A DNA stretch of 64,000 nt, taken from Candidatus Hydrogenedentota bacterium. GTDB taxonomy: Bacteria; Hydrogenedentota; Hydrogenedentia; Hydrogenedentales; JAEUWI01. Location of the stretch: positions 64,001 to 128,000 of the forward strand of contig JAXMOL010000004.1 of the NCBI GenBank assembly GCA_034669905.1. The letters run 5' to 3'. The translations under genes were made by a program, and so were the position numbers. Of the stretch, positions 1-64,000 are shown one piece after another. The notes beneath the pieces are model-generated. The model saw nothing but the letters and a program-made list of their open reading frames with translations. It was not told the DNA's origin and did no database searches. The number at the start of each line of letters is the position of its first letter. Position 1 is the first letter of the stretch.

Positions 1-570
1 CGCGCCCAGCCAGTGGAACACGTCCAGAATGGCTTCGCCTGCGATGCCGGGAAAGAAATACTTGAAGCCACCGCTGAAACCGACCACCTCGTGGGGAAAA
101 ACCGGGCCCACAATACAAACGAGATCGTAATCGAGCACCCGCTTATTGATCGTTACGTCCACCGATTCCCGGAGCAAGCCACCAGAGATTTCTTCGATCT
201 CATCTTCGCTAATCGTGCCTACCGTCGTGAGAGAGTCGGGGTCCTGCCAGGCGTGGTTATATACATCGACAGCGCCATAGGTGGTTTTCCGTTCCTCCGC
301 AGTGACACCGAGCATGCGGTTGATAGCGTCTTCCGGCATGGGGGGATGGGTGCCCAAGGCGATGAGGTAGTCCATCTTACTGACTCTTTCGCCCAATTCC
401 TGGTAGAGGGTACGGAAGAGCAGGGGGAGCGGCATGCTTCGGGTCGCATCGGGAATAATAAACAGGACCCGCTTTTCGTCCACATCCATTGCGGCGCAGG
501 CCTCGGAGAAGACCGCGTGGATCTCGGACTCCGAGAGGAACTCGTTTTCGGCGACTTTTTGGATGAGCAT
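1..570 (-). CDS. LarA/DUF2088-family nickel-pincer racemase/epimerase (5' part; runs off the window)
   Basis: Not in the ORF track. My translation from ATG 570: MLIQKVAENEF...FIIPDATRS...IALGTHPPM...GPVFPHEVVGFSGGFKYFFPGIAG. It carries the LarA-family D-x-TR, GTH and PH...GFSGG-x-K motifs and is open to position 1. Confidence 0.85.
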   Translation of the reverse strand, partial: MLIQKVAENEFLSESEIHAVFSEACAAMDVDEKRVLFIIPDATRSMPLPLLFRTLYQELGERVSKMDYLIALGTHPPMPEDAINRMLGVTAEERKTTYGAVDVYNHAWQDPDSLTTVGTISEDEIEEISGGLLRESVDVTINKRVLDYDLVCIVGPVFPHEVVGFSGGFKYFFPGIAGEAILDVFHWLGA

Positions 571-641
571 AGGAGGATGCCTTTGTGGTGTTGTTTGCGT
601 TGCGAATCTGGGATACTTCAGGAAATTCCCCGGGCAACGGG

Positions 642-1775
642 TCAGTCTATACGAAAACCAATGCCCTTGAGCTGTTCACGGAACGCGGAAGCGCAGTGGG
701 CACAGGTTACGCGTGTATTGTAAAACTCCCGACGACGGGGGTACGTCTTTCGAAGCATGTCAAAGTAGGCCTTCCGACCTTCTGGCGACTCGTCTGCGAT
801 GGCGCGCATGCGACCATCATCTTCCCGTATAGGATACAACGTGTCGACCAGGGGTTTGAGTGACGTCGTGTCGGCCGACGGACTCAAGACAGGGTGTTCG
901 GGCTCCGGTAAGAGCGGGTCCGGATTCCAGGTGGCCGGGATGCCAAGATACTGGCAGGCCGCCTCATAGATTTGCACCGTTCCCTTTACCTTGCCGTCAA
1001 AGGAATACCCGGCGATATGGGGGGAGGCGAGGTCCACGGCCGCGAGTAGTTCCAAGTCCACTTCGGGCTCATATTCCCATACATCCAGCACGGCCCCCTG
1101 GATATGGCCTGACTTCAGCGCCGCAAGGAGCGCGTCATTGTGGACGACCGGACCCCGCGCGGTATTGATAAGGAATGAGCCGGGTTTCAGGGCCTTGAGA
1201 AAGGCCTCGTCCACCAGGTGGCGGGTTGCGTAGGGCCCGTCGTTGGTCAGGGGTACGTGGGTCGTGACGATATCGCAGTTCAGGATTGCTTCTAAGGGGC
1301 GAAATTGTGCGTCACCACTGGCCTCGGCCCGCGGCGGGTCGTTCAGGACGACCTTCATACCCAACGCCGCAGCCTTCTTGGCGACGTTAGAGCCCACATT
1401 GCCAACACCCACGATGCCGATCGACTTGTCCGCGAGTTCGAAGGAATAGGTCTCCGCAAGGTGCAGAAGCGACGCCACCAGGTACTCACCGACACTATTG
1501 GCATTGCAACCCGGCGCACTGGAGAAGCCAATTTGCTTACGCTCCAGGTATTCCCGGTCTATGTGGTCTTCACCGATCGTCGCCGTGGCGACGAAGCGTA
1601 CGGCGGAGTCCCGGAGCAGGGCCTCATTGACTTGGGTAACCGAACGTACCAGCAGCATTTCGGCATCCCGTACGTCCCCGGAAGAAATCTCCCGGCCCGG
1701 CCTCAGGGTGACCTCGCCCAGCCCTGAGAAAGCCTCAGCGACATAGCGAATATTTTCATCGGCAACGATTTTCAT
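642..1775 (-). CDS. pdxB: 4-phosphoerythronate dehydrogenase
   Basis: MKIVADENI start, LLVRSVT, GVGNVG NAD motif, INTARG, DVWEYEP, SPHIAGYS, C-terminal FDMLRKTYPRRREF typical of PdxB. Confidence 0.9.
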   Translation of the reverse strand: MKIVADENIRYVAEAFSGLGEVTLRPGREISSGDVRDAEMLLVRSVTQVNEALLRDSAVRFVATATIGEDHIDREYLERKQIGFSSAPGCNANSVGEYLVASLLHLAETYSFELADKSIGIVGVGNVGSNVAKKAAALGMKVVLNDPPRAEASGDAQFRPLEAILNCDIVTTHVPLTNDGPYATRHLVDEAFLKALKPGSFLINTARGPVVHNDALLAALKSGHIQGAVLDVWEYEPEVDLELLAAVDLASPHIAGYSFDGKVKGTVQIYEAACQYLGIPATWNPDPLLPEPEHPVLSPSADTTSLKPLVDTLYPIREDDGRMRAIADESPEGRKAYFDMLRKTYPRRREFYNTRVTCAHCASAFREQLKGIGFRID

Positions 1776-1798
1776 AACGTTCCTAACCGCAATGCGGC

Positions 1799-2686
1799 CT
1801 ATTTCCAGGGGGGCGTGTCCGGGAGGTACTCTTCAAACTCTGCAATGACCGCCGCTTCGTAGGCACCGGCATATTCACCGGCAAAGAATTTGTCCAGCGC
1901 TTCGTCATGAAACCGTTTCCAGGACGCATCCTCGTGCCCGGGATTGATCGGGTAGAAAAGGGCTCCGTTGGCCTCGGCCGCCTTGCGGTCACCCGGTGCA
2001 TCACCGACCATGAGGATACGAGACTTCTCGTAGCGGCCTTCCGAGGCCAGGGCAATGTGTTCGTTTTTCTTGCCCTGTTCCTGACCGGCGATGGTGAAGA
2101 CGTACTTGGCGAGGTCCTGGCCTTCCCATTCTTCACGAAGGGCGCCCGTCGGGGTGGCCGAGCAGACCATCAGGTCGGCATGGGCTCCGGCTTTCTCCAA
2201 GGATTCGCGTACATAGGGGAAGGGGGGGAGCCCTTCGCCGACGATCTCGCCAACGGTCACATTAACCGCCTTGCTCCAGGCCAGGGCCCGGTGCATATCT
2301 TCATGATCGTGTTCCGCGCAGTAGGCTTCCAGGGCAGGATTGCCCAGCTTGGATTCAGTTTCCAGCCACTTGCGAAGATTGGGGATGTCCGGGAGGCGGA
2401 AGCCACGGGCCTGCACTTCCGGGCGCTCGATAAGGAGGTCGAAGGCATCGACCAGCGCGGGGAAGCGGTTAATGCCGCGCCACTTGGAGTAGAGATTGAC
2501 GAACTCAGCGGCTTCCCGGGCGTATTTGGAAACGGCCTGCAGGCCCCAGAATTTGATGATATTGGGGATGAAACACTCTTTGTGCTTCAACTCCATGGTG
2601 TCAAAGGCACAGCCGTCTGAATCGATGCAGATAAGAAATTCGTGACCAGGTTTGTGGTCGCGGAGGGGTTGGGTCGGATCACTCAT
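1799..2686 (-). CDS. HAD-superfamily hydrolase/phosphatase
   Basis: Motif I IDSDGCAFDT, motif II CSAT, motif IV MVGDAPGD. Start placed at MSDPTQ (2686). Confidence 0.8.
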   Translation of the reverse strand: MSDPTQPLRDHKPGHEFLICIDSDGCAFDTMELKHKECFIPNIIKFWGLQAVSKYAREAAEFVNLYSKWRGINRFPALVDAFDLLIERPEVQARGFRLPDIPNLRKWLETESKLGNPALEAYCAEHDHEDMHRALAWSKAVNVTVGEIVGEGLPPFPYVRESLEKAGAHADLMVCSATPTGALREEWEGQDLAKYVFTIAGQEQGKKNEHIALASEGRYEKSRILMVGDAPGDRKAAEANGALFYPINPGHEDASWKRFHDEALDKFFAGEYAGAYEAAVIAEFEEYLPDTPPWK

Positions 2687-2739
2687 GGGGAAAACCTTTC
2701 TTCCAGACTGCGCCAGGCGCAGCACACATAATCTTAGGG

Positions 2740-3570
2740 CTAGACGCCCGAAAAGGCAGAGAAACCACCGTCGACAGGAATCATCGTGCCGGTGACAAAT
2801 TTGGAGGCATCGCTGGCAAGCCAGATGGCGGCGCCCTTTAATTCATCCGCATCGCCATAGCGCCCCATGGGGGTGTGGTCGATGATGCTCTTACCCCGCG
2901 CCGTGGGCGCACCGGTCGCTTCGTCGGTCAGGAGAAAACGATTTTGTTCGGTGAGGAAAAAACCGGGAGCAATGGCATTGACGCGGAACTTCGGATTGTA
3001 TTCCTGGGCCATATGTACCGCGAGCCACTGGGTAAAGTTGCTCACGGCGGCTTTCGCCGCGCTATAGCCCGGGATACGGGTAAGGGGCCGAACGGCATTC
3101 ATGGAGGTAATATTAATGACATTGCCACCGTGCTCGTTTTTCAGCATGGCCTTACCAAAAATTTGGGTCGGAATAATGACCCCGCCGGCCAGGTTCAAAT
3201 CCATAATACGGGATATGGCATCATCGGGAATCTGGAAAAAGGACTGTTCCGGGGAGGTCGTCGCCTCCTTCAAGTTACCGCCAACCCCATTTACCAGGAT
3301 GTCGATGTGCTCAAAATCGGCCAGGATGGCGCTTTTACAATCCTCTGTGATGCTCGCACAATGGACATCGAGTGCGTAGGCATGGGCTTCACCGCCTGCG
3401 GCGACAATCTTGTCCGCAACCCGCTTGGCGTTGTCCACATTGCGGCTCGTAACCGCCACCCGTGCGCCGGCCTCTGCGAGACCTTCGGCAATGGCACCAC
3501 CGAGGGTGCCGCCACCACCGGTTATAATTGCGGTTTTACCGGTCAGATCGAAGAGAGGATGAGCTTGCAT
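2740..3570 (-). CDS. SDR oxidoreductase, D-mannonate oxidoreductase-like
   Basis: TGGGGTLG, YSAAK, and the subfamily-typical PLTRIPGY, NFTQWLAVH, PGFFLTEQNRFLL and DGGFSAFSGV segments. Confidence 0.8.
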   Translation of the reverse strand: MQAHPLFDLTGKTAIITGGGGTLGGAIAEGLAEAGARVAVTSRNVDNAKRVADKIVAAGGEAHAYALDVHCASITEDCKSAILADFEHIDILVNGVGGNLKEATTSPEQSFFQIPDDAISRIMDLNLAGGVIIPTQIFGKAMLKNEHGGNVINITSMNAVRPLTRIPGYSAAKAAVSNFTQWLAVHMAQEYNPKFRVNAIAPGFFLTEQNRFLLTDEATGAPTARGKSIIDHTPMGRYGDADELKGAAIWLASDASKFVTGTMIPVDGGFSAFSGV

Positions 3571-3794
3571 GAAATTCCTAGCATTAAGTTAGTGATACAC
3601 TGTCGTGGAAGGCACCATCGAATTAGCCGACGAAAAGGTCCCGGGGCGTACCTTAGCCTACGGGATTCCAATCGAAAACGTGGCCAGCAACATGGGGTGG
3701 AGCGAGGTGTTCTGCACACCGAGAACCCGGAAAATCGTAGCACATGGCCCCCATTGGCGACAAGGCGCGGCTCAATCCCGCTAGAGGGAGTTGC

Positions 3795-4565
3795 ATGATG
3801 ACGTTACGCATTGGCATGGGACAGATGACCGTTGTGGGTGGTGATTCGGAAGGAAATCTCTGCCGTGCGGAGGCGATGATTTCGGCGGCCGCGTCTTCCC
3901 AGTGCGATATGGTCGTTTTGCCGGAGTGTCTGGATTTGGGGTGGACCCATCCCACGGCTGCGACAGAAGGAGCGCCTGTTCCGGGACCCAGAACCGAGCG
4001 CCTCGGGCGTGCCGCCCAAAAACACGGGCTCTATGTCGCCGCCGGGTTAACGGAATGTTCCGGGCGGGAAGTCTACAATGCGGCCATATTGCTTGGTCCA
4101 GACGGTGACCTGCTCCTGACCCATCGAAAGATCAATGAACTGGCTATTGGGCGCACTCTTTATGGGGTAGGGGACCGCCTTTCAGTCGCCGAAACACCGT
4201 GGGGGCGGGTAGGCCTGCTGATTTGCGCAGATAACTTTTCAGATGCATCCACGCTTGGAAGGAGCCTGGCCACTATGGGCGCGGGACTCGTCCTTTCACC
4301 CTGCGCCTGGGCGGTCCCGGCAGATCATGATCCCGTGACGGCCCCGTACGGGGACCTGTGGAAAGAGGCCTACGGCAGTCTTGCCCGTGAAGTGAAGCTC
4401 ACCACGGTGGGCGTCAGCAATGTGGGGTATTTGGAAGACGGGCCATGGAAAGGACGCCGCTGCATTGGCTGTTCCCTCGCAGTCGGGGCCGATGGCCAGA
4501 CGGTCGTACAAGCCCCGTACGGCGTCGATGCCGAAGGGCTATATGTCGTAGACTTGAACCTGTAA
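3795..4565 (+). CDS. Carbon-nitrogen hydrolase (nitrilase superfamily)
   Basis: Glu-Lys-Cys triad contexts LPEC, HRKIN and ICADN. GAGGGAG RBS just before ATG 3795. Confidence 0.85.
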   Translation: MMTLRIGMGQMTVVGGDSEGNLCRAEAMISAAASSQCDMVVLPECLDLGWTHPTAATEGAPVPGPRTERLGRAAQKHGLYVAAGLTECSGREVYNAAILLGPDGDLLLTHRKINELAIGRTLYGVGDRLSVAETPWGRVGLLICADNFSDASTLGRSLATMGAGLVLSPCAWAVPADHDPVTAPYGDLWKEAYGSLAREVKLTTVGVSNVGYLEDGPWKGRRCIGCSLAVGADGQTVVQAPYGVDAEGLYVVDLNL

Positions 4566-4700
4566 ATCGGGGGGCATCGTTGGGGAACGCATTGAATTGA
4601 AAACGTCGGTGCGCTACCATCAGGCAAATATTTTTTGCAGCGTCTCTCGGACGAATACCGTGGCGGCCTTCAGGTCGTTTCTTGATTGGAGTTGAAGCGG

Positions 4701-5873
4701 ATGCGAATCCTGGTGACGACCTTTGGCGGGGACGGTGGGAAATCTGGCGTAAGCCAATATATCATTCAATTTCTGCGCTACTGCCGAAGCTGTGCGCCCG
4801 ATATGACCTTTGACGTAATTCTCTACGAAGATGAGAAGGCCGTCTATACGGACCAGGACCCGGCGTTCGAAACTATCTGCCAGGCCGAATGGTTGCGCTC
4901 GGCGTCGGTCAATATTTTATGGCATCAATGGGGACTTCCCGCTCTCTGCAGGAAAAACGGCTATGATGCGGTTTTTATCCCTGGGGGAAACCGACGGTTG
5001 CCGTGGCGACTGCCCTGTCCGACGGTGGTGACGTGTCACGACCTGGGCATCCTCCATGTCCCGGATAAATACGATGCGGTTCACCGCTTTTACAACCTCC
5101 GCATCTTGCCCCATCTTCTCAAACGTCAGACCCGTATCCTGACGGTGAGTGAGACGAGCAAAGAAGACATCGTTTCTTACACCGGCGTACCCGACGAGCG
5201 GGTGACGGTCACCCTCAATGGTGTGGACCATGAAACTTATCAGCCCGGTGATGTCGAAGAAGCACGGGCGCTTGTCGCGAAGAACTACGGGGTAGAGACG
5301 CCCTATCTGCTCTACATCGCCCGAATCGATCACCCGGGCAAGAATCACATCCGGCTCATTGAAGCCTTTGCACGCCTGAAGGCCGAGACCGACTTACCCC
5401 ATACTCTGGTGCTCGCGGGTAGCGACTGGAGTCGCGCCGAAGAAGTCCACCAGGTAGCGGAATCTTCGAGCGCGGCGGAACACATTGTGTTCACGGGGTT
5501 TGCACCCAGCGAAGATCTGCCAGCCCTCTATCGGGGGGCCGATTTGTTCGTTTTTCCCTCCCTCTTTGAGGGCTTCGGTATTCCCATCGTCGAGGCGATG
5601 AACTGTGGTACCCCCGTGGCCTGCGCTGACATTTCCTGCTTGCCCGAAATTGCGGGCGATGCGGCTGTTCTCTTTGACCCCTACGATACCGCTGCCATGG
5701 CAGAAGCCCTGGAGCGGGCCCTTACAGACGACGCGCTTCGGGCCCAGTGCATCGAGCGGGGTAAGGTCCGGGCCAAACGCTATAACTGGGAGGATACGGT
5801 TCAACAGACCGTGGACATTATCCGCGAAGTGGCCACGTCCCACGGCGCAACAGAGAAACAAGATCATGAGTGA
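4701..5873 (+). CDS. GT4 (group 1) glycosyltransferase
   Basis: FPSLFEGFGIPIVEAMNCGTPV signature, KNHIRLIEAF. Start at MRILV. Confidence 0.9.
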   Translation: MRILVTTFGGDGGKSGVSQYIIQFLRYCRSCAPDMTFDVILYEDEKAVYTDQDPAFETICQAEWLRSASVNILWHQWGLPALCRKNGYDAVFIPGGNRRLPWRLPCPTVVTCHDLGILHVPDKYDAVHRFYNLRILPHLLKRQTRILTVSETSKEDIVSYTGVPDERVTVTLNGVDHETYQPGDVEEARALVAKNYGVETPYLLYIARIDHPGKNHIRLIEAFARLKAETDLPHTLVLAGSDWSRAEEVHQVAESSSAAEHIVFTGFAPSEDLPALYRGADLFVFPSLFEGFGIPIVEAMNCGTPVACADISCLPEIAGDAAVLFDPYDTAAMAEALERALTDDALRAQCIERGKVRAKRYNWEDTVQQTVDIIREVATSHGATEKQDHE

Positions 5874-6690
5874 TTCGACGCCGAAAAATGGGGAAGTGCC
5901 CCGCTGCGCTGTAGACGGCCTGGAAACGGTCAGTCTCTTCAATATGCCGATCAATAATCTGACCCTCGAGGAAACCCTGACCGCGATGGGCGCCCATATC
6001 ACGGCGGGAAAGCAGGGCTACGTGGTGACACCCAATGTGGATCACGCGGTGGAATATGCGGAAAACGAACGCTTTCGCAAAGCCTACCAGGAAGCGAGCT
6101 TCGTATTGGCCGATGGGGTTCCGATTCTCTGGGCGGGCAAACTCTTCGGCAAGCCAATCAAGGAAAAAATCAGTGGCTCCGACCTCTTGTATTGGTTGTC
6201 GGAATACGCCGCTGAACATGGTCACGCGGTCTTTCTGCTGGGAGCCGCAGAAGGGGTAGGAGCGGAAGCCGGTCGAATTCTGGAAGAAAAATATCCCGGC
6301 CTGAAAGTGGCCGGAACCTATTCGCCGCCCCTGGGTTTTGAAAAAGATCCCGTGGAAAATCAGAAAGCCATTGACGCCATCAAGGAATCTGGCGCGGCCA
6401 TCTGTTACACCGCATTAGGCGCGCCCAAACAGGACCTGTGGAATTGGCGCTATCACCAGGAGACCGGCGCCAATCTCTGTCTTGGAATCGGGGCCTCCCT
6501 CGATTTTGTGGCCGGTCGTGTGAAGCGGGCCCCCGTCTGGATGCAACGCTGTGGGCTGGAATGGACCTGGCGCATTCTTCAGGAGCCGGTACGCATGGGG
6601 AAGCGATACCTGATCCGGGATGCGTATTTTCTGGTGCTGCTCTGGCGGGAGTGGCGTCATGGCAGTCGCACATGGAGTACAGAAGATTAG
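5866..6690 (+). CDS. WecB/TagA/CpsF-family glycosyltransferase (GT26)
   Basis: VVTPNVDH, LADGVP, SGSDL, LGAPKQD, GASLDF, RAPVWMQ..GLEW..R..QEP.R..RY. Start ATG 5866 overlaps the GT4 3' end. Confidence 0.9.
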   Translation: MSDSTPKNGEVPRCAVDGLETVSLFNMPINNLTLEETLTAMGAHITAGKQGYVVTPNVDHAVEYAENERFRKAYQEASFVLADGVPILWAGKLFGKPIKEKISGSDLLYWLSEYAAEHGHAVFLLGAAEGVGAEAGRILEEKYPGLKVAGTYSPPLGFEKDPVENQKAIDAIKESGAAICYTALGAPKQDLWNWRYHQETGANLCLGIGASLDFVAGRVKRAPVWMQRCGLEWTWRILQEPVRMGKRYLIRDAYFLVLLWREWRHGSRTWSTED

Positions 6691-6818
6691 ATAGCAGAAC
6701 AGAAGTTGTTATTCTTGTGGGGCGGCCATTACAATGGTTATGTATTTTCAGGGGACGTGCGATTCGCAGCGCAATGCAAACGCGGACGAAGCATAAAACA
6801 CCGAAGGGAGAACGTATT

Positions 6819-7880
6819 GTGACCCATTGGGCCACTGCGTACGCTGCTCACATCACGGAGCACATGACCCAGGCACTCCTGGTCACCGATGCACACTTTC
6901 GTGTGCTGCATGCCAGTCAGCGGGCCGCAGAACTATTGCAGGTCCCCGATGTCGCCGAGTTGATAGACACGTGCCTTTCGTCCACGGCGAGCGAGGAAGC
7001 GATTGGGGTTACGCCTGATTTTTACAGAGATTCCTCGGACGCAGTGGTCGACGGTCGCTACCACGTCCTGGCACCTGGGGCGAATGAGGTGGAAGTCCAT
7101 ATCACCTTTGTCGCGACGAGAGAGCCGCAGGAAGGCTATCTTATCCTTCTCGAGAGGGTGGCCGTCATAGATGCCATCGACGCGGAGGTTTTTCAATCGG
7201 AAAAACTCGCGGCGATGGATAACATTGTGGCGGGAGTGGCCCATGAGCTGAATAATCCCATGACGGCCATTCTCGGCTATTCGGAACTGCTTCTTCAGAC
7301 GGAACAAAATGCCCGCCGCAAACAGCGAATTGCCCTTATCGCGGAAGAAGCGGATCGCTGTGGGAAGATCATTGCTAACATGCTTTCCTTCACCCGCAGT
7401 TTCGGCAATGACTATGAGATGGCCAATATCGGACTGCTCCTGGATGAAGTCATATCGCTCCGCGCTTATCAGATGCGGGTGGATGGTGTGGCCTTGAACA
7501 TCCAGGTCGCACGGAACATTCCCATGAGTGCGGTGCAACCCTCGGCCATTCGCCGACTTTTCCTCAATATCGTTCACAACGCCCATCAGGCCCTTCAAGA
7601 GGTTCCGACTACCGCGCGCCGCTTTGATGTCGACCTCGCCTGTGAGAACGATCGGATTCAGATTCGTATGAGTGATACGGGGCCGGGTATCCCGGAAGAG
7701 GTGCGCTACAAAATATTTGACCCCTTCTTTTCGACACGCCCTTTCGGCGAAGGTATGGGATTGGGGCTGAGCGTCGCCTATGGCATCGTACATGAGCACA
7801 AAGGAAAAATCTGGATGGAGCCCCGCGACGGGGGCGGTACGAGCATCCATATAGAGTTCCCGATTAATCAGCCGTCGTAA
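6819..7880 (+). CDS. Cytoplasmic sensor histidine kinase (degenerate PAS + HisKA + HATPase)
   Basis: H-box AHELNNP, N-box NIVHNA, DTGPGI, FDPFFST, GMGLGL. AAGGGAG RBS 8 nt before GTG 6819. Confidence 0.85.
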   Translation: MTHWATAYAAHITEHMTQALLVTDAHFRVLHASQRAAELLQVPDVAELIDTCLSSTASEEAIGVTPDFYRDSSDAVVDGRYHVLAPGANEVEVHITFVATREPQEGYLILLERVAVIDAIDAEVFQSEKLAAMDNIVAGVAHELNNPMTAILGYSELLLQTEQNARRKQRIALIAEEADRCGKIIANMLSFTRSFGNDYEMANIGLLLDEVISLRAYQMRVDGVALNIQVARNIPMSAVQPSAIRRLFLNIVHNAHQALQEVPTTARRFDVDLACENDRIQIRMSDTGPGIPEEVRYKIFDPFFSTRPFGEGMGLGLSVAYGIVHEHKGKIWMEPRDGGGTSIHIEFPINQPS

Positions 7881-7920
7881 TTGTCTTACGGAATGATAGC
7901 ACCTTGATGGGAAACGAGAA

Positions 7921-8976
7921 ATGGCTCGGGTAGACACACTGAATACCTGTACGATAGCACCGGAAGAACTGGTATTTCGCGACACAGAGGAGCTGGCCCG
8001 ACACCTGGATCGCACTCCGGATGTGACCGTATCGACGCTCGGCCAATCTCGGTCGGGCCAATCCCTCTATGGTTATACGATGGGAACGGGCCCCCTGACC
8101 GTGTCGATAACGGCCGGGTGCCATGCCGATGAGCCTGCGGGGCCCATGACTGCCCAGTTGTTGCCCTTGCTCTTGCGGACCTATGCCCCTGATCTTCTGG
8201 CGCAATTTTCCTTTCGGGTGGCCCCCCAGATGAACCCCGACAACGCCGACCGAAACCGGCCCTGGTTTTCCGACGCACCGGATTTTCTCACCTATCTGGC
8301 CCACGCACACCGGGAAATGCCGGGAGACGATGTGGAGTTTGGCTTTTCCGAGAGCCCGGAAGCCCGACCGGAATGCCGCGCGGCCATTCCTTTCTTGTGG
8401 CATCACGCGCCGGTGGTGGCCCACTTTTCGCTCCACGGTATGGCGTGGGCTGAAGGGGCGTGGTATCTCCTCAACGCGCCCTGGGCAGAACGCAGCCAAG
8501 CCCTGCGCGAGCAGCTCTATGCCATCACCGCAGCGCAGGGTATGGGGCTCCATGAGATTGACCGCAAGGGGGCGAAAGGCTTTACCCGTATTGCCGAAGG
8601 GTTCGCTACCACCCCCAGCAGTGTGGCCATGCGGGCCTTCTTCGAGGATGAGAATGATCCGGAGATGGCAAAAAAATTCCTGCCCAGTTCCATGGAGGTG
8701 GCGATGGCGACGGGCGACGATCCCCTTTGTATGGTAAGTGAGTTACCGTTGTTTTTGCTCGACGTTCCACCATCTATCGACGATCCCGTTCTGTTTCGCT
8801 TTCGCGATGCCCTCAATGGGGCCCGTGCGGCAGGAGATAAGGAATCACTGGAGCGATTGATAGAAAACTTTCGCGTCACACCGGTTCCCTTCGCAACCCA
8901 GGTTCGACTCCAGTTTGCCATGGTCGTCTGCGCCTTGGATCAGGTGGCGTCTCGGCGCGCCTGGGCATCGAGATAG
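7921..8976 (+). CDS. M14-family zinc carboxypeptidase-like protein
   Basis: GQSRSG, GCHADE (HxxE), PQMNPD and SLHG zinc-ligand pattern. Confidence 0.75.
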   Translation: MARVDTLNTCTIAPEELVFRDTEELARHLDRTPDVTVSTLGQSRSGQSLYGYTMGTGPLTVSITAGCHADEPAGPMTAQLLPLLLRTYAPDLLAQFSFRVAPQMNPDNADRNRPWFSDAPDFLTYLAHAHREMPGDDVEFGFSESPEARPECRAAIPFLWHHAPVVAHFSLHGMAWAEGAWYLLNAPWAERSQALREQLYAITAAQGMGLHEIDRKGAKGFTRIAEGFATTPSSVAMRAFFEDENDPEMAKKFLPSSMEVAMATGDDPLCMVSELPLFLLDVPPSIDDPVLFRFRDALNGARAAGDKESLERLIENFRVTPVPFATQVRLQFAMVVCALDQVASRRAWASR

Positions 8977-10388
8977 GCCAGCAGGGCGCAGTCTTTGCAG
9001 CTCGGATTACTCTTGCACCAGTCTTCGTGTAATTGAAGCACGCCTTGTTGCCGCTGAAATCCGAAGCGGAGTTTATGGTCTCCCAGAATACGGGGCAGCA
9101 TGCGCTTGTAGATGTGGTTGTCGGGTTCCATGGGCAGGCGGTGGTAGAAATCCAGTATCTGTTCTTCCCAACTGCGTTGACCGGACGAGCGCGCCCGGGC
9201 CAGGGCGAGGGGCACGAATACGTTCCCGATTATGGAGCGCACCCGACCCGTGCCAACCGGTGCGGTGCGGACCTTCATCGCGGCACGGTCTATGCGATAA
9301 TGATTCGCCCAGAAGCCCATGGGCGCAGGAAAAAGTCCCTCGAACGCACGCCGCAACGCCACGGTGTTATCCGCGGATTTCCAATAGCGGTCCAGTGATT
9401 CGACCAGGCCATGGCGGCTGGTCCGGCTTACGAGGGCAGCGAGGCCCGCGATGCGCCGGCCCGGATAGTTATTGGGCCGCACCCCGGCCATTTTCCAATC
9501 CATTGCCAGGGGGCGCATTTGAGGGAAATGGCGTGCCCGAAGCGCGATGAGACGTTCGGCGTGGGGGGCAGGCGGATTCTCCCCGTCATCCGCATCAGGT
9601 AACAGATCAGCCAGGTAAAGCAAGGCGGCCTCCAGGAGAAAGGGTTCCTGATGGGCCAACTGTACGGCCCGGTCATAGGGGAGCGCCCGGGCCAGGCGCT
9701 CGAAGTGTTCTGTAAACCGACTATAGCCCAACGCACGGGCAATGAGTTCATAACTTGCCTGGTTGGCCCCAACGGCCTTGATGCGTTCGTGAATGTAGCG
9801 CGTCTTATTCAGCAAGCGCCAATCCCCAGAGAGGCGCAGAAAATCGGTGAGTATCTCGGCCTGGCCTTCTGCGACAAAGCGGTTGCAACTACCGTGACAG
9901 CGTGGCGCCAGATCAGGCGCCACTTCCACATCGGCCAGGGGCTTCAACCTGCCCCGCTCGATACGACACAGGGCGTCCAGACAAAGGTGGGGGAGGGCCT
10001 GGCCGGAAGCGGTCTCTACGCGGGTCTTCGGATCAGGCGGTGGATGGAGCAATACATGGAGCAACACCTCATTGTACCGTTCGTCACGATGGTGACCATG
10101 CTGATACCAGGCGGATTGCTCCAAATGAATTTCGACATCCCCCGTGTAGAGGACCCCGTTAAATTCGAGTTGGGCGCCCTGGAAGTCCGGGCCGGCGCAA
10201 TGGTTCCACCAGCCGGGTGAAAGGACTTCCACACGATGCCCTTCCAGGGTCTTCACGGGCCCGGCCGCTACCGCATGGTCATACCAGAATTGCTGGACCA
10301 CCTGTTCGGGGAGGCCGGTCTCCCGGTCTTCCCGCACCACGAAAGATCGGGCGGCATCGTAGGCTGCCAATTCGTATTCGATTCCCAT
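8940..10388 (-). CDS. DUF2851-family protein
   Basis: PGWWN..AGPDF, GDVEIH...W..HGH..D..Y..V.LHV, RPNNYP..R, IIGNVFVP, C-terminal CxxxxxCxxC. Confidence 0.8.
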   Translation of the reverse strand: MGIEYELAAYDAARSFVVREDRETGLPEQVVQQFWYDHAVAAGPVKTLEGHRVEVLSPGWWNHCAGPDFQGAQLEFNGVLYTGDVEIHLEQSAWYQHGHHRDERYNEVLLHVLLHPPPDPKTRVETASGQALPHLCLDALCRIERGRLKPLADVEVAPDLAPRCHGSCNRFVAEGQAEILTDFLRLSGDWRLLNKTRYIHERIKAVGANQASYELIARALGYSRFTEHFERLARALPYDRAVQLAHQEPFLLEAALLYLADLLPDADDGENPPAPHAERLIALRARHFPQMRPLAMDWKMAGVRPNNYPGRRIAGLAALVSRTSRHGLVESLDRYWKSADNTVALRRAFEGLFPAPMGFWANHYRIDRAAMKVRTAPVGTGRVRSIIGNVFVPLALARARSSGQRSWEEQILDFYHRLPMEPDNHIYKRMLPRILGDHKLRFGFQRQQGVLQLHEDWCKSNPSCKDCALLAYLDAQARRDAT

Positions 10389-10416
10389 CTATGGCCCCAC
10401 TGCGGTTCTGGTGATT

Positions 10417-12651
10417 TCAGTTGTCTGCCGGCCGCAGCTCCACGGCGTAGCCGTTCAACACTGCGTTTCCGGAATGATAGTCCAGACGGGTCGCATCCAC
10501 TAACTCATTGACGTTGGAGCCCGCGTGTCGCGCTGCCACTGCCATGCGGGTACCATCCACGCCGTGTCCCCATCCATGGGGCACACTCACCACGCCGGGC
10601 ATGATATCTTCCGTCACTTCGACCGTCACTTCGATTTGGCCTGTATCGGTCGCGATATGGGCCCGTCCCCCGTCCACAAGCTGTTTCTCAGCGGCCGTAT
10701 CGGGGTGTACCAGGACCGTACAGCGTTCGCGACCACGCACGAGACTGGGCACATTGTGCATCCACGAGTTGTTGGAACGGAGATGACGACGGCCCACGAG
10801 CAAGATGGAAGCATCGCCATTTCCACGGTGGAGCTTTTCGGCCAGCCCGGCAAGGTCCGACAGGAAGACCTCCGATACCAACTCAATGCGACCGCTGGGG
10901 GTACGCAGTATCTCTGGTAAGCGGGGTTCTAAGGGACCCAAATCAATGCCTTCGGGGTGGGCTTCGAGTTGGGCCAGACTTAAACCGTCGGCACGGTCAT
11001 CAAAGGCATCCCCATAGGGGCCAGCGCGCAGCATAAAGTCTACAATCCGTTCCGGCCCCCGACGGGAACCTAATTTCGCAAGGATTCCGTCGACATTCAA
11101 GTGAGCGATTCGAGAGGCCGGCTGTTTGATCTCTTTCTGTATGACTTGACGGAGCCCCTGTTCATCCAATTGTTCCAAGTCCGCATCCGGCCCCATGCCC
11201 GCTGCAATACCGATGAGTTGGAGCAAGACCTGCCACCCCGCGGGTCGGTCCGTCGGGGGCATAATCGCTGGCGCATAGCGTGCGAAATTGTGGACCGTCA
11301 ACTGGTTAAAAATGAGGTCGTAGTGGGGACGTTCCAACGGGGTAATATCGGGCAAGATGACATGGGCGTGACGGGTGGTCTCGTTCAGATAAATATCAAA
11401 GCTCACCATAAAGTCGAGGGAGGCGAAGGCCTGGTCCAGGGCGCCGCCGTCCGGCGTACTCAAAACGGGATTGCCACTTACCGTCAACATGGCTTTGATT
11501 TGTCCTGGGCCCGGGGTCTGTATTTCTTCGGCCATGGCGCCGCAGGGGAATTCGCCCATCACTTCCGGATAGCCACGGACCCGACTCTTTCGCCGTCCTG
11601 TAACGAACCCTTTGCCTATTCCGGGGGTTCCCTTGGTGTTAGTTCCTCCGTGAGCGACGCGGGTAAACATGACCCCACCGGGCCGATCCAGATTGCCGGT
11701 CAGGATATGGATAATATCCACCAGCCACGAGCTGATGGTGCCATAATCTTGCGTGGTGGTGCCCATACGGGCATGAATCGCCGCCGTCGGGGCGTCGGAA
11801 AGTTCACGGGCGAGCCTTCGGATGGATTCGGCATCTATACCGCAATGGGTGGCCACCTTTTCGGGGGTAAAAGGCGCGACGGCCTCTTTGAGTGATTCCA
11901 GGCCTTCAGAAAGCGTAATTGCCCCGTCCGCAACCACCCGCCCTTCGGCGAACAGGGTCTGCACGATGGCCGCGAGGAAGAGGGCATCCGTCGCCGGCCG
12001 AATCGGGAAGTATGCGTCGGCCATCTTGGCCGTTCGGGTGCGGCGGGGATCGACCACCACAATGCGGCCCCCACGACGCTGGATGGCCTTGAGCCGCTCG
12101 GGCAAATCGGGCGCCGTCATGAGGCTGCCATTGGATTCCAGGGGGTTGGCGCCCAGAATCAGGAGGTAGTCCGTGCGGTTAATGTCGGGAATGGCAATAG
12201 ACATGCCATCGCCGAATAGCTGTCCCGTAGACACGTGTTTCGGCATTTGGTCGGCCGTACTTGCCGAAAAGATATTGGGCGTACCCAGCATTTTGAATAG
12301 GGGGAAGCCATAGCTCTGGATACCCAGGTTGTGGGAAGATGGATTGCCCAGGTAGACGCCCAGTGCCTCTTTCCCATAGGTCTTCCAGATCTTTTTCCAA
12401 CCGGCATCGACGGCCGCGAAGGCTTCGGCCCACGTCACCGTGCGCCACGTCTCACCTTCTCGGATCATGGGTTCACGGATGCGATCCGGATCGTCCGCGA
12501 GCTCGTGTAATGCGACCCCCTTGGGACAAATGTACCCCCGGCTGAAGAGATCCTTCTCGTCACCGCGCACGGCAACAGGGCGCCCCGCATCCAGGGTGAC
12601 CTGGACGCCACAGGTGGCTTCACAGAGGGGGCAGATAGTACGCATGACCAT
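10417..12651 (-). CDS. Molybdopterin (bis-MGD) oxidoreductase with N-terminal 4Fe-4S cluster, cytoplasmic
   Basis: CPLCEATCG...CPKG, GANP..SNG, VDPRRT, GNLDRPGG, NETTRHA, VHPDTA, PHGWGH. No Tat signal. Confidence 0.9.
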   Translation of the reverse strand: MVMRTICPLCEATCGVQVTLDAGRPVAVRGDEKDLFSRGYICPKGVALHELADDPDRIREPMIREGETWRTVTWAEAFAAVDAGWKKIWKTYGKEALGVYLGNPSSHNLGIQSYGFPLFKMLGTPNIFSASTADQMPKHVSTGQLFGDGMSIAIPDINRTDYLLILGANPLESNGSLMTAPDLPERLKAIQRRGGRIVVVDPRRTRTAKMADAYFPIRPATDALFLAAIVQTLFAEGRVVADGAITLSEGLESLKEAVAPFTPEKVATHCGIDAESIRRLARELSDAPTAAIHARMGTTTQDYGTISSWLVDIIHILTGNLDRPGGVMFTRVAHGGTNTKGTPGIGKGFVTGRRKSRVRGYPEVMGEFPCGAMAEEIQTPGPGQIKAMLTVSGNPVLSTPDGGALDQAFASLDFMVSFDIYLNETTRHAHVILPDITPLERPHYDLIFNQLTVHNFARYAPAIMPPTDRPAGWQVLLQLIGIAAGMGPDADLEQLDEQGLRQVIQKEIKQPASRIAHLNVDGILAKLGSRRGPERIVDFMLRAGPYGDAFDDRADGLSLAQLEAHPEGIDLGPLEPRLPEILRTPSGRIELVSEVFLSDLAGLAEKLHRGNGDASILLVGRRHLRSNNSWMHNVPSLVRGRERCTVLVHPDTAAEKQLVDGGRAHIATDTGQIEVTVEVTEDIMPGVVSVPHGWGHGVDGTRMAVAARHAGSNVNELVDATRLDYHSGNAVLNGYAVELRPADN

Positions 12652-12759
12652 TATCTCCAGAGCTGCGCCGCATCAAACAGATGATGTGCCGGTTAGCGCA
12701 ATGGTACTATACGGCTTTTCGGGGCACAAATTGATACATTCGACGGAAGGAAGCATGCT

Positions 12760-13740
12760 ATGGAATACAATCGACTGGGAAAAACAGGCCTCCTTGTTTC
12801 AGAACTTTGCCTGGGCACCATGACCTTTGGCAATGAAGCCGATGAAAAAACTTCGCAGGGCCTCATGGAAGCCGCCCTGGAAGCAGGTATCAACTTTTTC
12901 GATGCGGCACACAATTACAACCTGGGCAAAACCGAAGAGATCGTGGGCCGCTGGATAGGCCCCCACCGGGATCAGATTATTCTCACCTCCAAGGTGTTCT
13001 TTCCGTCGGGCGGGGGCATGAACGATGAGGGCATGTCGCGCCGCAATCTCATTCGCTCGGTCGAAAAGTCACTCCAGCGACTCAAGACCGATTATCTCGA
13101 CATCGTGTATTTGCACCATTGGGACGACAATGCGGCCATCGAGCAGTCCATGGCCGCCATGAACACCCTGGTCGAGCAGGGCAAGGTCCACTATGTGGGT
13201 GTCTCCAACTTTTCCGCGTGGCAGACCATGCGGGCCCAGGCGGTCGCAGAGCAACGCAACTATGCGCCCATTTCCGTGGTCCAGCCCATGTACAGTCTCG
13301 TAAAACGGCAGGTCGAAGTAGAAATCCTGCCCATGGCGGAATACGAAGGCTTTGCCGTGGTGCCCTACAACGCCTTGGGCGCAGGATTGCTTACCGGCAA
13401 ATATCTGGAGGGCGGTACGGGACGGCTCGACGAAGCGGCCATGTATAAGCAGCGCTATGACAACGCCCAATATGTAGAGATTACGAAGAAGTTCGTCGCC
13501 CACGCGAAGGAGAAGGGGGTGTCACCCGCCGCACTGGCCCTGGCCTGGGTGAATAGCCATCCCCTGGTGAATTCCGCCATCTTTGGTGCCCGCAATCTGG
13601 ATCAGTTCAAGAACACCCTGACCTGTCTGGATCACAAGCTCAGTTTGGAAGAGCGCAGGGCCGTATCCGCCCTGTCCATTGACCCACCCCGGGCCACCGA
13701 CCGGGAGTCCATGGACGCCATGAAACAGCGGGGTTGGTAA
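12760..13740 (+). CDS. Aldo/keto reductase
   Basis: LGKTGL.VS.LCLGTMTFG, FFDAAHNY, SLQRLKTDYLDIVYLH, GVSNF, GLLTGKY. Confidence 0.9.
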   Translation: MEYNRLGKTGLLVSELCLGTMTFGNEADEKTSQGLMEAALEAGINFFDAAHNYNLGKTEEIVGRWIGPHRDQIILTSKVFFPSGGGMNDEGMSRRNLIRSVEKSLQRLKTDYLDIVYLHHWDDNAAIEQSMAAMNTLVEQGKVHYVGVSNFSAWQTMRAQAVAEQRNYAPISVVQPMYSLVKRQVEVEILPMAEYEGFAVVPYNALGAGLLTGKYLEGGTGRLDEAAMYKQRYDNAQYVEITKKFVAHAKEKGVSPAALALAWVNSHPLVNSAIFGARNLDQFKNTLTCLDHKLSLEERRAVSALSIDPPRATDRESMDAMKQRGW

Positions 13741-13771
13741 CCGTCCACCACGGCAAATCCATCAAAATAAA

Positions 13772-13810
13772 GACGCGGCCCCGTAGGCCATTACGGGGCC
13801 GCGTCGTTTT
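13772..13810. terminator. Bidirectional intrinsic terminator
   Basis: Perfect 14-bp stem GACGCGGCCCCGTA / TACGGGGCCGCGTC with an A-rich 5' flank and GTTTT 3' flank, between convergent genes. Confidence 0.85.
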
Positions 13811-13824
13811 AGTGCGTTGCAACT

Positions 13825-14940
13825 TTACAGCTGGGTCGCGCCCCGCTCGCCCAATGCCTGTACCGCCTTCTTCACGTCTTCCGTTCGCTCTTTGGGGACC
13901 ACCAGCACGGCGTCTTTTGTGGCGACCACGACCACGTCGGTCATGCCTACCACGGCCACGGCCCGTTTCTCCGCGCCCTCATCGTTGTAGACGATACATC
14001 CCGTACTGTCGATGAGGACCGGGTCACCGTTAATGACATTGCCGTTTTCGTCATCATTACCAGCACGGTCAAGGGCTGACCACGTGCCGATGTCATCCCA
14101 TGGGAAGGTGGCGTTAATCATGACCACCCGCTCCGCTTTCTCCATCAGCGCATAGTCGATGGAGATGCCTTTAAGATCGTTGAACACCGAATTGACGGTC
14201 GCTTCGTCATTGGCCGACATGGCGGTGGCCATGGCATGAATGGCCTTGCCATAGGCCGGGTCTGCTTTTTCGAACTGACTGACAAAGGTGCCCACACTCC
14301 AGAAGAACATACCGCTGTTCCAGAAGTAATTGCCTTCGGACACATACTGCTCCGCCACGTCTTTCGGGGGCTTCTCTTTGAAAGAAGTCACGGGAAAGGC
14401 CTGCGGGGTGCTGTCCAATTCCGCGGTGCCGTCGGGAAGGGAGGCCTGAATATACCCGAAGCCCGTAGAGGGCCGCGTGGGGGGGATACCAATCGTGCCC
14501 AGGGCTGGCTCCGATTCCACCGTCTCCAGCGCTTTGCTCAGGGTAGCGATGAATTGTTCGGGTGCACCAATGCGATGGTCCGCCGTTACGACCGCCATGC
14601 TGATTCCGGACCCGTCATTCTTGTAGCGGGCCATCATGTAGGCAGCGGCATAGGCAAGACAGCCCGCCGTATTACGTCGGCACGGTTCGGCGATAATGTT
14701 GGCCTCGGGAATACCCAGGGCGGCGGCCCGAATGGCGGGTACCAGCTCAGGGCTGGTCTGGACGTAGATGTGTTCCGCAGGGATCAGGGGCATCAGACGA
14801 TTGACTGCCTCGTGCAGCATGGTATCGGTGGGGCTCGTGAGGCGCAGTAGCTGTTTCGGGTTTAGACGACGGGATACCGGCCAGAACCGTTCGCCAGAAC
14901 CTCCGGCCATGATTACGGCGACACGTTGATGGGAAGACAT
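13825..14940 (-). CDS. manC: Mannose-1-phosphate guanylyltransferase
   Basis: IMAGGSGERFWPVSR..PKQ, EP..RNTA, ADH, FKEKP, WNSGMF, SIDYALMEK, WDDIGTW. Confidence 0.9.
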   Translation of the reverse strand: MSSHQRVAVIMAGGSGERFWPVSRRLNPKQLLRLTSPTDTMLHEAVNRLMPLIPAEHIYVQTSPELVPAIRAAALGIPEANIIAEPCRRNTAGCLAYAAAYMMARYKNDGSGISMAVVTADHRIGAPEQFIATLSKALETVESEPALGTIGIPPTRPSTGFGYIQASLPDGTAELDSTPQAFPVTSFKEKPPKDVAEQYVSEGNYFWNSGMFFWSVGTFVSQFEKADPAYGKAIHAMATAMSANDEATVNSVFNDLKGISIDYALMEKAERVVMINATFPWDDIGTWSALDRAGNDDENGNVINGDPVLIDSTGCIVYNDEGAEKRAVAVVGMTDVVVVATKDAVLVVPKERTEDVKKAVQALGERGATQL

Positions 14941-15189
14941 TCGGTAAAACTCCATTCTTTCTACAAGGCCCATAGGGATCAGGCCATGCAGACAGGGTTC
15001 AAACTTTCACGATAATGTAAATAGTTTACGCGAGTAGTGCGCCCGTTTGCGAGGTCATCGGAATGAATCGCTGATTTACCTGCGCCATACTACATCCGGA
15101 ATTGCGCTATTTTCTGCCTGAGTGGTAGGATACACCCCGTTTCAATCCCCTTATAGCAACGCGCGTTGCCCCGTGAAAGTATCCATCCT

Positions 15190-17076
15190 ATGTCCCGTGA
15201 TTCCCGTATTTTCTACCTCCTACTTCTACTCGCCTTCACCGTATTTGCCGCCAATATCGGTGGCTATGATGTGTGGCCACCCGATGAGCCCCGTTATACC
15301 GAGGTGGCACGGGAGATGGTGGAAAGCGGCGACTACCTGGTGCCCCGTGTAAATGGTGAGGTCTATTTCGAAAAGCCGCCCATGTTGTTCTGGCTCATGG
15401 CCCTGGCTTCCGTGCCGTTCGGAGAGGTCAATGAGGTGGCCGCCCGGCTACCCTCGGTCCTTTGTGCCGTCTATATTGTCGGCCTGACCTATGCCTTGGC
15501 GGCACGACTTTTCACCCGCCAGGTAGCCATCTGGGCAGCCCTCTTGCTCATTACCTGCTTTCGCTTCTGGTACCAGGCCCGCAAAGGGCAGATTGATATG
15601 GTGCTCACGGCAGAGATGCTCACGACCCTCTATGCCTTCTGGCGCTGGGATGAATCGCGTCATACGAAGTGGCTCTTCCTCGCCTATGGGGGTGTCGCGC
15701 TGGGACTCCTCACGAAGGGGCCACCGGCCCTGGTGTTCCCCGGCCTTTTTCTCATCGCCTACTATTGGGGCAACCGGGAGGGACGGGCCTCGACCCGCTG
15801 GGTGTGGGGCTTCCTCGGAGCCATCGCGGTGGTCGCCTTATGGTATGTGCCCGCCCGTATGGCGGGCGCCGATACGGCCGCAGAGGCGGTCCAGAGTGGG
15901 ATGGGTTCCAACCTTTTTCGCAACACCATTGGCCGTGCGCTCATGGGCGTCAGCAAGGCCCAGCCACCGTGGTATTACCTCAAGACCCTGCCGGTGGACA
16001 TGCTCCCCTGGAGCTTTATCTGTCCGCCCATACTGTATTGGGCGTGGAAAGGGCGCAAAGACAACCAGGCCATGCGCTTTCTCTGGGCATGGATCGGGCC
16101 CGCCCTCATCTTTTTCAGCGTCATTATCGGTAAGCGGGAACTCTACCTGTTACCCCTCTTTCCCGTCTTTGGGATTTTGTTCGCGGCCGCCATTGTACAT
16201 CTCAAGGAAACAGAGAATTACCGTTGGATGCGGCGTGGGGGGATGGCGTGGTCCGTCGTGCTGATAGCACTGGGATTTTCCCCCCTCGCACTGCCCTACA
16301 TCCCCTATACATTGGAGTCCAACCTCCATCTATACATCGTGGCCGGCGTGGCCCTGGTGGCGGGTAACGCGGGACTGTTCTACCTTCGAAAATCCTCAGG
16401 GAGCGTCGTTCCGGCGACCTTGGCAACGCAAACAATACTCGTATTTACCGTCGCGGTATTTACCGTGTTCCCGGAGATTGATACCTTTAAGTCTGCCCGA
16501 GACATCTGCGCACCGGTACGGCAATTGGTGGAGGAGGGAGAAGACCCAACCATCTATTCAGCCGGGTTCTCTCGGGAAGAATACGTGTATTATTCTCGCC
16601 ACTTTCATGAACCCGTATTCACCGGGCTCATCGGCGACATTCACCCGGACAATCTGCTGGAGCAAGCCAAGCTGCAAAAGAAAGCCCAGCGACTCATTCA
16701 GCGGGCGGTTGAAGACGTTCCACTTGCCGACCTGGCCCAACCTACCGAGTCAGAACGGAAGGCCCTTCGGGCGGCCATCGACGCTGCCGTGGCGGAGTCT
16801 GACGAGATAGAGGCCATCGTCCATTTCGAAGATGAACTGCGTGTGGAAGTCAACGCCTTCTTTGCCAAGCTGGCTGCGGAATCGCCGGTGTTGTGTTTCG
16901 TCCAGGAAGAAGATTGGCGCTGGCTGCTCGCCTTCCTCGAAGGAGAACAGCCAACGTCCATCATCACGGAACAGGGGGTCGGCAGTCGTCACGTACTCTT
17001 ACTGGCCAATGACGCTGCCGTGGAAGCCCTTAAGACAGCCAATTCAGAATCATCGAAATTACCGTCGGGCCGGTAA
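15190..17076 (+). CDS. ArnT/PMT-like (GT-C fold) membrane glycosyltransferase
   Basis: PDEPRYTEVAREM, YFEKPP, ARLPS, LTKGP, PWYY, KRELYLLP, many TM helices. Confidence 0.85.
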   Translation: MSRDSRIFYLLLLLAFTVFAANIGGYDVWPPDEPRYTEVAREMVESGDYLVPRVNGEVYFEKPPMLFWLMALASVPFGEVNEVAARLPSVLCAVYIVGLTYALAARLFTRQVAIWAALLLITCFRFWYQARKGQIDMVLTAEMLTTLYAFWRWDESRHTKWLFLAYGGVALGLLTKGPPALVFPGLFLIAYYWGNREGRASTRWVWGFLGAIAVVALWYVPARMAGADTAAEAVQSGMGSNLFRNTIGRALMGVSKAQPPWYYLKTLPVDMLPWSFICPPILYWAWKGRKDNQAMRFLWAWIGPALIFFSVIIGKRELYLLPLFPVFGILFAAAIVHLKETENYRWMRRGGMAWSVVLIALGFSPLALPYIPYTLESNLHLYIVAGVALVAGNAGLFYLRKSSGSVVPATLATQTILVFTVAVFTVFPEIDTFKSARDICAPVRQLVEEGEDPTIYSAGFSREEYVYYSRHFHEPVFTGLIGDIHPDNLLEQAKLQKKAQRLIQRAVEDVPLADLAQPTESERKALRAAIDAAVAESDEIEAIVHFEDELRVEVNAFFAKLAAESPVLCFVQEEDWRWLLAFLEGEQPTSIITEQGVGSRHVLLLANDAAVEALKTANSESSKLPSGR

Positions 17077-18454
17077 TGACCACCAGGAGGCCCGCAGCGA
17101 CACTGGTGACACCGCCCACGAGGAGCATATCCCGGTTCTCGATCTGCCCCGTGCCATAGGCAATGGCGTTGGGCGGGGTCGAGATGGGCAGCCCCATGGC
17201 AAAACTCGCCATGATGGCACACATGGCCGCGAGCACCTGGGTCTCTACGGTGGAGCTCCCCAGGCTGACCGCCATAGCGATGCCGATAGGCAATAAAATC
17301 ATGGTGGCAACACTATTGCTGATCACGGTGCTCATGGCCACAGCCAACACGCTGATGAGGGCCGCCAGACCGAAGAAGCCCAACCCTTCGCCGGGGAGTA
17401 CTTTCACGATCCAGGTGTCCAGTCCCGTGGACGTGATACCGTCCCCGAGGGCGATACCACCGGCAATGAGCATGAGGATATTCCAATCCAGGCGATTAAA
17501 GTCCTCTTTGGAAATCACCTGGGTAAGCGTCAGTACCGCGGCAGGTAAGATGGCCACCACGGCAGTGGGGACCCCGTGCCAGGACCCCGTGAGCCACAGG
17601 AGCACGGTCACCGCGAAGGTGGAGTAGACTACCGTGGCGTGTGCCGTCAGTTTGAAATCCTGCTCTACTTTCACCTCAAAGCGATCGCTACGCGGGTGAA
17701 ACAGTGTCAGGAGAAAGGCCCACATCACCGTCAAGGCGACCAGCATAAGCGGAAAGGCGAATGCCATCCACGTAAAGAAACTGATGCCAATACCGGCGTC
17801 TTCCAGTTGGGCCATGGCTATCGCGTTGGGAGGCGTGCCGATGGGGGTGCCAATACCGCCGATATTGGCGGCAAAGGGTACGGCCAGAATCAAGGCCTTC
17901 CGGAAGCGGTCACGGGCTTCTAAACGACTCAGAAAGGGTTGCACCATCACAATCATCATGGCCGTCGTCGCTGTATTGCTCATCCACATGCTGAAAATGG
18001 CGGTAATCAGCATGATCCCCCCGAGCACGGCCCAGGGTCGGGTCCCGAAGGCGCGGAGCAACAGGGCCGCCATCTGGACGTCAATCCGTTCTTTCTGCAC
18101 CGACTTGGCCAGAATGAATCCCCCCAGGAAAAGAAATATCACCGGGTTACTCAGGCTATTGAAAACGGTCTTGTATTCCATGGTCATGCCGAGGTCTTTC
18201 GGCACGGCCACCCACCAGGCCTCCAGGGCGATGACACAGAGACTGGTTGCAAAGAGGGGGATGGCTTCCGTTATCCAGAGGACGACCGCACCGGCAAATA
18301 TAGCCGCCATCCGCCGGGCACCTTCATCCATATCTTCTGGCATAAGCCAGTAACTCAGGGCCCCCGTCAACAGGGATAGGCCGCCCAGTGCCAGGTTCAC
18401 CCATACCGGGCGCAAGGTTGTTTCCACCTCTTCATTGGTTACTTCGTCACTCAT
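17030..18454 (-). CDS. SLC13/DASS Na+:dicarboxylate/sulfate symporter
   Basis: SMWMSNTAT, ANIGGIGTPIGTPPNAI, SNSVA, PISTPPNAIAY. Confidence 0.9.
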   Translation of the reverse strand: MSDEVTNEEVETTLRPVWVNLALGGLSLLTGALSYWLMPEDMDEGARRMAAIFAGAVVLWITEAIPLFATSLCVIALEAWWVAVPKDLGMTMEYKTVFNSLSNPVIFLFLGGFILAKSVQKERIDVQMAALLLRAFGTRPWAVLGGIMLITAIFSMWMSNTATTAMMIVMVQPFLSRLEARDRFRKALILAVPFAANIGGIGTPIGTPPNAIAMAQLEDAGIGISFFTWMAFAFPLMLVALTVMWAFLLTLFHPRSDRFEVKVEQDFKLTAHATVVYSTFAVTVLLWLTGSWHGVPTAVVAILPAAVLTLTQVISKEDFNRLDWNILMLIAGGIALGDGITSTGLDTWIVKVLPGEGLGFFGLAALISVLAVAMSTVISNSVATMILLPIGIAMAVSLGSSTVETQVLAAMCAIMASFAMGLPISTPPNAIAYGTGQIENRDMLLVGGVTSVAAGLLVVITGPTVISMILNWLS

Positions 18455-18536
18455 GGTCCACTACTTTCTGTTGCGGGGGAGATTCACGTCCCCAATCGTG
18501 CTACACAACCGAGCGTGCAGGCATTGAGAACGACAG

Positions 18537-18552
18537 AGCATATTCTATGCCT
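18537..18552 (-). promoter_or_regulatory. Putative sigma54 -24/-12 promoter of the DASS transporter
   Basis: Minus strand AGGCATAGAATATGCT (GG-N10-GC), about 80 nt upstream of ATG 18454. Confidence 0.6.
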
Positions 18553-18696
18553 GTTACGGGCTTCAACGTGTTTTTCCACTTCGCACCACCCCAAATACCC
18601 TGTAATGGCGACCGGCCTCCGCGAACGACGGGGGAGCGGGTAGCTGGTAACCGGTCATTACACAATCGCATCATGCGCAGATCTGGTCTTCGTGAT

Positions 18697-18708
18697 ACAC
18701 TAGTGTGC
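18697..18708. promoter_or_regulatory. Palindromic putative enhancer (UAS) ACACTAGTGTGC, copy 1
   Basis: Perfect palindrome ACACTAGTGT. The identical 12-mer recurs at 26271-26282. Confidence 0.5.
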
Positions 18709-18796
18709 AGTCCGGTCCTGCGCACCCAAGGGGAGCGCAAGTGTATTTGCGCCCATTATACGGGACGATAAACATGCCATGTCACAATTGTGCAAA

Positions 18797-18812
18797 TGGT
18801 ATGGGTCTTGCA
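18797..18812 (+). promoter_or_regulatory. Putative sigma54 -24/-12 promoter of the kinase/activator operon
   Basis: TGGTATGGGTCTTGCA (TGG-N8-TTGC, GG-N10-GC), about 50 nt upstream of ATG 18864. Confidence 0.7.
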
Positions 18813-18863
18813 TAAGTGACAGGCAGTAGAGTCCTACACCCCAACCCCACGAGGCCCACCGCG

Positions 18864-20423
18864 ATGTCGAACGACCCGGTTGAAGACATTCTCTTATCCA
18901 TGTCACTGCAAAAAGCCAGTGATGTGTGGGTCCGTGGTCTGGTTGAGAGCACGGTGGATGCCATTATCACGATCGACGAAGAGGCGACCATCCTGGAGGC
19001 GAACCTGGCCGCCCAACGAATGTTTGGCTACACCCGCAGTGAATTGCTTGGGGAGAATGTTCGTCTGCTGACGCCCCCCCATATTGCCCGCAACCACGAT
19101 ACGTACATCACCAACTATCTGGAAAGCGGTGTCCGCCGAATCATTGGAATCGGGCGCGAAGTGATGGCCCAACACAAGAATGGCACCGAGATCCCGGTAC
19201 ACCTTTCCATCAGCGAAGTGCGCATTGAAGGGCACCGGTACTTTTCCGGCATGCTGCGGGACATGACGGTTGAATTTGAGGCCCGTAAGGAGCAGGAGCG
19301 CTTGCTGGGCGAACTCAAAGAGCGCAACAAAAAGATCACCTGCCTCTACAGCGTGGGGGAGCTCATCCGGGAACAGGAAATCGCAACCGATTTGTTTCGC
19401 TCGGTCGCCCAGGTAGTGCGGCCGGCCTGCACCTTCCCCGAGATTACCCGGGCACGCATTCTCTTCGATGGGCAAGTCTATGAGGAAATGAGCGTCATAG
19501 AGACCCCCTGGGTTTGCAGTGCCCCCATCATCGTCGGTGGACGCAATCGAGGGTCATTGGAGTTGGTCTACCGGGAGGCCATTGAGCCCGTTGTACCCGG
19601 AAATCTTCTCCGGGAAGACGCGACCATGATTGAAGCCATCGCGCGGACGCTGGGTGAAGCGGTTGAGCGGCGGGAGGCTGAGGCCCAGGTTATACAGGCC
19701 TCCAAGCTGGCCTCGATTGGGGAATTAGCGGCCGGAGTGGGGCACGAGATCAATAATCCAATCAATGGGGTCATCAACTGCGTGGACATCCTCCTGGGGA
19801 ATCTCCCAGCGGATGCGCCGGATCGACAGTTTGCGGAGTTGATACGTTCAGAGGCCGAGCGGGTGGCGACCATTGTAAAAAACCTGTTGACCTTTTCCCG
19901 CCAGCAATACGAGCACTACTCCTATGCGAGTATGGCCGATATGGTCGATACGGTGCTCTCGCTGAGTGCCAAAAAAATGGAAAAGTCTTTCATCGACTTC
20001 GACGTCTTCGTACCCGAGGGTCTGCCCCGCATACGATGTCGGCCCGAGCAATTGGAACAGGTCCTGATGAATCTTATCATCAATGCCATCCATTCACTGG
20101 ATGAACGTTATCCGGCCGCCGCGCCAGAAAAGAAACTGTCTATCAGCGTTGAGTCGGCCACCGTACGCCAACGCAAGCACCTTGTGATGGTGGTGGAAGA
20201 CCAGGGCTGCGGGATGTCCGAATCAACCCTCCAACGAATTTTTGATCCTTTTTTCACCACCAAAGGCCGTGACAAGGGAACGGGCCTGGGGCTGTCGGTA
20301 TCCGATGGAATCGTGAAAGATCATGGTGGCTTTTTTGAAGTTACCAGTGAGCCGAATCGGTTTACCTGCTTCAAGGTCTATCTCCCTGTAGATGGCCCCG
20401 TCAAGTCAGGTACCCGCCGATAA
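18864..20423 (+). CDS. Histidine kinase with FixL-like heme-PAS domain
   Basis: PAS segment [26 protein letters not shown]-box [37 protein letters not shown]. No TM segment. GAGG RBS before ATG 18864. Confidence 0.9.
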
Positions 20424-20438
20424 TTCAGGGAGCGTGTC

Positions 20439-22208
20439 ATGCGTACCATATTAATCGTAGAAGACGAAGCTGTTTTACGCCTTACATTTGCCCGTTTCCT
20501 GGAAGAAGCGGGTTATGCCGTGGAATCTGCCGAAAACTATGACGACGCGGTCGCTTTCGTCGAACGCAATCACTTTGATGTAGTCGTCACCGACATCGTC
20601 CTCGGTGGTGAGACCGGCATCGATATCTTGCGTCACATTCGGGAAAAGTCCCCCGAAACGATGGTCATCATGATCACGGGAGAGCCCAGCGTGGAAACGG
20701 CCACGGAGGCGGTGCGGCTTGGTGCCTTCGACTATCTCTCCAAGCCGGTAACCGGGGAAGCGCTGAAACGGGTCGTACGCATGGCGGTTGACCGGGCCGG
20801 TCTCCTGGCAGAACGGGACGATTACGCCGCACGAATGGACGCCTATCGGCGGGAACTGGAGGCCCTCTTTCACGCGGTTAAAGAGGGGATCATCACCGTG
20901 GATGCAAATGGGAAGGTACGCCAGATAAATGCGGCGGCCGCCCAGATGCTTGGTGAGGACGTGCGCGAAATGGCCGGCACGTCGGCGGAGACACTTTTCT
21001 CGGGGCCCCTTCGAAAAGCCTACGACGCATTGCAGCGCACCCTGGAAACCCGCAATGAAGTGGAGGAATTCCACGTAGAAGCCACCCTGCCCCGCAGTGG
21101 GGAAAAGAGCTTTACCATGTCGACCACACCGTTGGATACCGGGGGAAAGGCGGCGGGCGGGGCCGTGTTGGTACTACGGGATTTGACCCGTATCAGCCGG
21201 CTCGAAAAGCAACTCGCGTCCACCCATCAGTATCAGAATATGGTGGGCAAATCTTCCCGTATGGCGGAAGTCTTCAATTTGATAGAGAACGTGGCGGAAA
21301 CGGATTCCACCGTACTCATCTATGGCGAAAGTGGCACCGGTAAAGAATTGGTAGCGGCGGCGCTCCACTATACGAGTCACCGCTCCAATGGTCCCTTTAT
21401 CAAGGTAAACTGTGCCGCCCTCGCCGAAGATATTCTGGAGAGCGAGCTTTTCGGCCATGTGAAAGGCTCCTTCACCGGCGCAGTCCGGGACCGGGTGGGA
21501 CGCTTTGAAGCCGCTAATGGGGGTACCATTCTCCTCGACGAGATCGGTGATATTTCCCCCCGACTTCAGTTGCGGCTGCTTCGTGTGCTCCAGGAGCGCG
21601 AATTCGAACGGGTAGGGGATACGCGACCGATCCAGGTGGACGTCCGTATTGTCGCCTCGACCAATCAGAATCTGGTTCAGAAGATTGAGGAAAATACTTT
21701 TCGGGAAGATCTCTACTACCGGCTGAACGTCGTCCGGATTGAACTGCCCGCGCTACGAGAACGGCGTGCGGACATTCCCCTGTTGATCGATCACCTGTGT
21801 AAGAAGTTCAATACAATCTTCAAGAAAGACATTGTTGGCCTCTCCTCCCAGGCACTGGAAATGCTGATGCACTATCCCTGGTTCGGCAATGTTCGGGAAC
21901 TGGAGAATTGCCTGGAGCGTTCCTTCATCGTATGCCACGATACTGTCATCCTGCCTGAACATCTCCCGCCAGAAATTGCGAAGCGCCCCCAACGTGCCAT
22001 GGCCCATACGCCGAGTCCCCACGATGCAGAGGCCGCGGTGGGCTATGCCCGACAGGAAGACGGCGAACGCATGCGCGTACTGGAAGCCCTGGAACGAACC
22101 GATTGGAATGTGGCCAAGAGCGCCCGCATTCTCGGCGTAGCGCGAAATACCCTCTATCAGCGCATTCGAACCTTCAAGCTAACCCGTCCCAACGGCAAGG
22201 GCTTCTAA
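20439..22208 (+). CDS. Sigma54-dependent activator (REC-PAS-AAA+-Fis HTH)
   Basis: REC (VEDE, VTD, YLSKP), PAS, GESGTGKE, ESELFGHVKGSFTGA, LDEIGD, FREDLYYRL, GNVREL, C-terminal HTH ARILGVARNTLY. Confidence 0.95.
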   Translation: MRTILIVEDEAVLRLTFARFLEEAGYAVESAENYDDAVAFVERNHFDVVVTDIVLGGETGIDILRHIREKSPETMVIMITGEPSVETATEAVRLGAFDYLSKPVTGEALKRVVRMAVDRAGLLAERDDYAARMDAYRRELEALFHAVKEGIITVDANGKVRQINAAAAQMLGEDVREMAGTSAETLFSGPLRKAYDALQRTLETRNEVEEFHVEATLPRSGEKSFTMSTTPLDTGGKAAGGAVLVLRDLTRISRLEKQLASTHQYQNMVGKSSRMAEVFNLIENVAETDSTVLIYGESGTGKELVAAALHYTSHRSNGPFIKVNCAALAEDILESELFGHVKGSFTGAVRDRVGRFEAANGGTILLDEIGDISPRLQLRLLRVLQEREFERVGDTRPIQVDVRIVASTNQNLVQKIEENTFREDLYYRLNVVRIELPALRERRADIPLLIDHLCKKFNTIFKKDIVGLSSQALEMLMHYPWFGNVRELENCLERSFIVCHDTVILPEHLPPEIAKRPQRAMAHTPSPHDAEAAVGYARQEDGERMRVLEALERTDWNVAKSARILGVARNTLYQRIRTFKLTRPNGKGF

Positions 22209-22293
22209 GGTCTTTGCGCCTTCTTTGCAGCCTGTGTTAGGGTCTCCTCCGGTTTACGTTTCGCCCAAGGGCTTCACGACGGAGAGAGCACCT

Positions 22294-23259
22294 ATGAAGA
22301 CAAGCACCGGTATCTGGAAAACTACCCTCGCCCTCGTTGCGCTGGTGGCTGGCCTCGTTGCCTCAGCTGCGACCGCGGCCGAAAAGGCCCCAATACGTCA
22401 GGAGAGTGCCACCGGTATCCGCCACTCCCTCCTGATTACAGGGTCGACCGGTACCTACCTCTTCGATGAATCCAGCGCGCTGGTGTGGGAGACGCCGGGG
22501 TATTCCCGGGATGGATACGTGCTGGAAAACGGGAATATTCTCCTCTCGATCGACGACACAGCCCGGGAGTATGAAAAGGGGACACAAACGGTTGTCTGGT
22601 CCTATGCCCTGGATCCGGTGAATAAGGAATTGGGTACCGTTTATCGGCTCGACAATGGGCATACCCTTGTGGTGGAGCGGGGGAGCAAACCCCGAATTCT
22701 CGAAGTAACGACAGACGGCGCCATTGCCGTCGAAGTCCCGCTGCAGCCAGACACCGACAATGACCATATGCAGACTCGGATGGCCCGTAAGCTCCCCAAC
22801 GGTAATTACCTGGCACCGCACCTGCTGGCCTTCAAAGTGAAAGAATACACGCCAGAAGGCAAGGTCGTCCGGGAAATTCCAACAGACCTGCCCCTCTTTG
22901 GCAACCGGGACGACCACTCATGGCCTTTTACGGCCATTCTGCTGCCCAACGGCAATATCCACGCGAACCTGACCCACGGGAATCGGGTGGCCGAGTTCGG
23001 GCCGGATAATGAAGTCGTCTGGTATCTCGACAACAGCCACGTTGGTGGGCGACTCAGCGACCCCTGTGGAGGACAACGGATGCCCAACAACAACATGGTC
23101 ATCTGCAGCTACGCCCAGAAAGATCCGGCCATGCCAAAGGTCTTTGAAGTCACGCGTGATAAAGAAGTGGTCTGGGAGTTTTTCCACCCCACGGCACGTG
23201 CCCATGAGGTGCATATCATCACCACCGATGGCGAACGGGTGACTCCCCTGATGCGCTAG
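22294..23259 (+). CDS. Secreted beta-propeller protein (arylsulfotransferase-like repeats)
   Basis: Signal peptide MKTSTG...ASAATA. Repeated L-x-NG-N-x-L / EV...G.V.W units. Confidence 0.6.
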
Positions 23260-26006
23260 TCGTTCAGCTCCAACACCACTTCCGTCGGCTCTCCAATAGA
23301 TTTCTGTAATTTGAAGCCTATCTTCTGGCATACGTGCAGCATGGAGCGGTTGTCGGCCAGGACGGTTCCCGTGATCCGTTGGAGCCCTTCGGCCCGCCCC
23401 ACATCCACGAGACGCTGGAGTAATTCGGAGCCCACGCCGTGCCCCTGCAACTCATCACTGACCACAATGGCGAATTCGCCATCGCCCCGACCATACTCTT
23501 TCATCAGGCGCCCCACGGCCACGATTTCAGAGACGTCGGTCGATTCGTTGTACCGCACGACGACGAGGGCGATTTGGCGATCATAGTCGATGAAGCAGAG
23601 GCGGGTGAGTCGCTCGTGGCTGACCCGCTGATCCAGGGATATCAATCCCAGGTAGCGGGAGTAGACCGTATCCGCGGACAAGGTCTTGTGAAAGTCCACC
23701 ATGAGGGGCTCATCTTCTGAGCGAATGGGGCGAATGTGGACCTTTTCTCCCTTTTTCGTTTCCCAATCCCCGCTGTATTCCAGGGGATAGGGACGTATGG
23801 CCAGCCGCGGCAGATCGGCTTCCTTCACATCGGGCTCATGGAGGAGTACCCGACCATCCAACGCAACCAATCCCATGGGCGATGCGAGGAGGGGGTTGAT
23901 GTCGATCTCTTTGATCCAAGGCTGCTCAACAACCAGCTTGCTGAAACGTACGAGCAGGAGCTCAAGGGCGTTCAGATCAACCGGGTCCCGTCCCCGAACC
24001 CCTTTCAGCGCGGTGTATATCCTGGTCTGTTCCATCATGCGCCGGGCAAGCGTCGTATTCAATGGCGGAAGTCCCAGGGCACTGTCTTTAAAGACTTCGA
24101 CCAATTCACCGCCGGCACCAAAGAGCAGTACGGGGCCGAATTGGGCATCGATGCTGCTCCCGATGATGATTTCGTAGCCTTCATGGCGCACCATGGGCTG
24201 CACGACCACGCCCTCGAAGTGCGCCGCGCCGGCCTTCTCGGTGACACCTTTCTGTATGCTCTCGAAGGCGCCAGAGACGGTCTTGGCCGATTTCAGATTC
24301 AACTGGACGCCACCCACATCAGTCTTATGGGTAATGGTGTTGGAATAGAGTTTCAGCACCACCGGATAACCCATCTCTTCGGCAATGGCTACCGCTTCTT
24401 CCGCACTGGTTGCGACTTCGGTCTTCACGACCGGAATGCCATACGCTTTCAGAATCTTCTTCGATTCGTGTTCGGGCAAGGTGGTATGACCGGCGTCACG
24501 GGCGTTCTTGATGAGTTCCGCAACCAAGGCCCGATCGGGGCCCTTTTCGTCCTCATCGGGCGGGAGCAGGGGCGTCTCGTAGAGCCCACGGAGGTTATAG
24601 TTGTAGCGCCACATCAGGTTAAAGACCCGGGCGGCGGCATCGGGATAATCAAACGTGGGGATGTCGTGCTCGTTCAATATGGCATCACCAGCTTCCACGT
24701 CGGCTCCACCCATCCAACTGGCCAGCACGGGTTTCTTTGTCGGCATCTGGACCTTTACCAGTTCCTCGGCCGTTTTGGTGGGATCGGTCATGGCCTGGGG
24801 CGTAAGTACCACCAACAGGCCATCACTATTGGGGTCCTGGGCGGCTATTTCCAGGGCCTGGGCGTAGCGTTTCGGATCGGCATCCCCCAGGATGTCGATG
24901 GGGTTTCCGTGGCTCCAGGCCCCCGGAAGGACGGCATCAAGTTTTGCGATCGTATCTTCCGACAACTGCGCCAGTTCGCCACCATCGCCGATAACGGCGT
25001 CGGTAGCCAATACACCGGGTCCCCCCGCGTTGGTGAGAATCGTCAGGCGTGGCCCACGGGGACGGGGCTGCTTCTCGAGCACTTCGGCCATGTGAAAGAG
25101 GTTATCAATGCTGTACACCCGAGAGACACCGCTCCGTCTGAAAGCGGCGGAGAGGACCCCGTCACTTCCCGCCAACGACCCGGTGTGGGAGGCAGCTGCC
25201 TGCGCTGCAGCTTCGGTCTGGCCAGCCTTTATGACAATAATGGGCTTGGTGAGGGCCACTTCCCGGGCCGCCGAGAGAAAGGAACGGGCATTGCCGATGG
25301 ACTCCATATAGATCACAATGCTCTTGGTATGCGGATCGTCTCCGAGGTAGTGGATGAGGTCGCCCCAATCCACATCCAGCATGGAACCAATCGAAACGAA
25401 AGCACTGAAGCCCACGTTCGTCTGGTGGCTCCAGTCGAGAATTGAGGTGCACAGGGCACCACTCTGACTGATAAAGCCGACGCTGCCGGGACGGGCAATG
25501 GTGCTGGCAAAGGTGGCGTTCATTCCGCTGATGGGGTTCATCACCCCGAGGCAGTTGGGCCCCACGATACGCATGTTGCCTTTTCGTGCCGCTTCGAGCA
25601 CCTCCGCCTCTAAGGCAATCCCCGCCTCTCCAACCTCCTTAAAGCCTGCCGAAATAATAATGGCACCCTTCACGCCGGAGGCGACACATTCCTGTACCAG
25701 TTGGGGGATAGATGCCGCAGGGGTCACCAGAATCGCGAGATCGATAGGCTCGGGAATCTCGGATACGGCGGGATAGGCCTTGATTCCCAACACATTGTTC
25801 CGGTTGGGGTTTACGGCATAGATCGTGGCGCCGAAGGGGTTGCTGATAAGGTTCCACAGTATCGTCCGGCCCACGCTACCCAGCTTTTCCGTCGCGCCGA
25901 TAAGCGCAACGGATCGCGGATTGAATATGGCGTCGATGGACCCGAAACGGTTGGAAGATCCAATTGGTACTCGATTTGAAGAAGATTCTTCCTGATGCTT
26001 CGGCAT
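23256..26006 (-). CDS. Bifunctional acetate-CoA ligase (ADP-forming) family / GNAT acetyltransferase (Pat/YfiQ type)
   Basis: [48 protein letters not shown]-grasp [29 protein letters not shown]. Confidence 0.92.
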
Positions 26007-26106
26007 GATGGTGCTTACTCCCGACGCGCTGTCATGATTTGCTGAATTGGAACACATTGATGCGTTCGTTTTGATACTATCACAGGATGTATGTTGAAGT
26101 GGAATG

Positions 26107-26122
26107 AGCAAGTAGAGTGCCA
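26107..26122 (-). promoter_or_regulatory. Sigma54 -24/-12 promoter of the acetate-CoA ligase/GNAT gene
   Basis: Minus strand TGGCACTCTACTTGCT matches the TGGCAC-N5-TTGC consensus exactly. An AT-rich tract (26161-26200) lies upstream. Confidence 0.8.
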
Positions 26123-26125
26123 GTT

Positions 26126-26230
26126 TGTTGCGCGCTGCACACCCGTCCTGCCGCGCACGGAGTTATCGTATATAACAAGTTATAAACAAATATGTTACAA
26201 CTGCACCTCGCCCGCTGTTGCGCGCTACAC
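26126..26230. repeat. 15-bp direct repeat TGTTGCGCGCT(G/A)CAC, two copies 90 bp apart
   Basis: Copies at 26126-26140 and 26216-26230 with one mismatch. Confidence 0.7.
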
Positions 26231-26270
26231 GGCCCGGCCCGCTTCACAGATATGTTCAAGAAGAAATGCG

Positions 26271-26282
26271 ACACTAGTGTGC
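26271..26282. promoter_or_regulatory. Palindromic putative enhancer (UAS) ACACTAGTGTGC, copy 2
   Basis: Identical to 18697-18708, 150 nt upstream of the sigma54 GG doublet. Confidence 0.5.
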
Positions 26283-26310
26283 GCTTAACCCCGATGGAGT
26301 CACTGCCTGG

Positions 26311-26925
26311 ATGAAAGTTATTGTCGTTCGCCATGGAGAAACCGACTACAACCGTGCCCGCCGTATGCAAGGCTACGGCGAAGTGCCACTCAACGACCGG
26401 GGAATCCGGCAGGCGGCCCAACTGGCCACGCATCTGGCCACCCAGGGCGTTGAACAAATCATCTGCAGCGACCTCCGCCGCACGGTCATGACGGGCTGCA
26501 TCATTGCATCACAGCTCAACGTGCACATCGAATACGACGCGGGACTACGGGAACGGGATCCGGGTGACTTCGTAGGGGCATCCTATGATGACGCACCGGG
26601 ATTCTTCAACGATCCCGATTTCGTCCCGCCCAACGGCGAAGGCGTGCCGGCCTTTCGGCAGCGGGTGCGCGAGACTTTTGCCAATATTAATGCCCGCTAC
26701 AGCGAAAGCACGGAGACCCTGCTCGTGGTAACCCATGGTCTGGTCTGTCATGCCTTTGTGGAGGAATTCTTTGGTCCCGCATTCAGTGCGGGGGTGGGGG
26801 CCGGGAACGGTACCCTGAGTATTGCCCGCGTGGTGGCGGGGGAGTGGCAACTGGAGAAAGCGACCTGCGATGCCCACCTGAGCGATAGGAGTGAGACGGT
26901 ACCGGGTGGTGCACAAGGTGCCTGA
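26311..26925 (+). CDS. Histidine phosphatase (phosphoglycerate mutase family)
   Basis: RHGET, SDLRRT, LRE, VTHG. Confidence 0.9.
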   Translation: MKVIVVRHGETDYNRARRMQGYGEVPLNDRGIRQAAQLATHLATQGVEQIICSDLRRTVMTGCIIASQLNVHIEYDAGLRERDPGDFVGASYDDAPGFFNDPDFVPPNGEGVPAFRQRVRETFANINARYSESTETLLVVTHGLVCHAFVEEFFGPAFSAGVGAGNGTLSIARVVAGEWQLEKATCDAHLSDRSETVPGGAQGA

Positions 26926-27007
26926 AGCTGGATCCCCGTGGCGCAGACCGGGTATCGTAAGCGCCGTAGTAACATGAACCGGTTGGAACGTCGGGAGGGA
27001 CTTCGTT

Positions 27008-27289
27008 ATGAATCGGGAAGAATCTGAGAAAAAGTTAGCGGCGGCATTGGAACACGTCAGCCCGGCCCACTTGCGCAGCCGTGCGCTCGTTACCAAACGC
27101 CTTACGTTTCGCATGCATGAAGAAGAATTCGAGGAGATTCGACGTACAGCGGAATCGTTGGATTTGTCGATTTCTGACTACTTTTGCGCCCTTCACCACT
27201 ACGCGGCAGCTCGAATCGAGGGCATCGACCGGGGTGCCGATTGGGTCCACCGTAATCCACGTCACCGTGAAGATTCGACCGAAGACTAG
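27008..27289 (+). CDS. Small ribbon-helix-helix-like protein
   Basis: LTFRMHEEEFEEIRRTAESLDLSISDY fits the RHH strand-helix-helix pattern. GGAGG RBS present. Confidence 0.55.
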   Translation: MNREESEKKLAAALEHVSPAHLRSRALVTKRLTFRMHEEEFEEIRRTAESLDLSISDYFCALHHYAAARIEGIDRGADWVHRNPRHREDSTED

Positions 27290-27335
27290 TCCGCGACAAC
27301 GCTGAACACATCGATACGAAGGTAGGAGAAACCCC

Positions 27336-29216
27336 ATGGCCGAGCCCGCGGCTCCGGAAGAACAAGCGGAATCTACGATACTCTCATTGGGGCTGGGCCT
27401 CATACTCGCCATCGTGCTGGGAGCAGCGAACGTCTATCTGGGACTTTACGCCGGGATGACGGTCAGTGCCTCGATTCCTGCGGCCGTGGTCAGTATGGCG
27501 GTATTGCGGGGTTTCTTTCGGCGGGGCACGGTGCTGGAGAACAACATTGCCCAGACGGTCGCTTCCACGGGAGAGAGCCTGGCCGCTGGCGCCATTTTTA
27601 CCCTGCCCGCGTTGATCATTGCGGAGGTTTGGGAGCAGTTCGACTTCTGGATTAGTACCGGTATTGTCCTCATGGGAGGCTTGCTGGGCATCGTGTTCAT
27701 GGTCCCCCTGCGAAAAGCCCTCATCGTCGATCGACCGGATTTGCGCTACCCGGAAGGCGTTGCCTGTGCCCAGGTGCTTCGCGTCGGACAGGGCGGGGCG
27801 ACGTCCGGCATCCGTGCGATCGCCATTGGGCTGGGACTCGGCGCCCTGTTCAAGTTTTTCGTATCGGGCCTGAAGCTCCTCTCGGGCACGGTGGAATATG
27901 CCTGGTTTCAGGGGCAGCGGGCCTTCTACATGGGTTCCGACATGAGTCCCGCGCTCCTCGCCGTCGGATATATCGTCGGCCTGGGGATTGCCTGCCAAAT
28001 TTTTCTGGGCGGCGTGATCGGGTGGCTCATTACCATCCCCTTTGCGGGACCCTACTATCAACTCGAGACCACCGATGCCCTGGAACACGCCTGGACCATG
28101 TGGAGTACAGAAGTCCGCTACCTGGGGGTGGGCGCCATGCTGGTGGGAGGCCTCGCTTCCATCTGGAATGTTCGTGCCGGATTGGTGGCGGGGATACGCA
28201 GTCTCCAGGGGGCCAGCGCCGAAAGCTCGGGAGAAGACGGGCGCACGGAACGAAATATTTCCCTTCAGGCCCTGCTATTTCTGTTGGCATTTACCCTGTT
28301 GGGTACGCTTGTGCTCTACTACTTCCTCATTCACCATCTTGGATTGGCCATCGTGGCACTCCTCGTCATGATACCGGCAGCCTTTCTCTTTGCGGCGGTG
28401 GCCACCTATATCGTGGGACTCGTCGGGTCGTCTAACTCTCCCGTTTCGGGCATGACGATCTGCGCGGTGTTGATGGCGGCCATCGTCATCAGTTTGACCG
28501 GGGGAACGGGGACTGGCGCCATATTGGCCACCTTGGGGGTAGCGGGGGTGGTTTGTTGCGTAGCCTGCACCGCAGGGGACGTCGCACAGGATCTGAAGAC
28601 GGGGCAGATCGTGGGCGCCACGCCGGCCCGTCAGCAGTGGGCAGAAATCCTGGGGGTCGTTATCCCGGCACTCACCATGGCTCCCGTGCTCACGTTGTTA
28701 CACAACACCTATACGATTGGCAGTAAGGAACTGTTGGCTCCCCAGGCGACGCTCTTTGCCAGCCTCGTTTCTGGCTTTTTCGGCGAAGGAACGCTGCCCT
28801 ATCCCATGATTATAGCCGGGATGGGCGTTGGCGCGGGCATTCTATTGCTGGATGCATTCTTGCATAGCACCCGACCGGGCCTTCGCCTCCATGTCATGCC
28901 CATTGCCGTCGGGATCTACCTGCCCCTGGCCCTGTCCGTCCCAATCGTGCTGGGCGGATTGCTCCACGCCGGGCTCAAGCGTCTTTCGAAAGAGGACGAA
29001 GACAATCACCAGGGACTTCTCTTCGGCTCGGGTCTTATCGCCGGTGAAGCCCTCATGGGAATTGGTTTGGCGGTGCCCGCCACCCTGGGCATCACGCTCG
29101 CCCTTGATATGGAAAGCGTGTCACCCCTTCTCCGCGACGCGGTCTCGCTGGTGCTCTTTTTCGGGATAATCGTCGCCTATGCTTTCGTAGCACGACGCCG
29201 AAAGAACGGTTCCTGA
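27336..29216 (+). CDS. OPT-family oligopeptide transporter
   Basis: NVYLGLYAG.TVSASIPAAV, ENNIAQT, YPEGVAC, SSNSPVSG, QDLKTG, APQA, SGLIAGE. Confidence 0.92.
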   Translation: MAEPAAPEEQAESTILSLGLGLILAIVLGAANVYLGLYAGMTVSASIPAAVVSMAVLRGFFRRGTVLENNIAQTVASTGESLAAGAIFTLPALIIAEVWEQFDFWISTGIVLMGGLLGIVFMVPLRKALIVDRPDLRYPEGVACAQVLRVGQGGATSGIRAIAIGLGLGALFKFFVSGLKLLSGTVEYAWFQGQRAFYMGSDMSPALLAVGYIVGLGIACQIFLGGVIGWLITIPFAGPYYQLETTDALEHAWTMWSTEVRYLGVGAMLVGGLASIWNVRAGLVAGIRSLQGASAESSGEDGRTERNISLQALLFLLAFTLLGTLVLYYFLIHHLGLAIVALLVMIPAAFLFAAVATYIVGLVGSSNSPVSGMTICAVLMAAIVISLTGGTGTGAILATLGVAGVVCCVACTAGDVAQDLKTGQIVGATPARQQWAEILGVVIPALTMAPVLTLLHNTYTIGSKELLAPQATLFASLVSGFFGEGTLPYPMIIAGMGVGAGILLLDAFLHSTRPGLRLHVMPIAVGIYLPLALSVPIVLGGLLHAGLKRLSKEDEDNHQGLLFGSGLIAGEALMGIGLAVPATLGITLALDMESVSPLLRDAVSLVLFFGIIVAYAFVARRRKNGS

Positions 29217-29233
29217 AAAACTCGATGGGCCTA

Positions 29234-30652
29234 TTATTCAGGCACCACAACCGTCGCGTAGGGCCGGGCCTCTTTCTTCAAGGTCTCGTTGAAGGTGTCG
29301 ATTGCTTCGCGTAGTTCGGCTACCAGCTCAGGGTGGGCTTCCGCGACGTTCTGCTGTTCACCCGTATCAGACTTCAGGTTGAAGAGTGCCAGGGGCGTCT
29401 CAAGTTGCTTGTAGGGGGCCGGTAATCCGCCGGTACCTCCTTTGCCCCCATCAAGACTACGGTATGGATGGGGCAGGTGTAACTTCCAGTCCCCCTTACG
29501 CACCGCCATGGGCTGGGTGCCCCGATAAAAATAAAAGGTCTCGTGGAGGATGGTGTCGGGTTGCTCCCCGGAGAGAAGGGGCCACATATCCACGCCATCA
29601 AGCTTTCGTTCCCCGGAGAGGGGCACCCCGGCACGGCCTGCGACCGTGGGCAAAAAGTCGAAGTTGGAAACGACGGCATCACTCACTTGTCCCGCCGGAA
29701 TCTTACCGGGCCACCGTACGATGCACGGCACCCGATGGCCACCGTCCCACGTGGTACCTTTGCCCTCCCGAAGGGGCAGGGCCCTACCCGCGTGATCGCC
29801 GTAGCTCAGCCAGGGGCCATTGTCGGAAGTGAAGAAGACGATGGTGTTATCGTCCAGCCCCAATTCCTGAAGCGTGCGAAGAATCTCACCGGTCGACCAG
29901 TCGATTTCCATAATGACATCGCCATACATGCCCTGCTTCGATTTGCCCCGGAACTTATCGGAAACACCCAGGGGCACATGGGGCATGCTATGGGCCAGAT
30001 AGAGAAAAAAAGGCTTCTTCGCATTGGCCTGGATAAACGCCAGGGCATGTTCGGTATAGCGGGTGGTCAACTGATTCTGGTCGGGATTCTCTTCGATAAC
30101 CTCCGTGTCCTTCATCAGGGGCAGTTCCGGGTAACCGGTAGCCGTGGGGTGTTTGGGCCACATGTCGTTGGAGTAGGGGATGCCGAAATAAGAGTCGAAG
30201 CCCTGGTTGGTGGGGAGGTAGGGGACTGTGTCGCCAAGGTGCCACTTACCAATGCAGGCCGTGGCGTAGTCTTTCTCCTTCAACACTTCCGCGATCGTCA
30301 CTTCATCGGGATGTAGGGCCCGCAGTTGCTTGTTGGACTTTTTTTTCGAAGGGCCAAGCACAAACGGAATGCCGACGCGAACCGGATAGCAACCGGTGAG
30401 CAGCGCGGCGCGCGAGGGACTGCAACTGTTGGCTGGACAATAGAAATTGGTAAAGCGAATGCCTTCTTCGGCCATCTGATCGAGATGGGGCGTTTCGAAA
30501 TCGGTGGCCCCGTAGGCCCCCGTATCAGCATAGCCTTGATCGTCCGTATTGATGATGATTACATTGGGCAACGCGAAGCCAGCCGAGGACCAGCCAACCA
30601 TGCTGACAAGCAGTGGAAGGACGGCCGCCCCGATCAGGTTATGCCTCTTCAT
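29234..30652 (-). CDS. Secreted arylsulfatase (Cys-type, FGly-dependent)
   Basis: Signal peptide, DDQGYAD, CSPSRAALLTG, GKWHLG, PHVP, SDNGP. Confidence 0.92.
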   Translation of the reverse strand: MKRHNLIGAAVLPLLVSMVGWSSAGFALPNVIIINTDDQGYADTGAYGATDFETPHLDQMAEEGIRFTNFYCPANSCSPSRAALLTGCYPVRVGIPFVLGPSKKKSNKQLRALHPDEVTIAEVLKEKDYATACIGKWHLGDTVPYLPTNQGFDSYFGIPYSNDMWPKHPTATGYPELPLMKDTEVIEENPDQNQLTTRYTEHALAFIQANAKKPFFLYLAHSMPHVPLGVSDKFRGKSKQGMYGDVIMEIDWSTGEILRTLQELGLDDNTIVFFTSDNGPWLSYGDHAGRALPLREGKGTTWDGGHRVPCIVRWPGKIPAGQVSDAVVSNFDFLPTVAGRAGVPLSGERKLDGVDMWPLLSGEQPDTILHETFYFYRGTQPMAVRKGDWKLHLPHPYRSLDGGKGGTGGLPAPYKQLETPLALFNLKSDTGEQQNVAEAHPELVAELREAIDTFNETLKKEARPYATVVVPE

Positions 30653-30935
30653 CTTCTTCCTCCCACGCCTCGATCAGCAAACTATGGCCAAATTCCCGGG
30701 CTTCTTTGACAAACTCCAGTGATTCATCATCGTCGTCGAGCGCGTCTTCAACCACTTCGAAATAGGACAGGGTATCGCCGGGCGCCCACCCGGACTCACG
30801 GATATAGAACCGGGCCAACTCCTCGGCACCAGCCGGTTCCTGGAAGTTGATCCACGCCGAAACATCAGCGCACTCGAAGCCTTTGTGTTCTTCATTGTCC
30901 GCATTAGGGGTGGCCGTGAGGGTAAACAGATACAT
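30639..30935 (-). CDS. Small acidic hypothetical protein
   Basis: MYLFTLTATP...EEEDEEA (98 aa). AAGGA RBS upstream. Stop overlaps the sulfatase start. Confidence 0.6.
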   Translation of the reverse strand: MYLFTLTATPNADNEEHKGFECADVSAWINFQEPAGAEELARFYIRESGWAPGDTLSYFEVVEDALDDDDESLEFVKEAREFGHSLLIEAWEEEDEEA

Positions 30936-31109
30936 GGGTAACTTCCTTGCGCTTTGAGGTGTTTCGAAAAATGGGGATGCCCAGACGGGTAGTCTACCTG
31001 AGATTGTGGCTGTGGGCCAAACCCAACACGGGGCTCGAAGAGGATTGATCGCGGGCTTGCCCGGTGTCAGAATAGCGGCCACGTAAGCCCACAACGAGGA
31101 GCCCGGAAC

Positions 31110-31502
31110 ATGACACAACCAGCAGGTTTCAGCACGGTTACTCCCTACCTGTTCGTAGACGGCGCGGCAGGATATATCGAGTTTCTGAAAGCCGCTTTCG
31201 ACGCCGAGGAACTCGGTCGCCATCTCGGCCCCGGCAAGCGTATTGCCAATGCCATCCTGCGCATCGGCACCGCTTCCTTCATGCTCAGCGATTGCACCGA
31301 AGCCTTTCCTGCCATGCCTTCCGCCTATTACCTCTACGTGGAGGATGCCCATACGGCGATGGCACGGGCCCTTGAAGCAGGGGCCATCCAGGTGATGGAA
31401 GTGGGGGATATGCCCTATGGGGACCGGCAGGGGGGCGTGCGAGACCCCTTTGGAAATCTCTGGTGGATCTCCCAGCGGCTGGTCGACACCCCCTACTATT
31501 AG
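31110..31502 (+). CDS. VOC-family protein (PhnB-like)
   Basis: VTPYLFV, F.KAAFDAEE, YLYVED, YGDRQGGVRDPFGNLWWI. Confidence 0.88.
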   Translation: MTQPAGFSTVTPYLFVDGAAGYIEFLKAAFDAEELGRHLGPGKRIANAILRIGTASFMLSDCTEAFPAMPSAYYLYVEDAHTAMARALEAGAIQVMEVGDMPYGDRQGGVRDPFGNLWWISQRLVDTPYY

Positions 31503-31508
31503 CTGCCG

Positions 31509-31865
31509 CTACAGGTGTTGGAGAATGTTCACTACGTTACCATAGGGATCCACGACATAAAAGCGTCGCACTCCCCAGGCTTCGTCCGTGGGGCCGTAGG
31601 TTATTTCAAAGCCCGCTTCCCGCATTCGTGCGCAGGCCTCATCCACCTTATCGACTTCAATGGATACATCGGGAAGGGGCGTGCCCGCGCCCCCTTCTGT
31701 CGCCACACTGATCTGTATCGGCATGGAATCCGCTCCCATATAGGTCTGTATCCACCCCTGATCCATCTGGCAATCGAGTCCCAGGACGTCCTGATAAAAG
31801 ACATCCCCGGCTGACCGCTGCGGCTCGGTTGCTTTCAGGTTGGCGACGATGCGTTTAACCCGCAT
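31509..31865 (-). CDS. VOC-family glyoxalase/bleomycin-resistance protein
   Basis: VKRIVAN, FYQDVLGL, SIEV, WGVRRFYVVDPYG. Confidence 0.88.
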   Translation of the reverse strand: MRVKRIVANLKATEPQRSAGDVFYQDVLGLDCQMDQGWIQTYMGADSMPIQISVATEGGAGTPLPDVSIEVDKVDEACARMREAGFEITYGPTDEAWGVRRFYVVDPYGNVVNILQHL

Positions 31866-31867
31866 GA

Positions 31868-32653
31868 CTAAAGTCTTCTCACCCCAAAGCCGCCCCCCAC
31901 TTCGATAACCGCGCCCGTGGCATAGTCAAAGTAGCCTTCCGTGAAAGCCAATACTGCTTTACCCACATCCTCGGGCGTGCCCCAGCGCTTCTGTAGCAAG
32001 AGTCCATCGCCGATGAGGGCATCGTATTTGTCCGTCACCCCTTTGGTCATATCGGAGCGAATGACGCCCGGTTGAATCTCAAACACATTGATGCCATGGT
32101 CGGCAAGTCGAATGGTAAAGAGCTGACTGGCCATCGTGCCACCCATCTTGCTGATGCAGTACTCCGCCCGGTTCACGCTCGCGGCCGTGGCCGAGATACT
32201 GGTTATAAAGATGATCGTCGGGGTGATGGCCCCGTCTGTCCGTGGATTCGCCACCAGGTGATTGGCCACGCATTGGGTGAGAAAAAAAGTACCCCGGAGA
32301 TTGATGCCCATGACCCGGTCGTAGCTCTCTGGCGTCGTCTCCAGAATGTCGAAACGTTGGGCCAGGGAAACACCGGCATTATTCACGAGGACATCCACCT
32401 GACCGAAGGCATCCAGCGTTTCCTGGAGGATGCGCGGGTGGTCTTCGAGACAGGCCACGTCGCCACGAATGGGGCAAAGTTCTTGCCCCAGGGCCTCTAC
32501 GGCGGCTTTCACCTCATAAAGCCCAGACTTCGTATCCTCCGGGTCGGGATTCGTGGCCACACCGGCAATATCGTAGCCCTGGGCAGCCAGACTCAGGGCG
32601 ATACCCCGGCCAATGCCCCGACTGGCCCCCGTAATCAATGCGACTTTTTTCAT
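31868..32653 (-). CDS. SDR oxidoreductase (sugar-related, 3-ketoacyl reductase-like)
   Basis: TGASRGIG, NNAG, EYCISK, PGVIRSDMT. Confidence 0.88.
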   Translation of the reverse strand: MKKVALITGASRGIGRGIALSLAAQGYDIAGVATNPDPEDTKSGLYEVKAAVEALGQELCPIRGDVACLEDHPRILQETLDAFGQVDVLVNNAGVSLAQRFDILETTPESYDRVMGINLRGTFFLTQCVANHLVANPRTDGAITPTIIFITSISATAASVNRAEYCISKMGGTMASQLFTIRLADHGINVFEIQPGVIRSDMTKGVTDKYDALIGDGLLLQKRWGTPEDVGKAVLAFTEGYFDYATGAVIEVGGGFGVRRL

Positions 32654-32709
32654 GGCGTGTTCTCAGTTCTTTCTCATCTCGATAGAAGGCAGACGATTGG
32701 AAGACGAAC

Positions 32710-33855
32710 CTACAGTTCCGGTACGTCGAGCCAACGGCGCTCTTCCCAGCTCTGGATACCAAGTTCGGCCAATTGTACACCCTTGGCCCCTTCACGGAGT
32801 TTCCAGGGGAATTCCTCATCGAGTACCACGTGGCGAAGAAACTTCTCCCACTGCACCTTGAAGGCGTTGTCGTGAAGGACATTCGTGGGCACTTCGGTCC
32901 ACCCGGCATTGAAATCGATGGGGCTCGCGATATCGGGATTCCAGACGGGCTTGGGCGTATTGGCAGCATGTTGGGTGACACATTCGCGCAATCCGGCCAC
33001 CGCAGAGCCCTTGGTGCCATCGACTTGAAGGGTGACCAGGTCATCACGGCGCACCCGAACGCACCAGGAGGAATTAAAGTGGCAGACCACGTTCTGATCG
33101 GTCACAAAGGTGGCATAGGCCGCGTCATCGGCGGTGCAGGTATAGGTCTTGCCCTGCTCATCCACACGGGTGGGGATGTGGGTGGCGCCCAGGCAGGAGA
33201 CCGAGGTGACGTTACCAAAGAGGTTGTCGATAAGATAGCGCCAATGGCAGAGCATGTCGGAGATAATTCCGCCACCGTCTTCTTTGCGGTAGTTCCACGA
33301 GGGGCGCTGGGCAGGTTGATCTTCACCGGTAAAGACCCAGTATCCAAACTCACCGCGCACCGACAGAATCTCTCCGAAGAAGCCGGTATCGATCAGGTGT
33401 TTCAGCTTGAGAAAACCGGGCAGCCAGAGTTTGTCCTGCACCACACCATGTTTGATGCCTGCGGCCTCGGCGAGGGTATGAAGCTCCAGCGCCTGCGCTG
33501 TCGTCTCGGCGGACGGCTTCTCGCAATAGATGTGCTTGCCCGCGGCAATGGCCGCCTTTACATCGGGAAAACGACGTTGCGTCACCTGGGCGTCGAAATA
33601 GATGGGGTAGTTGTCATCTTGCAGCAACGAGGCCAGATCGGTGGAATAGGGCAGGCCGCCGTGGGCATTGGAGAGGGCCTGCAGTTTGTTTTCATTCCGA
33701 CCCACGAGGATGGGCTCGGGAAAGATGACCACATCGTCGTTGACCCGGATGCCGCCTTCCGAGCGAATCGCGGCGATGGAGCGGGCAAGGTGTTGGTTGG
33801 TGCCCATGCGCCCCGTGACGCCGTTCATGATGATACCGATTTTTCGTACATCCAT
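32710..33855 (-). CDS. Gfo/Idh/MocA-family oxidoreductase
   Basis: IIMNGVTGRMG, KHIYCEKP, GGGIISDMLCHW. Confidence 0.88.
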   Translation of the reverse strand: MDVRKIGIIMNGVTGRMGTNQHLARSIAAIRSEGGIRVNDDVVIFPEPILVGRNENKLQALSNAHGGLPYSTDLASLLQDDNYPIYFDAQVTQRRFPDVKAAIAAGKHIYCEKPSAETTAQALELHTLAEAAGIKHGVVQDKLWLPGFLKLKHLIDTGFFGEILSVRGEFGYWVFTGEDQPAQRPSWNYRKEDGGGIISDMLCHWRYLIDNLFGNVTSVSCLGATHIPTRVDEQGKTYTCTADDAAYATFVTDQNVVCHFNSSWCVRVRRDDLVTLQVDGTKGSAVAGLRECVTQHAANTPKPVWNPDIASPIDFNAGWTEVPTNVLHDNAFKVQWEKFLRHVVLDEEFPWKLREGAKGVQLAELGIQSWEERRWLDVPEL

Positions 33856-33912
33856 GGTGTTTTTCCTTTATTCCGGTGGTGACGGGACGCGCCCTGCCAC
33901 GTTCAATCGCGC

Positions 33913-35298
33913 TCAGGACGTGGCAGTTGCCGGTCCGAAAAAGGTCAGGTAGGTGTCCTTGTCAATCAGCCGTTTCAAATACACGGCCAATTCCATCATG
34001 TGGTAGTCACCCCACATAGAGGATTCTCCACAGGGTACCGATTGCCCCTCGGGAATGAAATCCCAGCCATTGGGGCGATGATAGACCGAATGGAGGAGCA
34101 GGCCCTGGTGCTTCGGATCTTCCGAGACATAGGGCGTATCCAGCAGTGTCTTGGTAACCGCCAGGCCCGCCTGGAAATAGCGCTCTCCCAACGCGGTATC
34201 GGTCCCGAAGTGCATGCCCAAGCGCAGAAGGCCCTGGGCCGAAATTGCGGCGGCGGAGCTATCCACCGGCTCGTGGGCATTAAAGGGATCAGAGATATTC
34301 GCTGCGTAATCGGGCAGGTTTACCAGGCCCGGCGCGCCCGTATCCCAGAAGGGAATACCGTCGAAGCTGGTGTGCTCGATATAGAATTCCGCCGTCGCTT
34401 GCGCCATTTCAATCAACAGGGAACGCAGCGCTTCTTTGCCACCAACCACATCGCAATCGCTCTCACTGAGTTCGTCGATGAATTCCAGCTCTTCCGCTGC
34501 GCCGAGCAGTACCCACGCCAGACCCCGGGTCCACGTCGAGAAGGCCGAGTAGCCCTGTTGTGTGCTGGGACAGCGGTACTGGCCGTCAGTCATGTTAAAG
34601 ATACTCTCGTGTACTACCCGCCCGGGAATATCATAGATATCCCGGCCCTTGCCGTAGTAGACATTGTAGCGGTGCGTATTCTGAATGTGCTCCAGCGCCC
34701 GCTGGGCCAGGGAAATCTTCTGGTCACCTTCCCCCATCAGGACGTGACCCAACTGATGGGCCTTCATGAGGATACGGCAAGAGCGTATGGTGTCACTGAA
34801 GAGGGAGTGGGGGCCGTTGAAGCTGTGGATGTACCCCGTGCCATCGGCGATGCGGGACCAACGGGCCGCCTGTACGGCACCGGACGTCTTGATGGCCAAC
34901 TCGTAGAAGGCCTTCACCTCTTCCTGCATGTCGATTCGGCCTTCATTGGCCAGTCGCAGCACGTTACCGTAGGTAGAAAGGTTATTGAAGCCGTGGTCGT
35001 GCACGCCGATGTGGCTGATGTGGGGAGCCATGTGGTCGTGAATGCGGAGTTTCGCGAGGTCAAGAAAGCGACTGTCCCCGGTTGCATCAAACTGCAAAAC
35101 CAGACAACCGTATTGGAAGCCCTGCGTCCACTCGGTCCAACCACGGCTGGTGTAGGTGCCGGCTTCTGTAAAGACTGGCGATCCCTGCGTGGGTACCCAC
35201 GCCTCATCCAGCGCGATCATTGTCGCGCCGGCCATCTCGAAGAAGTCTTGCAGGGGGACTGACAAATCCTGCATGTTCAGCGTGTTCGTGATATCCAT
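33913..35298 (-). CDS. GH88-like unsaturated glucuronyl hydrolase
   Basis: WTEWTQGF, HDHGF, TQQGY...STWTRGLAW, PFWD, DSSAAAI, WGDYH. Confidence 0.8.
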   Translation of the reverse strand: MDITNTLNMQDLSVPLQDFFEMAGATMIALDEAWVPTQGSPVFTEAGTYTSRGWTEWTQGFQYGCLVLQFDATGDSRFLDLAKLRIHDHMAPHISHIGVHDHGFNNLSTYGNVLRLANEGRIDMQEEVKAFYELAIKTSGAVQAARWSRIADGTGYIHSFNGPHSLFSDTIRSCRILMKAHQLGHVLMGEGDQKISLAQRALEHIQNTHRYNVYYGKGRDIYDIPGRVVHESIFNMTDGQYRCPSTQQGYSAFSTWTRGLAWVLLGAAEELEFIDELSESDCDVVGGKEALRSLLIEMAQATAEFYIEHTSFDGIPFWDTGAPGLVNLPDYAANISDPFNAHEPVDSSAAAISAQGLLRLGMHFGTDTALGERYFQAGLAVTKTLLDTPYVSEDPKHQGLLLHSVYHRPNGWDFIPEGQSVPCGESSMWGDYHMMELAVYLKRLIDKDTYLTFFGPATATS

Positions 35299-35414
35299 GT
35301 GTTAACCTCAATCGGGTTTGATACGGTCATCCGGTCACCCGTCCACATCCGTGCGTTCCGCAGCCCGGGCGACCACTTGGCTGCCAGTATCCCACACCGG
35401 AGACCCTGTCCGCT

Positions 35415-35447
35415 TGGTAAATTGGGAGAACTGGGTGGTATATTGGG
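35415..35447. promoter_or_regulatory. Tandem direct repeat, putative AraC-family binding sites
   Basis: TGGTAAATTGGG (35415) and TGGTATATTGGG (35436), 21 bp apart, between the divergent GH88 operon and AraC gene. Confidence 0.6.
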
Positions 35448-35552
35448 CAATTCCGCAAACCATCGACCAGTAAAAACTCCTGAAGTGTCCTAAAGATACG
35501 GTAGAAGCATGGTCACCGATGATGGGCGATTCAGGCAATTTGGAATATTACA

Positions 35553-36443
35553 ATGACCGATTCGGTACAAAAGCCCGTGTCCCTTCAGCTCCCGGATTAC
35601 GGAGTCTGGGTCGCGGAGAGTGTTCACGGACCTACCTTTCGGATGGGACCGGAACGCCATGACTTTCACCAAATCTATGTGGTCCAACGGGGCGAAGTCT
35701 TGTTGCGAGACGAACGGCTCTCCGCCCCTGTCCTGGTCTCGGCCGGTTCACTATGGGCGATTCCAAAAGGCATTGCCCATCAAATGGAAGATACGGCAGA
35801 ATCCATTCTGCTGCTGGCCTGTCTCAGTGAAGAGCTGCTCCTCCAATCCGAGGCACGTTCCGCCCTCTGGGAAGCCTTGACCACCGGGCGCAGGTATCCC
35901 ATTCGACCGGATACCATCCTCTTTTCCCAGATTCTGAACACCATGAACCAGATTCTGGCGGAACAATGGCAGGAGCAGCCCGGCCATAGCCTCCTCGTTG
36001 GCGCGGAGTTGGATCGGCTCCTGGTTCGATTGGCCCGCATGCATAATGTGCCGGCGGGCAACTCGGCCCCTGACCGCGTCGCCCGGGTCATTGCGCTCCT
36101 GGATACCCAGTTCTACGAAGTCTGGGATATCGACCGGGCGTCGGCACTTGCTCATCTATCACGGCGTCGATTTACGACGGTCTTTCGTGAACTCACGGGC
36201 ACCACCTTCAATGACTACCTGACCCGGGTCCGACTGGGCCATGCCAAGGCCCTGCTGCGGGGGGGACAGCACTCGATTCCGGGTGCCGCGTTCGCCTCGG
36301 GTATGGCCGACATCTCCCATTTTTACCGCCTCTTCAAGAAGGAAAACGGCTGCACACCCGGCACCTGGATCCAGCGGACGGAATCGGGTGAAATGGCCGA
36401 CGGGTGTGAATTTCCAAACGAGACGCAAAGCGTTATAGAATAG
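35553..36443 (+). CDS. AraC-family transcriptional regulator (cupin + double HTH)
   Basis: ERHDFHQI cupin, LSRRRFTTVFRELTG, RLGHAKALL, SHFYRLFKK..G.TP. Confidence 0.92.
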   Translation: MTDSVQKPVSLQLPDYGVWVAESVHGPTFRMGPERHDFHQIYVVQRGEVLLRDERLSAPVLVSAGSLWAIPKGIAHQMEDTAESILLLACLSEELLLQSEARSALWEALTTGRRYPIRPDTILFSQILNTMNQILAEQWQEQPGHSLLVGAELDRLLVRLARMHNVPAGNSAPDRVARVIALLDTQFYEVWDIDRASALAHLSRRRFTTVFRELTGTTFNDYLTRVRLGHAKALLRGGQHSIPGAAFASGMADISHFYRLFKKENGCTPGTWIQRTESGEMADGCEFPNETQSVIE

Positions 36444-36505
36444 CGGGGGCCAATGGCCCGCACAGTGTGCGCAGTTTTCGAAGTTTTGCACCGGAGGATT
36501 CCCTA

Positions 36506-38245
36506 ATGTGGACGTCTATTGTGTTGGTTACCCTGGCCATGCTGACAAGCGCACCGGCCGACGAGGCTGATTTTTACGTTGCCACCGATGGCGCCGACAC
36601 CAACGAAGGGACGGTGAAGGCACCCTTCGCCACCCTGACCGCCGCGCAACAGGCCGTTCGTGCACGCATCGCCGCGGGCTTGAAAGAGGATGTCACGGTG
36701 TTTCTTCGCGGGGGCACCTATCGCCTCAGTGCTCCCTTCCACCTGACGGGGCCCGATTCGGGCACCGCCGACCATGCCATTACCTATGCCGCCTATCCCG
36801 GGGAGGAGGTTCTGCTCTCAGGCGGGCGCCCCATCACGGGGTGGACGGCGGGCGAGAACAACCGCTGGACGGTCACCTTGCCCGAGGTTGCGGCGGGGTC
36901 ATGGCGTTTCCGACAGCTTTTCGTCGATGGCCAGCGCTTGCCCCGGGGCCGTTTTCCCAATGCCCCCGGCCTCATGCGGGTGGCCGGTGTTTCTGAAGAT
37001 CTGACAGGCATTGTATTGGATGGCTCACCGGGTATCGACAACCTCGCGGGGATGAATGCAGAACTCGTGATGTTCCAGAATTGGTCCATTTCCCGCGCCC
37101 GTATCAGTTCCTCCAGTGATCGTACGCTGGCCTTGGAATATCCCATGGGCTGGGTGGGGCACGGCCCCATGACCAGCGCGAGTACGGGAAAACCGACCTA
37201 CGTTGAAAACGCCCTCGCTCTGGTGGACGTGCCCGGGGAGTGGTACCTGGACGAGACCAGCGGCGTACTGACCTATCAGGCAGCGGAAGGAGAAGATCCC
37301 AACAGCCGCTCTTTCGTGGCCCCGGTGCTGGACTCCCTGGTTGCTGTGGAAGGAACCGCCGAGAAACCCGTCTACAACATCCATTTTCACGGGCTCGATT
37401 TTTCCCATACACGGTGGGAACTGCCCGCCTTTGGTTACATGGGCATCCAGGCAGGTCACTACGGCACGACGACCAAGGACCCGACCTTTGTCTTGCCCCT
37501 CGCGTTGTCTTTCATCTACGCGGAGCACTGCAGTGTTTCACACTCACGAATTGGCCACCTTGGTGCCTGTGGCATTGGTTTTGGTGCGGGCGCGCGCAGT
37601 AATCGGGTAGAGGCCTGCACCCTGGAGGATATCGGTGCCAACGGGATCATGGTGGGCTGGCGGGGACGGGGCGAGATGTCTCCTGCTACGGAAGATGAAG
37701 ACAGCTTCCTTTCCGCCGACTGGCGTCAACCCGTCGATGTGCCCCTGGCCAACGTGATAACCCGCAACCTGCTCCAGCGATGTGGCGCCGTCAACCATGG
37801 GGCCGTGGCGATCTTCGATGCCTTCGCCCAGGGCACCAGGATTACACAGAACGTCCTACATGATTTGCCCTACTCCGGCATCTCCATCGGTTTCCGTTGG
37901 AACGAATCCAAGACAAGTCAGCAGAATACGCTGGTTGCGGAGAACCACGTTTATGACACCATGAAGATGTTGGCCGATGGCGGCTGTCTCTACACCCTGG
38001 GCTTCCAGCCGGGGACGGTCATCCGCGACAACCTGTTTCATGATGTGCATCGCAGTGACTTTGCCCACGGTGGGGCACCCAATAACGGTATCTTCTTCGA
38101 CCAGGGGAGCAAGGGATATCGGGTAGAGAACAATACCATCTACAACACGTCGGGCGAACCCCTTCGCTTTAACCAGACCAATGACGAAAACATGACGTGG
38201 AAGAACAACCGCCTGGGGGTGGGCGCGGATTCCGTTATCAAGTAG
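36506..38245 (+). CDS. Secreted right-handed beta-helix protein (GH141-like)
   Basis: Signal peptide, FYVATDGAD...GT..APFATL, LRGGTY, AYPGE..LSGG, PGEWY, DLPYSGISIG, DGGCLYTLG. Confidence 0.75.
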   Translation: MWTSIVLVTLAMLTSAPADEADFYVATDGADTNEGTVKAPFATLTAAQQAVRARIAAGLKEDVTVFLRGGTYRLSAPFHLTGPDSGTADHAITYAAYPGEEVLLSGGRPITGWTAGENNRWTVTLPEVAAGSWRFRQLFVDGQRLPRGRFPNAPGLMRVAGVSEDLTGIVLDGSPGIDNLAGMNAELVMFQNWSISRARISSSSDRTLALEYPMGWVGHGPMTSASTGKPTYVENALALVDVPGEWYLDETSGVLTYQAAEGEDPNSRSFVAPVLDSLVAVEGTAEKPVYNIHFHGLDFSHTRWELPAFGYMGIQAGHYGTTTKDPTFVLPLALSFIYAEHCSVSHSRIGHLGACGIGFGAGARSNRVEACTLEDIGANGIMVGWRGRGEMSPATEDEDSFLSADWRQPVDVPLANVITRNLLQRCGAVNHGAVAIFDAFAQGTRITQNVLHDLPYSGISIGFRWNESKTSQQNTLVAENHVYDTMKMLADGGCLYTLGFQPGTVIRDNLFHDVHRSDFAHGGAPNNGIFFDQGSKGYRVENNTIYNTSGEPLRFNQTNDENMTWKNNRLGVGADSVIK

Positions 38246-38266
38246 GGACCGTGATGCGAAGGGGGG

Positions 38267-39640
38267 CTACGGGCGCAGGAAGCAGTTCTTTTCCAGAATC
38301 ACCTGGGGCAACCCACCGGGGCAGGTGTGGGTCGCCGCCTGGAAGATGTGCCCCGACGTCATGTGAAAGGGCAGGGCGCAGCAGACGGAGATGCCCGCGG
38401 CCCGGATAGCAATGGTGCCCGATTCACTGTCTTCAAATCCGGCCACATCACGAAATTCTTCGGGATCCAGCCCAAGTCGCCCCAGCGCAAGAGAATAGAG
38501 ATCGCGGTGGGGCTTCAAGCGCATCTCACAGGAATCGGACGCGGTGATAATCGCATCGTAATAGGTGGCCGGCGACTGAAATCGGCCTTCCACGCGCGCC
38601 GCGGTATCACCGGACAAGCCCCATGCGGAAACTCCCTCGCGAAGCTGTCGAAAAACTTCTCCCAACACGACATCAGCCTCATAGGAAATCGATGATGTTA
38701 CGAGAGCAACCTTCGCCGGCTGGGCGGCAAAGTGGCGCCCAAGTCTCGCCAACATTTCCCTGCCATGCTCCGCTTCCGGCACGGCCTGACCGTGCGAGGC
38801 CAAATGCTGGGAAAGGACGTCGTAGCACTGTGGCGCTTCGTCGCCCAGCAATCCCGATACGAGTGCCAGATATACTCCTATGCCCGGCATGGGTTGAATC
38901 AGCAGGCCGTCTGAAGGAGCCCGGACATGGTCCGGAAGGGGTGCGCCCTGGGCCGCCGCAACCGCCGACAAGAGTTCATGGTAGCGCTGATAGTAAATCT
39001 CTACGGCGGCACGGGTAAGACGGGGGAAATCATTCGCGGGGAACGCCTCTCCCATTTCCCGGGCCAAAGCCGCGATTACCCGTTTCTCGGCTTCGCCATC
39101 ATGGCGCGCGGTCTTGGTCAGGGCCTGAAAACGGCTATCCTCCGCGAGCGATGAGATACCCAGAACGGACAGCATACTCTCCAAATCCTGCACGCGGGAC
39201 GCATCCTGTGAAAAACCGAGCGTCCAGGCAGCGGCATGGACCAGTGCCTCCATGAAACACGTGGGTACAATGGTATCTGCGTAGGTCTGAAGCAAATACT
39301 CCACGTGACGCGTACTGCTGTTTCCGATGATGTGGGGGTAGTCCTGTTCCGGATCAAGCCCGGTCCAGGCCGTGTCATCCATACGTCCACTGATCCGCCC
39401 CACCATGGTTTCCAAGGCGTTGATACACAGGGGCTCTGTCGTGGTGGTGGTGCCATCCATATCCATGACCGCAGCCTTCAGGCCGTTCTCGACATGGCTC
39501 CGCCCCGGCGCCAGGGCGTAGATGTCGTAGGGCGGAAAAACATGGGAAAGATTTCGGACCACGGCGAAGTCTTCGCCCAATTCGCTCATCAGACGGGTCG
39601 CCGTCATCGCATCCGTAAATTTAGGGAGGGCAGGGGACAT
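38267..39640 (-). CDS. Large HAD-superfamily hydrolase (beta-PGM-like motifs, very large cap)
   Basis: DMDGT, LVTSS, KPHRDLY, FEDSESG..A.RAAG. Confidence 0.75.
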   Translation of the reverse strand: MSPALPKFTDAMTATRLMSELGEDFAVVRNLSHVFPPYDIYALAPGRSHVENGLKAAVMDMDGTTTTTEPLCINALETMVGRISGRMDDTAWTGLDPEQDYPHIIGNSSTRHVEYLLQTYADTIVPTCFMEALVHAAAWTLGFSQDASRVQDLESMLSVLGISSLAEDSRFQALTKTARHDGEAEKRVIAALAREMGEAFPANDFPRLTRAAVEIYYQRYHELLSAVAAAQGAPLPDHVRAPSDGLLIQPMPGIGVYLALVSGLLGDEAPQCYDVLSQHLASHGQAVPEAEHGREMLARLGRHFAAQPAKVALVTSSISYEADVVLGEVFRQLREGVSAWGLSGDTAARVEGRFQSPATYYDAIITASDSCEMRLKPHRDLYSLALGRLGLDPEEFRDVAGFEDSESGTIAIRAAGISVCCALPFHMTSGHIFQAATHTCPGGLPQVILEKNCFLRP

Positions 39641-39748
39641 TTCAGACTTTCCGGGATAAAACGGTATAGTGGAGTGTCGGCACAAGGAGCCGGGATCATA
39701 GCCGGGGGGCCGAGCGTGGTGCAACTCAACGTATGGGAAGGGATGCGG

Positions 39749-41362
39749 ATGGGTGAGTCTTTCTATTCGACACCGAAGCAATCACAGTCAGCCTGGTATC
39801 CTGAAAACGCTTCGGATACGCAGCAACTTTTCTACGAGAGCATCGCGCAGTTCGCGGAAACCGAGCTGGCGGTGGCAGAGCCTGGCCTTGTCCAGAGAGA
39901 TTATGCCCTGGCGCGACAGTGCTTTCGTCAGTGTGCCGAACTCGGGGTATTCGCCGCCGAGCTGGAGGAGGCGGATGGCGGACTGGGCTTCGGTACGGTC
40001 GATGCCACCCTGATGTGCGAGGCCCTGGGCAGGGGACACAGCCTGAACGTCGGGTTCATGGTCCATCAGGGCGTCGGGATGTTACCCGTGGCGTGTTTCG
40101 GGAGTGAGGCACAGCGGGCTCACTACCTACCTCCGGCCGCAGCGGGGGAGTGCATCATGGCCTTTGCCCTTACCGAAGCCCATTGCGGCTCCGATGCCCT
40201 GGCGCTCAGCACGACGGCTATCCCGGACGGTGACGGGTTCGTCTTGAACGGGGCCAAACAGTTCATCACCAACGGGTCCTATGCCGGGTGCTTTATTACC
40301 TTCGCGCGTATCCCGGATAGTGGAATAACGGCCTTTCTCGTCGACCGCGACACCCCCGGACTACGTATCGGGGCGGAAGAGGAAAAACTGGGACAACATG
40401 CCTCGTCGACCTGTAGTGTCTACTATGAAAACGTCCCTGTTGCGCCATCACAGGTCCTGGGGAGCCCAGGGCAGGGACACAAAATAGCCCTCAACATGTT
40501 GAATCTGGGCCGTCTTAAACTCGCGGCTGCCTGTGTGGGCAAGATGAAAGCACTGCTTCCCCTTGCCCTGGCCTATACCCGTGAGCGGGAGGCCTTTGGC
40601 CTCTCCATCATCGACTTCGGCATGGTACGTGATCGCATCTCCCGAATGGCTTCCCTATGCTTCGCCGTTGAGTCCGCCGTCTATCGCGTGGCGACCACCA
40701 TGGAAGGGGCCTTGACGAAAGCACGGGCAGAACTCGGAAGTCTTACGGGGGCGAAACGACTTGCCGTATTACAGGACTTCGCCTTTGAATGCGCGTTACT
40801 GAAGTCCCTGGCCACCGAGTCCCTGGGCACCTTTACGGACGACATGCTTCAACTGTATGGCGGCTATGGTTTCAGCGAGGAATACCCGGCCGCGAAGGCG
40901 TTCCGGGATGCCCGGGTCACCCGCCTTTACGAGGGCACCACGGAAATCTGTCGTCTCACTATGATGCAACGTTTGCTGACCGCGGCGGAATCCGAGCAAG
41001 ACGGTGACGGGGAGGAGGCATCAGACATCCAGGGACAGAAAAGGCTCGTCAGGAAGATGCTAACAAAGATTGGTCAGGGCAATGGCCCCGAGCAGCCCGT
41101 CACCGGCCCCTTGATGGCGATTTGTGAACGCATCTACGCGGCGGAAAGTGTGCTGCTGCGAAAGGAGCATACCCACGCAGCGACTGCGTACTACGTGGCA
41201 TCGGTTGTTTCCGAGAACCTGGCGGATTTCCATCGCGTCGCAGGGCACCTGGGGATGTCCGATTGGACCGAGACACTCAATGAGGCGCTCTTCCCCGGCA
41301 CAGATACGACGGCACTCCGTGACCTGCTTATTGCAGCACTCAAAGACGGCACCGCCCTATAG
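39749..41362 (+). CDS. Acyl-CoA dehydrogenase
   Basis: FALTEAHCGSDA, LNGAKQFITNG, EEKLG, LNLGRL, REAFG, QLYGGYGF, DARVTRLYEGTTEI. Confidence 0.92.
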   Translation: MGESFYSTPKQSQSAWYPENASDTQQLFYESIAQFAETELAVAEPGLVQRDYALARQCFRQCAELGVFAAELEEADGGLGFGTVDATLMCEALGRGHSLNVGFMVHQGVGMLPVACFGSEAQRAHYLPPAAAGECIMAFALTEAHCGSDALALSTTAIPDGDGFVLNGAKQFITNGSYAGCFITFARIPDSGITAFLVDRDTPGLRIGAEEEKLGQHASSTCSVYYENVPVAPSQVLGSPGQGHKIALNMLNLGRLKLAAACVGKMKALLPLALAYTREREAFGLSIIDFGMVRDRISRMASLCFAVESAVYRVATTMEGALTKARAELGSLTGAKRLAVLQDFAFECALLKSLATESLGTFTDDMLQLYGGYGFSEEYPAAKAFRDARVTRLYEGTTEICRLTMMQRLLTAAESEQDGDGEEASDIQGQKRLVRKMLTKIGQGNGPEQPVTGPLMAICERIYAAESVLLRKEHTHAATAYYVASVVSENLADFHRVAGHLGMSDWTETLNEALFPGTDTTALRDLLIAALKDGTAL

Positions 41363-42946
41363 ATAGCCCATGGTTTCCAGGCTTTCCAAAACCTCCGGTG
41401 CGATACGTCCCTCGTCCGTCGTGTCCTCCTGGTCGGAGTGCGCCCCTTCGCCCAACTGCTTCAGGGCCGCGGGTACAAAATCTCCACCGAAAGGATCGCT
41501 GTCTGTGGTCGGAGCCGCTTCCGTCCGATAGGGGGCACTTTCCCGTTGATAGCGCTCCAGCCATTCCCGTCCTGTGTCCCGCACGACCGGTAATCGCTCC
41601 ACCAGGTTCTGTGTTTCCCCCGGGTCATCTCCGAGGTGAAAGAGGGCTTCCTTCGACACGGGCGCCCAGGGTGAGAGGGCCAGGAATTCGGAGGACTTGA
41701 CGCGGTCCGCCATGACGCCTTGGAGTAACCAGTATTGCTTGCACGCCGGCGCGTCCAGCCAACGAGGGCCGGCGATGTACTTATAGTCGTCAAAAAGCAC
41801 GGCATGCAGCTGGGCCCGACTCTCAGGAAAAAGACTTGCGAAAACCGGTCCCTGTCGCGGGGTATAGGCCCAGGCATTCGGGCCGGGGGCGAGAAGATAC
41901 TGACCCGACACGGGCACCTCATAGGTCGGGTGAGGCACTTCGGTAAGGCGCAAGAGGGTGGGCATGACATCACTGATCGATACACGCTCAATCGCCGTTC
42001 CCGCCTCAATTAGCCCTGGTGCAGAAATAATCAGAGGGATACGCAGGGTCTCTTCAAAGAGGTTCCAGGCGTGGTCCGCAAAACCATGCTCGAGAAACTC
42101 TTCACCGTGGTCCGACACCAATACCACGATTGTCTTTTCCCGCAGGCCGAGCGACTCCAGGCCGTCCAGATACCGCCCGATACATTGGTCGATATAGGCG
42201 ATTTCAGCATCGTAGTGCTTTTTCAGTTCCACCAACCGGGCATCCGTGATCGCCATGCCTTGCGTAACCAGGGCGGCGGGGTGTACCTCGTCGGAAGGCA
42301 CCAATACCTCCCGGTCCAGTCCGAAGGGCGCGAGGGCCGATTCCGGTGGATTGTAGGGGGCGTGTGGGGCGTAGAAATGAAGGTACTGAAAGGTCTTTTC
42401 CCCCTGGTTTCGGTTCGCGAAATCCAGGGCCGCATCCGTCAATTCCCCGTCCAGGGCCGTCGAATTCACCTGTCCCGGGAAGAGTTCCGCTTCCTGGAAA
42501 CTGTCATAGAATCCACGAAAACGCATCACGAAAGACGTCGAAAAGATGCCCGTCTTGTATCCCGCTCCTTCGAAGCGTTTCGGAAGATTCTCCGCCTGGG
42601 GCGTTGGTCGCGACGTCCACCCGAGGCCGGTGCCATTCATCGCGGGAGGACGTCCCGTAAAGAGTGCGCTGACCGCCTCCCCGGTAAAGGTAGATGCGGA
42701 GTAGGCCTTCTCAAAACGCAGGCCCTCGGACGCCAGGGCATCGATGTGAGGGGTTTTGCCACGGGCGTACCCATAGCATCCCAGGTGGTCCGGGCGCAGG
42801 GTATCCACCAGAATCACCGCTACGTTGTATTGGTCACCCGAGAGATGGACACCAACGGTTGGAGTGTCTTGTGATTTCGTACAACCGCTCACCAGGGGCA
42901 CTGTGAGTAGGATGAAAATGAACGGAACTATGCGCAGGAGAGCCAA
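41357..42946 (-). CDS. Sulfatase/alkaline-phosphatase superfamily lipoprotein with Thr at the nucleophile position
   Basis: Lipobox LVSGC, VDTLRPDHLG.YGY, TGEAVSALFTG in place of CxPxR, PHAPY, SDHGEEF.EHG. Confidence 0.8.
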   Translation of the reverse strand: MALLRIVPFIFILLTVPLVSGCTKSQDTPTVGVHLSGDQYNVAVILVDTLRPDHLGCYGYARGKTPHIDALASEGLRFEKAYSASTFTGEAVSALFTGRPPAMNGTGLGWTSRPTPQAENLPKRFEGAGYKTGIFSTSFVMRFRGFYDSFQEAELFPGQVNSTALDGELTDAALDFANRNQGEKTFQYLHFYAPHAPYNPPESALAPFGLDREVLVPSDEVHPAALVTQGMAITDARLVELKKHYDAEIAYIDQCIGRYLDGLESLGLREKTIVVLVSDHGEEFLEHGFADHAWNLFEETLRIPLIISAPGLIEAGTAIERVSISDVMPTLLRLTEVPHPTYEVPVSGQYLLAPGPNAWAYTPRQGPVFASLFPESRAQLHAVLFDDYKYIAGPRWLDAPACKQYWLLQGVMADRVKSSEFLALSPWAPVSKEALFHLGDDPGETQNLVERLPVVRDTGREWLERYQRESAPYRTEAAPTTDSDPFGGDFVPAALKQLGEGAHSDQEDTTDEGRIAPEVLESLETMGYL

Positions 42947-42952
42947 GACATA

Positions 42953-44605
42953 TTACCTGGAGGTTGGAGTAGGGGCGTCGGGAATCCAAGGCACGGGGGA
43001 AACCCCGTCGGAAGTATAGAGCAGGATTACCTGGTCCCGCAATGGCTCCCGAAAGCGAAATGTACTTTGACGCTCTTCGCCCGTCAATATTTCGATACGA
43101 TCGTAAAAGTCCTCTTCCACCATAACGGAATAGTTGTCCATCGCCTGAAGCGTATAGGTCCATTCCGCGTGGGGCACCGGGGCGAAACGGAAGTTGTGGT
43201 CTTCTTCGAATAGCGTCGTCGCGTAAAAGACTTCCACGTGGCAAGCCGGGCAGGGCGTGTCCCCAAAATACCGGACAGCATCCTCCAGCCCGGTACGGAG
43301 AACCAGGGCACCATCGTAGGAGTCCGGCTTATTAAGCAGCACCCCCGTCTTGTCCTGCGATTGTTGTTGAATGCCGGTTGTGACTTCCCGGGCGATCTCG
43401 CCAGCCTGATACCAGCGCTGGTTGGCGCACCAGAGATTTCCACACTGGAACAGGAAGAAGAACCCAACCAATGCCCATCGAATCTTGCGCCGTGACAGGC
43501 CGCCCAGGAGCCAGGCGGCGCCGAGTGCGGCGAAGACCGAGGCGAGGTAGAGGAAGCGTTCCCCCTCGACATTGGTCCATTGGATACGTACATTGATCAC
43601 CGGCAAGAGGGCCAGCCAGAACGCCAGGTAAAGATAAAGGCCCATACGCCATGCGGGACGCTTCCACGCCAGAATCGCCCACAGGATGACATGAAGGAAG
43701 AGTGCCAGGGTGAAGAGATCTCCGAGACGACTGGCCATGGGAGTAAAATAGGCTGCCGTGCCTTCGGGCAGGGGTGGAAAATAGACACGCCACGCAAAGC
43801 GGGCCGCCGCCTGCGCGAGAAGATCCTGATGGAAGCGCAGGTGGCCCTGGGCGCCATACCCGGCGATAAAGGCACCGAGTTTCCAGTACCGAAGAAGAAA
43901 ATATCCGGCGAGAATACCCGTCGACGCCAGCCCACTGATTACCCCATAGCGCCGCGTCAACGCGAGTTCACCCCGTTGCCCCAGATGGCATACCGTAATG
44001 ACGATGAGGAAGGGGAGGGACAGGGCGGATTCCTTGCTGAGGAGGGCCAACACGAAGAAGGCTATAGAACCAACCATCGCGCGCGGTTGATTGAAACGCA
44101 GCCCATACAACACAGTACAAAGGGTCAGCAGGGAGAAGAAGGTCGCGATCAGATCGGTTCGTCCCGAAATCCACGACACGGACTCGGCATGACACGTTAG
44201 AACCAGAAAGAAAGCGCCCGCGAGTCGGGCTATCTCATGACGTCGCTTTACGTCGGGAAAAATCAGGAGCGCAAAGCACGTGACGAGTACGCTGTTCACC
44301 AGATGGAGCGTGACGTTGCTGAGATGATAGCCCAGGGGGTGGAGGCCCCAGAGATGGTACTCCAGCAGGAAGCTTCCCCCGACCAGCGGCCGCAGAAAGC
44401 CCCGCCCACTGCCGTCGGGCGCAAAGGGCAGGCGCCCCTGGATGACCGTGCCCAGATGCAAAAAATCGTCACTGCTGAAGTAGGAACGGAGGGCTGGGAA
44501 GAACAACACCCCCGCAAGGAGCGTATAGCCGCATGCCGTAAGCAACCACCAACGCGACGCAGGAAGTGTCAGAACGGTGTCATGAGCTTCTGACGGAGCA
44601 GACAC
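42953..44605 (-). CDS. GT-C-fold polytopic membrane protein (putative glycosyltransferase)
   Basis: SDDF, RP, G..PLGYH..N..LH..N, HAESVSWISGR.D, LLSKE, ERFLYL. GTG 44605 follows AAAGGAG. Confidence 0.75.
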   Translation of the reverse strand: MSAPSEAHDTVLTLPASRWWLLTACGYTLLAGVLFFPALRSYFSSDDFLHLGTVIQGRLPFAPDGSGRGFLRPLVGGSFLLEYHLWGLHPLGYHLSNVTLHLVNSVLVTCFALLIFPDVKRRHEIARLAGAFFLVLTCHAESVSWISGRTDLIATFFSLLTLCTVLYGLRFNQPRAMVGSIAFFVLALLSKESALSLPFLIVITVCHLGQRGELALTRRYGVISGLASTGILAGYFLLRYWKLGAFIAGYGAQGHLRFHQDLLAQAAARFAWRVYFPPLPEGTAAYFTPMASRLGDLFTLALFLHVILWAILAWKRPAWRMGLYLYLAFWLALLPVINVRIQWTNVEGERFLYLASVFAALGAAWLLGGLSRRKIRWALVGFFFLFQCGNLWCANQRWYQAGEIAREVTTGIQQQSQDKTGVLLNKPDSYDGALVLRTGLEDAVRYFGDTPCPACHVEVFYATTLFEEDHNFRFAPVPHAEWTYTLQAMDNYSVMVEEDFYDRIEILTGEERQSTFRFREPLRDQVILLYTSDGVSPVPWIPDAPTPTSR

Positions 44606-44709
44606 AAGACTCCTTTCCAACAGCCTACACGTTGCACAGGTAGCGCTCCATCCCGTGGAGCACGGCAAGGCATTCTAGCGCTCGCCCACCTGAAATGGCA
44701 ATGGAGCCC

Positions 44710-45864
44710 CTAGGAGGCGGATAGCACGGCGGCTTTTCCAGTACGCCGCATCTCCAGGACTTCGGAATACACCTGCTCATATTCCGTTACGATATCATCG
44801 CGTCGAAATCCTGACATGGCCCGTTGGTATCCCCGTTCACCAAGTTCCGCCGCCCGCACCGGGTCGGATAGTATCTCGACCGCACAGAGGGCCATGTGTT
44901 CAATATCGCCCACCTCACAGAGGTAGCCGGACACCCCATGCTCAATGACCTCGATAATCCCGCCGCTGGCCGTGGCAATTACGGGAACCCGGCACGCCAT
45001 GGCTTCCAGCGGCACCAACCCGAAACTTTCATGTTCACTGGGCTGAATCACCAGATCGGCGCAGGGGATAATGGACTCGATATTTTCATAGTTTCCGAGA
45101 TACTTAATGCGGTGGGAGATACCGAGTTGCTTGGCCACGCCGACGGCCGCCATGCGTTCCGGACCTTCCCCAACCATCACCAACGTGGCGTCCACATGCT
45201 CCAATACCCGATTAAAGACCCGAACCACATCGGTCACGCGCTTCACGGGGCGGAAGTTGGAAATGTGCATGATAATCTTGCTGTCACCACATCCCAGCTG
45301 ACAGGGCGTCAGCGAATTTCCGTTGAATTTTTTGTGGTCCAGGAAGTTGTAAATGGTCTTGATGGGGCGTTTCAGTTGAAATTCCCGCATCGTTTCATCA
45401 TTTAACCACTGGGATACGGCCGTCACAGCGCAACTGCGTTCCATGGCAAATTTGGTAATACGATAGAAAGAAGGGTCGCTACCGACCAAGGTGATATCCG
45501 TACCGTGGAGGGTCGTTACGATGCCGAAACGTTTCTCCACGGGGAGCATCTCCCGTGCGAAAATCGCCGCTGCCGCATTGGGAATGGCGTAGTGGGCGTG
45601 CCAGAGTTCGATGTCATGCTCTTCGGCCACTTCACAAATCTTGGTGGCAAGCGCAAGAGAATAGGGGGGCGTGCGAAACAAGGGATAGGACACCGAATCC
45701 ACGTAGTGGGAGAAGATGTTTTCCCGATACGAACTGTGGCGGTAGGGCGGCTCGGACGTGACGAAATGGACCGTATGCCCCCGTTCAGCCAATGCAAAGC
45801 CCAATTCGGTAGCCATAATGCCGCTGCCCCCGGCAGATGGATGACAGGTAATACCAATCTTCAT
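44710..45864 (-). CDS. bshA: N-acetyl-alpha-D-glucosaminyl L-malate synthase
   Basis: MKIGITCHPSAGGSG.MATELG, YPLF..PPY, HAHYAIP, TTLHGTDITLVG, HISNFRPVKRV, ESFGL..LEAM. Confidence 0.95.
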   Translation of the reverse strand: MKIGITCHPSAGGSGIMATELGFALAERGHTVHFVTSEPPYRHSSYRENIFSHYVDSVSYPLFRTPPYSLALATKICEVAEEHDIELWHAHYAIPNAAAAIFAREMLPVEKRFGIVTTLHGTDITLVGSDPSFYRITKFAMERSCAVTAVSQWLNDETMREFQLKRPIKTIYNFLDHKKFNGNSLTPCQLGCGDSKIIMHISNFRPVKRVTDVVRVFNRVLEHVDATLVMVGEGPERMAAVGVAKQLGISHRIKYLGNYENIESIIPCADLVIQPSEHESFGLVPLEAMACRVPVIATASGGIIEVIEHGVSGYLCEVGDIEHMALCAVEILSDPVRAAELGERGYQRAMSGFRRDDIVTEYEQVYSEVLEMRRTGKAAVLSAS

Positions 45865-46577
45865 GACGGTTCCTCCAGTTCAGGCGGAAGATTCATCGCA
45901 AGGGGTAGTGTGCCATAGAGCGGCTCCCCGTAGCGAACGCCAATCGTGTTGCCCCAATAGGCGGCACGGGTTGCGATGGCATCCCAAAACTGCGACGAAG
46001 CGACCAGGGTTTCCGGTCCGTCGTAATCGACGTTGTGAAACTGCGAACGAAAGGCCCGCAGGGCTGCTATTTTTTGCTCAAAGAACGCCGTGATGTCGAC
46101 CACATGAGTCGGCGTAGTCGTCCCTTCGAAATAGGCCGAATAACCATACAGCGTTCTTGCCCGCCAGGCTGGGGACTCGGTCTTCAGACCGTGAACGCCC
46201 GAAAAGAAATGGGCATCTTTCACCAGATCATGGGCCGCCTCGTGATCGGGATGGCGATCCGGGCGCATAGGGCCCAGAATTATCTTTGGCCGCAGCTGAC
46301 GAATAATCTCAACCACCACGCACCGCTGTTCGGTGGTGTTGGCAATACCCCCGTCAGGCAAACGGGCATTGAGCCGGGTCGTCAGTCCCAGAAGACGGGC
46401 ACTTTCGGCCGCCTCGATTTCGCGCTCGGCCACCGTGCCCCGGGAACCCAGTTCACCCTGGGTCAGATCGAGAATGGCGGTCCTCTTGCCGGCCTGGGCG
46501 AGTTTGCACAACAATCCCCCTACGCCGAGATCCGCGTCGTCGGGGTGGGCGCCAATGGCCAATACATCCATGCTCAC
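45861..46577 (-). CDS. bshB1: Bacillithiol biosynthesis deacetylase
   Basis: AIGAHPDD, DLTQGELGSRGT...R, DRHPDH, SQFH. Stop overlaps the bshA start (ATGA). Confidence 0.92.
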   Translation of the reverse strand: MSMDVLAIGAHPDDADLGVGGLLCKLAQAGKRTAILDLTQGELGSRGTVAEREIEAAESARLLGLTTRLNARLPDGGIANTTEQRCVVVEIIRQLRPKIILGPMRPDRHPDHEAAHDLVKDAHFFSGVHGLKTESPAWRARTLYGYSAYFEGTTTPTHVVDITAFFEQKIAALRAFRSQFHNVDYDGPETLVASSQFWDAIATRAAYWGNTIGVRYGEPLYGTLPLAMNLPPELEEPS

Positions 46578-48133
46578 AGTTCCACCTCCTGCAACTCATG
46601 ATTGGAGGCATCCAATTCCTGCATAAGCCGGGGGATAAGGTCCCACCCGTACTGGAACAACCAGGAGAAGAGGGTGTAGTAGCGTTCCTGGGGCTTTCGC
46701 TCTGGGGCCAGCTCCGTGCTGAGTCGGGTCAATTGATTGCGAACCGTTTCCGTTCGATTGGCATCGGCGCGAAGTAGATTGCGTTCGAGGTGGTCGAGGG
46801 ACTGGTGAACATTCGTCGAAAATTGCTCGGCCATATCAGCAGCGCCCCGACCTTTCTTTCCAAGTTTCTTGAAGTCGGCGGAGAGTCCACGTAGCGACGC
46901 CTCGATTTCCGTACGGCGTTCCGCCAGCAATGCCAAACTCGGGTCCTGGCTGCCGCTTCGAAGGGCCTGCTCTTCCAGTTCGTTGAGTGGTGCCCCGAGA
47001 TCGGCAGGTTTCAGGCCGTATTTATTGAGCAGCTTGTTCGTTTTCAACGTGGTCAGGACGGCCCGAATTCGGGGATAGACGATGGGCATCGGGGTGTCAA
47101 AAGCATCAAATACGCCCCGCAATTGGCCCCAATAGGCCAATTCACCGGGGCCGGCGATATAAGCGCGCACCGGGAAAAGGTGCTGCTGAACCACACAGCG
47201 GAGGGCCACATTCGCCGTGAAGGCCATGGGGTCACGGTGCAGCCAGGCCTTCATTTCTGTCGGACTGAAGCGTTCCCCGGTATCGGGAAGGAGGAAAGCA
47301 CCCTCCACGAAGTGGACGCGACAGCGCCGATTCTTGTGTTCGATAAAGAAATTGCAACTCACATCGTCTTTGACCACCTGCGCACCATAGCCCGCCTGTG
47401 CGAGCGCCTCACCGCCCACGTTCAGCCGGGCCGTACTGACCAGGGGATGGGTGATCTCATGCTCGAAAACGGGTAGCGCGGCGCGCCGTGCGGCTTCGAG
47501 CTCGGGCGTAAATAGCACCAGGGGCGTATCTCGGAAAAGCCGGGCCATCAGGCGTGCGTGCCACTCAGAGAGATTGTCCGCTGCCTCTACGCTCTCGTGA
47601 AGAAAGCTGGCAATCTCGGCAGAAAACTCCGAGCCAGGGGCCTCCACCGCTGCCGTTTCGATGAGCCCATGCAACGATTCGCGAACAGGAAGCCGGAAGA
47701 TTGAAAGGGCGGGCTGATCGGCCGCCGCCTCCAGGGACAATGGCACGGCGCGGTGCTGCTTGTTGAGCAAATGAACCCGACTGATCTCATCAAAATCATG
47801 GTCGTCGCCACCCACCCAATAGACGGGCACAAAGCTGTCCGCTTCCGCGGCGTTGGCCTTCTCTGCGAGCTTCAGGGCCGTAATAGCCTTGTAAATCGTG
47901 TAGAGCGGCCCCGTAAAAATGCCCGGTTGCTGGCCCGTAATAAAAACACCGCCCTGGCCGTTGACTGATTTGGGCGCTCCGAGTCGCGCTTGATAGGCAC
48001 GAAGATCGGCGAGCAGGGCCTCGTCCCAGGCCGCCGGAGGGATAGGGTGCTCAAAAACCTTCGCCGGGTGATCGGCATAGTGTTCCAGCAGCGCCGCCTG
48101 GCCATCAATATAATCACGGAGTAAGTCAGCCAT
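46574..48133 (-). CDS. bshC: Bacillithiol biosynthesis cysteine-adding enzyme
   Basis: TGQQPGIFTGPLYTIYKA, VPVYWVGGDDHDFDEI, NVALR...Q, YIAGPGELAYWGQL, PQER. Confidence 0.95.
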   Translation of the reverse strand: MADLLRDYIDGQAALLEHYADHPAKVFEHPIPPAAWDEALLADLRAYQARLGAPKSVNGQGGVFITGQQPGIFTGPLYTIYKAITALKLAEKANAAEADSFVPVYWVGGDDHDFDEISRVHLLNKQHRAVPLSLEAAADQPALSIFRLPVRESLHGLIETAAVEAPGSEFSAEIASFLHESVEAADNLSEWHARLMARLFRDTPLVLFTPELEAARRAALPVFEHEITHPLVSTARLNVGGEALAQAGYGAQVVKDDVSCNFFIEHKNRRCRVHFVEGAFLLPDTGERFSPTEMKAWLHRDPMAFTANVALRCVVQQHLFPVRAYIAGPGELAYWGQLRGVFDAFDTPMPIVYPRIRAVLTTLKTNKLLNKYGLKPADLGAPLNELEEQALRSGSQDPSLALLAERRTEIEASLRGLSADFKKLGKKGRGAADMAEQFSTNVHQSLDHLERNLLRADANRTETVRNQLTRLSTELAPERKPQERYYTLFSWLFQYGWDLIPRLMQELDASNHELQEVEL

Positions 48134-48906
48134 TATTCCGCCCGCATTCCAACGATGATCTGTCGGGGGTGTGCCGCCGACACCGGGCTTCCGTCATAGT
48201 TTCCATAGCGGGCTTCCACGCGCAGACCCGCCTCGTCGAGGAGGGCATCCAACTCCGCGGGGGAATAGAGCCGCACGGACTCGGATGAGCGACTGACGTG
48301 CTGGCCATCGCGGGTCACTTCGGTTACTTTGTTGACCCGTTGCGTGGCCTCATCGACCCAGCGCTGTTCTCGAATCTCCAGGTCTTCCGCGCTGCGACGA
48401 CTCTCTGGGTCCAGATGATTCCGGACATACTCGGGATTGAGGTAATCCACGAAAAAACGGCCCGTGGGTTTCAACGCCCGCGCAATCCCCTGAGCGACAG
48501 ACAGGTTTTCCGCATAGTCCTGGAAGTAGCCAAAACTGGTAAAGAAATTGGCCACCGCGTCAAAGGCCCCTTCGAAGGGAATGGCCCGCATATCGCCCCG
48601 GAGTAAACGTCCCGACGCGCCCAACTGGGTCCGCGCGAAACCCAACAAATCAGGAGAGTAATCCAACCCGGTCACGTGGGGGGTATGTCTTAGTAAGTGC
48701 ACCATGTGGCGCCCGTTCCCACAACAGAGGTCCAACACCGAGGAAGTGTCAGTAAGCTCTAATTGCGCGATGGCAAAGGCCGACTCTGCCGAAGCCGCTT
48801 CCACGGTTCGGTGGGCATAAATGATGGGGTAGAGGGCGTCGAAGGCACTGGCGAACCAGTTTTCATCCAGCTCTCCGGCGAGCCGTTCCGTTTCACTGAG
48901 ACTCAT
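48133..48906 (-). CDS. Class I SAM-dependent methyltransferase, candidate bacillithiol N-methyltransferase (NmbA-like)
   Basis: LDLCCGNGRH, GLDYS, GDMR, NFFTSFGYF, N-terminal WF...F...Y..IY.HR. TAATG overlap with bshC. Confidence 0.8.
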   Translation of the reverse strand: MSLSETERLAGELDENWFASAFDALYPIIYAHRTVEAASAESAFAIAQLELTDTSSVLDLCCGNGRHMVHLLRHTPHVTGLDYSPDLLGFARTQLGASGRLLRGDMRAIPFEGAFDAVANFFTSFGYFQDYAENLSVAQGIARALKPTGRFFVDYLNPEYVRNHLDPESRRSAEDLEIREQRWVDEATQRVNKVTEVTRDGQHVSRSSESVRLYSPAELDALLDEAGLRVEARYGNYDGSPVSAAHPRQIIVGMRAE

Positions 48907-48929
48907 TCACATTCCATGTCAGGGGTGGA

Positions 48930-48962
48930 GAAAGGCGGCGTTTCCCGTGACGGAAACGCCGC
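48930..48962 (-). terminator. Intrinsic terminator-like hairpin between pyk and the methyltransferase-bsh operon
   Basis: 11-bp stem GCGGCGTTTCC/GGAAACGCCGC followed by CTTTCT on the minus strand. Confidence 0.65.
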
Positions 48963-48987
48963 AGTTCGTGTTGACCAGTACTTATTC

Positions 48988-49023
48988 ATCCATATATGGA
49001 TTACATGTCAATTGATTCTACCA
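48988..49023 (-). promoter_or_regulatory. Extended -10 (TGgTAGAAT) followed by palindrome ATCCATATATGGAT
   Basis: TAGAAT at 49020-49015 preceded by TGG. Perfect 14-bp palindrome at 48988-49001. Confidence 0.5.
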
Positions 49024-49035
49024 TACCCGAAGTGC

Positions 49036-50511
49036 CTAGGCCGGATCGCCTATCGTATGGAGTTTCAAGAGATTGGTGCGGCCACCCGCGGCCAGGGGAG
49101 TACCGGCCACAATCAGGATCGTATCTCCTTTAGCGGCCACATTCCCCTCAATCAGCTTCTCTTCCACCTCGGCCACCAAGCCTTCGATTTCCTCGAAGTC
49201 ACGGGTCAGGATGGCCGACACGCCCCAGAGAATCGCGCACTTACGGCAGGTCGAGACCTTGTTGGTGAAAGCCTTGATGCGGGTCTTGGGACGATAGCGA
49301 GCAATAGCGCCTGCGGTATAGCCCGTGGTGGTAAAACACACGATACGGGCGATATCGAGGCTTGTCGACATGCGAAAAACCGCCTGACCAATGGAGTCCG
49401 CATAGGAGTTCAGCCGTACTCCGGTCAACCCTTTACGGCGGGCCTGCAACTCCTCATGGCGTAACTGCATCATGCGGCGGGTGGAGATGTTCTTGTGGAG
49501 TTCCTGATCCGTTCGGAGTGCTACCCGATGCATGACCGTGCAGGCTTCGATGGGGAAATCACCCGAGGCTGTTTCGCCCGAAAGCATTACGGCGTCCGTG
49601 CCATCATAAATAGCATTTGCCACGTCGGTTACTTCGGCACGGGTGGGGTGATCCCCGTCCACCATGGATTCCAACATCTGGGTAGCCGTGATCACGGGCA
49701 CCCCCATCTCATTGCAATGGCGGATGAGCCGCTTTTGGATGGACGGGACTTCCTCGAAATCGACTTCCACACCGAGATCGCCGCGGGCCACCATCACCAC
49801 ATCGCTCAGGGCAGCGATTTCATCAAAATTCTCCAGGGCTTCCGGGCGTTCAATTTTCGCCACGATACCCAGATCCGAGTCGGCATCGCGGAGAATCTTG
49901 CGAAGCCCTTTGATATCATCAGGGGACCGCACAAAAGACAGGGCCACGAAGTCGGCATCCTGGGTAAGAATAAACTCCAGATCTTCCCTGTCTTTGGCCG
50001 TGAGCGAAGGCTCGGCAATGTTCACGCCCGGCAGGTTGATGCCCTTACTCTCTCCGAGAATCCCGCCCCGGACGACGACACAGCGAATCTCGGGGGGCGC
50101 CACCTCGGTCACACGGAGTTCCAGGGTGCCATCCGCCATGAGAATGCGGTCATCCACCTTCACGTCGTTGGGAAGTTTATCGTAGGTCGTGGATACCTTT
50201 TCCACCGTACCGACAATCTTCTCCGACGTGATGGTAAACGGCGCGCCAGGCTCGAGACGAACCATATGGGGCGCCTCAAGTTTCCCGGTCCGAATCTTGG
50301 GCCCCTGCAAGTCCATCAGGACCGCCACATTGGCCTTCATACGCTGGGAGACTTCCCGGATTATCTGGAGTTGTTTAGCGTGCCCTTCATGGGTTCCGTG
50401 AGAAAAATTCAGTCGGGCGACGTTCATGCCCGCGTTGATTAACTTTTCGACCATCTCCGGGCTGGACGAAGACGGACCGATGGTACAAACAATCTTGGTA
50501 TGTCGATGCAT
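49036..50511 (-). CDS. pyk: Pyruvate kinase
   Basis: TKIVCTIGP, RLNFSHG, DLQGPKIR, AKIE, MVARGDLGVE, ATQMLESM, DAVMLSGETA. Confidence 0.97.
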   Translation of the reverse strand: MHRHTKIVCTIGPSSSSPEMVEKLINAGMNVARLNFSHGTHEGHAKQLQIIREVSQRMKANVAVLMDLQGPKIRTGKLEAPHMVRLEPGAPFTITSEKIVGTVEKVSTTYDKLPNDVKVDDRILMADGTLELRVTEVAPPEIRCVVVRGGILGESKGINLPGVNIAEPSLTAKDREDLEFILTQDADFVALSFVRSPDDIKGLRKILRDADSDLGIVAKIERPEALENFDEIAALSDVVMVARGDLGVEVDFEEVPSIQKRLIRHCNEMGVPVITATQMLESMVDGDHPTRAEVTDVANAIYDGTDAVMLSGETASGDFPIEACTVMHRVALRTDQELHKNISTRRMMQLRHEELQARRKGLTGVRLNSYADSIGQAVFRMSTSLDIARIVCFTTTGYTAGAIARYRPKTRIKAFTNKVSTCRKCAILWGVSAILTRDFEEIEGLVAEVEEKLIEGNVAAKGDTILIVAGTPLAAGGRTNLLKLHTIGDPA

Positions 50512-50514
50512 GGA

Positions 50515-51825
50515 TTATTCCCAGGCTTCGAAGGCCCGATAAATCGCGTTTACCGCGCGCTCCAACGCCTCTTCTTCTACCCCGACAATGATGTTCATTT
50601 CTGATGAGCCCTGGTCAATAACACGGATATTGACATTGGCCTCCGATAGGGCGGTGAACAAGCGCGCCGCCACGCCGATATGGTGATTCATCCCCAGTCC
50701 CACCGTGGCGATCATCGCCAAGCCGGAAACCAGGCTGATACTATCAGGTTGACATCGTCCTTGGACGGTTTCGATCAGCGTGTCGCCCTGCGTACCCAAT
50801 TCTTCGTCTCTGAAAATGAGGGAGATGGTATCAATACCCGTGGGCATATGCTCCCAGCCAATTCCCAATTCATCCAGGGCGGTCAAGACCTTGCGGCCAA
50901 AGCCCCGTTCATGATTCATCAACGTCTTTTCTATGTTCAGCATGCTGAAACCCTTGCGGCCCGCAACGCCGCAAAGGGGGTGCTCACTCTTGCGGTGGGG
51001 CACAATCCGGGTGCCCGGGTTATTCCGCTCCCGGGTACTCCGGATCTGAATGGGAATGCCGGGCTCGCGGACGGGATAGATGGCCTCGTCGTGGAGCACC
51101 GTCGCGCCCATATAGGACAACTCCCGCAACTCCTGATAGGTTACCTCGGCGATGCCCTTGGGAGAATCCACAATACGGGGATCCGCCATGAGGAAGCCGG
51201 GGACATCGGTCCAGTTTTCATAGAGTACCGATTCGGTGGCGCGGGCGACTATCGCACCCGTAATGTCACTGCCACCCCGGGAAAACGTCTTGATACGGCC
51301 GTCTGGCATGGAGCCGTAAAAGCCGGGAATCACAAATCGGCCTTCGCCCTTTAACCGTTCCCCGAGCAATTCGTAGGTAACCGGATCAAAGGTGCCATTG
51401 GCCTTGAACTTGATATAGTCGGCCGGATCGACAAACTCGGCCCCGAGCAGCGCGGCGATCAATTGGCCATTCAGAAATTCTCCCCGGGAGGCCATGAAAT
51501 CAACCGCGTTGTCTTCACTCAACTGGGCTTCGATTTCTTCGATAAAGGGCACGACATCAAATTCGATGCCCAATTCCCGCGCCAATGCTTCAAATCGTTC
51601 CTGAATAATACCCTTCGGCTCCGACGCATCCAGTCCCTGAGAGGCGATACTGTGCCAGGCATACAGCAGGTCGGTTACCTTCCGATCCTTGTCAAAGCGT
51701 TTGCCCGGTGCCGACGGTACTACGAAAGCACGGGCGGGATCTTCTTCGACGATGGACTGCATGATTCGAATATTCGCAGCGTCGGCAAGCGAGGTGCCGC
51801 CGAATTTGCAGGTAATCTTCTGCAC
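50515..51825 (-). CDS. lysC: Aspartate kinase (two ACT domains)
   Basis: KFGGTS, VPSAPGK, SRGE, FSRGGSDITG, WTDV, DPR, ELSYMGA.VLH, DQGSSE. Confidence 0.9.
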   Translation of the reverse strand: MQKITCKFGGTSLADAANIRIMQSIVEEDPARAFVVPSAPGKRFDKDRKVTDLLYAWHSIASQGLDASEPKGIIQERFEALARELGIEFDVVPFIEEIEAQLSEDNAVDFMASRGEFLNGQLIAALLGAEFVDPADYIKFKANGTFDPVTYELLGERLKGEGRFVIPGFYGSMPDGRIKTFSRGGSDITGAIVARATESVLYENWTDVPGFLMADPRIVDSPKGIAEVTYQELRELSYMGATVLHDEAIYPVREPGIPIQIRSTRERNNPGTRIVPHRKSEHPLCGVAGRKGFSMLNIEKTLMNHERGFGRKVLTALDELGIGWEHMPTGIDTISLIFRDEELGTQGDTLIETVQGRCQPDSISLVSGLAMIATVGLGMNHHIGVAARLFTALSEANVNIRVIDQGSSEMNIIVGVEEEALERAVNAIYRAFEAWE

Positions 51826-52012
51826 GGTAAGGTATTCTCCAGAGCATTATCCGGCGGCTTCTTGGCCGCCTGGACAGGGTAGCCTGACAATCCGCCACTT
51901 CCCATTGAAGCAGAGGACTGTTTAGTACATGTTAAGTGCGACGATCCACCACGGAGCTGGTGCACAACGTGGCCCGTATTCTCAGAATCGGATTCTTCGG
52001 ATCGCTAGCGCG

Positions 52013-53710
52013 TCAAGGAATGAAGTTATCCAGCAGGCGGCCCACATCATTAAAGGTGACGAAGAGCATAAGGCCCACGATGAGGACAAGACCGGCCATT
52101 TGAAACTTCTCTAAGAAGGCAGGGTTGAGGGGCTTGCGACGAATGCCTTCAATACTGTTGATGACCAGCAGCCCACCGTCCAATACGGGAAGGGGGAGGA
52201 GATTGAATACCGCCAGATTGACACTGATGAGTGCGGTAATCCCTACCAGCCAGCCGAATCCGCGCTGCGCAAAGTGGGTGGTCATCTGATAAATCATGAC
52301 CGGGCCACCGAGATTATCCGGGCTGACGTTCTGCATGACGAGGGCTTGCAGGGTCTCGACGGTAGTCGTAAAGGCGTACCAACTCTGACGAAAAGCCTCG
52401 GGCACGATCTGGCTCGCCGGCACGCGATGCAGGATGAATTCTTCCCGCATCTCAATGCCAATCGTGCGTACCGGATCAACGGTAAGTTCAATGGTCTCCG
52501 TGCTGGCCTTCTGCGCCAGTCCAAACAAGAGTTGGGGACGTTCCACGGTAGCGGAGAAGGTCTTTCCGGGACTCGCCAGGACAAGATCCGCCGCCTCGCG
52601 GTAGGTTACTGGTTTTCCGTCTATGGCTGTAATTACATCTTTTCGCTGCAACCCGGTTTCTTCCCGGAACTCCGGCTTGACCTTGAGCACCACGGCGGGA
52701 CCGTTTTCCGCATCCTCACCCTTCCCATCGGCACCGAGCACAAAATTGCGGAACCGACCGGTCGTGTGGGGCGTGATGGTCAGGGGGATCAAGGTGTCGT
52801 CCCGCTTGACACTAAGGTCAACCGACTCCCCTTCGGGCATATCCTGTACAAGCGTCCCGAAGGACTCGATGCTTACCACATCCCCATTGGCCCGACGTAC
52901 AATGTCACCTTCTTGCAATCCGGCCGCTTTCGCGGGCGTATCGTCGAGGACATTGGCCACCCGCACCGACGCGAAGGGGTGCACACCGAAGCGTGGGAAT
53001 TCTTCTCCCTCCATCGTGACCGGCTTCAGCTTGCACACCAGAAGCTGGGGGGGAGCATCATCCGTTGCGCCGGGCCGCTCAATCTCAATGACATGGGCGG
53101 TCTCTTCACCTTTCAGCAACACCTTCGTGCTGAAGGTCTGGATGTCTTGCACGGGTTGCCCGTTCAGCGTATAGAGCAGGTCGCCGGGCTGGAAACCAAT
53201 CGTATCGGGCGTCTCCTCGAAATCGACCGATTCACCGGAGGCCGAAATCTTAAAGAGAGGGGCCGTGGCGGCCGGCGTATTTTCTTCCACGAAACCAATG
53301 CGGGCCGTAATTTCGGATTCGGCCACTTCTTTGCCCATACCGGCCAGCAGACCATAGAGGAGCACGGCCAGGATCAGGTTGGCCACCGGACCCGCCAGAA
53401 TCACGATGATCCGTTGCCACACCGGCTTATTGTTGAACCAGCGCTCCGGCGGGACGCCGCCATATTCTTTCGCCCGTTCTTCTTCGGTCAGCGGGGCATC
53501 TTCCTGGCCCGCCATCTTGACGAATCCACCGATGGGAAGGGCACCGATACAGTAATCGGTCTCCCCCCACTTGAAGCCCACAACCCGGGGCGGCATGCCG
53601 ATGCTGAATCGGTCCACATAAATTCCGCACGCTTTCGCTGCGAGGAAATGGCCCAGTTCGTGAAAGAAAACCAAAAAACTCAGCACCAGGAGAAAAATAA
53701 TAATGCTCAT
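52013..53710 (-). CDS. rseP: RIP metalloprotease with multiple PDZ domains
   Basis: HELGH, FSIG, P.GGFVKM, AGP..N, NLLPLPVLDGG. Directly downstream of dxr. Confidence 0.95.
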   Translation of the reverse strand: MSIIIFLLVLSFLVFFHELGHFLAAKACGIYVDRFSIGMPPRVVGFKWGETDYCIGALPIGGFVKMAGQEDAPLTEEERAKEYGGVPPERWFNNKPVWQRIIVILAGPVANLILAVLLYGLLAGMGKEVAESEITARIGFVEENTPAATAPLFKISASGESVDFEETPDTIGFQPGDLLYTLNGQPVQDIQTFSTKVLLKGEETAHVIEIERPGATDDAPPQLLVCKLKPVTMEGEEFPRFGVHPFASVRVANVLDDTPAKAAGLQEGDIVRRANGDVVSIESFGTLVQDMPEGESVDLSVKRDDTLIPLTITPHTTGRFRNFVLGADGKGEDAENGPAVVLKVKPEFREETGLQRKDVITAIDGKPVTYREAADLVLASPGKTFSATVERPQLLFGLAQKASTETIELTVDPVRTIGIEMREEFILHRVPASQIVPEAFRQSWYAFTTTVETLQALVMQNVSPDNLGGPVMIYQMTTHFAQRGFGWLVGITALISVNLAVFNLLPLPVLDGGLLVINSIEGIRRKPLNPAFLEKFQMAGLVLIVGLMLFVTFNDVGRLLDNFIP

Positions 53711-53803
53711 ATCGAGATGAAACGTCCTGTCTTCATGTTACGTTGTGTTCGTCCTGCCCAGACGACGCTATCGCCCCAAACGGGCTTTCGTTAAACCGGA
53801 ACT

Positions 53804-54964
53804 TCAGGGGCGGGCCCATTTCCTGATGGCTTCGCGCGCCGCCTGCCGCGCTATCGTGTCTGCCGCAAGCACGGCATCCAGATCGTAGTCCGACGTGCTC
53901 GTACACGTCGTACAAACGCTATCCACGACATCGCTTATCTGCAGGAAACCAAGTTGGCGATTGCAAAATGCCGAAACGGCCTCTTCGTTGGCCGCGTTCA
54001 AGATGGCGGGGGCTGTCCCACCGGCTTTTGCCGCATGTCGCGCCAGGGCGAGACATGGGAAGGCACTGAAATCAGGCGCATCAAAGGTCAACGCCTTCAT
54101 GGTGGTCAGATCCAGTCGCTTCATCGGTAATTCTACCCGTTCCGGGTAGGTAAGTGCGAACAGGATGGGGAACTTCATATCGGTAACGCCCATATGGGCC
54201 AGGATATTTCCGTCATTAAACTCGACAAGGCTGTGAATAATGCTCTGGGGATGAATCACCACATCGATCTGCTCGGACGTTAAGTCGAACAACCACATGG
54301 CTTCCACGATTTCCAACCCCTTATTCATGAGGGTCGCTGAATCCACGCTTATTTTCGCGCCCATATCCCAGGTTGGGTGCCTGGTCGCCTGTTCGGGGGC
54401 CACTTCCGCCAGGGAAGCGCGGTCTCGGCCATAGAACGGGCCACCGGACGCCGTGAGATGAATGCAGGCCAGATCGCTTTGCTCGTGTCCATGGATACAT
54501 TGAAAAATTGCATTGTGCTCGCTGTCCACCGGAAGAACCTCCACCTCCCGCTTCCGGGCATGCTCCATGACAAGCTTGCCCGCCATGACGAAAGGCTCCT
54601 TGTTGGCCACGGCCACACGGTTTCCCGCGGCGATGGCGGCCAACAGGGGGCGAAGTCCCACCGCCCCAACGACGGCACATAACACAGTATCAACAGGGAC
54701 CTCCGCCAGGGAAGTGAGGGGCGACTCGGTATCCAGCAGGGTGACCGGCAGATTCATGGCCCGCAGTGTTTCCTGCGCGTCCGGATCGGATACCGCTACG
54801 TAAGCCGGGCGGAAGGCCGCTATCTGTTCCCGCAGCAGTTCCACGTTTCGATGGGCCGCCAAGCCCACCACCTCGAAGCGCTCCGGGTAGTGGCGGACGA
54901 CGTCCAATGCGCTGCGGCCGATGGAACCGGTGGAACCCAGAATAGTAATTCGTTGTTTCTTCAC
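53804..54964 (-). CDS. dxr: 1-deoxy-D-xylulose-5-phosphate reductoisomerase
   Basis: LGSTGSIG, ANKE, PVDSEH, TASGGPF, HPTWDMGAKISVDSATLMNKGLE. Confidence 0.97.
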   Translation of the reverse strand: MKKQRITILGSTGSIGRSALDVVRHYPERFEVVGLAAHRNVELLREQIAAFRPAYVAVSDPDAQETLRAMNLPVTLLDTESPLTSLAEVPVDTVLCAVVGAVGLRPLLAAIAAGNRVAVANKEPFVMAGKLVMEHARKREVEVLPVDSEHNAIFQCIHGHEQSDLACIHLTASGGPFYGRDRASLAEVAPEQATRHPTWDMGAKISVDSATLMNKGLEIVEAMWLFDLTSEQIDVVIHPQSIIHSLVEFNDGNILAHMGVTDMKFPILFALTYPERVELPMKRLDLTTMKALTFDAPDFSAFPCLALARHAAKAGGTAPAILNAANEEAVSAFCNRQLGFLQISDVVDSVCTTCTSTSDYDLDAVLAADTIARQAAREAIRKWARP

Positions 54965-56760
54965 TAACCACGCTCCAGGGGGAGGGTTGCTTCGATTTTA
55001 CGGGCTGCCGCATGGGACAGGTAGGCCTCCGCTGAACGTCGCTTCTCATACCGCGCACGGATTTCGGCTTTGATTTCCGCCGCCGTCGGCAGACGGAGCA
55101 GGTGGGTAGCCAGTTCCTGGGCCTCTCCGAAATCAATTTCGCCGATTTCGGCACGGACCAGCGGCAGTGAAACAGCGGACATACTCAGGGAAGTGACCCC
55201 GAGCCCAATCAGCGCTTCGGTATAGAGCGGGTCACCGGCCATTTCACCACAAAGGCTACACGGGATCCCCGAGGCCCACGCCGCGTTGCAGGTCCACTTA
55301 ATCATGCGCAAGACTGCCGGATGGGCCGGTTCATAGAGGTGGGCGATTTTCTCATTTACCCGGTCCACCGCGAGGGAGTATTGGATCAAATCATTGGTGC
55401 CGATGCTGAAGAAATCAACTTCCTGAGAGAGCAGATCCGTAAGGGCAACAGCGGAAGGAACTTCAATCATGGAACCGACTTTAATCTTCCGATCAAAGGG
55501 GATGCCTTCCCGGTCGAGCTCTTCTTTCACCTCCTCCAAAACGGCCTTGACCTGACGCAATTCTTCCACGCCGCTGATCATGGGGAACATGATCTGGATG
55601 TTGCCCAATGTCGACGCCCGCAACATGGCCCGCAGTTGGGGCTTGAAAATATCCTTCCGCTCCAGACAAAAGCGTACGGCCCGCCAGCCAAGCTGTGGGT
55701 TTTCCTCTTTGGATATCTGAAGATGGGACACGAACTTGTCCCCGCCGATATCCATCGTCCGCAGCGTGACAGGGAGGGGATTCATCGTCTCCGCTGCCTG
55801 AAAATAGGCCTGGTATTGTTCTTCTTCCGTCGGCAGGGTATTCCGATTGAGGAAAAGATACTCTGTCCGGAAAAGTCCGACCCCGTCGGCCGACTCGCGC
55901 AATTCCGGCACCAACTCGAAGGGGAGCTCTACGTTGGCCTGCGTCGGAATCACCACCCCGTCGCGGGTTGTCGTTTCCCCCTCCACACGAATGCACCGAA
56001 GCGCGCTACGCAGGGCGTCCAGGGTTTCCTGCTGTTGCCGATAGGCGTTCAAAGTCTCTTCGGTGGGATTTACGATGAGCAACCCTTCGTTGCCATCCAC
56101 TATCACCGAATCCCCGTTCTGGACAAGGGCCGATGCGGTATGAAGTCCCATGACGGCCGGGATTTCCAGCGCGCGCGCGAGAATTGACGTATGGGAGGTA
56201 GGACTGCCGGAATCGAGTGCGATGCCCAGCACGTTGCTTCGATCCATAGTAACCGTGTCGGAAGGCGAGATATCCTGGGCGAAGAGTATCCCCGATGTCG
56301 TCATCTCAAAGGGCTGAATCGGCTCCGCATCCAGCAGGTTTCGCTGCAGGCGCTCCATCACGTCCAGCAAGTCAGCGGTGCGCGCCTGAAAATGGGCGTC
56401 TTGCACCGCACTCAGCAGGTCGGCATAGTACTGGCTCAACTCATTCAGGATGTGCTCGGCATTCAGTTCTTCTTCGGCAATCCGCTCCTTAACCTGTTCC
56501 AGGATGGTGACGTCTTCCAGGATTAACAGGTGGGCCTTGAAGATCTCCGCGTGTCCGTCGCCCAATTTCTCTGCGGTCTTGGCGTGGATCGTGCTCAAAT
56601 GGGCACGGGTCTTTTCCAGCGCCCGCTCGAAGCGACGCAATTCCTTACCCACATCTTCAACGGTGTATCGGGGGATTTCGAAGCGATCATCGCGAAAGGC
56701 AACCGCAGGACCGATGGCTATACCGGGAGACACGCCTATGCCACGTAGGGTGGACTCCAC
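54964..56760 (-). CDS. ptsI: PEP-protein phosphotransferase (PTS enzyme I)
   Basis: GIGVSPGIAIG, TSHTSILAR (phospho-His), GLFRTE, DIGGDK, EENPQLGWR, SIGTNDL, CGEMAG. No N-terminal GAF domain. Confidence 0.96.
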   Translation of the reverse strand: MESTLRGIGVSPGIAIGPAVAFRDDRFEIPRYTVEDVGKELRRFERALEKTRAHLSTIHAKTAEKLGDGHAEIFKAHLLILEDVTILEQVKERIAEEELNAEHILNELSQYYADLLSAVQDAHFQARTADLLDVMERLQRNLLDAEPIQPFEMTTSGILFAQDISPSDTVTMDRSNVLGIALDSGSPTSHTSILARALEIPAVMGLHTASALVQNGDSVIVDGNEGLLIVNPTEETLNAYRQQQETLDALRSALRCIRVEGETTTRDGVVIPTQANVELPFELVPELRESADGVGLFRTEYLFLNRNTLPTEEEQYQAYFQAAETMNPLPVTLRTMDIGGDKFVSHLQISKEENPQLGWRAVRFCLERKDIFKPQLRAMLRASTLGNIQIMFPMISGVEELRQVKAVLEEVKEELDREGIPFDRKIKVGSMIEVPSAVALTDLLSQEVDFFSIGTNDLIQYSLAVDRVNEKIAHLYEPAHPAVLRMIKWTCNAAWASGIPCSLCGEMAGDPLYTEALIGLGVTSLSMSAVSLPLVRAEIGEIDFGEAQELATHLLRLPTAAEIKAEIRARYEKRRSAEAYLSHAAARKIEATLPLERG

Positions 56761-57033
56761 TCAGGATTCTCCGAAGCCAGCCGCAAAGAGGTCCTTTATG
56801 GCCTTCATTGCCGCGTCTGCATCACTGCCCTTGCATGAAACCGTGATACGACTTCCCTGGGTTGCGGCCAGGGTCAACAACCCCATGATGCTCTTGGCAT
56901 TCACACGGCTGCCGTTGAAGAGGAGGAAAACGTCGCATTCGAAATTCAACACGCACTGCACCAACGCGGCCGCGGGACGGGCGTGGATGCCCAGTTTGTT
57001 CACCACCAATACTTCTTCCGATAATTCCTGCAT
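56761..57033 (-). CDS. ptsH: Phosphocarrier protein HPr
   Basis: GIHARPAA (His15) and NAKSIMG (Ser46). Confidence 0.96.
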   Translation of the reverse strand: MQELSEEVLVVNKLGIHARPAAALVQCVLNFECDVFLLFNGSRVNAKSIMGLLTLAATQGSRITVSCKGSDADAAMKAIKDLFAAGFGES

Positions 57034-57061
57034 AATGGCTCTCTATCTATTGCTGTTTCTA

Positions 57062-59203
57062 TTAATCCTGTGCCGCTGAAAGACGCTGCACATACCATGT
57101 AAAACGAAACGTTTGCGACCCGCCCGGGAGGAGCTGAATGGGCCACGCTGGCAGTACCACACTGCCCTGATGGACCCGCTCCTGCCCGCATTCGGACTGG
57201 CTGATCGTTTCCAGGGGGAAGAGATGAAAATCGATGGCCTCTCCCGTATGAAAGCCGGTTTCCAGTTTTTGCCACCCATCCCGCAGGGACAGATGCTTCA
57301 AGGCACACTCGGTCTGACGTGCTCCCAGGAGCAACCCCATCAAATCCCGATCCTCCGAATGATAGTAGCGATCCTCGGCGTCTCCCGTAAGAAAATTCAC
57401 CACGATCTCCGGACAAAACACGCCACGAAGCGACTCCGTGCTCTCGTTCCCTATATCATACGCGATTTCGAACGAAGATTCATCGCTGTGGAGGCATAAG
57501 GCCTTGCGAATCCGCAAGAAGCCGTCCGGCACGTGCAATAAGGGTGCCCGCGTTTCCAGACTGAGGGATGGGGCACCGGGAACGACTTCGTAGACCGCCT
57601 GGGTGCAATCCGCCAATTCCTCGGCCTGATTGCGGTAGATCGCCTCTACCGTGGTTTCCTCGGGAAAGAAGTGGTCCCGCAAGCTGGCCCTTCGACAGAG
57701 GTCCGTATAGAGCAGAGCGGCCAGACCGCGCTCTTTGGGCTGAAAGGGTTCATGGATACTGTGGGCACCGTGCTCCGGATTGGCTTCCTGCTCTTCCGTG
57801 GCCAGATTGTCGTGGTAAGGCTCTTCACGGCGCGCCAGGGTGTTCAGCAGGTTAAAAGCCAGGGGCTTATAATCCAGTTCAAACAGGGTACCCCCATCGT
57901 GGGGGGCAAGGAACAGGCCCAGCAGGCCGTTCTCCAGTATCTGTTCTGCCTGTCCATCGCCGTCGAAGTCGACCGATTCCAAGGTGATCGATTGCGGCCG
58001 GGGTTCCAAGAGGTCCAAGGCGTTCTCTGCCCGAATTAGCTCCTGGTAAATCGCGGTACGCAGGTGGTTGAGGTATAACCCGCCAAACTGACCATGCCAA
58101 TACGCGCAATTGCACTGCCCGCGGTGCAGATGGGTTTCGGCCTCCTGGAAGGCCTCCGTATCCGCCAAATGCCGCAAGCGGTCCAGTCGCTTACTGACGC
58201 GCAGCATGCGTTTCTGCATGGTATTGGCTTCGGGATACTTCGCCAGGAAATTGCGCCAGAAGCCCCCCTGCATAAAGGGTGCACACTGGGCATTCAGGTC
58301 GGGATACTCGGCCAGGGCCGCACGAGCCGCACGCAATTCCCGTTGGCGGGGCGTGGGGAGGGCCCACGCCATCATCTCCTGATAGGAAGCGCAGGTAACG
58401 TAGGTGCGACCTACCGGCGGATGGGCATCCAGGTGGGTGCGATAGGTGACCGCGTGGAGCCATTCTTTGTTGTCGGTCAGGGCCTGAAAGAATTCCTCCA
58501 GCCAGCCTTCCTCGTAGACGCTCTCGTAGGTGAAGGGCCAGGAGCCGAACTTCTCGCTGTCGTCATGCACGACCACACAGCGGTCACCGGCTTCGGTAGC
58601 AAGGTCCTTGAGGTAGTCGATCGTTTCGCTCACCTGATGAAAGGGAATGAGGTAACGGAGCTTCTCCTGGATGGGAAATATCTTGACCGCTTCGCCTTCT
58701 TCCTCGGTCATGTAATAGCCGTAGAGGTCTTCGGGACGGAGGCCGGAGCAGAGAAAATGGGCATCGTCCAGGGCGGCATACTCAACACCGGCCTGGGCCA
58801 GAATGCGGGCCATATGGGGTTCCCAGACCCGCTCGGTAAGCCACATACCCCGGGGACGCACCCCCAGGTGGGTCTCACAGAACTGCTGCATGCGCACGAT
58901 CTGAGCCCGGGCATCCCGCTCCGGAATGGCACACAAGAGAGGCTCATAGTAACCGCCCCCCATGATTTCAATCTGGCCCGCCTGGGCCATACGTGCGATG
59001 CGCTCCACAAACTCAGGACGGTGGGCAAGAAACCAGTCCCACAGGGGGCCCGTATAGTGCAGGGTCACCTGTACGGCAGGGAAGCGTTCCAACACATCCA
59101 GAAAGGGTTTGTAGGAACGCTCATAGGCTTCTTCAAAAACGAAATCGAAGTTGCCTACGGGCTGGTGTCCGTGACACCCCATAATGAGGTTTATATGCTT
59201 CAT
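57062..59203 (-). CDS. GH57 alpha-amylase / 4-alpha-glucanotransferase
   Basis: HGHQPVGNF, YYEP, GMWLTERVWEP (nucleophile), LRYLIPF, DDSEKFG (acid/base), SYQEM..WALP, QCNCAYWHG.FGGLY..HLR. Confidence 0.9.
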   Translation of the reverse strand: MKHINLIMGCHGHQPVGNFDFVFEEAYERSYKPFLDVLERFPAVQVTLHYTGPLWDWFLAHRPEFVERIARMAQAGQIEIMGGGYYEPLLCAIPERDARAQIVRMQQFCETHLGVRPRGMWLTERVWEPHMARILAQAGVEYAALDDAHFLCSGLRPEDLYGYYMTEEEGEAVKIFPIQEKLRYLIPFHQVSETIDYLKDLATEAGDRCVVVHDDSEKFGSWPFTYESVYEEGWLEEFFQALTDNKEWLHAVTYRTHLDAHPPVGRTYVTCASYQEMMAWALPTPRQRELRAARAALAEYPDLNAQCAPFMQGGFWRNFLAKYPEANTMQKRMLRVSKRLDRLRHLADTEAFQEAETHLHRGQCNCAYWHGQFGGLYLNHLRTAIYQELIRAENALDLLEPRPQSITLESVDFDGDGQAEQILENGLLGLFLAPHDGGTLFELDYKPLAFNLLNTLARREEPYHDNLATEEQEANPEHGAHSIHEPFQPKERGLAALLYTDLCRRASLRDHFFPEETTVEAIYRNQAEELADCTQAVYEVVPGAPSLSLETRAPLLHVPDGFLRIRKALCLHSDESSFEIAYDIGNESTESLRGVFCPEIVVNFLTGDAEDRYYHSEDRDLMGLLLGARQTECALKHLSLRDGWQKLETGFHTGEAIDFHLFPLETISQSECGQERVHQGSVVLPAWPIQLLPGGSQTFRFTWYVQRLSAAQD

Positions 59204-59293
59204 AGAACTTGGACAACCTCTCTGGTGCGCTGACCATGCGTGCTTTTGCCCATCATGAATTGCCCGATGATGTGCCCCCAACACGACGCTCCG

Positions 59294-60262
59294 CTAGTTG
59301 CTTCGCTGATTGATGATGCCGAGAATCCGGTTGTTGAACTCCTCGGCGGGATTCGTGCCGAGTTCCTTGAGGCGATGGTTCAGCGCGGCCACCTCAATAA
59401 TAATGGCAATGTTTCGTCCGGGACGAACGGGAATGCGCAAGTGGGGGATGCGTACACCCAGAATGTCGAGGTGTTCTTCTTCGAGGCCGGTGCGGTCATA
59501 GACCTTCTTCTGGTCCCATTCTTCGAGCTCGACCACCAGGCCGATACGCTTGGTGTTGCGCACGCAGCCCACGCCAAACACGGCTTTTACGTCGATGATA
59601 CCCACACCCCGAATTTCCATGTGGTGCTCGATAACGGGATTGGTGGCCGCGTAGAGATTGTCTTCCCGAAGTTTCTTGAGAGCGACCACGTCATCGGCGA
59701 TAAGCCGGTGACCACGCTCGATAAGTTCCAGCGCGGTTTCGCTCTTACCGACGCCAGGTGTACCGACGATCAGACAACCCACGCCGTAGCAGTCTACCGC
59801 CGTGCCGTGGATCACGGTCTCGGGCGAAAACTCCTCGGCCAGAAAGAGGATAATCCGGCTGATCACCTCATCCGTGGAGCGGGAGGTACGTAAGACCGGC
59901 ACACCACGGTGATTGCACAGATCCAGGAAGACATTTTGAGGAGAGAGATTCCGGGAAAGCACGAAGATTGGAATCTCAAAGGAAAACATGGCCGTGAGCC
60001 GCCGTTCCAGCAGGGCCGGGGGCAATTTTTCCATGTAGTGAATTTCGGTATTGCCCAGGAGCTGCACGCGATCGTTTGCAAAATACTCCAGGTAGCCGCT
60101 CAGGGCCAGCCCCGGACGATTAATATCCGACGTAAATACCGGGCGGCCAATACCTTGAAAACCGGCGATGACCTCGATATCCAGATCATCGGTCATACGA
60201 TCCAAGAGCCGGGCCACGGGGATACTGCGCTTCCGGTTTACAGGGAGGTCCTGGGTGTCCAT
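59294..60262 (-). CDS. hprK: HPr(Ser) kinase/phosphorylase
   Basis: RPGLALSG, G.PGVGKSETALELIERGHRLIADD, EIRGVGII, PVRPGRN...IIEVAA.N. Confidence 0.96.
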   Translation of the reverse strand: MDTQDLPVNRKRSIPVARLLDRMTDDLDIEVIAGFQGIGRPVFTSDINRPGLALSGYLEYFANDRVQLLGNTEIHYMEKLPPALLERRLTAMFSFEIPIFVLSRNLSPQNVFLDLCNHRGVPVLRTSRSTDEVISRIILFLAEEFSPETVIHGTAVDCYGVGCLIVGTPGVGKSETALELIERGHRLIADDVVALKKLREDNLYAATNPVIEHHMEIRGVGIIDVKAVFGVGCVRNTKRIGLVVELEEWDQKKVYDRTGLEEEHLDILGVRIPHLRIPVRPGRNIAIIIEVAALNHRLKELGTNPAEEFNNRILGIINQRSN

Positions 60263-60351
60263 GAATACCCTCGTGGGATGAGCGTGCGGCCGGGGGGGGA
60301 GAGCAGAACGGCGGACCAACACCATGGCGTGGTCCGCCGTATAATCAATGA

Positions 60352-60942
60352 CTAGAATTTGGGTTCGATGAGCCCGAAGGTACCGTCTTCACGCGCATAG
60401 AGCACATTGACTTCCGAAGTCTCCGCGTTAGAGAACACCAGGAAGGGCTGATCTTCGACCAGTTCCAACTGCATGGTGGCTTCCTCGACGCTCATCGGTT
60501 TCATCGAAAGCTTTTCGCGGTGTACCACCCGGTGGGCCACGGCCACGGCCGTATCGGAGTTCTCGACCGATTCAAGCGCTTCTTCCACCGCGGCAGCACT
60601 ATCCATCGAGATAATCGCATGGTGATAGTCCCGTGCTTCCCGTGCCGTGCGGGGCTGGTGGCGGTTGATCCGGTCCTTATACTTCCGAATTTGTTTCTCG
60701 ATCTTGGCCAGCGCGGCGTCGACAGACGCGTACATGTCCGCTGAAGCCTCTTTGCTGTGGATGCGTACCCCGTTGGTGTGCAGGTTTACTTCCGCAATGT
60801 GACGGTGCTTCTCCACATCCAGGACCACGTCGGCCTCGAAGGCGTTGTCGAAGTGGGATTCTACTTTCTCCAGCCCTGTCTGGATATATGCTTTGAGGGC
60901 GTCGGTCATTTCCATGTGTCGACCGGTTACCGTAATGTTCAT
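60352..60942 (-). CDS. hpf: Long ribosome hibernation promoting factor
   Basis: MNITVTGRHMEMTDALK.Y, DMYASVD, C-terminal KPMSVEEA...FLVF.N...NVLY.R.DG..GLIEP. Confidence 0.93.
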   Translation of the reverse strand: MNITVTGRHMEMTDALKAYIQTGLEKVESHFDNAFEADVVLDVEKHRHIAEVNLHTNGVRIHSKEASADMYASVDAALAKIEKQIRKYKDRINRHQPRTAREARDYHHAIISMDSAAAVEEALESVENSDTAVAVAHRVVHREKLSMKPMSVEEATMQLELVEDQPFLVFSNAETSEVNVLYAREDGTFGLIEPKF

Positions 60943-60983
60943 AGTCAGGTGACCTCCATTGCTCTAAGACTAATGATAATGCG

Positions 60984-61013
60984 ATCATAGCACCCACTAC
61001 GAAAGGGTGTCAA
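60984..61013 (-). promoter_or_regulatory. Sigma70 promoter of the hpf-hprK operon
   Basis: TTGACA-18 nt-TATGAT with an extended TG. A GTCAAA-N8-TTTGAC inverted repeat (61009-61028) overlaps the -35. Confidence 0.7.
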
Positions 61014-61200
61014 AAGTATTCCTTTGACGGACAAAAACGGAAAACCAATGCCGAAAACACCCCTAAACCGCGCCTTTTAGCGTTTCTTGCGTTTTCGAAA
61101 CGAGAAGGATTGCCGCTGATTTTTGCCCAGAATGATGGGGCCACGCCGAGGGCCAGGGAGGTGAGGCGCTTTTTCACAGGGCTGGTGAATATGAAAATTC

Positions 61201-61229
61201 TTGTAATTTAGTCAACAATTAACTATACT
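61201..61229 (+). promoter_or_regulatory. Sigma70 promoter of the gene at 61289
   Basis: TTGTAA-17 nt-TATACT in an AT-rich tract. Confidence 0.6.
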
Positions 61230-61288
61230 ACCCCTTGTGGCTAGAGAGCGACGGCTACACACGTCCAACGTGTACGTGGAGGCTTGGT

Positions 61289-61780
61289 ATGGCAAAACAG
61301 GCACAACAAAAACAGGAACGGGTCATCGAGGCCGTGCGGAATGGCCTCGACGGTGACGACGCCGTGGAATTTATCCGCCAGAGCGGATTTGCCATGACGA
61401 CAGCCGGGATTGCCCGACATTTACGCAAACTGGGAGGGAGAGGGAACATCGTGGCCTTGATTGAAGCGGGACTGAGCAATCTGGAGATTCTGCACCGGGT
61501 ATATGGTGACATTGATGCCGAACTGGAAGCGGCCCATACGCCGAGCCAACAGGAACTCTTCAGTGACAATCCACCCACACCCAAGGTGCCGGATAACCTC
61601 CTGTTGCACAAGGATCTCTTCGAGAGCACCAAGATTACACTGAAGATCCCCAATGACCTTCATGAAGCCCTCCGCATGGCCGCCCGGGCCGAAGAAACGA
61701 CCCAGTCCCAGCTCATTATCGATATCTTGACGAGCGCCCTTTCTCGCATGACCTTTGAAATGCCCCGCGACGAAGAGTAG
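61289..61780 (+). CDS. Hypothetical protein with C-terminal ribbon-helix-helix-like domain
   Basis: GGAGG RBS. C-terminal KITLKIPNDLHEALRMAARAEETTQSQLIIDIL fits RHH. Confidence 0.7.
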   Translation: MAKQAQQKQERVIEAVRNGLDGDDAVEFIRQSGFAMTTAGIARHLRKLGGRGNIVALIEAGLSNLEILHRVYGDIDAELEAAHTPSQQELFSDNPPTPKVPDNLLLHKDLFESTKITLKIPNDLHEALRMAARAEETTQSQLIIDILTSALSRMTFEMPRDEE

Positions 61781-61988
61781 GGGGCTTGGGTTGGTAGTGC
61801 ATTGAAATCTAGCGGCACTGGCCACGCTTCAAAGGACCTGAAGGACTGGTGCAACGAAGATAACTGGCCACATGGCCAGCAGAAATTTCCAGCGATAAGC
61901 CCCACAGACGACCACCCCGCCAACACATCATCGGCAACGCTCCAAAACATTGTCCCTTCGGTCGTTTTCGTCCTTTTGATTCATACCC

Positions 61989-62753
61989 CTATTGCAACAA
62001 GGTCATAAAGACCAGCAACTCCACCTCGATAATCAGGTGCACGAGACAGGCGACCAGCCAGTTTTTCCGAACCAGGCACCACAGGGTCAAGACCACGGAA
62101 AAGGCGCACATGCCGATGGCCTCCAGGCCCGGCTTCTGCAAGTGATAGAGCGTTTCCGACAAGGGCACGGCGAGCCAACACCACTCCTGCCAACGCAGGG
62201 CCGGAAGTCCCCAGCGCCCCGTCAGTTCCTCCCGCTGCACGGCCCGGAGCAGCACATAGCGGTGGAGAAACTCCCAGCCCAGCAGCCAGGAGAAATTCCA
62301 GATCATGGCCCGCTGGACGTAGCCCCATTTCTGTTCCGCGCCGAGGTGCCCGAGACTCGGGTAGGTGGCCTGCAACGCCGGGATAAGGGGGATGATGAAC
62401 ATGGCGAGCATGCCCAGCACGGTAAGCCCGCCAATGAGAAGCCCATCCCACCGGTCCCATTTTCCTGCCAAATAGCGCCACTGCATCCTGGGCAGAGACA
62501 CGACGAAGGGGATAACGAACCAGAAGATAAACTTGAAGACGTCAAAGCCCGACCACGGGGTGCCCCGAAGAGACGGGAAGGTGGTGGAGAGGTACCACTG
62601 AAGGCGCGACCAGGGAAAGGGCCACTGAACGCGCTGGGCCGCCAGGGTATCGATGCCCAGCACAAGAATCATGTAGACGACCACTACGGCCAACCATACG
62701 TATTGAGGCCGTCGTGTAGAAGCGCTTTTATCGTGCAAGTTTCTTCCCCTCAC
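61989..62753 (-). CDS. CPBP/Abi-family intramembrane metalloprotease-like protein
   Basis: Multiple TM helices, WEFLHRY, LYHL.KP..E, VHL. Start uncertain. Confidence 0.65.
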   Translation of the reverse strand: MRGRNLHDKSASTRRPQYVWLAVVVVYMILVLGIDTLAAQRVQWPFPWSRLQWYLSTTFPSLRGTPWSGFDVFKFIFWFVIPFVVSLPRMQWRYLAGKWDRWDGLLIGGLTVLGMLAMFIIPLIPALQATYPSLGHLGAEQKWGYVQRAMIWNFSWLLGWEFLHRYVLLRAVQREELTGRWGLPALRWQEWCWLAVPLSETLYHLQKPGLEAIGMCAFSVVLTLWCLVRKNWLVACLVHLIIEVELLVFMTLLQ

Positions 62754-63414
62754 GCGTGTCCGGGAAGGGGCAGAGATCCCGCAGGGTGCACTGGGAACAC
62801 TTGGGCACCCGCGCGGTGCACACGGCCCGTCCGTGAAAAACCATGTAGTGGGAGAAGAGGGTCCAGCAGTTGGGGGGCCAGACCTTCATCAGGTCCTGCT
62901 CAATCTTTACCGCATCCTGATTCTTCGTAAAACCGAGGCGATTGGTGAGGCGCGTGCAATGGGTGTCCACAATGACGCCCTGATGGCCAAAACACTCCCC
63001 GAGAACCACGTTGGCCGTCTTCCGGCCTACCCCCGCAAGCTGGACCAGTTCCTCCATGGTCTGAGGCACTTCACCGTCAAACTTCTCCATGAGGCTGCGG
63101 CAGGTGGAGAGGATGTTCTTCGCCTTCTGCCGGTAGAAACCACAGGAGTGGATAATCTTCTCTATTTCTTTCTGTTCCACCTCCAGAAAATCCTTGGGGT
63201 GGGGAAAGCGCTCGAAGAGTTCAACCGACACAATATTCACCCGCGCATCGGTGCACTGGGCGGCCAGGGCCGTCATGATCAGCAGTTGAAAGGGATTCTT
63301 GAAATCGAGGGTACATCGAATATCGGGATACAGCTCCGCGAGACGTGCATACACCTGGGGCGCACGTTCACGATTGGCCGTGAGGGTTGTCTTGATTTTT
63401 GGGGCAGCGGTCAC
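62728..63414 (-). CDS. nth: Endonuclease III
   Basis: AQCTDARVN, HhH LAGVGRKTANVVL, VDTH, GRAVC.AR.PKC..C.L...C Fe-S motif. GTG 63414 follows AGGAG. Confidence 0.96.
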   Translation of the reverse strand: MTAAPKIKTTLTANRERAPQVYARLAELYPDIRCTLDFKNPFQLLIMTALAAQCTDARVNIVSVELFERFPHPKDFLEVEQKEIEKIIHSCGFYRQKAKNILSTCRSLMEKFDGEVPQTMEELVQLAGVGRKTANVVLGECFGHQGVIVDTHCTRLTNRLGFTKNQDAVKIEQDLMKVWPPNCWTLFSHYMVFHGRAVCTARVPKCSQCTLRDLCPFPDTREGKKLAR

Positions 63415-63646
63415 ACGGGTACTCCTGCGGGATTGGCTCTGCGGGGCGGGGCATCGTTCCATGTGCCGGCGCAGAATGAAATTTTGGAATGGGCCCATTG
63501 TACGAGGATGGGGGGCACAATGTCATGCTACGTGGATGAATCGTCACCCCCACATTCTTCTTGAGTTGTCTCACGGTATATTGCATTATGGCTGTCGGAG
63601 TAGAGCGTGTAACTACGGGGGAAGACACACAACGGGAGGAAAAGCA

Positions 63647-64000
63647 ATGGCCGAACCCATATTCATGTCCAATGAGGATGACCCACGGATGGTGGAGGCC
63701 CATCGCGCGGCCCAGCAGTCCTTCAAGTATTTCTGGCGAGAACTCAGCTGGGAACGGCGGAGAATCGTTCCGGGGCTGGGTGTGGCCATGATAAAACTCG
63801 CTTTCACGGATGGCCCTCGCACGGACGGAAAACCGGACTACGAACAGATGTGGTGTACGGACGTGGAGTTCGATGGGGAAACCTTGAAGGCTAAACTCAT
63901 CAATGCCCCCAACTGGCTCCAATCGGTCAAGGTGGGGGACGCAGTGGAGGTGCCCTTCGCCGAGTTATCGGACTGGATTATGACGGCCAATGATGTGGCC
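63647..64000 (+). CDS. DUF2314/YegJ-like protein (5' part; runs off the window)
   Basis: Not in the ORF track. GGAGG RBS, then MAEPIF...AQQSFKYFWRELSWERRRIVPGL..AMIKLAF...EQMW...LINAP...VKVGD...SDW. Confidence 0.75.
   Translation, partial: MAEPIFMSNEDDPRMVEAHRAAQQSFKYFWRELSWERRRIVPGLGVAMIKLAFTDGPRTDGKPDYEQMWCTDVEFDGETLKAKLINAPNWLQSVKVGDAVEVPFAELSDWIMTANDVA

Follow-up and report, generated by a model that had tools for sequence, protein, structure and literature searches.

Three sigma-54 promoters lie around a histidine kinase-activator gene pair in a Candidatus Hydrogenedentota genome, and they raise the question of which regulator reads their shared upstream sequences and to what signal it responds. 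The initial annotation of the window (the whole 64,000-nucleotide stretch of DNA analysed) had proposed a local mini-regulon, in which the activator acts through one palindromic enhancer on its own operon, an organic-acid transporter and an acetyl-CoA enzyme. The three -24/-12 boxes are real and lie at the positions given there. The DASS transporter gene is preceded by a box on the minus strand (18537..18552, reading AGGCATAGAATATGCT from 18552 to 18537, predicted +1 at ∼18526), the kinase-activator operon by one on the plus strand (18797..18812, TGGTATGGGTCTTGCA, predicted +1 at ∼18823) and the ligase gene by a consensus box on the minus strand (26107..26122, TGGCACTCTACTTGCT from 26122 to 26107, predicted +1 at ∼26096). 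The DASS box is kept in six of six same-genus relatives with DASS at the same place, the kinase box in all seven same-genus relatives examined, and the ligase box in 8/8 same-genus relatives as well as in G011 and G022. Together with the presence of rpoN in the genome, this conservation supports their reading as sigma-54 promoters with shared upstream sites.

The 12-mer ACACTAGTGTGC does occur in both intergenic regions (at 18697 and 26271), 146 and 150 nt from the respective GG doublets, with CAGATCTGGTC and CAGATATGTTC 20 and 25 nt ahead of the respective copies. Its chance occurrence had been put below 1%; in our controls any 12-mer common to both spacers arose slightly more often, in 1.3% of 3000 Markov shuffles and 2.5% of 6000 pairs of real intergenic regions drawn at random, and taken alone the shared word is weak evidence. 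A genome scan recovered the two window copies and no others in 7.44 Mb, the 21 one-mismatch 10-mers were mostly unrelated, and the spacers of same-genus relatives held no exact copy. The exact 12-mer was thus rejected as the enhancer.

Footprinting in relatives, which failed to retain the exact 12-mer, did retain the boxes and a looser, degenerate 16-bp palindrome, TGnRCA-N4-TGYnCA, with two to three copies per promoter. Both the 12-mer and the 'related' word CAGATCTG, previously listed as a separate motif before each 12-mer, are copies of this palindrome. The enhancer first proposed is corrected to this degenerate form. The motif matrix was learned de novo from relatives alone, this genome being kept out of training and one mis-anchored kinase upstream region (HK_G011) being left out. 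At width 16 the EM log-likelihood was 114 for the motif and 23–30 for shuffles, and the matrix ranked the three promoters of the window 1st, 4th and 5th among 299 genes with a sigma-54-like box.

Site 1, TGCGCA-GATC-TGGTCT (18674..18689; 10.2 bits; containing CAGATCTGGTC), lies between the DASS and kinase genes and is common to their divergent promoters; it is followed by site 2, GATACA-CTAG-TGTGCA (18694..18709; 11.7 bits; containing the 12-mer at 18697-18708). A possible further site (18781..18796; 10.5 bits) abuts the kinase box; comparable sites are found at -29 in G001, G002, G006 and G008, and one may speculate that it could damp autoregulation of the kinase operon. Upstream of the ligase, a proximal activator-like site at -68 (26183..26198; 11.4 bits) has a counterpart at -60 in the same four relatives. 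The strongest site, at -128 (26243..26258; 14.4 bits; containing CAGATATGTTC), and a distal one at -153 (26268..26283; 7.2 bits; containing the 12-mer at 26271-26282) are matched at -127 and -152 in G005. At two mismatches, the DASS-kinase spacer gave no match to the IHF consensus, and the ligase spacer holds weak ones.

The degeneracy of the motif sets a limit on genome-wide scans. It overlaps a word of another activator (GTACA-AAAT-TGTAC-like) that is found in activator-negative genomes too, and the strict pattern, by hand tally across the phylum, separates activator-positive from activator-negative genomes only ∼3-fold (∼3.5 versus ∼1.2 per genome). We did not keep the second-ranked match in the genome, at a REC-kinase gene (C32:62838), as a regulon member, since its word, of the GTACA-AAAT-TGTAC type, turns up again in activator-negative genomes and stands ahead of genes of the same family in four other genomes; the match at C3:119526, which resembles it, was left out.

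The candidate reader of the sites is the 589-aa sigma-54 enhancer-binding protein encoded at 20439..22208 (plus strand), with REC (Asp52), PAS, AAA+ (GSFTGA) and Fis-type HTH (ARNTLY helix) domains. The GSFTGA loop is found in this genome and in G007; across 37 orthologues there are 31 GAFTGA, one GVFTGA and three loops with a changed fifth position, and the recognition helix is near-invariant in 38 sequences. An orthologue is present in 43/109 genomes of the phylum, with a truncated one in G095. As judged from its sequence features (rpoN, a GAFTGA-type AAA+ domain with a C-terminal HTH, and conserved boxes with tandem palindromes), this is a sigma-54 enhancer-binding system. A search beyond the phylum covered 77 loci of other activators, none with a neighbouring FixL-type PAS or an ARNTLY helix.

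The rnfB-PFOR promoter, which was outside the training set, carried box and site in 12/12 activator-positive and 0/5 activator-negative genomes. Across 37 further genomes the split was 13/15 versus 1/22, where the retrieved sequence of 10 of the 22 negatives showed no PFOR alongside; the sole exception is G095, with its truncated orthologue, so that the split becomes 14/16 versus 0/21. Overall, box and motif precede rnfB-PFOR-rnfCDGEA in 26/28 genomes with the activator and 0/26 without, counts that overstate independence since the genomes are kin. Within one family (f5), both the activator-positive, site-present and the negative, site-absent states occur. Box-and-site pairs are also ∼25-fold denser around activator genes (26 in 0.317 Mb) than genome-wide (3.1 per Mb). 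These patterns make it very likely that the neighbouring activator reads the sites and, in this family, regulates its own operon; the autoregulatory sites are absent at most f5 loci.

Judged by the spread of these promoters, the regulon is not local, as first supposed, but phylum-wide in Ca. Hydrogenedentota, and its conserved core target is the rnfB-PFOR-rnfCDGEA operon, which lies elsewhere in the genome. The PEP carboxykinase promoter has box and site in 10/14 activator-positive and 0/4 negative genomes, and the cytochrome-operon promoter passes in only 3/11 activator-positive genomes. Further predicted targets include multiheme cytochromes, hydrogenases, Pta, Hcp, an Fe-S repair di-iron protein and a non-coding RNA. 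In 15 genomes there were 48 intergenic pattern matches with a downstream ORF; this ORF is an Fe-S, multiheme, hydrogenase or fermentation gene in 24 cases and the kinase itself in four. The group-3b hydrogenase, Fe-S repair and NuoEF-like operons of this genome lack box and site; the copies in relatives have both. Full-length heme-copper oxidase matches were found in 36/44 activator-positive versus 14/65 negative genomes, with no COX1-family match in five activator-positive ones (G077, G082, G097, G102 and G103). This genome yielded no FNR-type protein, and its one Crp-family protein above cut-off is CRP/NtcA-like, without the FNR-type cysteine cluster.

The regulon RNA, on contig C3, is ∼430 nt long (expected ends near C3:20134 and 20570), non-coding and covarying, with an invariant C-rich loop; two of its loci gave no Rfam match at the gathering score. 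A ∼105-codon ORF inside it was rejected as coding because the frame shifts between subclades (one frame comparison covered 5/10 genomes). A duplex-energy search for sRNA targets, run across 5301 start regions, yielded none that convinced. RNA evidence from one metatranscriptome amounted to a share of 0.08 and 19 short scattered contig pieces.

The signal is suggested by the kinase, a soluble protein of 519 aa (18864..20423, plus strand) with Pfam PAS, HisKA (His294) and HATPase domains. The best PDB matches of its PAS domain are the FixL and DosP heme domains (E 2e-26 to SmFixL), and it aligns with the FixL heme domain, His and IIGIGR included. His78, Arg98 and His294 are invariant in 64 homologues, and the equivalent FixL residues of the PAS pair are the heme ligand and the O2-binding Arg, FixL being activated on O2 release, according to the part of PMC10765370 consulted. 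By homology, the domain is a FixL-type heme-PAS with proximal His (His78) and distal Arg (Arg98), and the kinase likely senses O2. With this domain, which the initial annotation did not note, the earlier theme of organic-acid transport and acetyl-CoA is recast as one, likely, of oxygen and anaerobic energy metabolism. The middle domain looks GAF-like to us from its AlphaFold2 secondary structure; a whole-protein fold search gave no clear match for it (pTM 0.45). Four apparently complete kinases of 33 seen lack the FixL-type PAS (G020, G030, G036 and G077), and another two of the 33 are truncated at contig ends. Even without this PAS, G020 retains the PFOR promoter. The named full-length homologues belong to Hydrogenedentes, apart from one labelled 'FCB group'.

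The other genes around the pair fit this regulon to different degrees. The DASS-family anion/dicarboxylate symporter (17030..18454, minus strand; TIGR00785 above cut-off) is a genus-specific regulon member, found in 9/41 genomes searched (versus 19/41 for the activator) and lost from beside the kinase in G003. The ligase (23256..26009, minus strand; start 26009 preferred from a conserved GGGAG upstream) is an ADP-forming acyl-CoA synthetase fused to a GNAT domain, the Pat/PatZ architecture. It scores 555 of the 567 bits required by TIGR02717, just below cut-off, and has the catalytic SHTG His274 that is absent from E. coli PatZ (structures 9IT0/9ISQ); by this phospho-His its sequence groups with the ADP-forming synthetases rather than the Pat/PatZ acetyltransferases, and the GNAT domain may also be active. 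Between them, a 321-aa protein (22294..23259, plus strand; weak Mal s 1-like and arylsulfotransferase matches; syntenic in most of the genus) is probably secreted and probably a bystander.

Boxes, motif, domain content, conservation and co-occurrence are seen directly in the sequence. The FixL-type heme kinase beside the activator, and the motif marking anaerobic genes, suggest that the pair turns on those genes once oxygen is exhausted, and we consider it probable that a FixL-type O2 sensor is here wired directly to a sigma-54 activator as an anaerobic switch. Without O2, which would be the ligand of a bound heme, the kinase would autophosphorylate and pass phosphate to the neighbouring activator. 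The latter likely binds the tandem palindromes ∼70–155 bp upstream of the boxes and would thereby switch on anaerobic energy genes. Predicted targets are rnfB-PFOR-rnfCDGEA, converting pyruvate to acetyl-CoA while Rnf reoxidises ferredoxin, and the ligase, converting acetyl-CoA to acetate and ATP. In this genome they would also include GTP-PEP carboxykinase, the DASS transporter, a DsrOP-like multiheme complex, OmcA/MtrC-type cytochromes, the ∼430-nt structured RNA and the kinase-activator operon itself.

Other readings of the same data were weighed. That the shared words reflect chance or local duplication without function deserves hardly any credence: the 12-mer frequency in controls (1.3–2.5%) and its lack of conservation would fit, but the held-out tests disfavour it, as motif and boxes keep fixed distances across several families, also at promoters outside the training set. 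The sites could be real and read by another of the ∼25 sigma-54 activators, since the genome encodes 25 full activator domains and a similar-looking word belongs to another regulator in activator-negative genomes. This is very improbable in view of the PFOR-promoter co-occurrence with this orthologue and the site enrichment around its gene, and ARNTLY occurs in none of the 19 other activator C-termini listed for this genome.

An AtoSC-like system, sensing an organic acid or acyl-CoA and inducing its transport and activation, would be close to the initial idea, and the DASS transporter and acyl-CoA ligase do flank the kinase-activator pair. The best NCBIfam matches are AtoS and AtoC, but at 225 of 646 and 429 of 714 bits needed, and the E. 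coli AtoC site, as given in the portion of PMC3118216 consulted, scores 10.7 bits on our matrix. With a soluble heme-type PAS as sensor, DASS rarer than the activator, and PFOR-Rnf, hydrogenases and multiheme cytochromes as the conserved targets, we regard it as quite unlikely. The same activator, sites and regulon might instead serve a heme-PAS reporting NO, CO or heme redox state, or take their main signal from the activator PAS or the kinase middle domain. The heme-PAS is missing from some kinases and a COX1-family match from some hosts, and among the targets elsewhere are Hcp and the Fe-S repair di-iron protein, both often NO-induced. At its core, the regulon comprises genes of central fermentation and Rnf rather than of detoxification, and the invariant distal Arg is the residue that hydrogen-bonds O2 in FixL (PMC10765370, in the part consulted); such a signal seems unlikely to us, and O2 remains the preferred one.

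A search of the freely accessible literature, in main texts, found no description of this kinase-activator system; the closest known systems are NmpRSTU, FixLJ and AtoSC. The portion of PMC11841059 consulted describes in Myxococcus xanthus a kinase that senses oxygen through heme, upstream of an NtrC-like sigma-54 activator, with tandem palindromic sites, autoregulation and a low-oxygen regulon including a USP, all of which we count as likenesses. There, however, NmpU is a protoglobin sensor in a multi-component relay, the NmpR site is GCGCA-N5-TGCGC and the targets are microaerobic (cbb3, hemN, hemerythrin), whereas here a FixL-type heme-PAS kinase is paired directly with its activator, the spacer is N4 and the targets are fermentative or anaerobic (PFOR-Rnf, acyl-CoA ligase, hydrogenases, multihemes). 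Set against that partial description, and with no globin domain in the Pfam scan, the window system is not NmpRSTU. FixJ is a LuxR-type regulator independent of sigma-54. Rhizobial FixL likewise has a heme-PAS with proximal His and distal Arg and a kinase active without O2, as predicted here, but FixJ triggers FixK2 expression, whereas the REC-PAS-AAA+-HTH partner here is predicted to act directly on metabolic operons (PMC10765370, same part). The kinase also has an extra middle domain and matches the FixL equivalog (NF041777) with 185 of 850 bits over residues 19-168 (PAS) only; by these matches and its sigma-54 partner, the system is not FixLJ. E. coli AtoSC shares the kinase and sigma-54 activator, acyl-CoA metabolism and a similar site, but its signal is acetoacetate, and the portion of PMC3118216 consulted reports no FixL-type heme sensing for it. 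By its sub-threshold equivalog scores, and with no CoA-transferase among the top annotated targets of this genome, the window system is not AtoSC either.

FNR, ArcAB and DosRS are global anaerobic switches inducing fermentation and anaerobic respiration genes, and enterobacteria also have an anaerobic sRNA; their global role is similar, with other proteins and another sigma factor. In Pseudomonas, the sigma-54 activator of CbrAB-CrcZ drives a ∼400-nt regulatory RNA; unlike it, the RNA here has its C-rich loop rather than A-rich repeats. The mechanism is itself put together from parts already known.

Gene content has led to the description of Ca. Hydrogenedentota as facultative anaerobes (PMC11406978, PMC10866078). 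Whether the pair is their undescribed master aerobic-to-anaerobic switch, replacing FNR/ArcA, is a wider reading on which we are evenly balanced: the heme kinase would act through the sigma-54 activator on PFOR-Rnf, substrate-level ATP synthesis, hydrogenases and multiheme conduits; within the genus it would act as well on a ∼430-nt structured RNA shutting down aerobic functions post-transcriptionally. Being soluble parts, the kinase, activator and sites lend themselves to testing in E. coli. If the switch is as proposed, the palindromic site would be a marker for uncharacterised redox genes and RNAs acting under anoxia. The switch would also represent a further design for the choice between aerobic and anaerobic metabolism, with a FixL-type heme sensor connected directly to sigma-54 and to core fermentation genes, and the first concrete regulon for this uncultured, globally distributed phylum.

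The three -24/-12 boxes reported in the initial annotation, the 12-mer proposed as their common enhancer and the adjoining CAGAT words were all found in place, and rpoN is present in the genome. The boxes precede a DASS symporter (17030-18454, - strand), a PAS-HisKA-HATPase histidine kinase (18864-20423, +) followed by a REC-PAS-AAA+-HTH sigma-54 activator (20439-22208, +), and an acyl-CoA ligase-GNAT fusion (23256-26009, -), with a poorly annotated 321-aa ORF between the activator and ligase genes. This gene order is maintained in most same-genus genomes; DASS is absent next to the kinase in one genome (G003) and was found in only 9 of 41. The activator's nearest named relative is from Ca. 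Hydrogenedentota. The ligase-GNAT protein has the Pat/PatZ architecture, yet retains a catalytic histidine (SHTG) absent from PatZ. A small NikA-like ribbon-helix-helix gene (27008-27289) lies between a histidine phosphatase and an OPT transporter, with synteny in part of the genus.

The 12-mer has two copies in the 7.44-Mb genome (whole-genome scan), both in the window. The chance of two spacers sharing such a word, put earlier at under 1%, was 1.3% for shuffles and 2.5% for real spacer pairs, so the sharing alone is only suggestive. Among same-genus relatives the boxes are kept but the exact 12-mer is not, which rules it out as the enhancer. Conserved instead is a degenerate 16-bp palindrome, TGnRCA-N4-TGYnCA, found de novo in 15 promoter regions of 8 relatives with the genome under study left out (refinement used 14 regions), with a log-likelihood of 114 versus 23-30 for shuffled input. 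Each of the two words, the 12-mer and its 'related' neighbour, forms the core of one palindrome copy, and this degenerate form is the probable shared enhancer. The matrix predicts sites at 18674-18689 and 18694-18709 in the DASS/kinase spacer and at 26243-26258, 26268-26283 and 26183-26198 at the ligase promoter. In a genome-wide scan, using our own gene calls and a sigma-54 matrix built from the known consensus, 299 genes have a box, and the three window promoters take ranks 1, 4 and 5 among them.

The regulon is wider than the local one first envisaged. Further high-ranking promoters, none of them used to train the motif, lie elsewhere in the genome and precede a DsrOP-like multiheme operon (contig C36), an OmcA/MtrC-type decaheme cytochrome (C1), a GTP-PEP carboxykinase (PEPCK; C2) and rnfB-PFOR-rnfCDGEA with a ferredoxin-NADP reductase-like gene (C45). 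The PFOR within this rnf operon (C45:45970-57209, - strand; loci L167 and L378) is a fused 1624-aa protein, and among 37 further genomes 27 were likewise seen to have rnfB next to PFOR.

At rnfB-PFOR, box and site were found in 12/12 genomes with an activator orthologue (the one under study included) versus 0/5 without and, under a fixed rule (box at least 10, site at least 9 bits), in 13/15 positive versus 1/22 negative of the 37 further genomes. The single negative exception, G095, carries a truncated activator orthologue (63% identical); counted as positive, it brings the totals to 26/28 versus 0/26, where for 10 negatives the sequence fetched contained no visible adjacent PFOR, only 5 were rechecked at low threshold, and the genomes are kin, yet both states occur within one family, f5. 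The positives missing are G077, with 275 nt available, and G089, whose paired sites score 7.3 and 8.7 bits. The PEPCK promoter has box and site in 10/14 positive versus 0/4 negative genomes (2/20 loci were too short), and the cytochrome operon in only 3/11 versus 0/1. All 3/3 relatives that carry MtrC have sites scoring 13 bits or more there, with weaker boxes. The ligase box, in a test whose sites come partly from the training set, is present in 11/12 positive genomes with an SHTG-bearing homologue, 0/4 with a homologue lacking SHTG and 0/14 negative genomes. The ligase-GNAT homologues (L118-L147) form two groups, a regulated one with the SHTG histidine and a Pat-like one without histidine or sigma-54 promoter.

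A strict pattern search gave 73 matches in 15 activator-positive genomes. Of 48 intergenic matches with a downstream ORF (28 and 26 proteins scanned, the remainder assigned via BLAST against the genome under study), 24 lie ahead of genes for Fe-S, multiheme, hydrogenase or fermentation proteins: rnfB, HmcB-like, NapC-like, c3/c7 multihemes, group-3b and HoxEF-like hydrogenase genes, Pta, Hcp, an Fe-S repair protein and DUF362. The other 24 comprise kinase (4), DASS (2), another activator's word (5) and other or unknown (13). Across all 109 genomes, the separation by this pattern was only ∼3.5 matches per positive versus ∼1.2 per negative genome in a hand tally. A ∼370-aa unannotated membrane protein family lies repeatedly behind box and site promoters in f5 (L285, L307, L329 and L346, from G073, G094, G076 and G090); three members scanned had no Pfam or NCBIfam match at the thresholds used. 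A possible further member is a 155-aa unannotated protein (C41:14538-15005; L161:5538-6005), for which the box is weak but a single site scores a strong 15.7 bits.

One of the top promoters, at C3:20107, is not followed by a gene. The ∼430-nt stretch that follows (C3:∼20134-20570, +; L363:1534-1992) is conserved in 8/8 genus relatives (9/9 genomes in all), every one carrying a box and a pair of sites separated by 14-15 bp, and ends in a terminator-like hairpin and T-run. The consensus fold of the 9 sequences, which are related, has 72 pairs, 28 of them changed on both sides, a result reached by 0/500 shuffles, and a C-rich loop of 20 nt is invariant. Searches found no Rfam or tRNA match, no conserved reading frame and no clear target. 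The stretch is a candidate structured non-coding RNA, predicted to be governed by the window activator. A similar ORF-less unit lies behind such a promoter in G011 (L332).

As to which activator reads the sites, orthologues of the window activator occur in 43/109 phylum genomes (44 with G095), and its recognition helix, near-invariant in 38 sequences, was not found in the other activators of this genome whose C-termini were compared; 25 of 35 sigma-54 activator domain matches there are full. Around 30 activator loci, three of which were in the training set, 26 box and site promoters occur in 0.317 Mb (18 loci have one), versus 3.1 per Mb in the genome; the surroundings of unrelated activators gave 8 in 1.13 Mb. 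The proposal that the activator controls itself, DASS and the ligase agrees with this and with the sites at all three window promoters, but the autoregulation pattern, present in this genome's family and a few others, is absent from most of f5. We regard the regulon as real and well supported, and its assignment to this activator as very probable. A REC-kinase gene (C32:62838-64037; L158:2838-4037) is likely the target of a different activator: it has a sigma-54 box and, in tandem, sites of the GTACA-AAAT-TGTAC type, and is conserved phylum-wide, also in genomes that lack the window activator. In two f8 genomes, G036 and G030 (L115, L116), the kinase lacks heme-PAS, the activator loop is GAFTTA and strict-pattern matches number 0; the system looks degenerate there.

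The best solved relatives of the kinase PAS are the heme domains of FixL and DosP (E 2e-26); the H-x2-Y helix and the IIGIGR loop align in register, and His78 and Arg98 are invariant in 64 homologues. An on-state without O2 would suit the predicted targets, some of which are O2-sensitive Fe-S enzymes. Matches to heme-copper oxidases over their full length (E <= 1e-95, hand-classified) occur in 36/44 activator-positive versus 14/65 negative genomes. According to the available part of PMC10765370, the FixL equivalent of His78 is the heme ligand, that of Arg98 binds O2, and FixL is activated upon O2 release. The available parts of PMC11406978 and PMC10866078 call the phylum facultatively anaerobic and describe no such regulator. 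An FNR-type protein was not found in the genome, where the single Crp-family match over the cut-off is CRP/NtcA-like and lacks the FNR-type cysteine cluster. Against an O2 signal, a search of 33 kinases left 4 apparently complete ones in which no FixL-type PAS was found, one such genome (G020) still has the PFOR promoter, and a COX1-family match is missing from five of the activator-positive genomes. On balance, we consider an O2 switch the probable reading. A second protein with a FixL-like heme-PAS motif (1246 aa; C26:10778-14518) is a possible second oxygen input.

Literature searches, limited to accessible texts and search listings, found no description of this system, and a term search of PMC12316311 found no mention of the phylum. 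NmpRSTU, as far as the available part of PMC11841059 goes, works alike, but its sensor fold, relay, site spacing and targets are different; FixLJ shares the sensor but not the output. AtoSC is alike in best matches and site, the E. coli AtoC site (available part of PMC3118216) scoring 10.7 bits on our matrix, but the kinase and activator fail both cut-offs.

From the boxes, motif, domains, conservation and co-occurrence evident on sequence comparison, we infer that the kinase PAS would bind heme and the kinase would be on when deoxy, phosphate passing from His294 to Asp52 of the activator. The activator would then bind tandem sites and open sigma-54 promoters in an ATP-driven step, with starts ∼12 nt below the GC doublets. 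The output would be conversion of pyruvate via acetyl-CoA to acetate and ATP, with ferredoxin reoxidised by Rnf, and the system would represent a variant among heme-oxygen-sensing sigma-54 systems.
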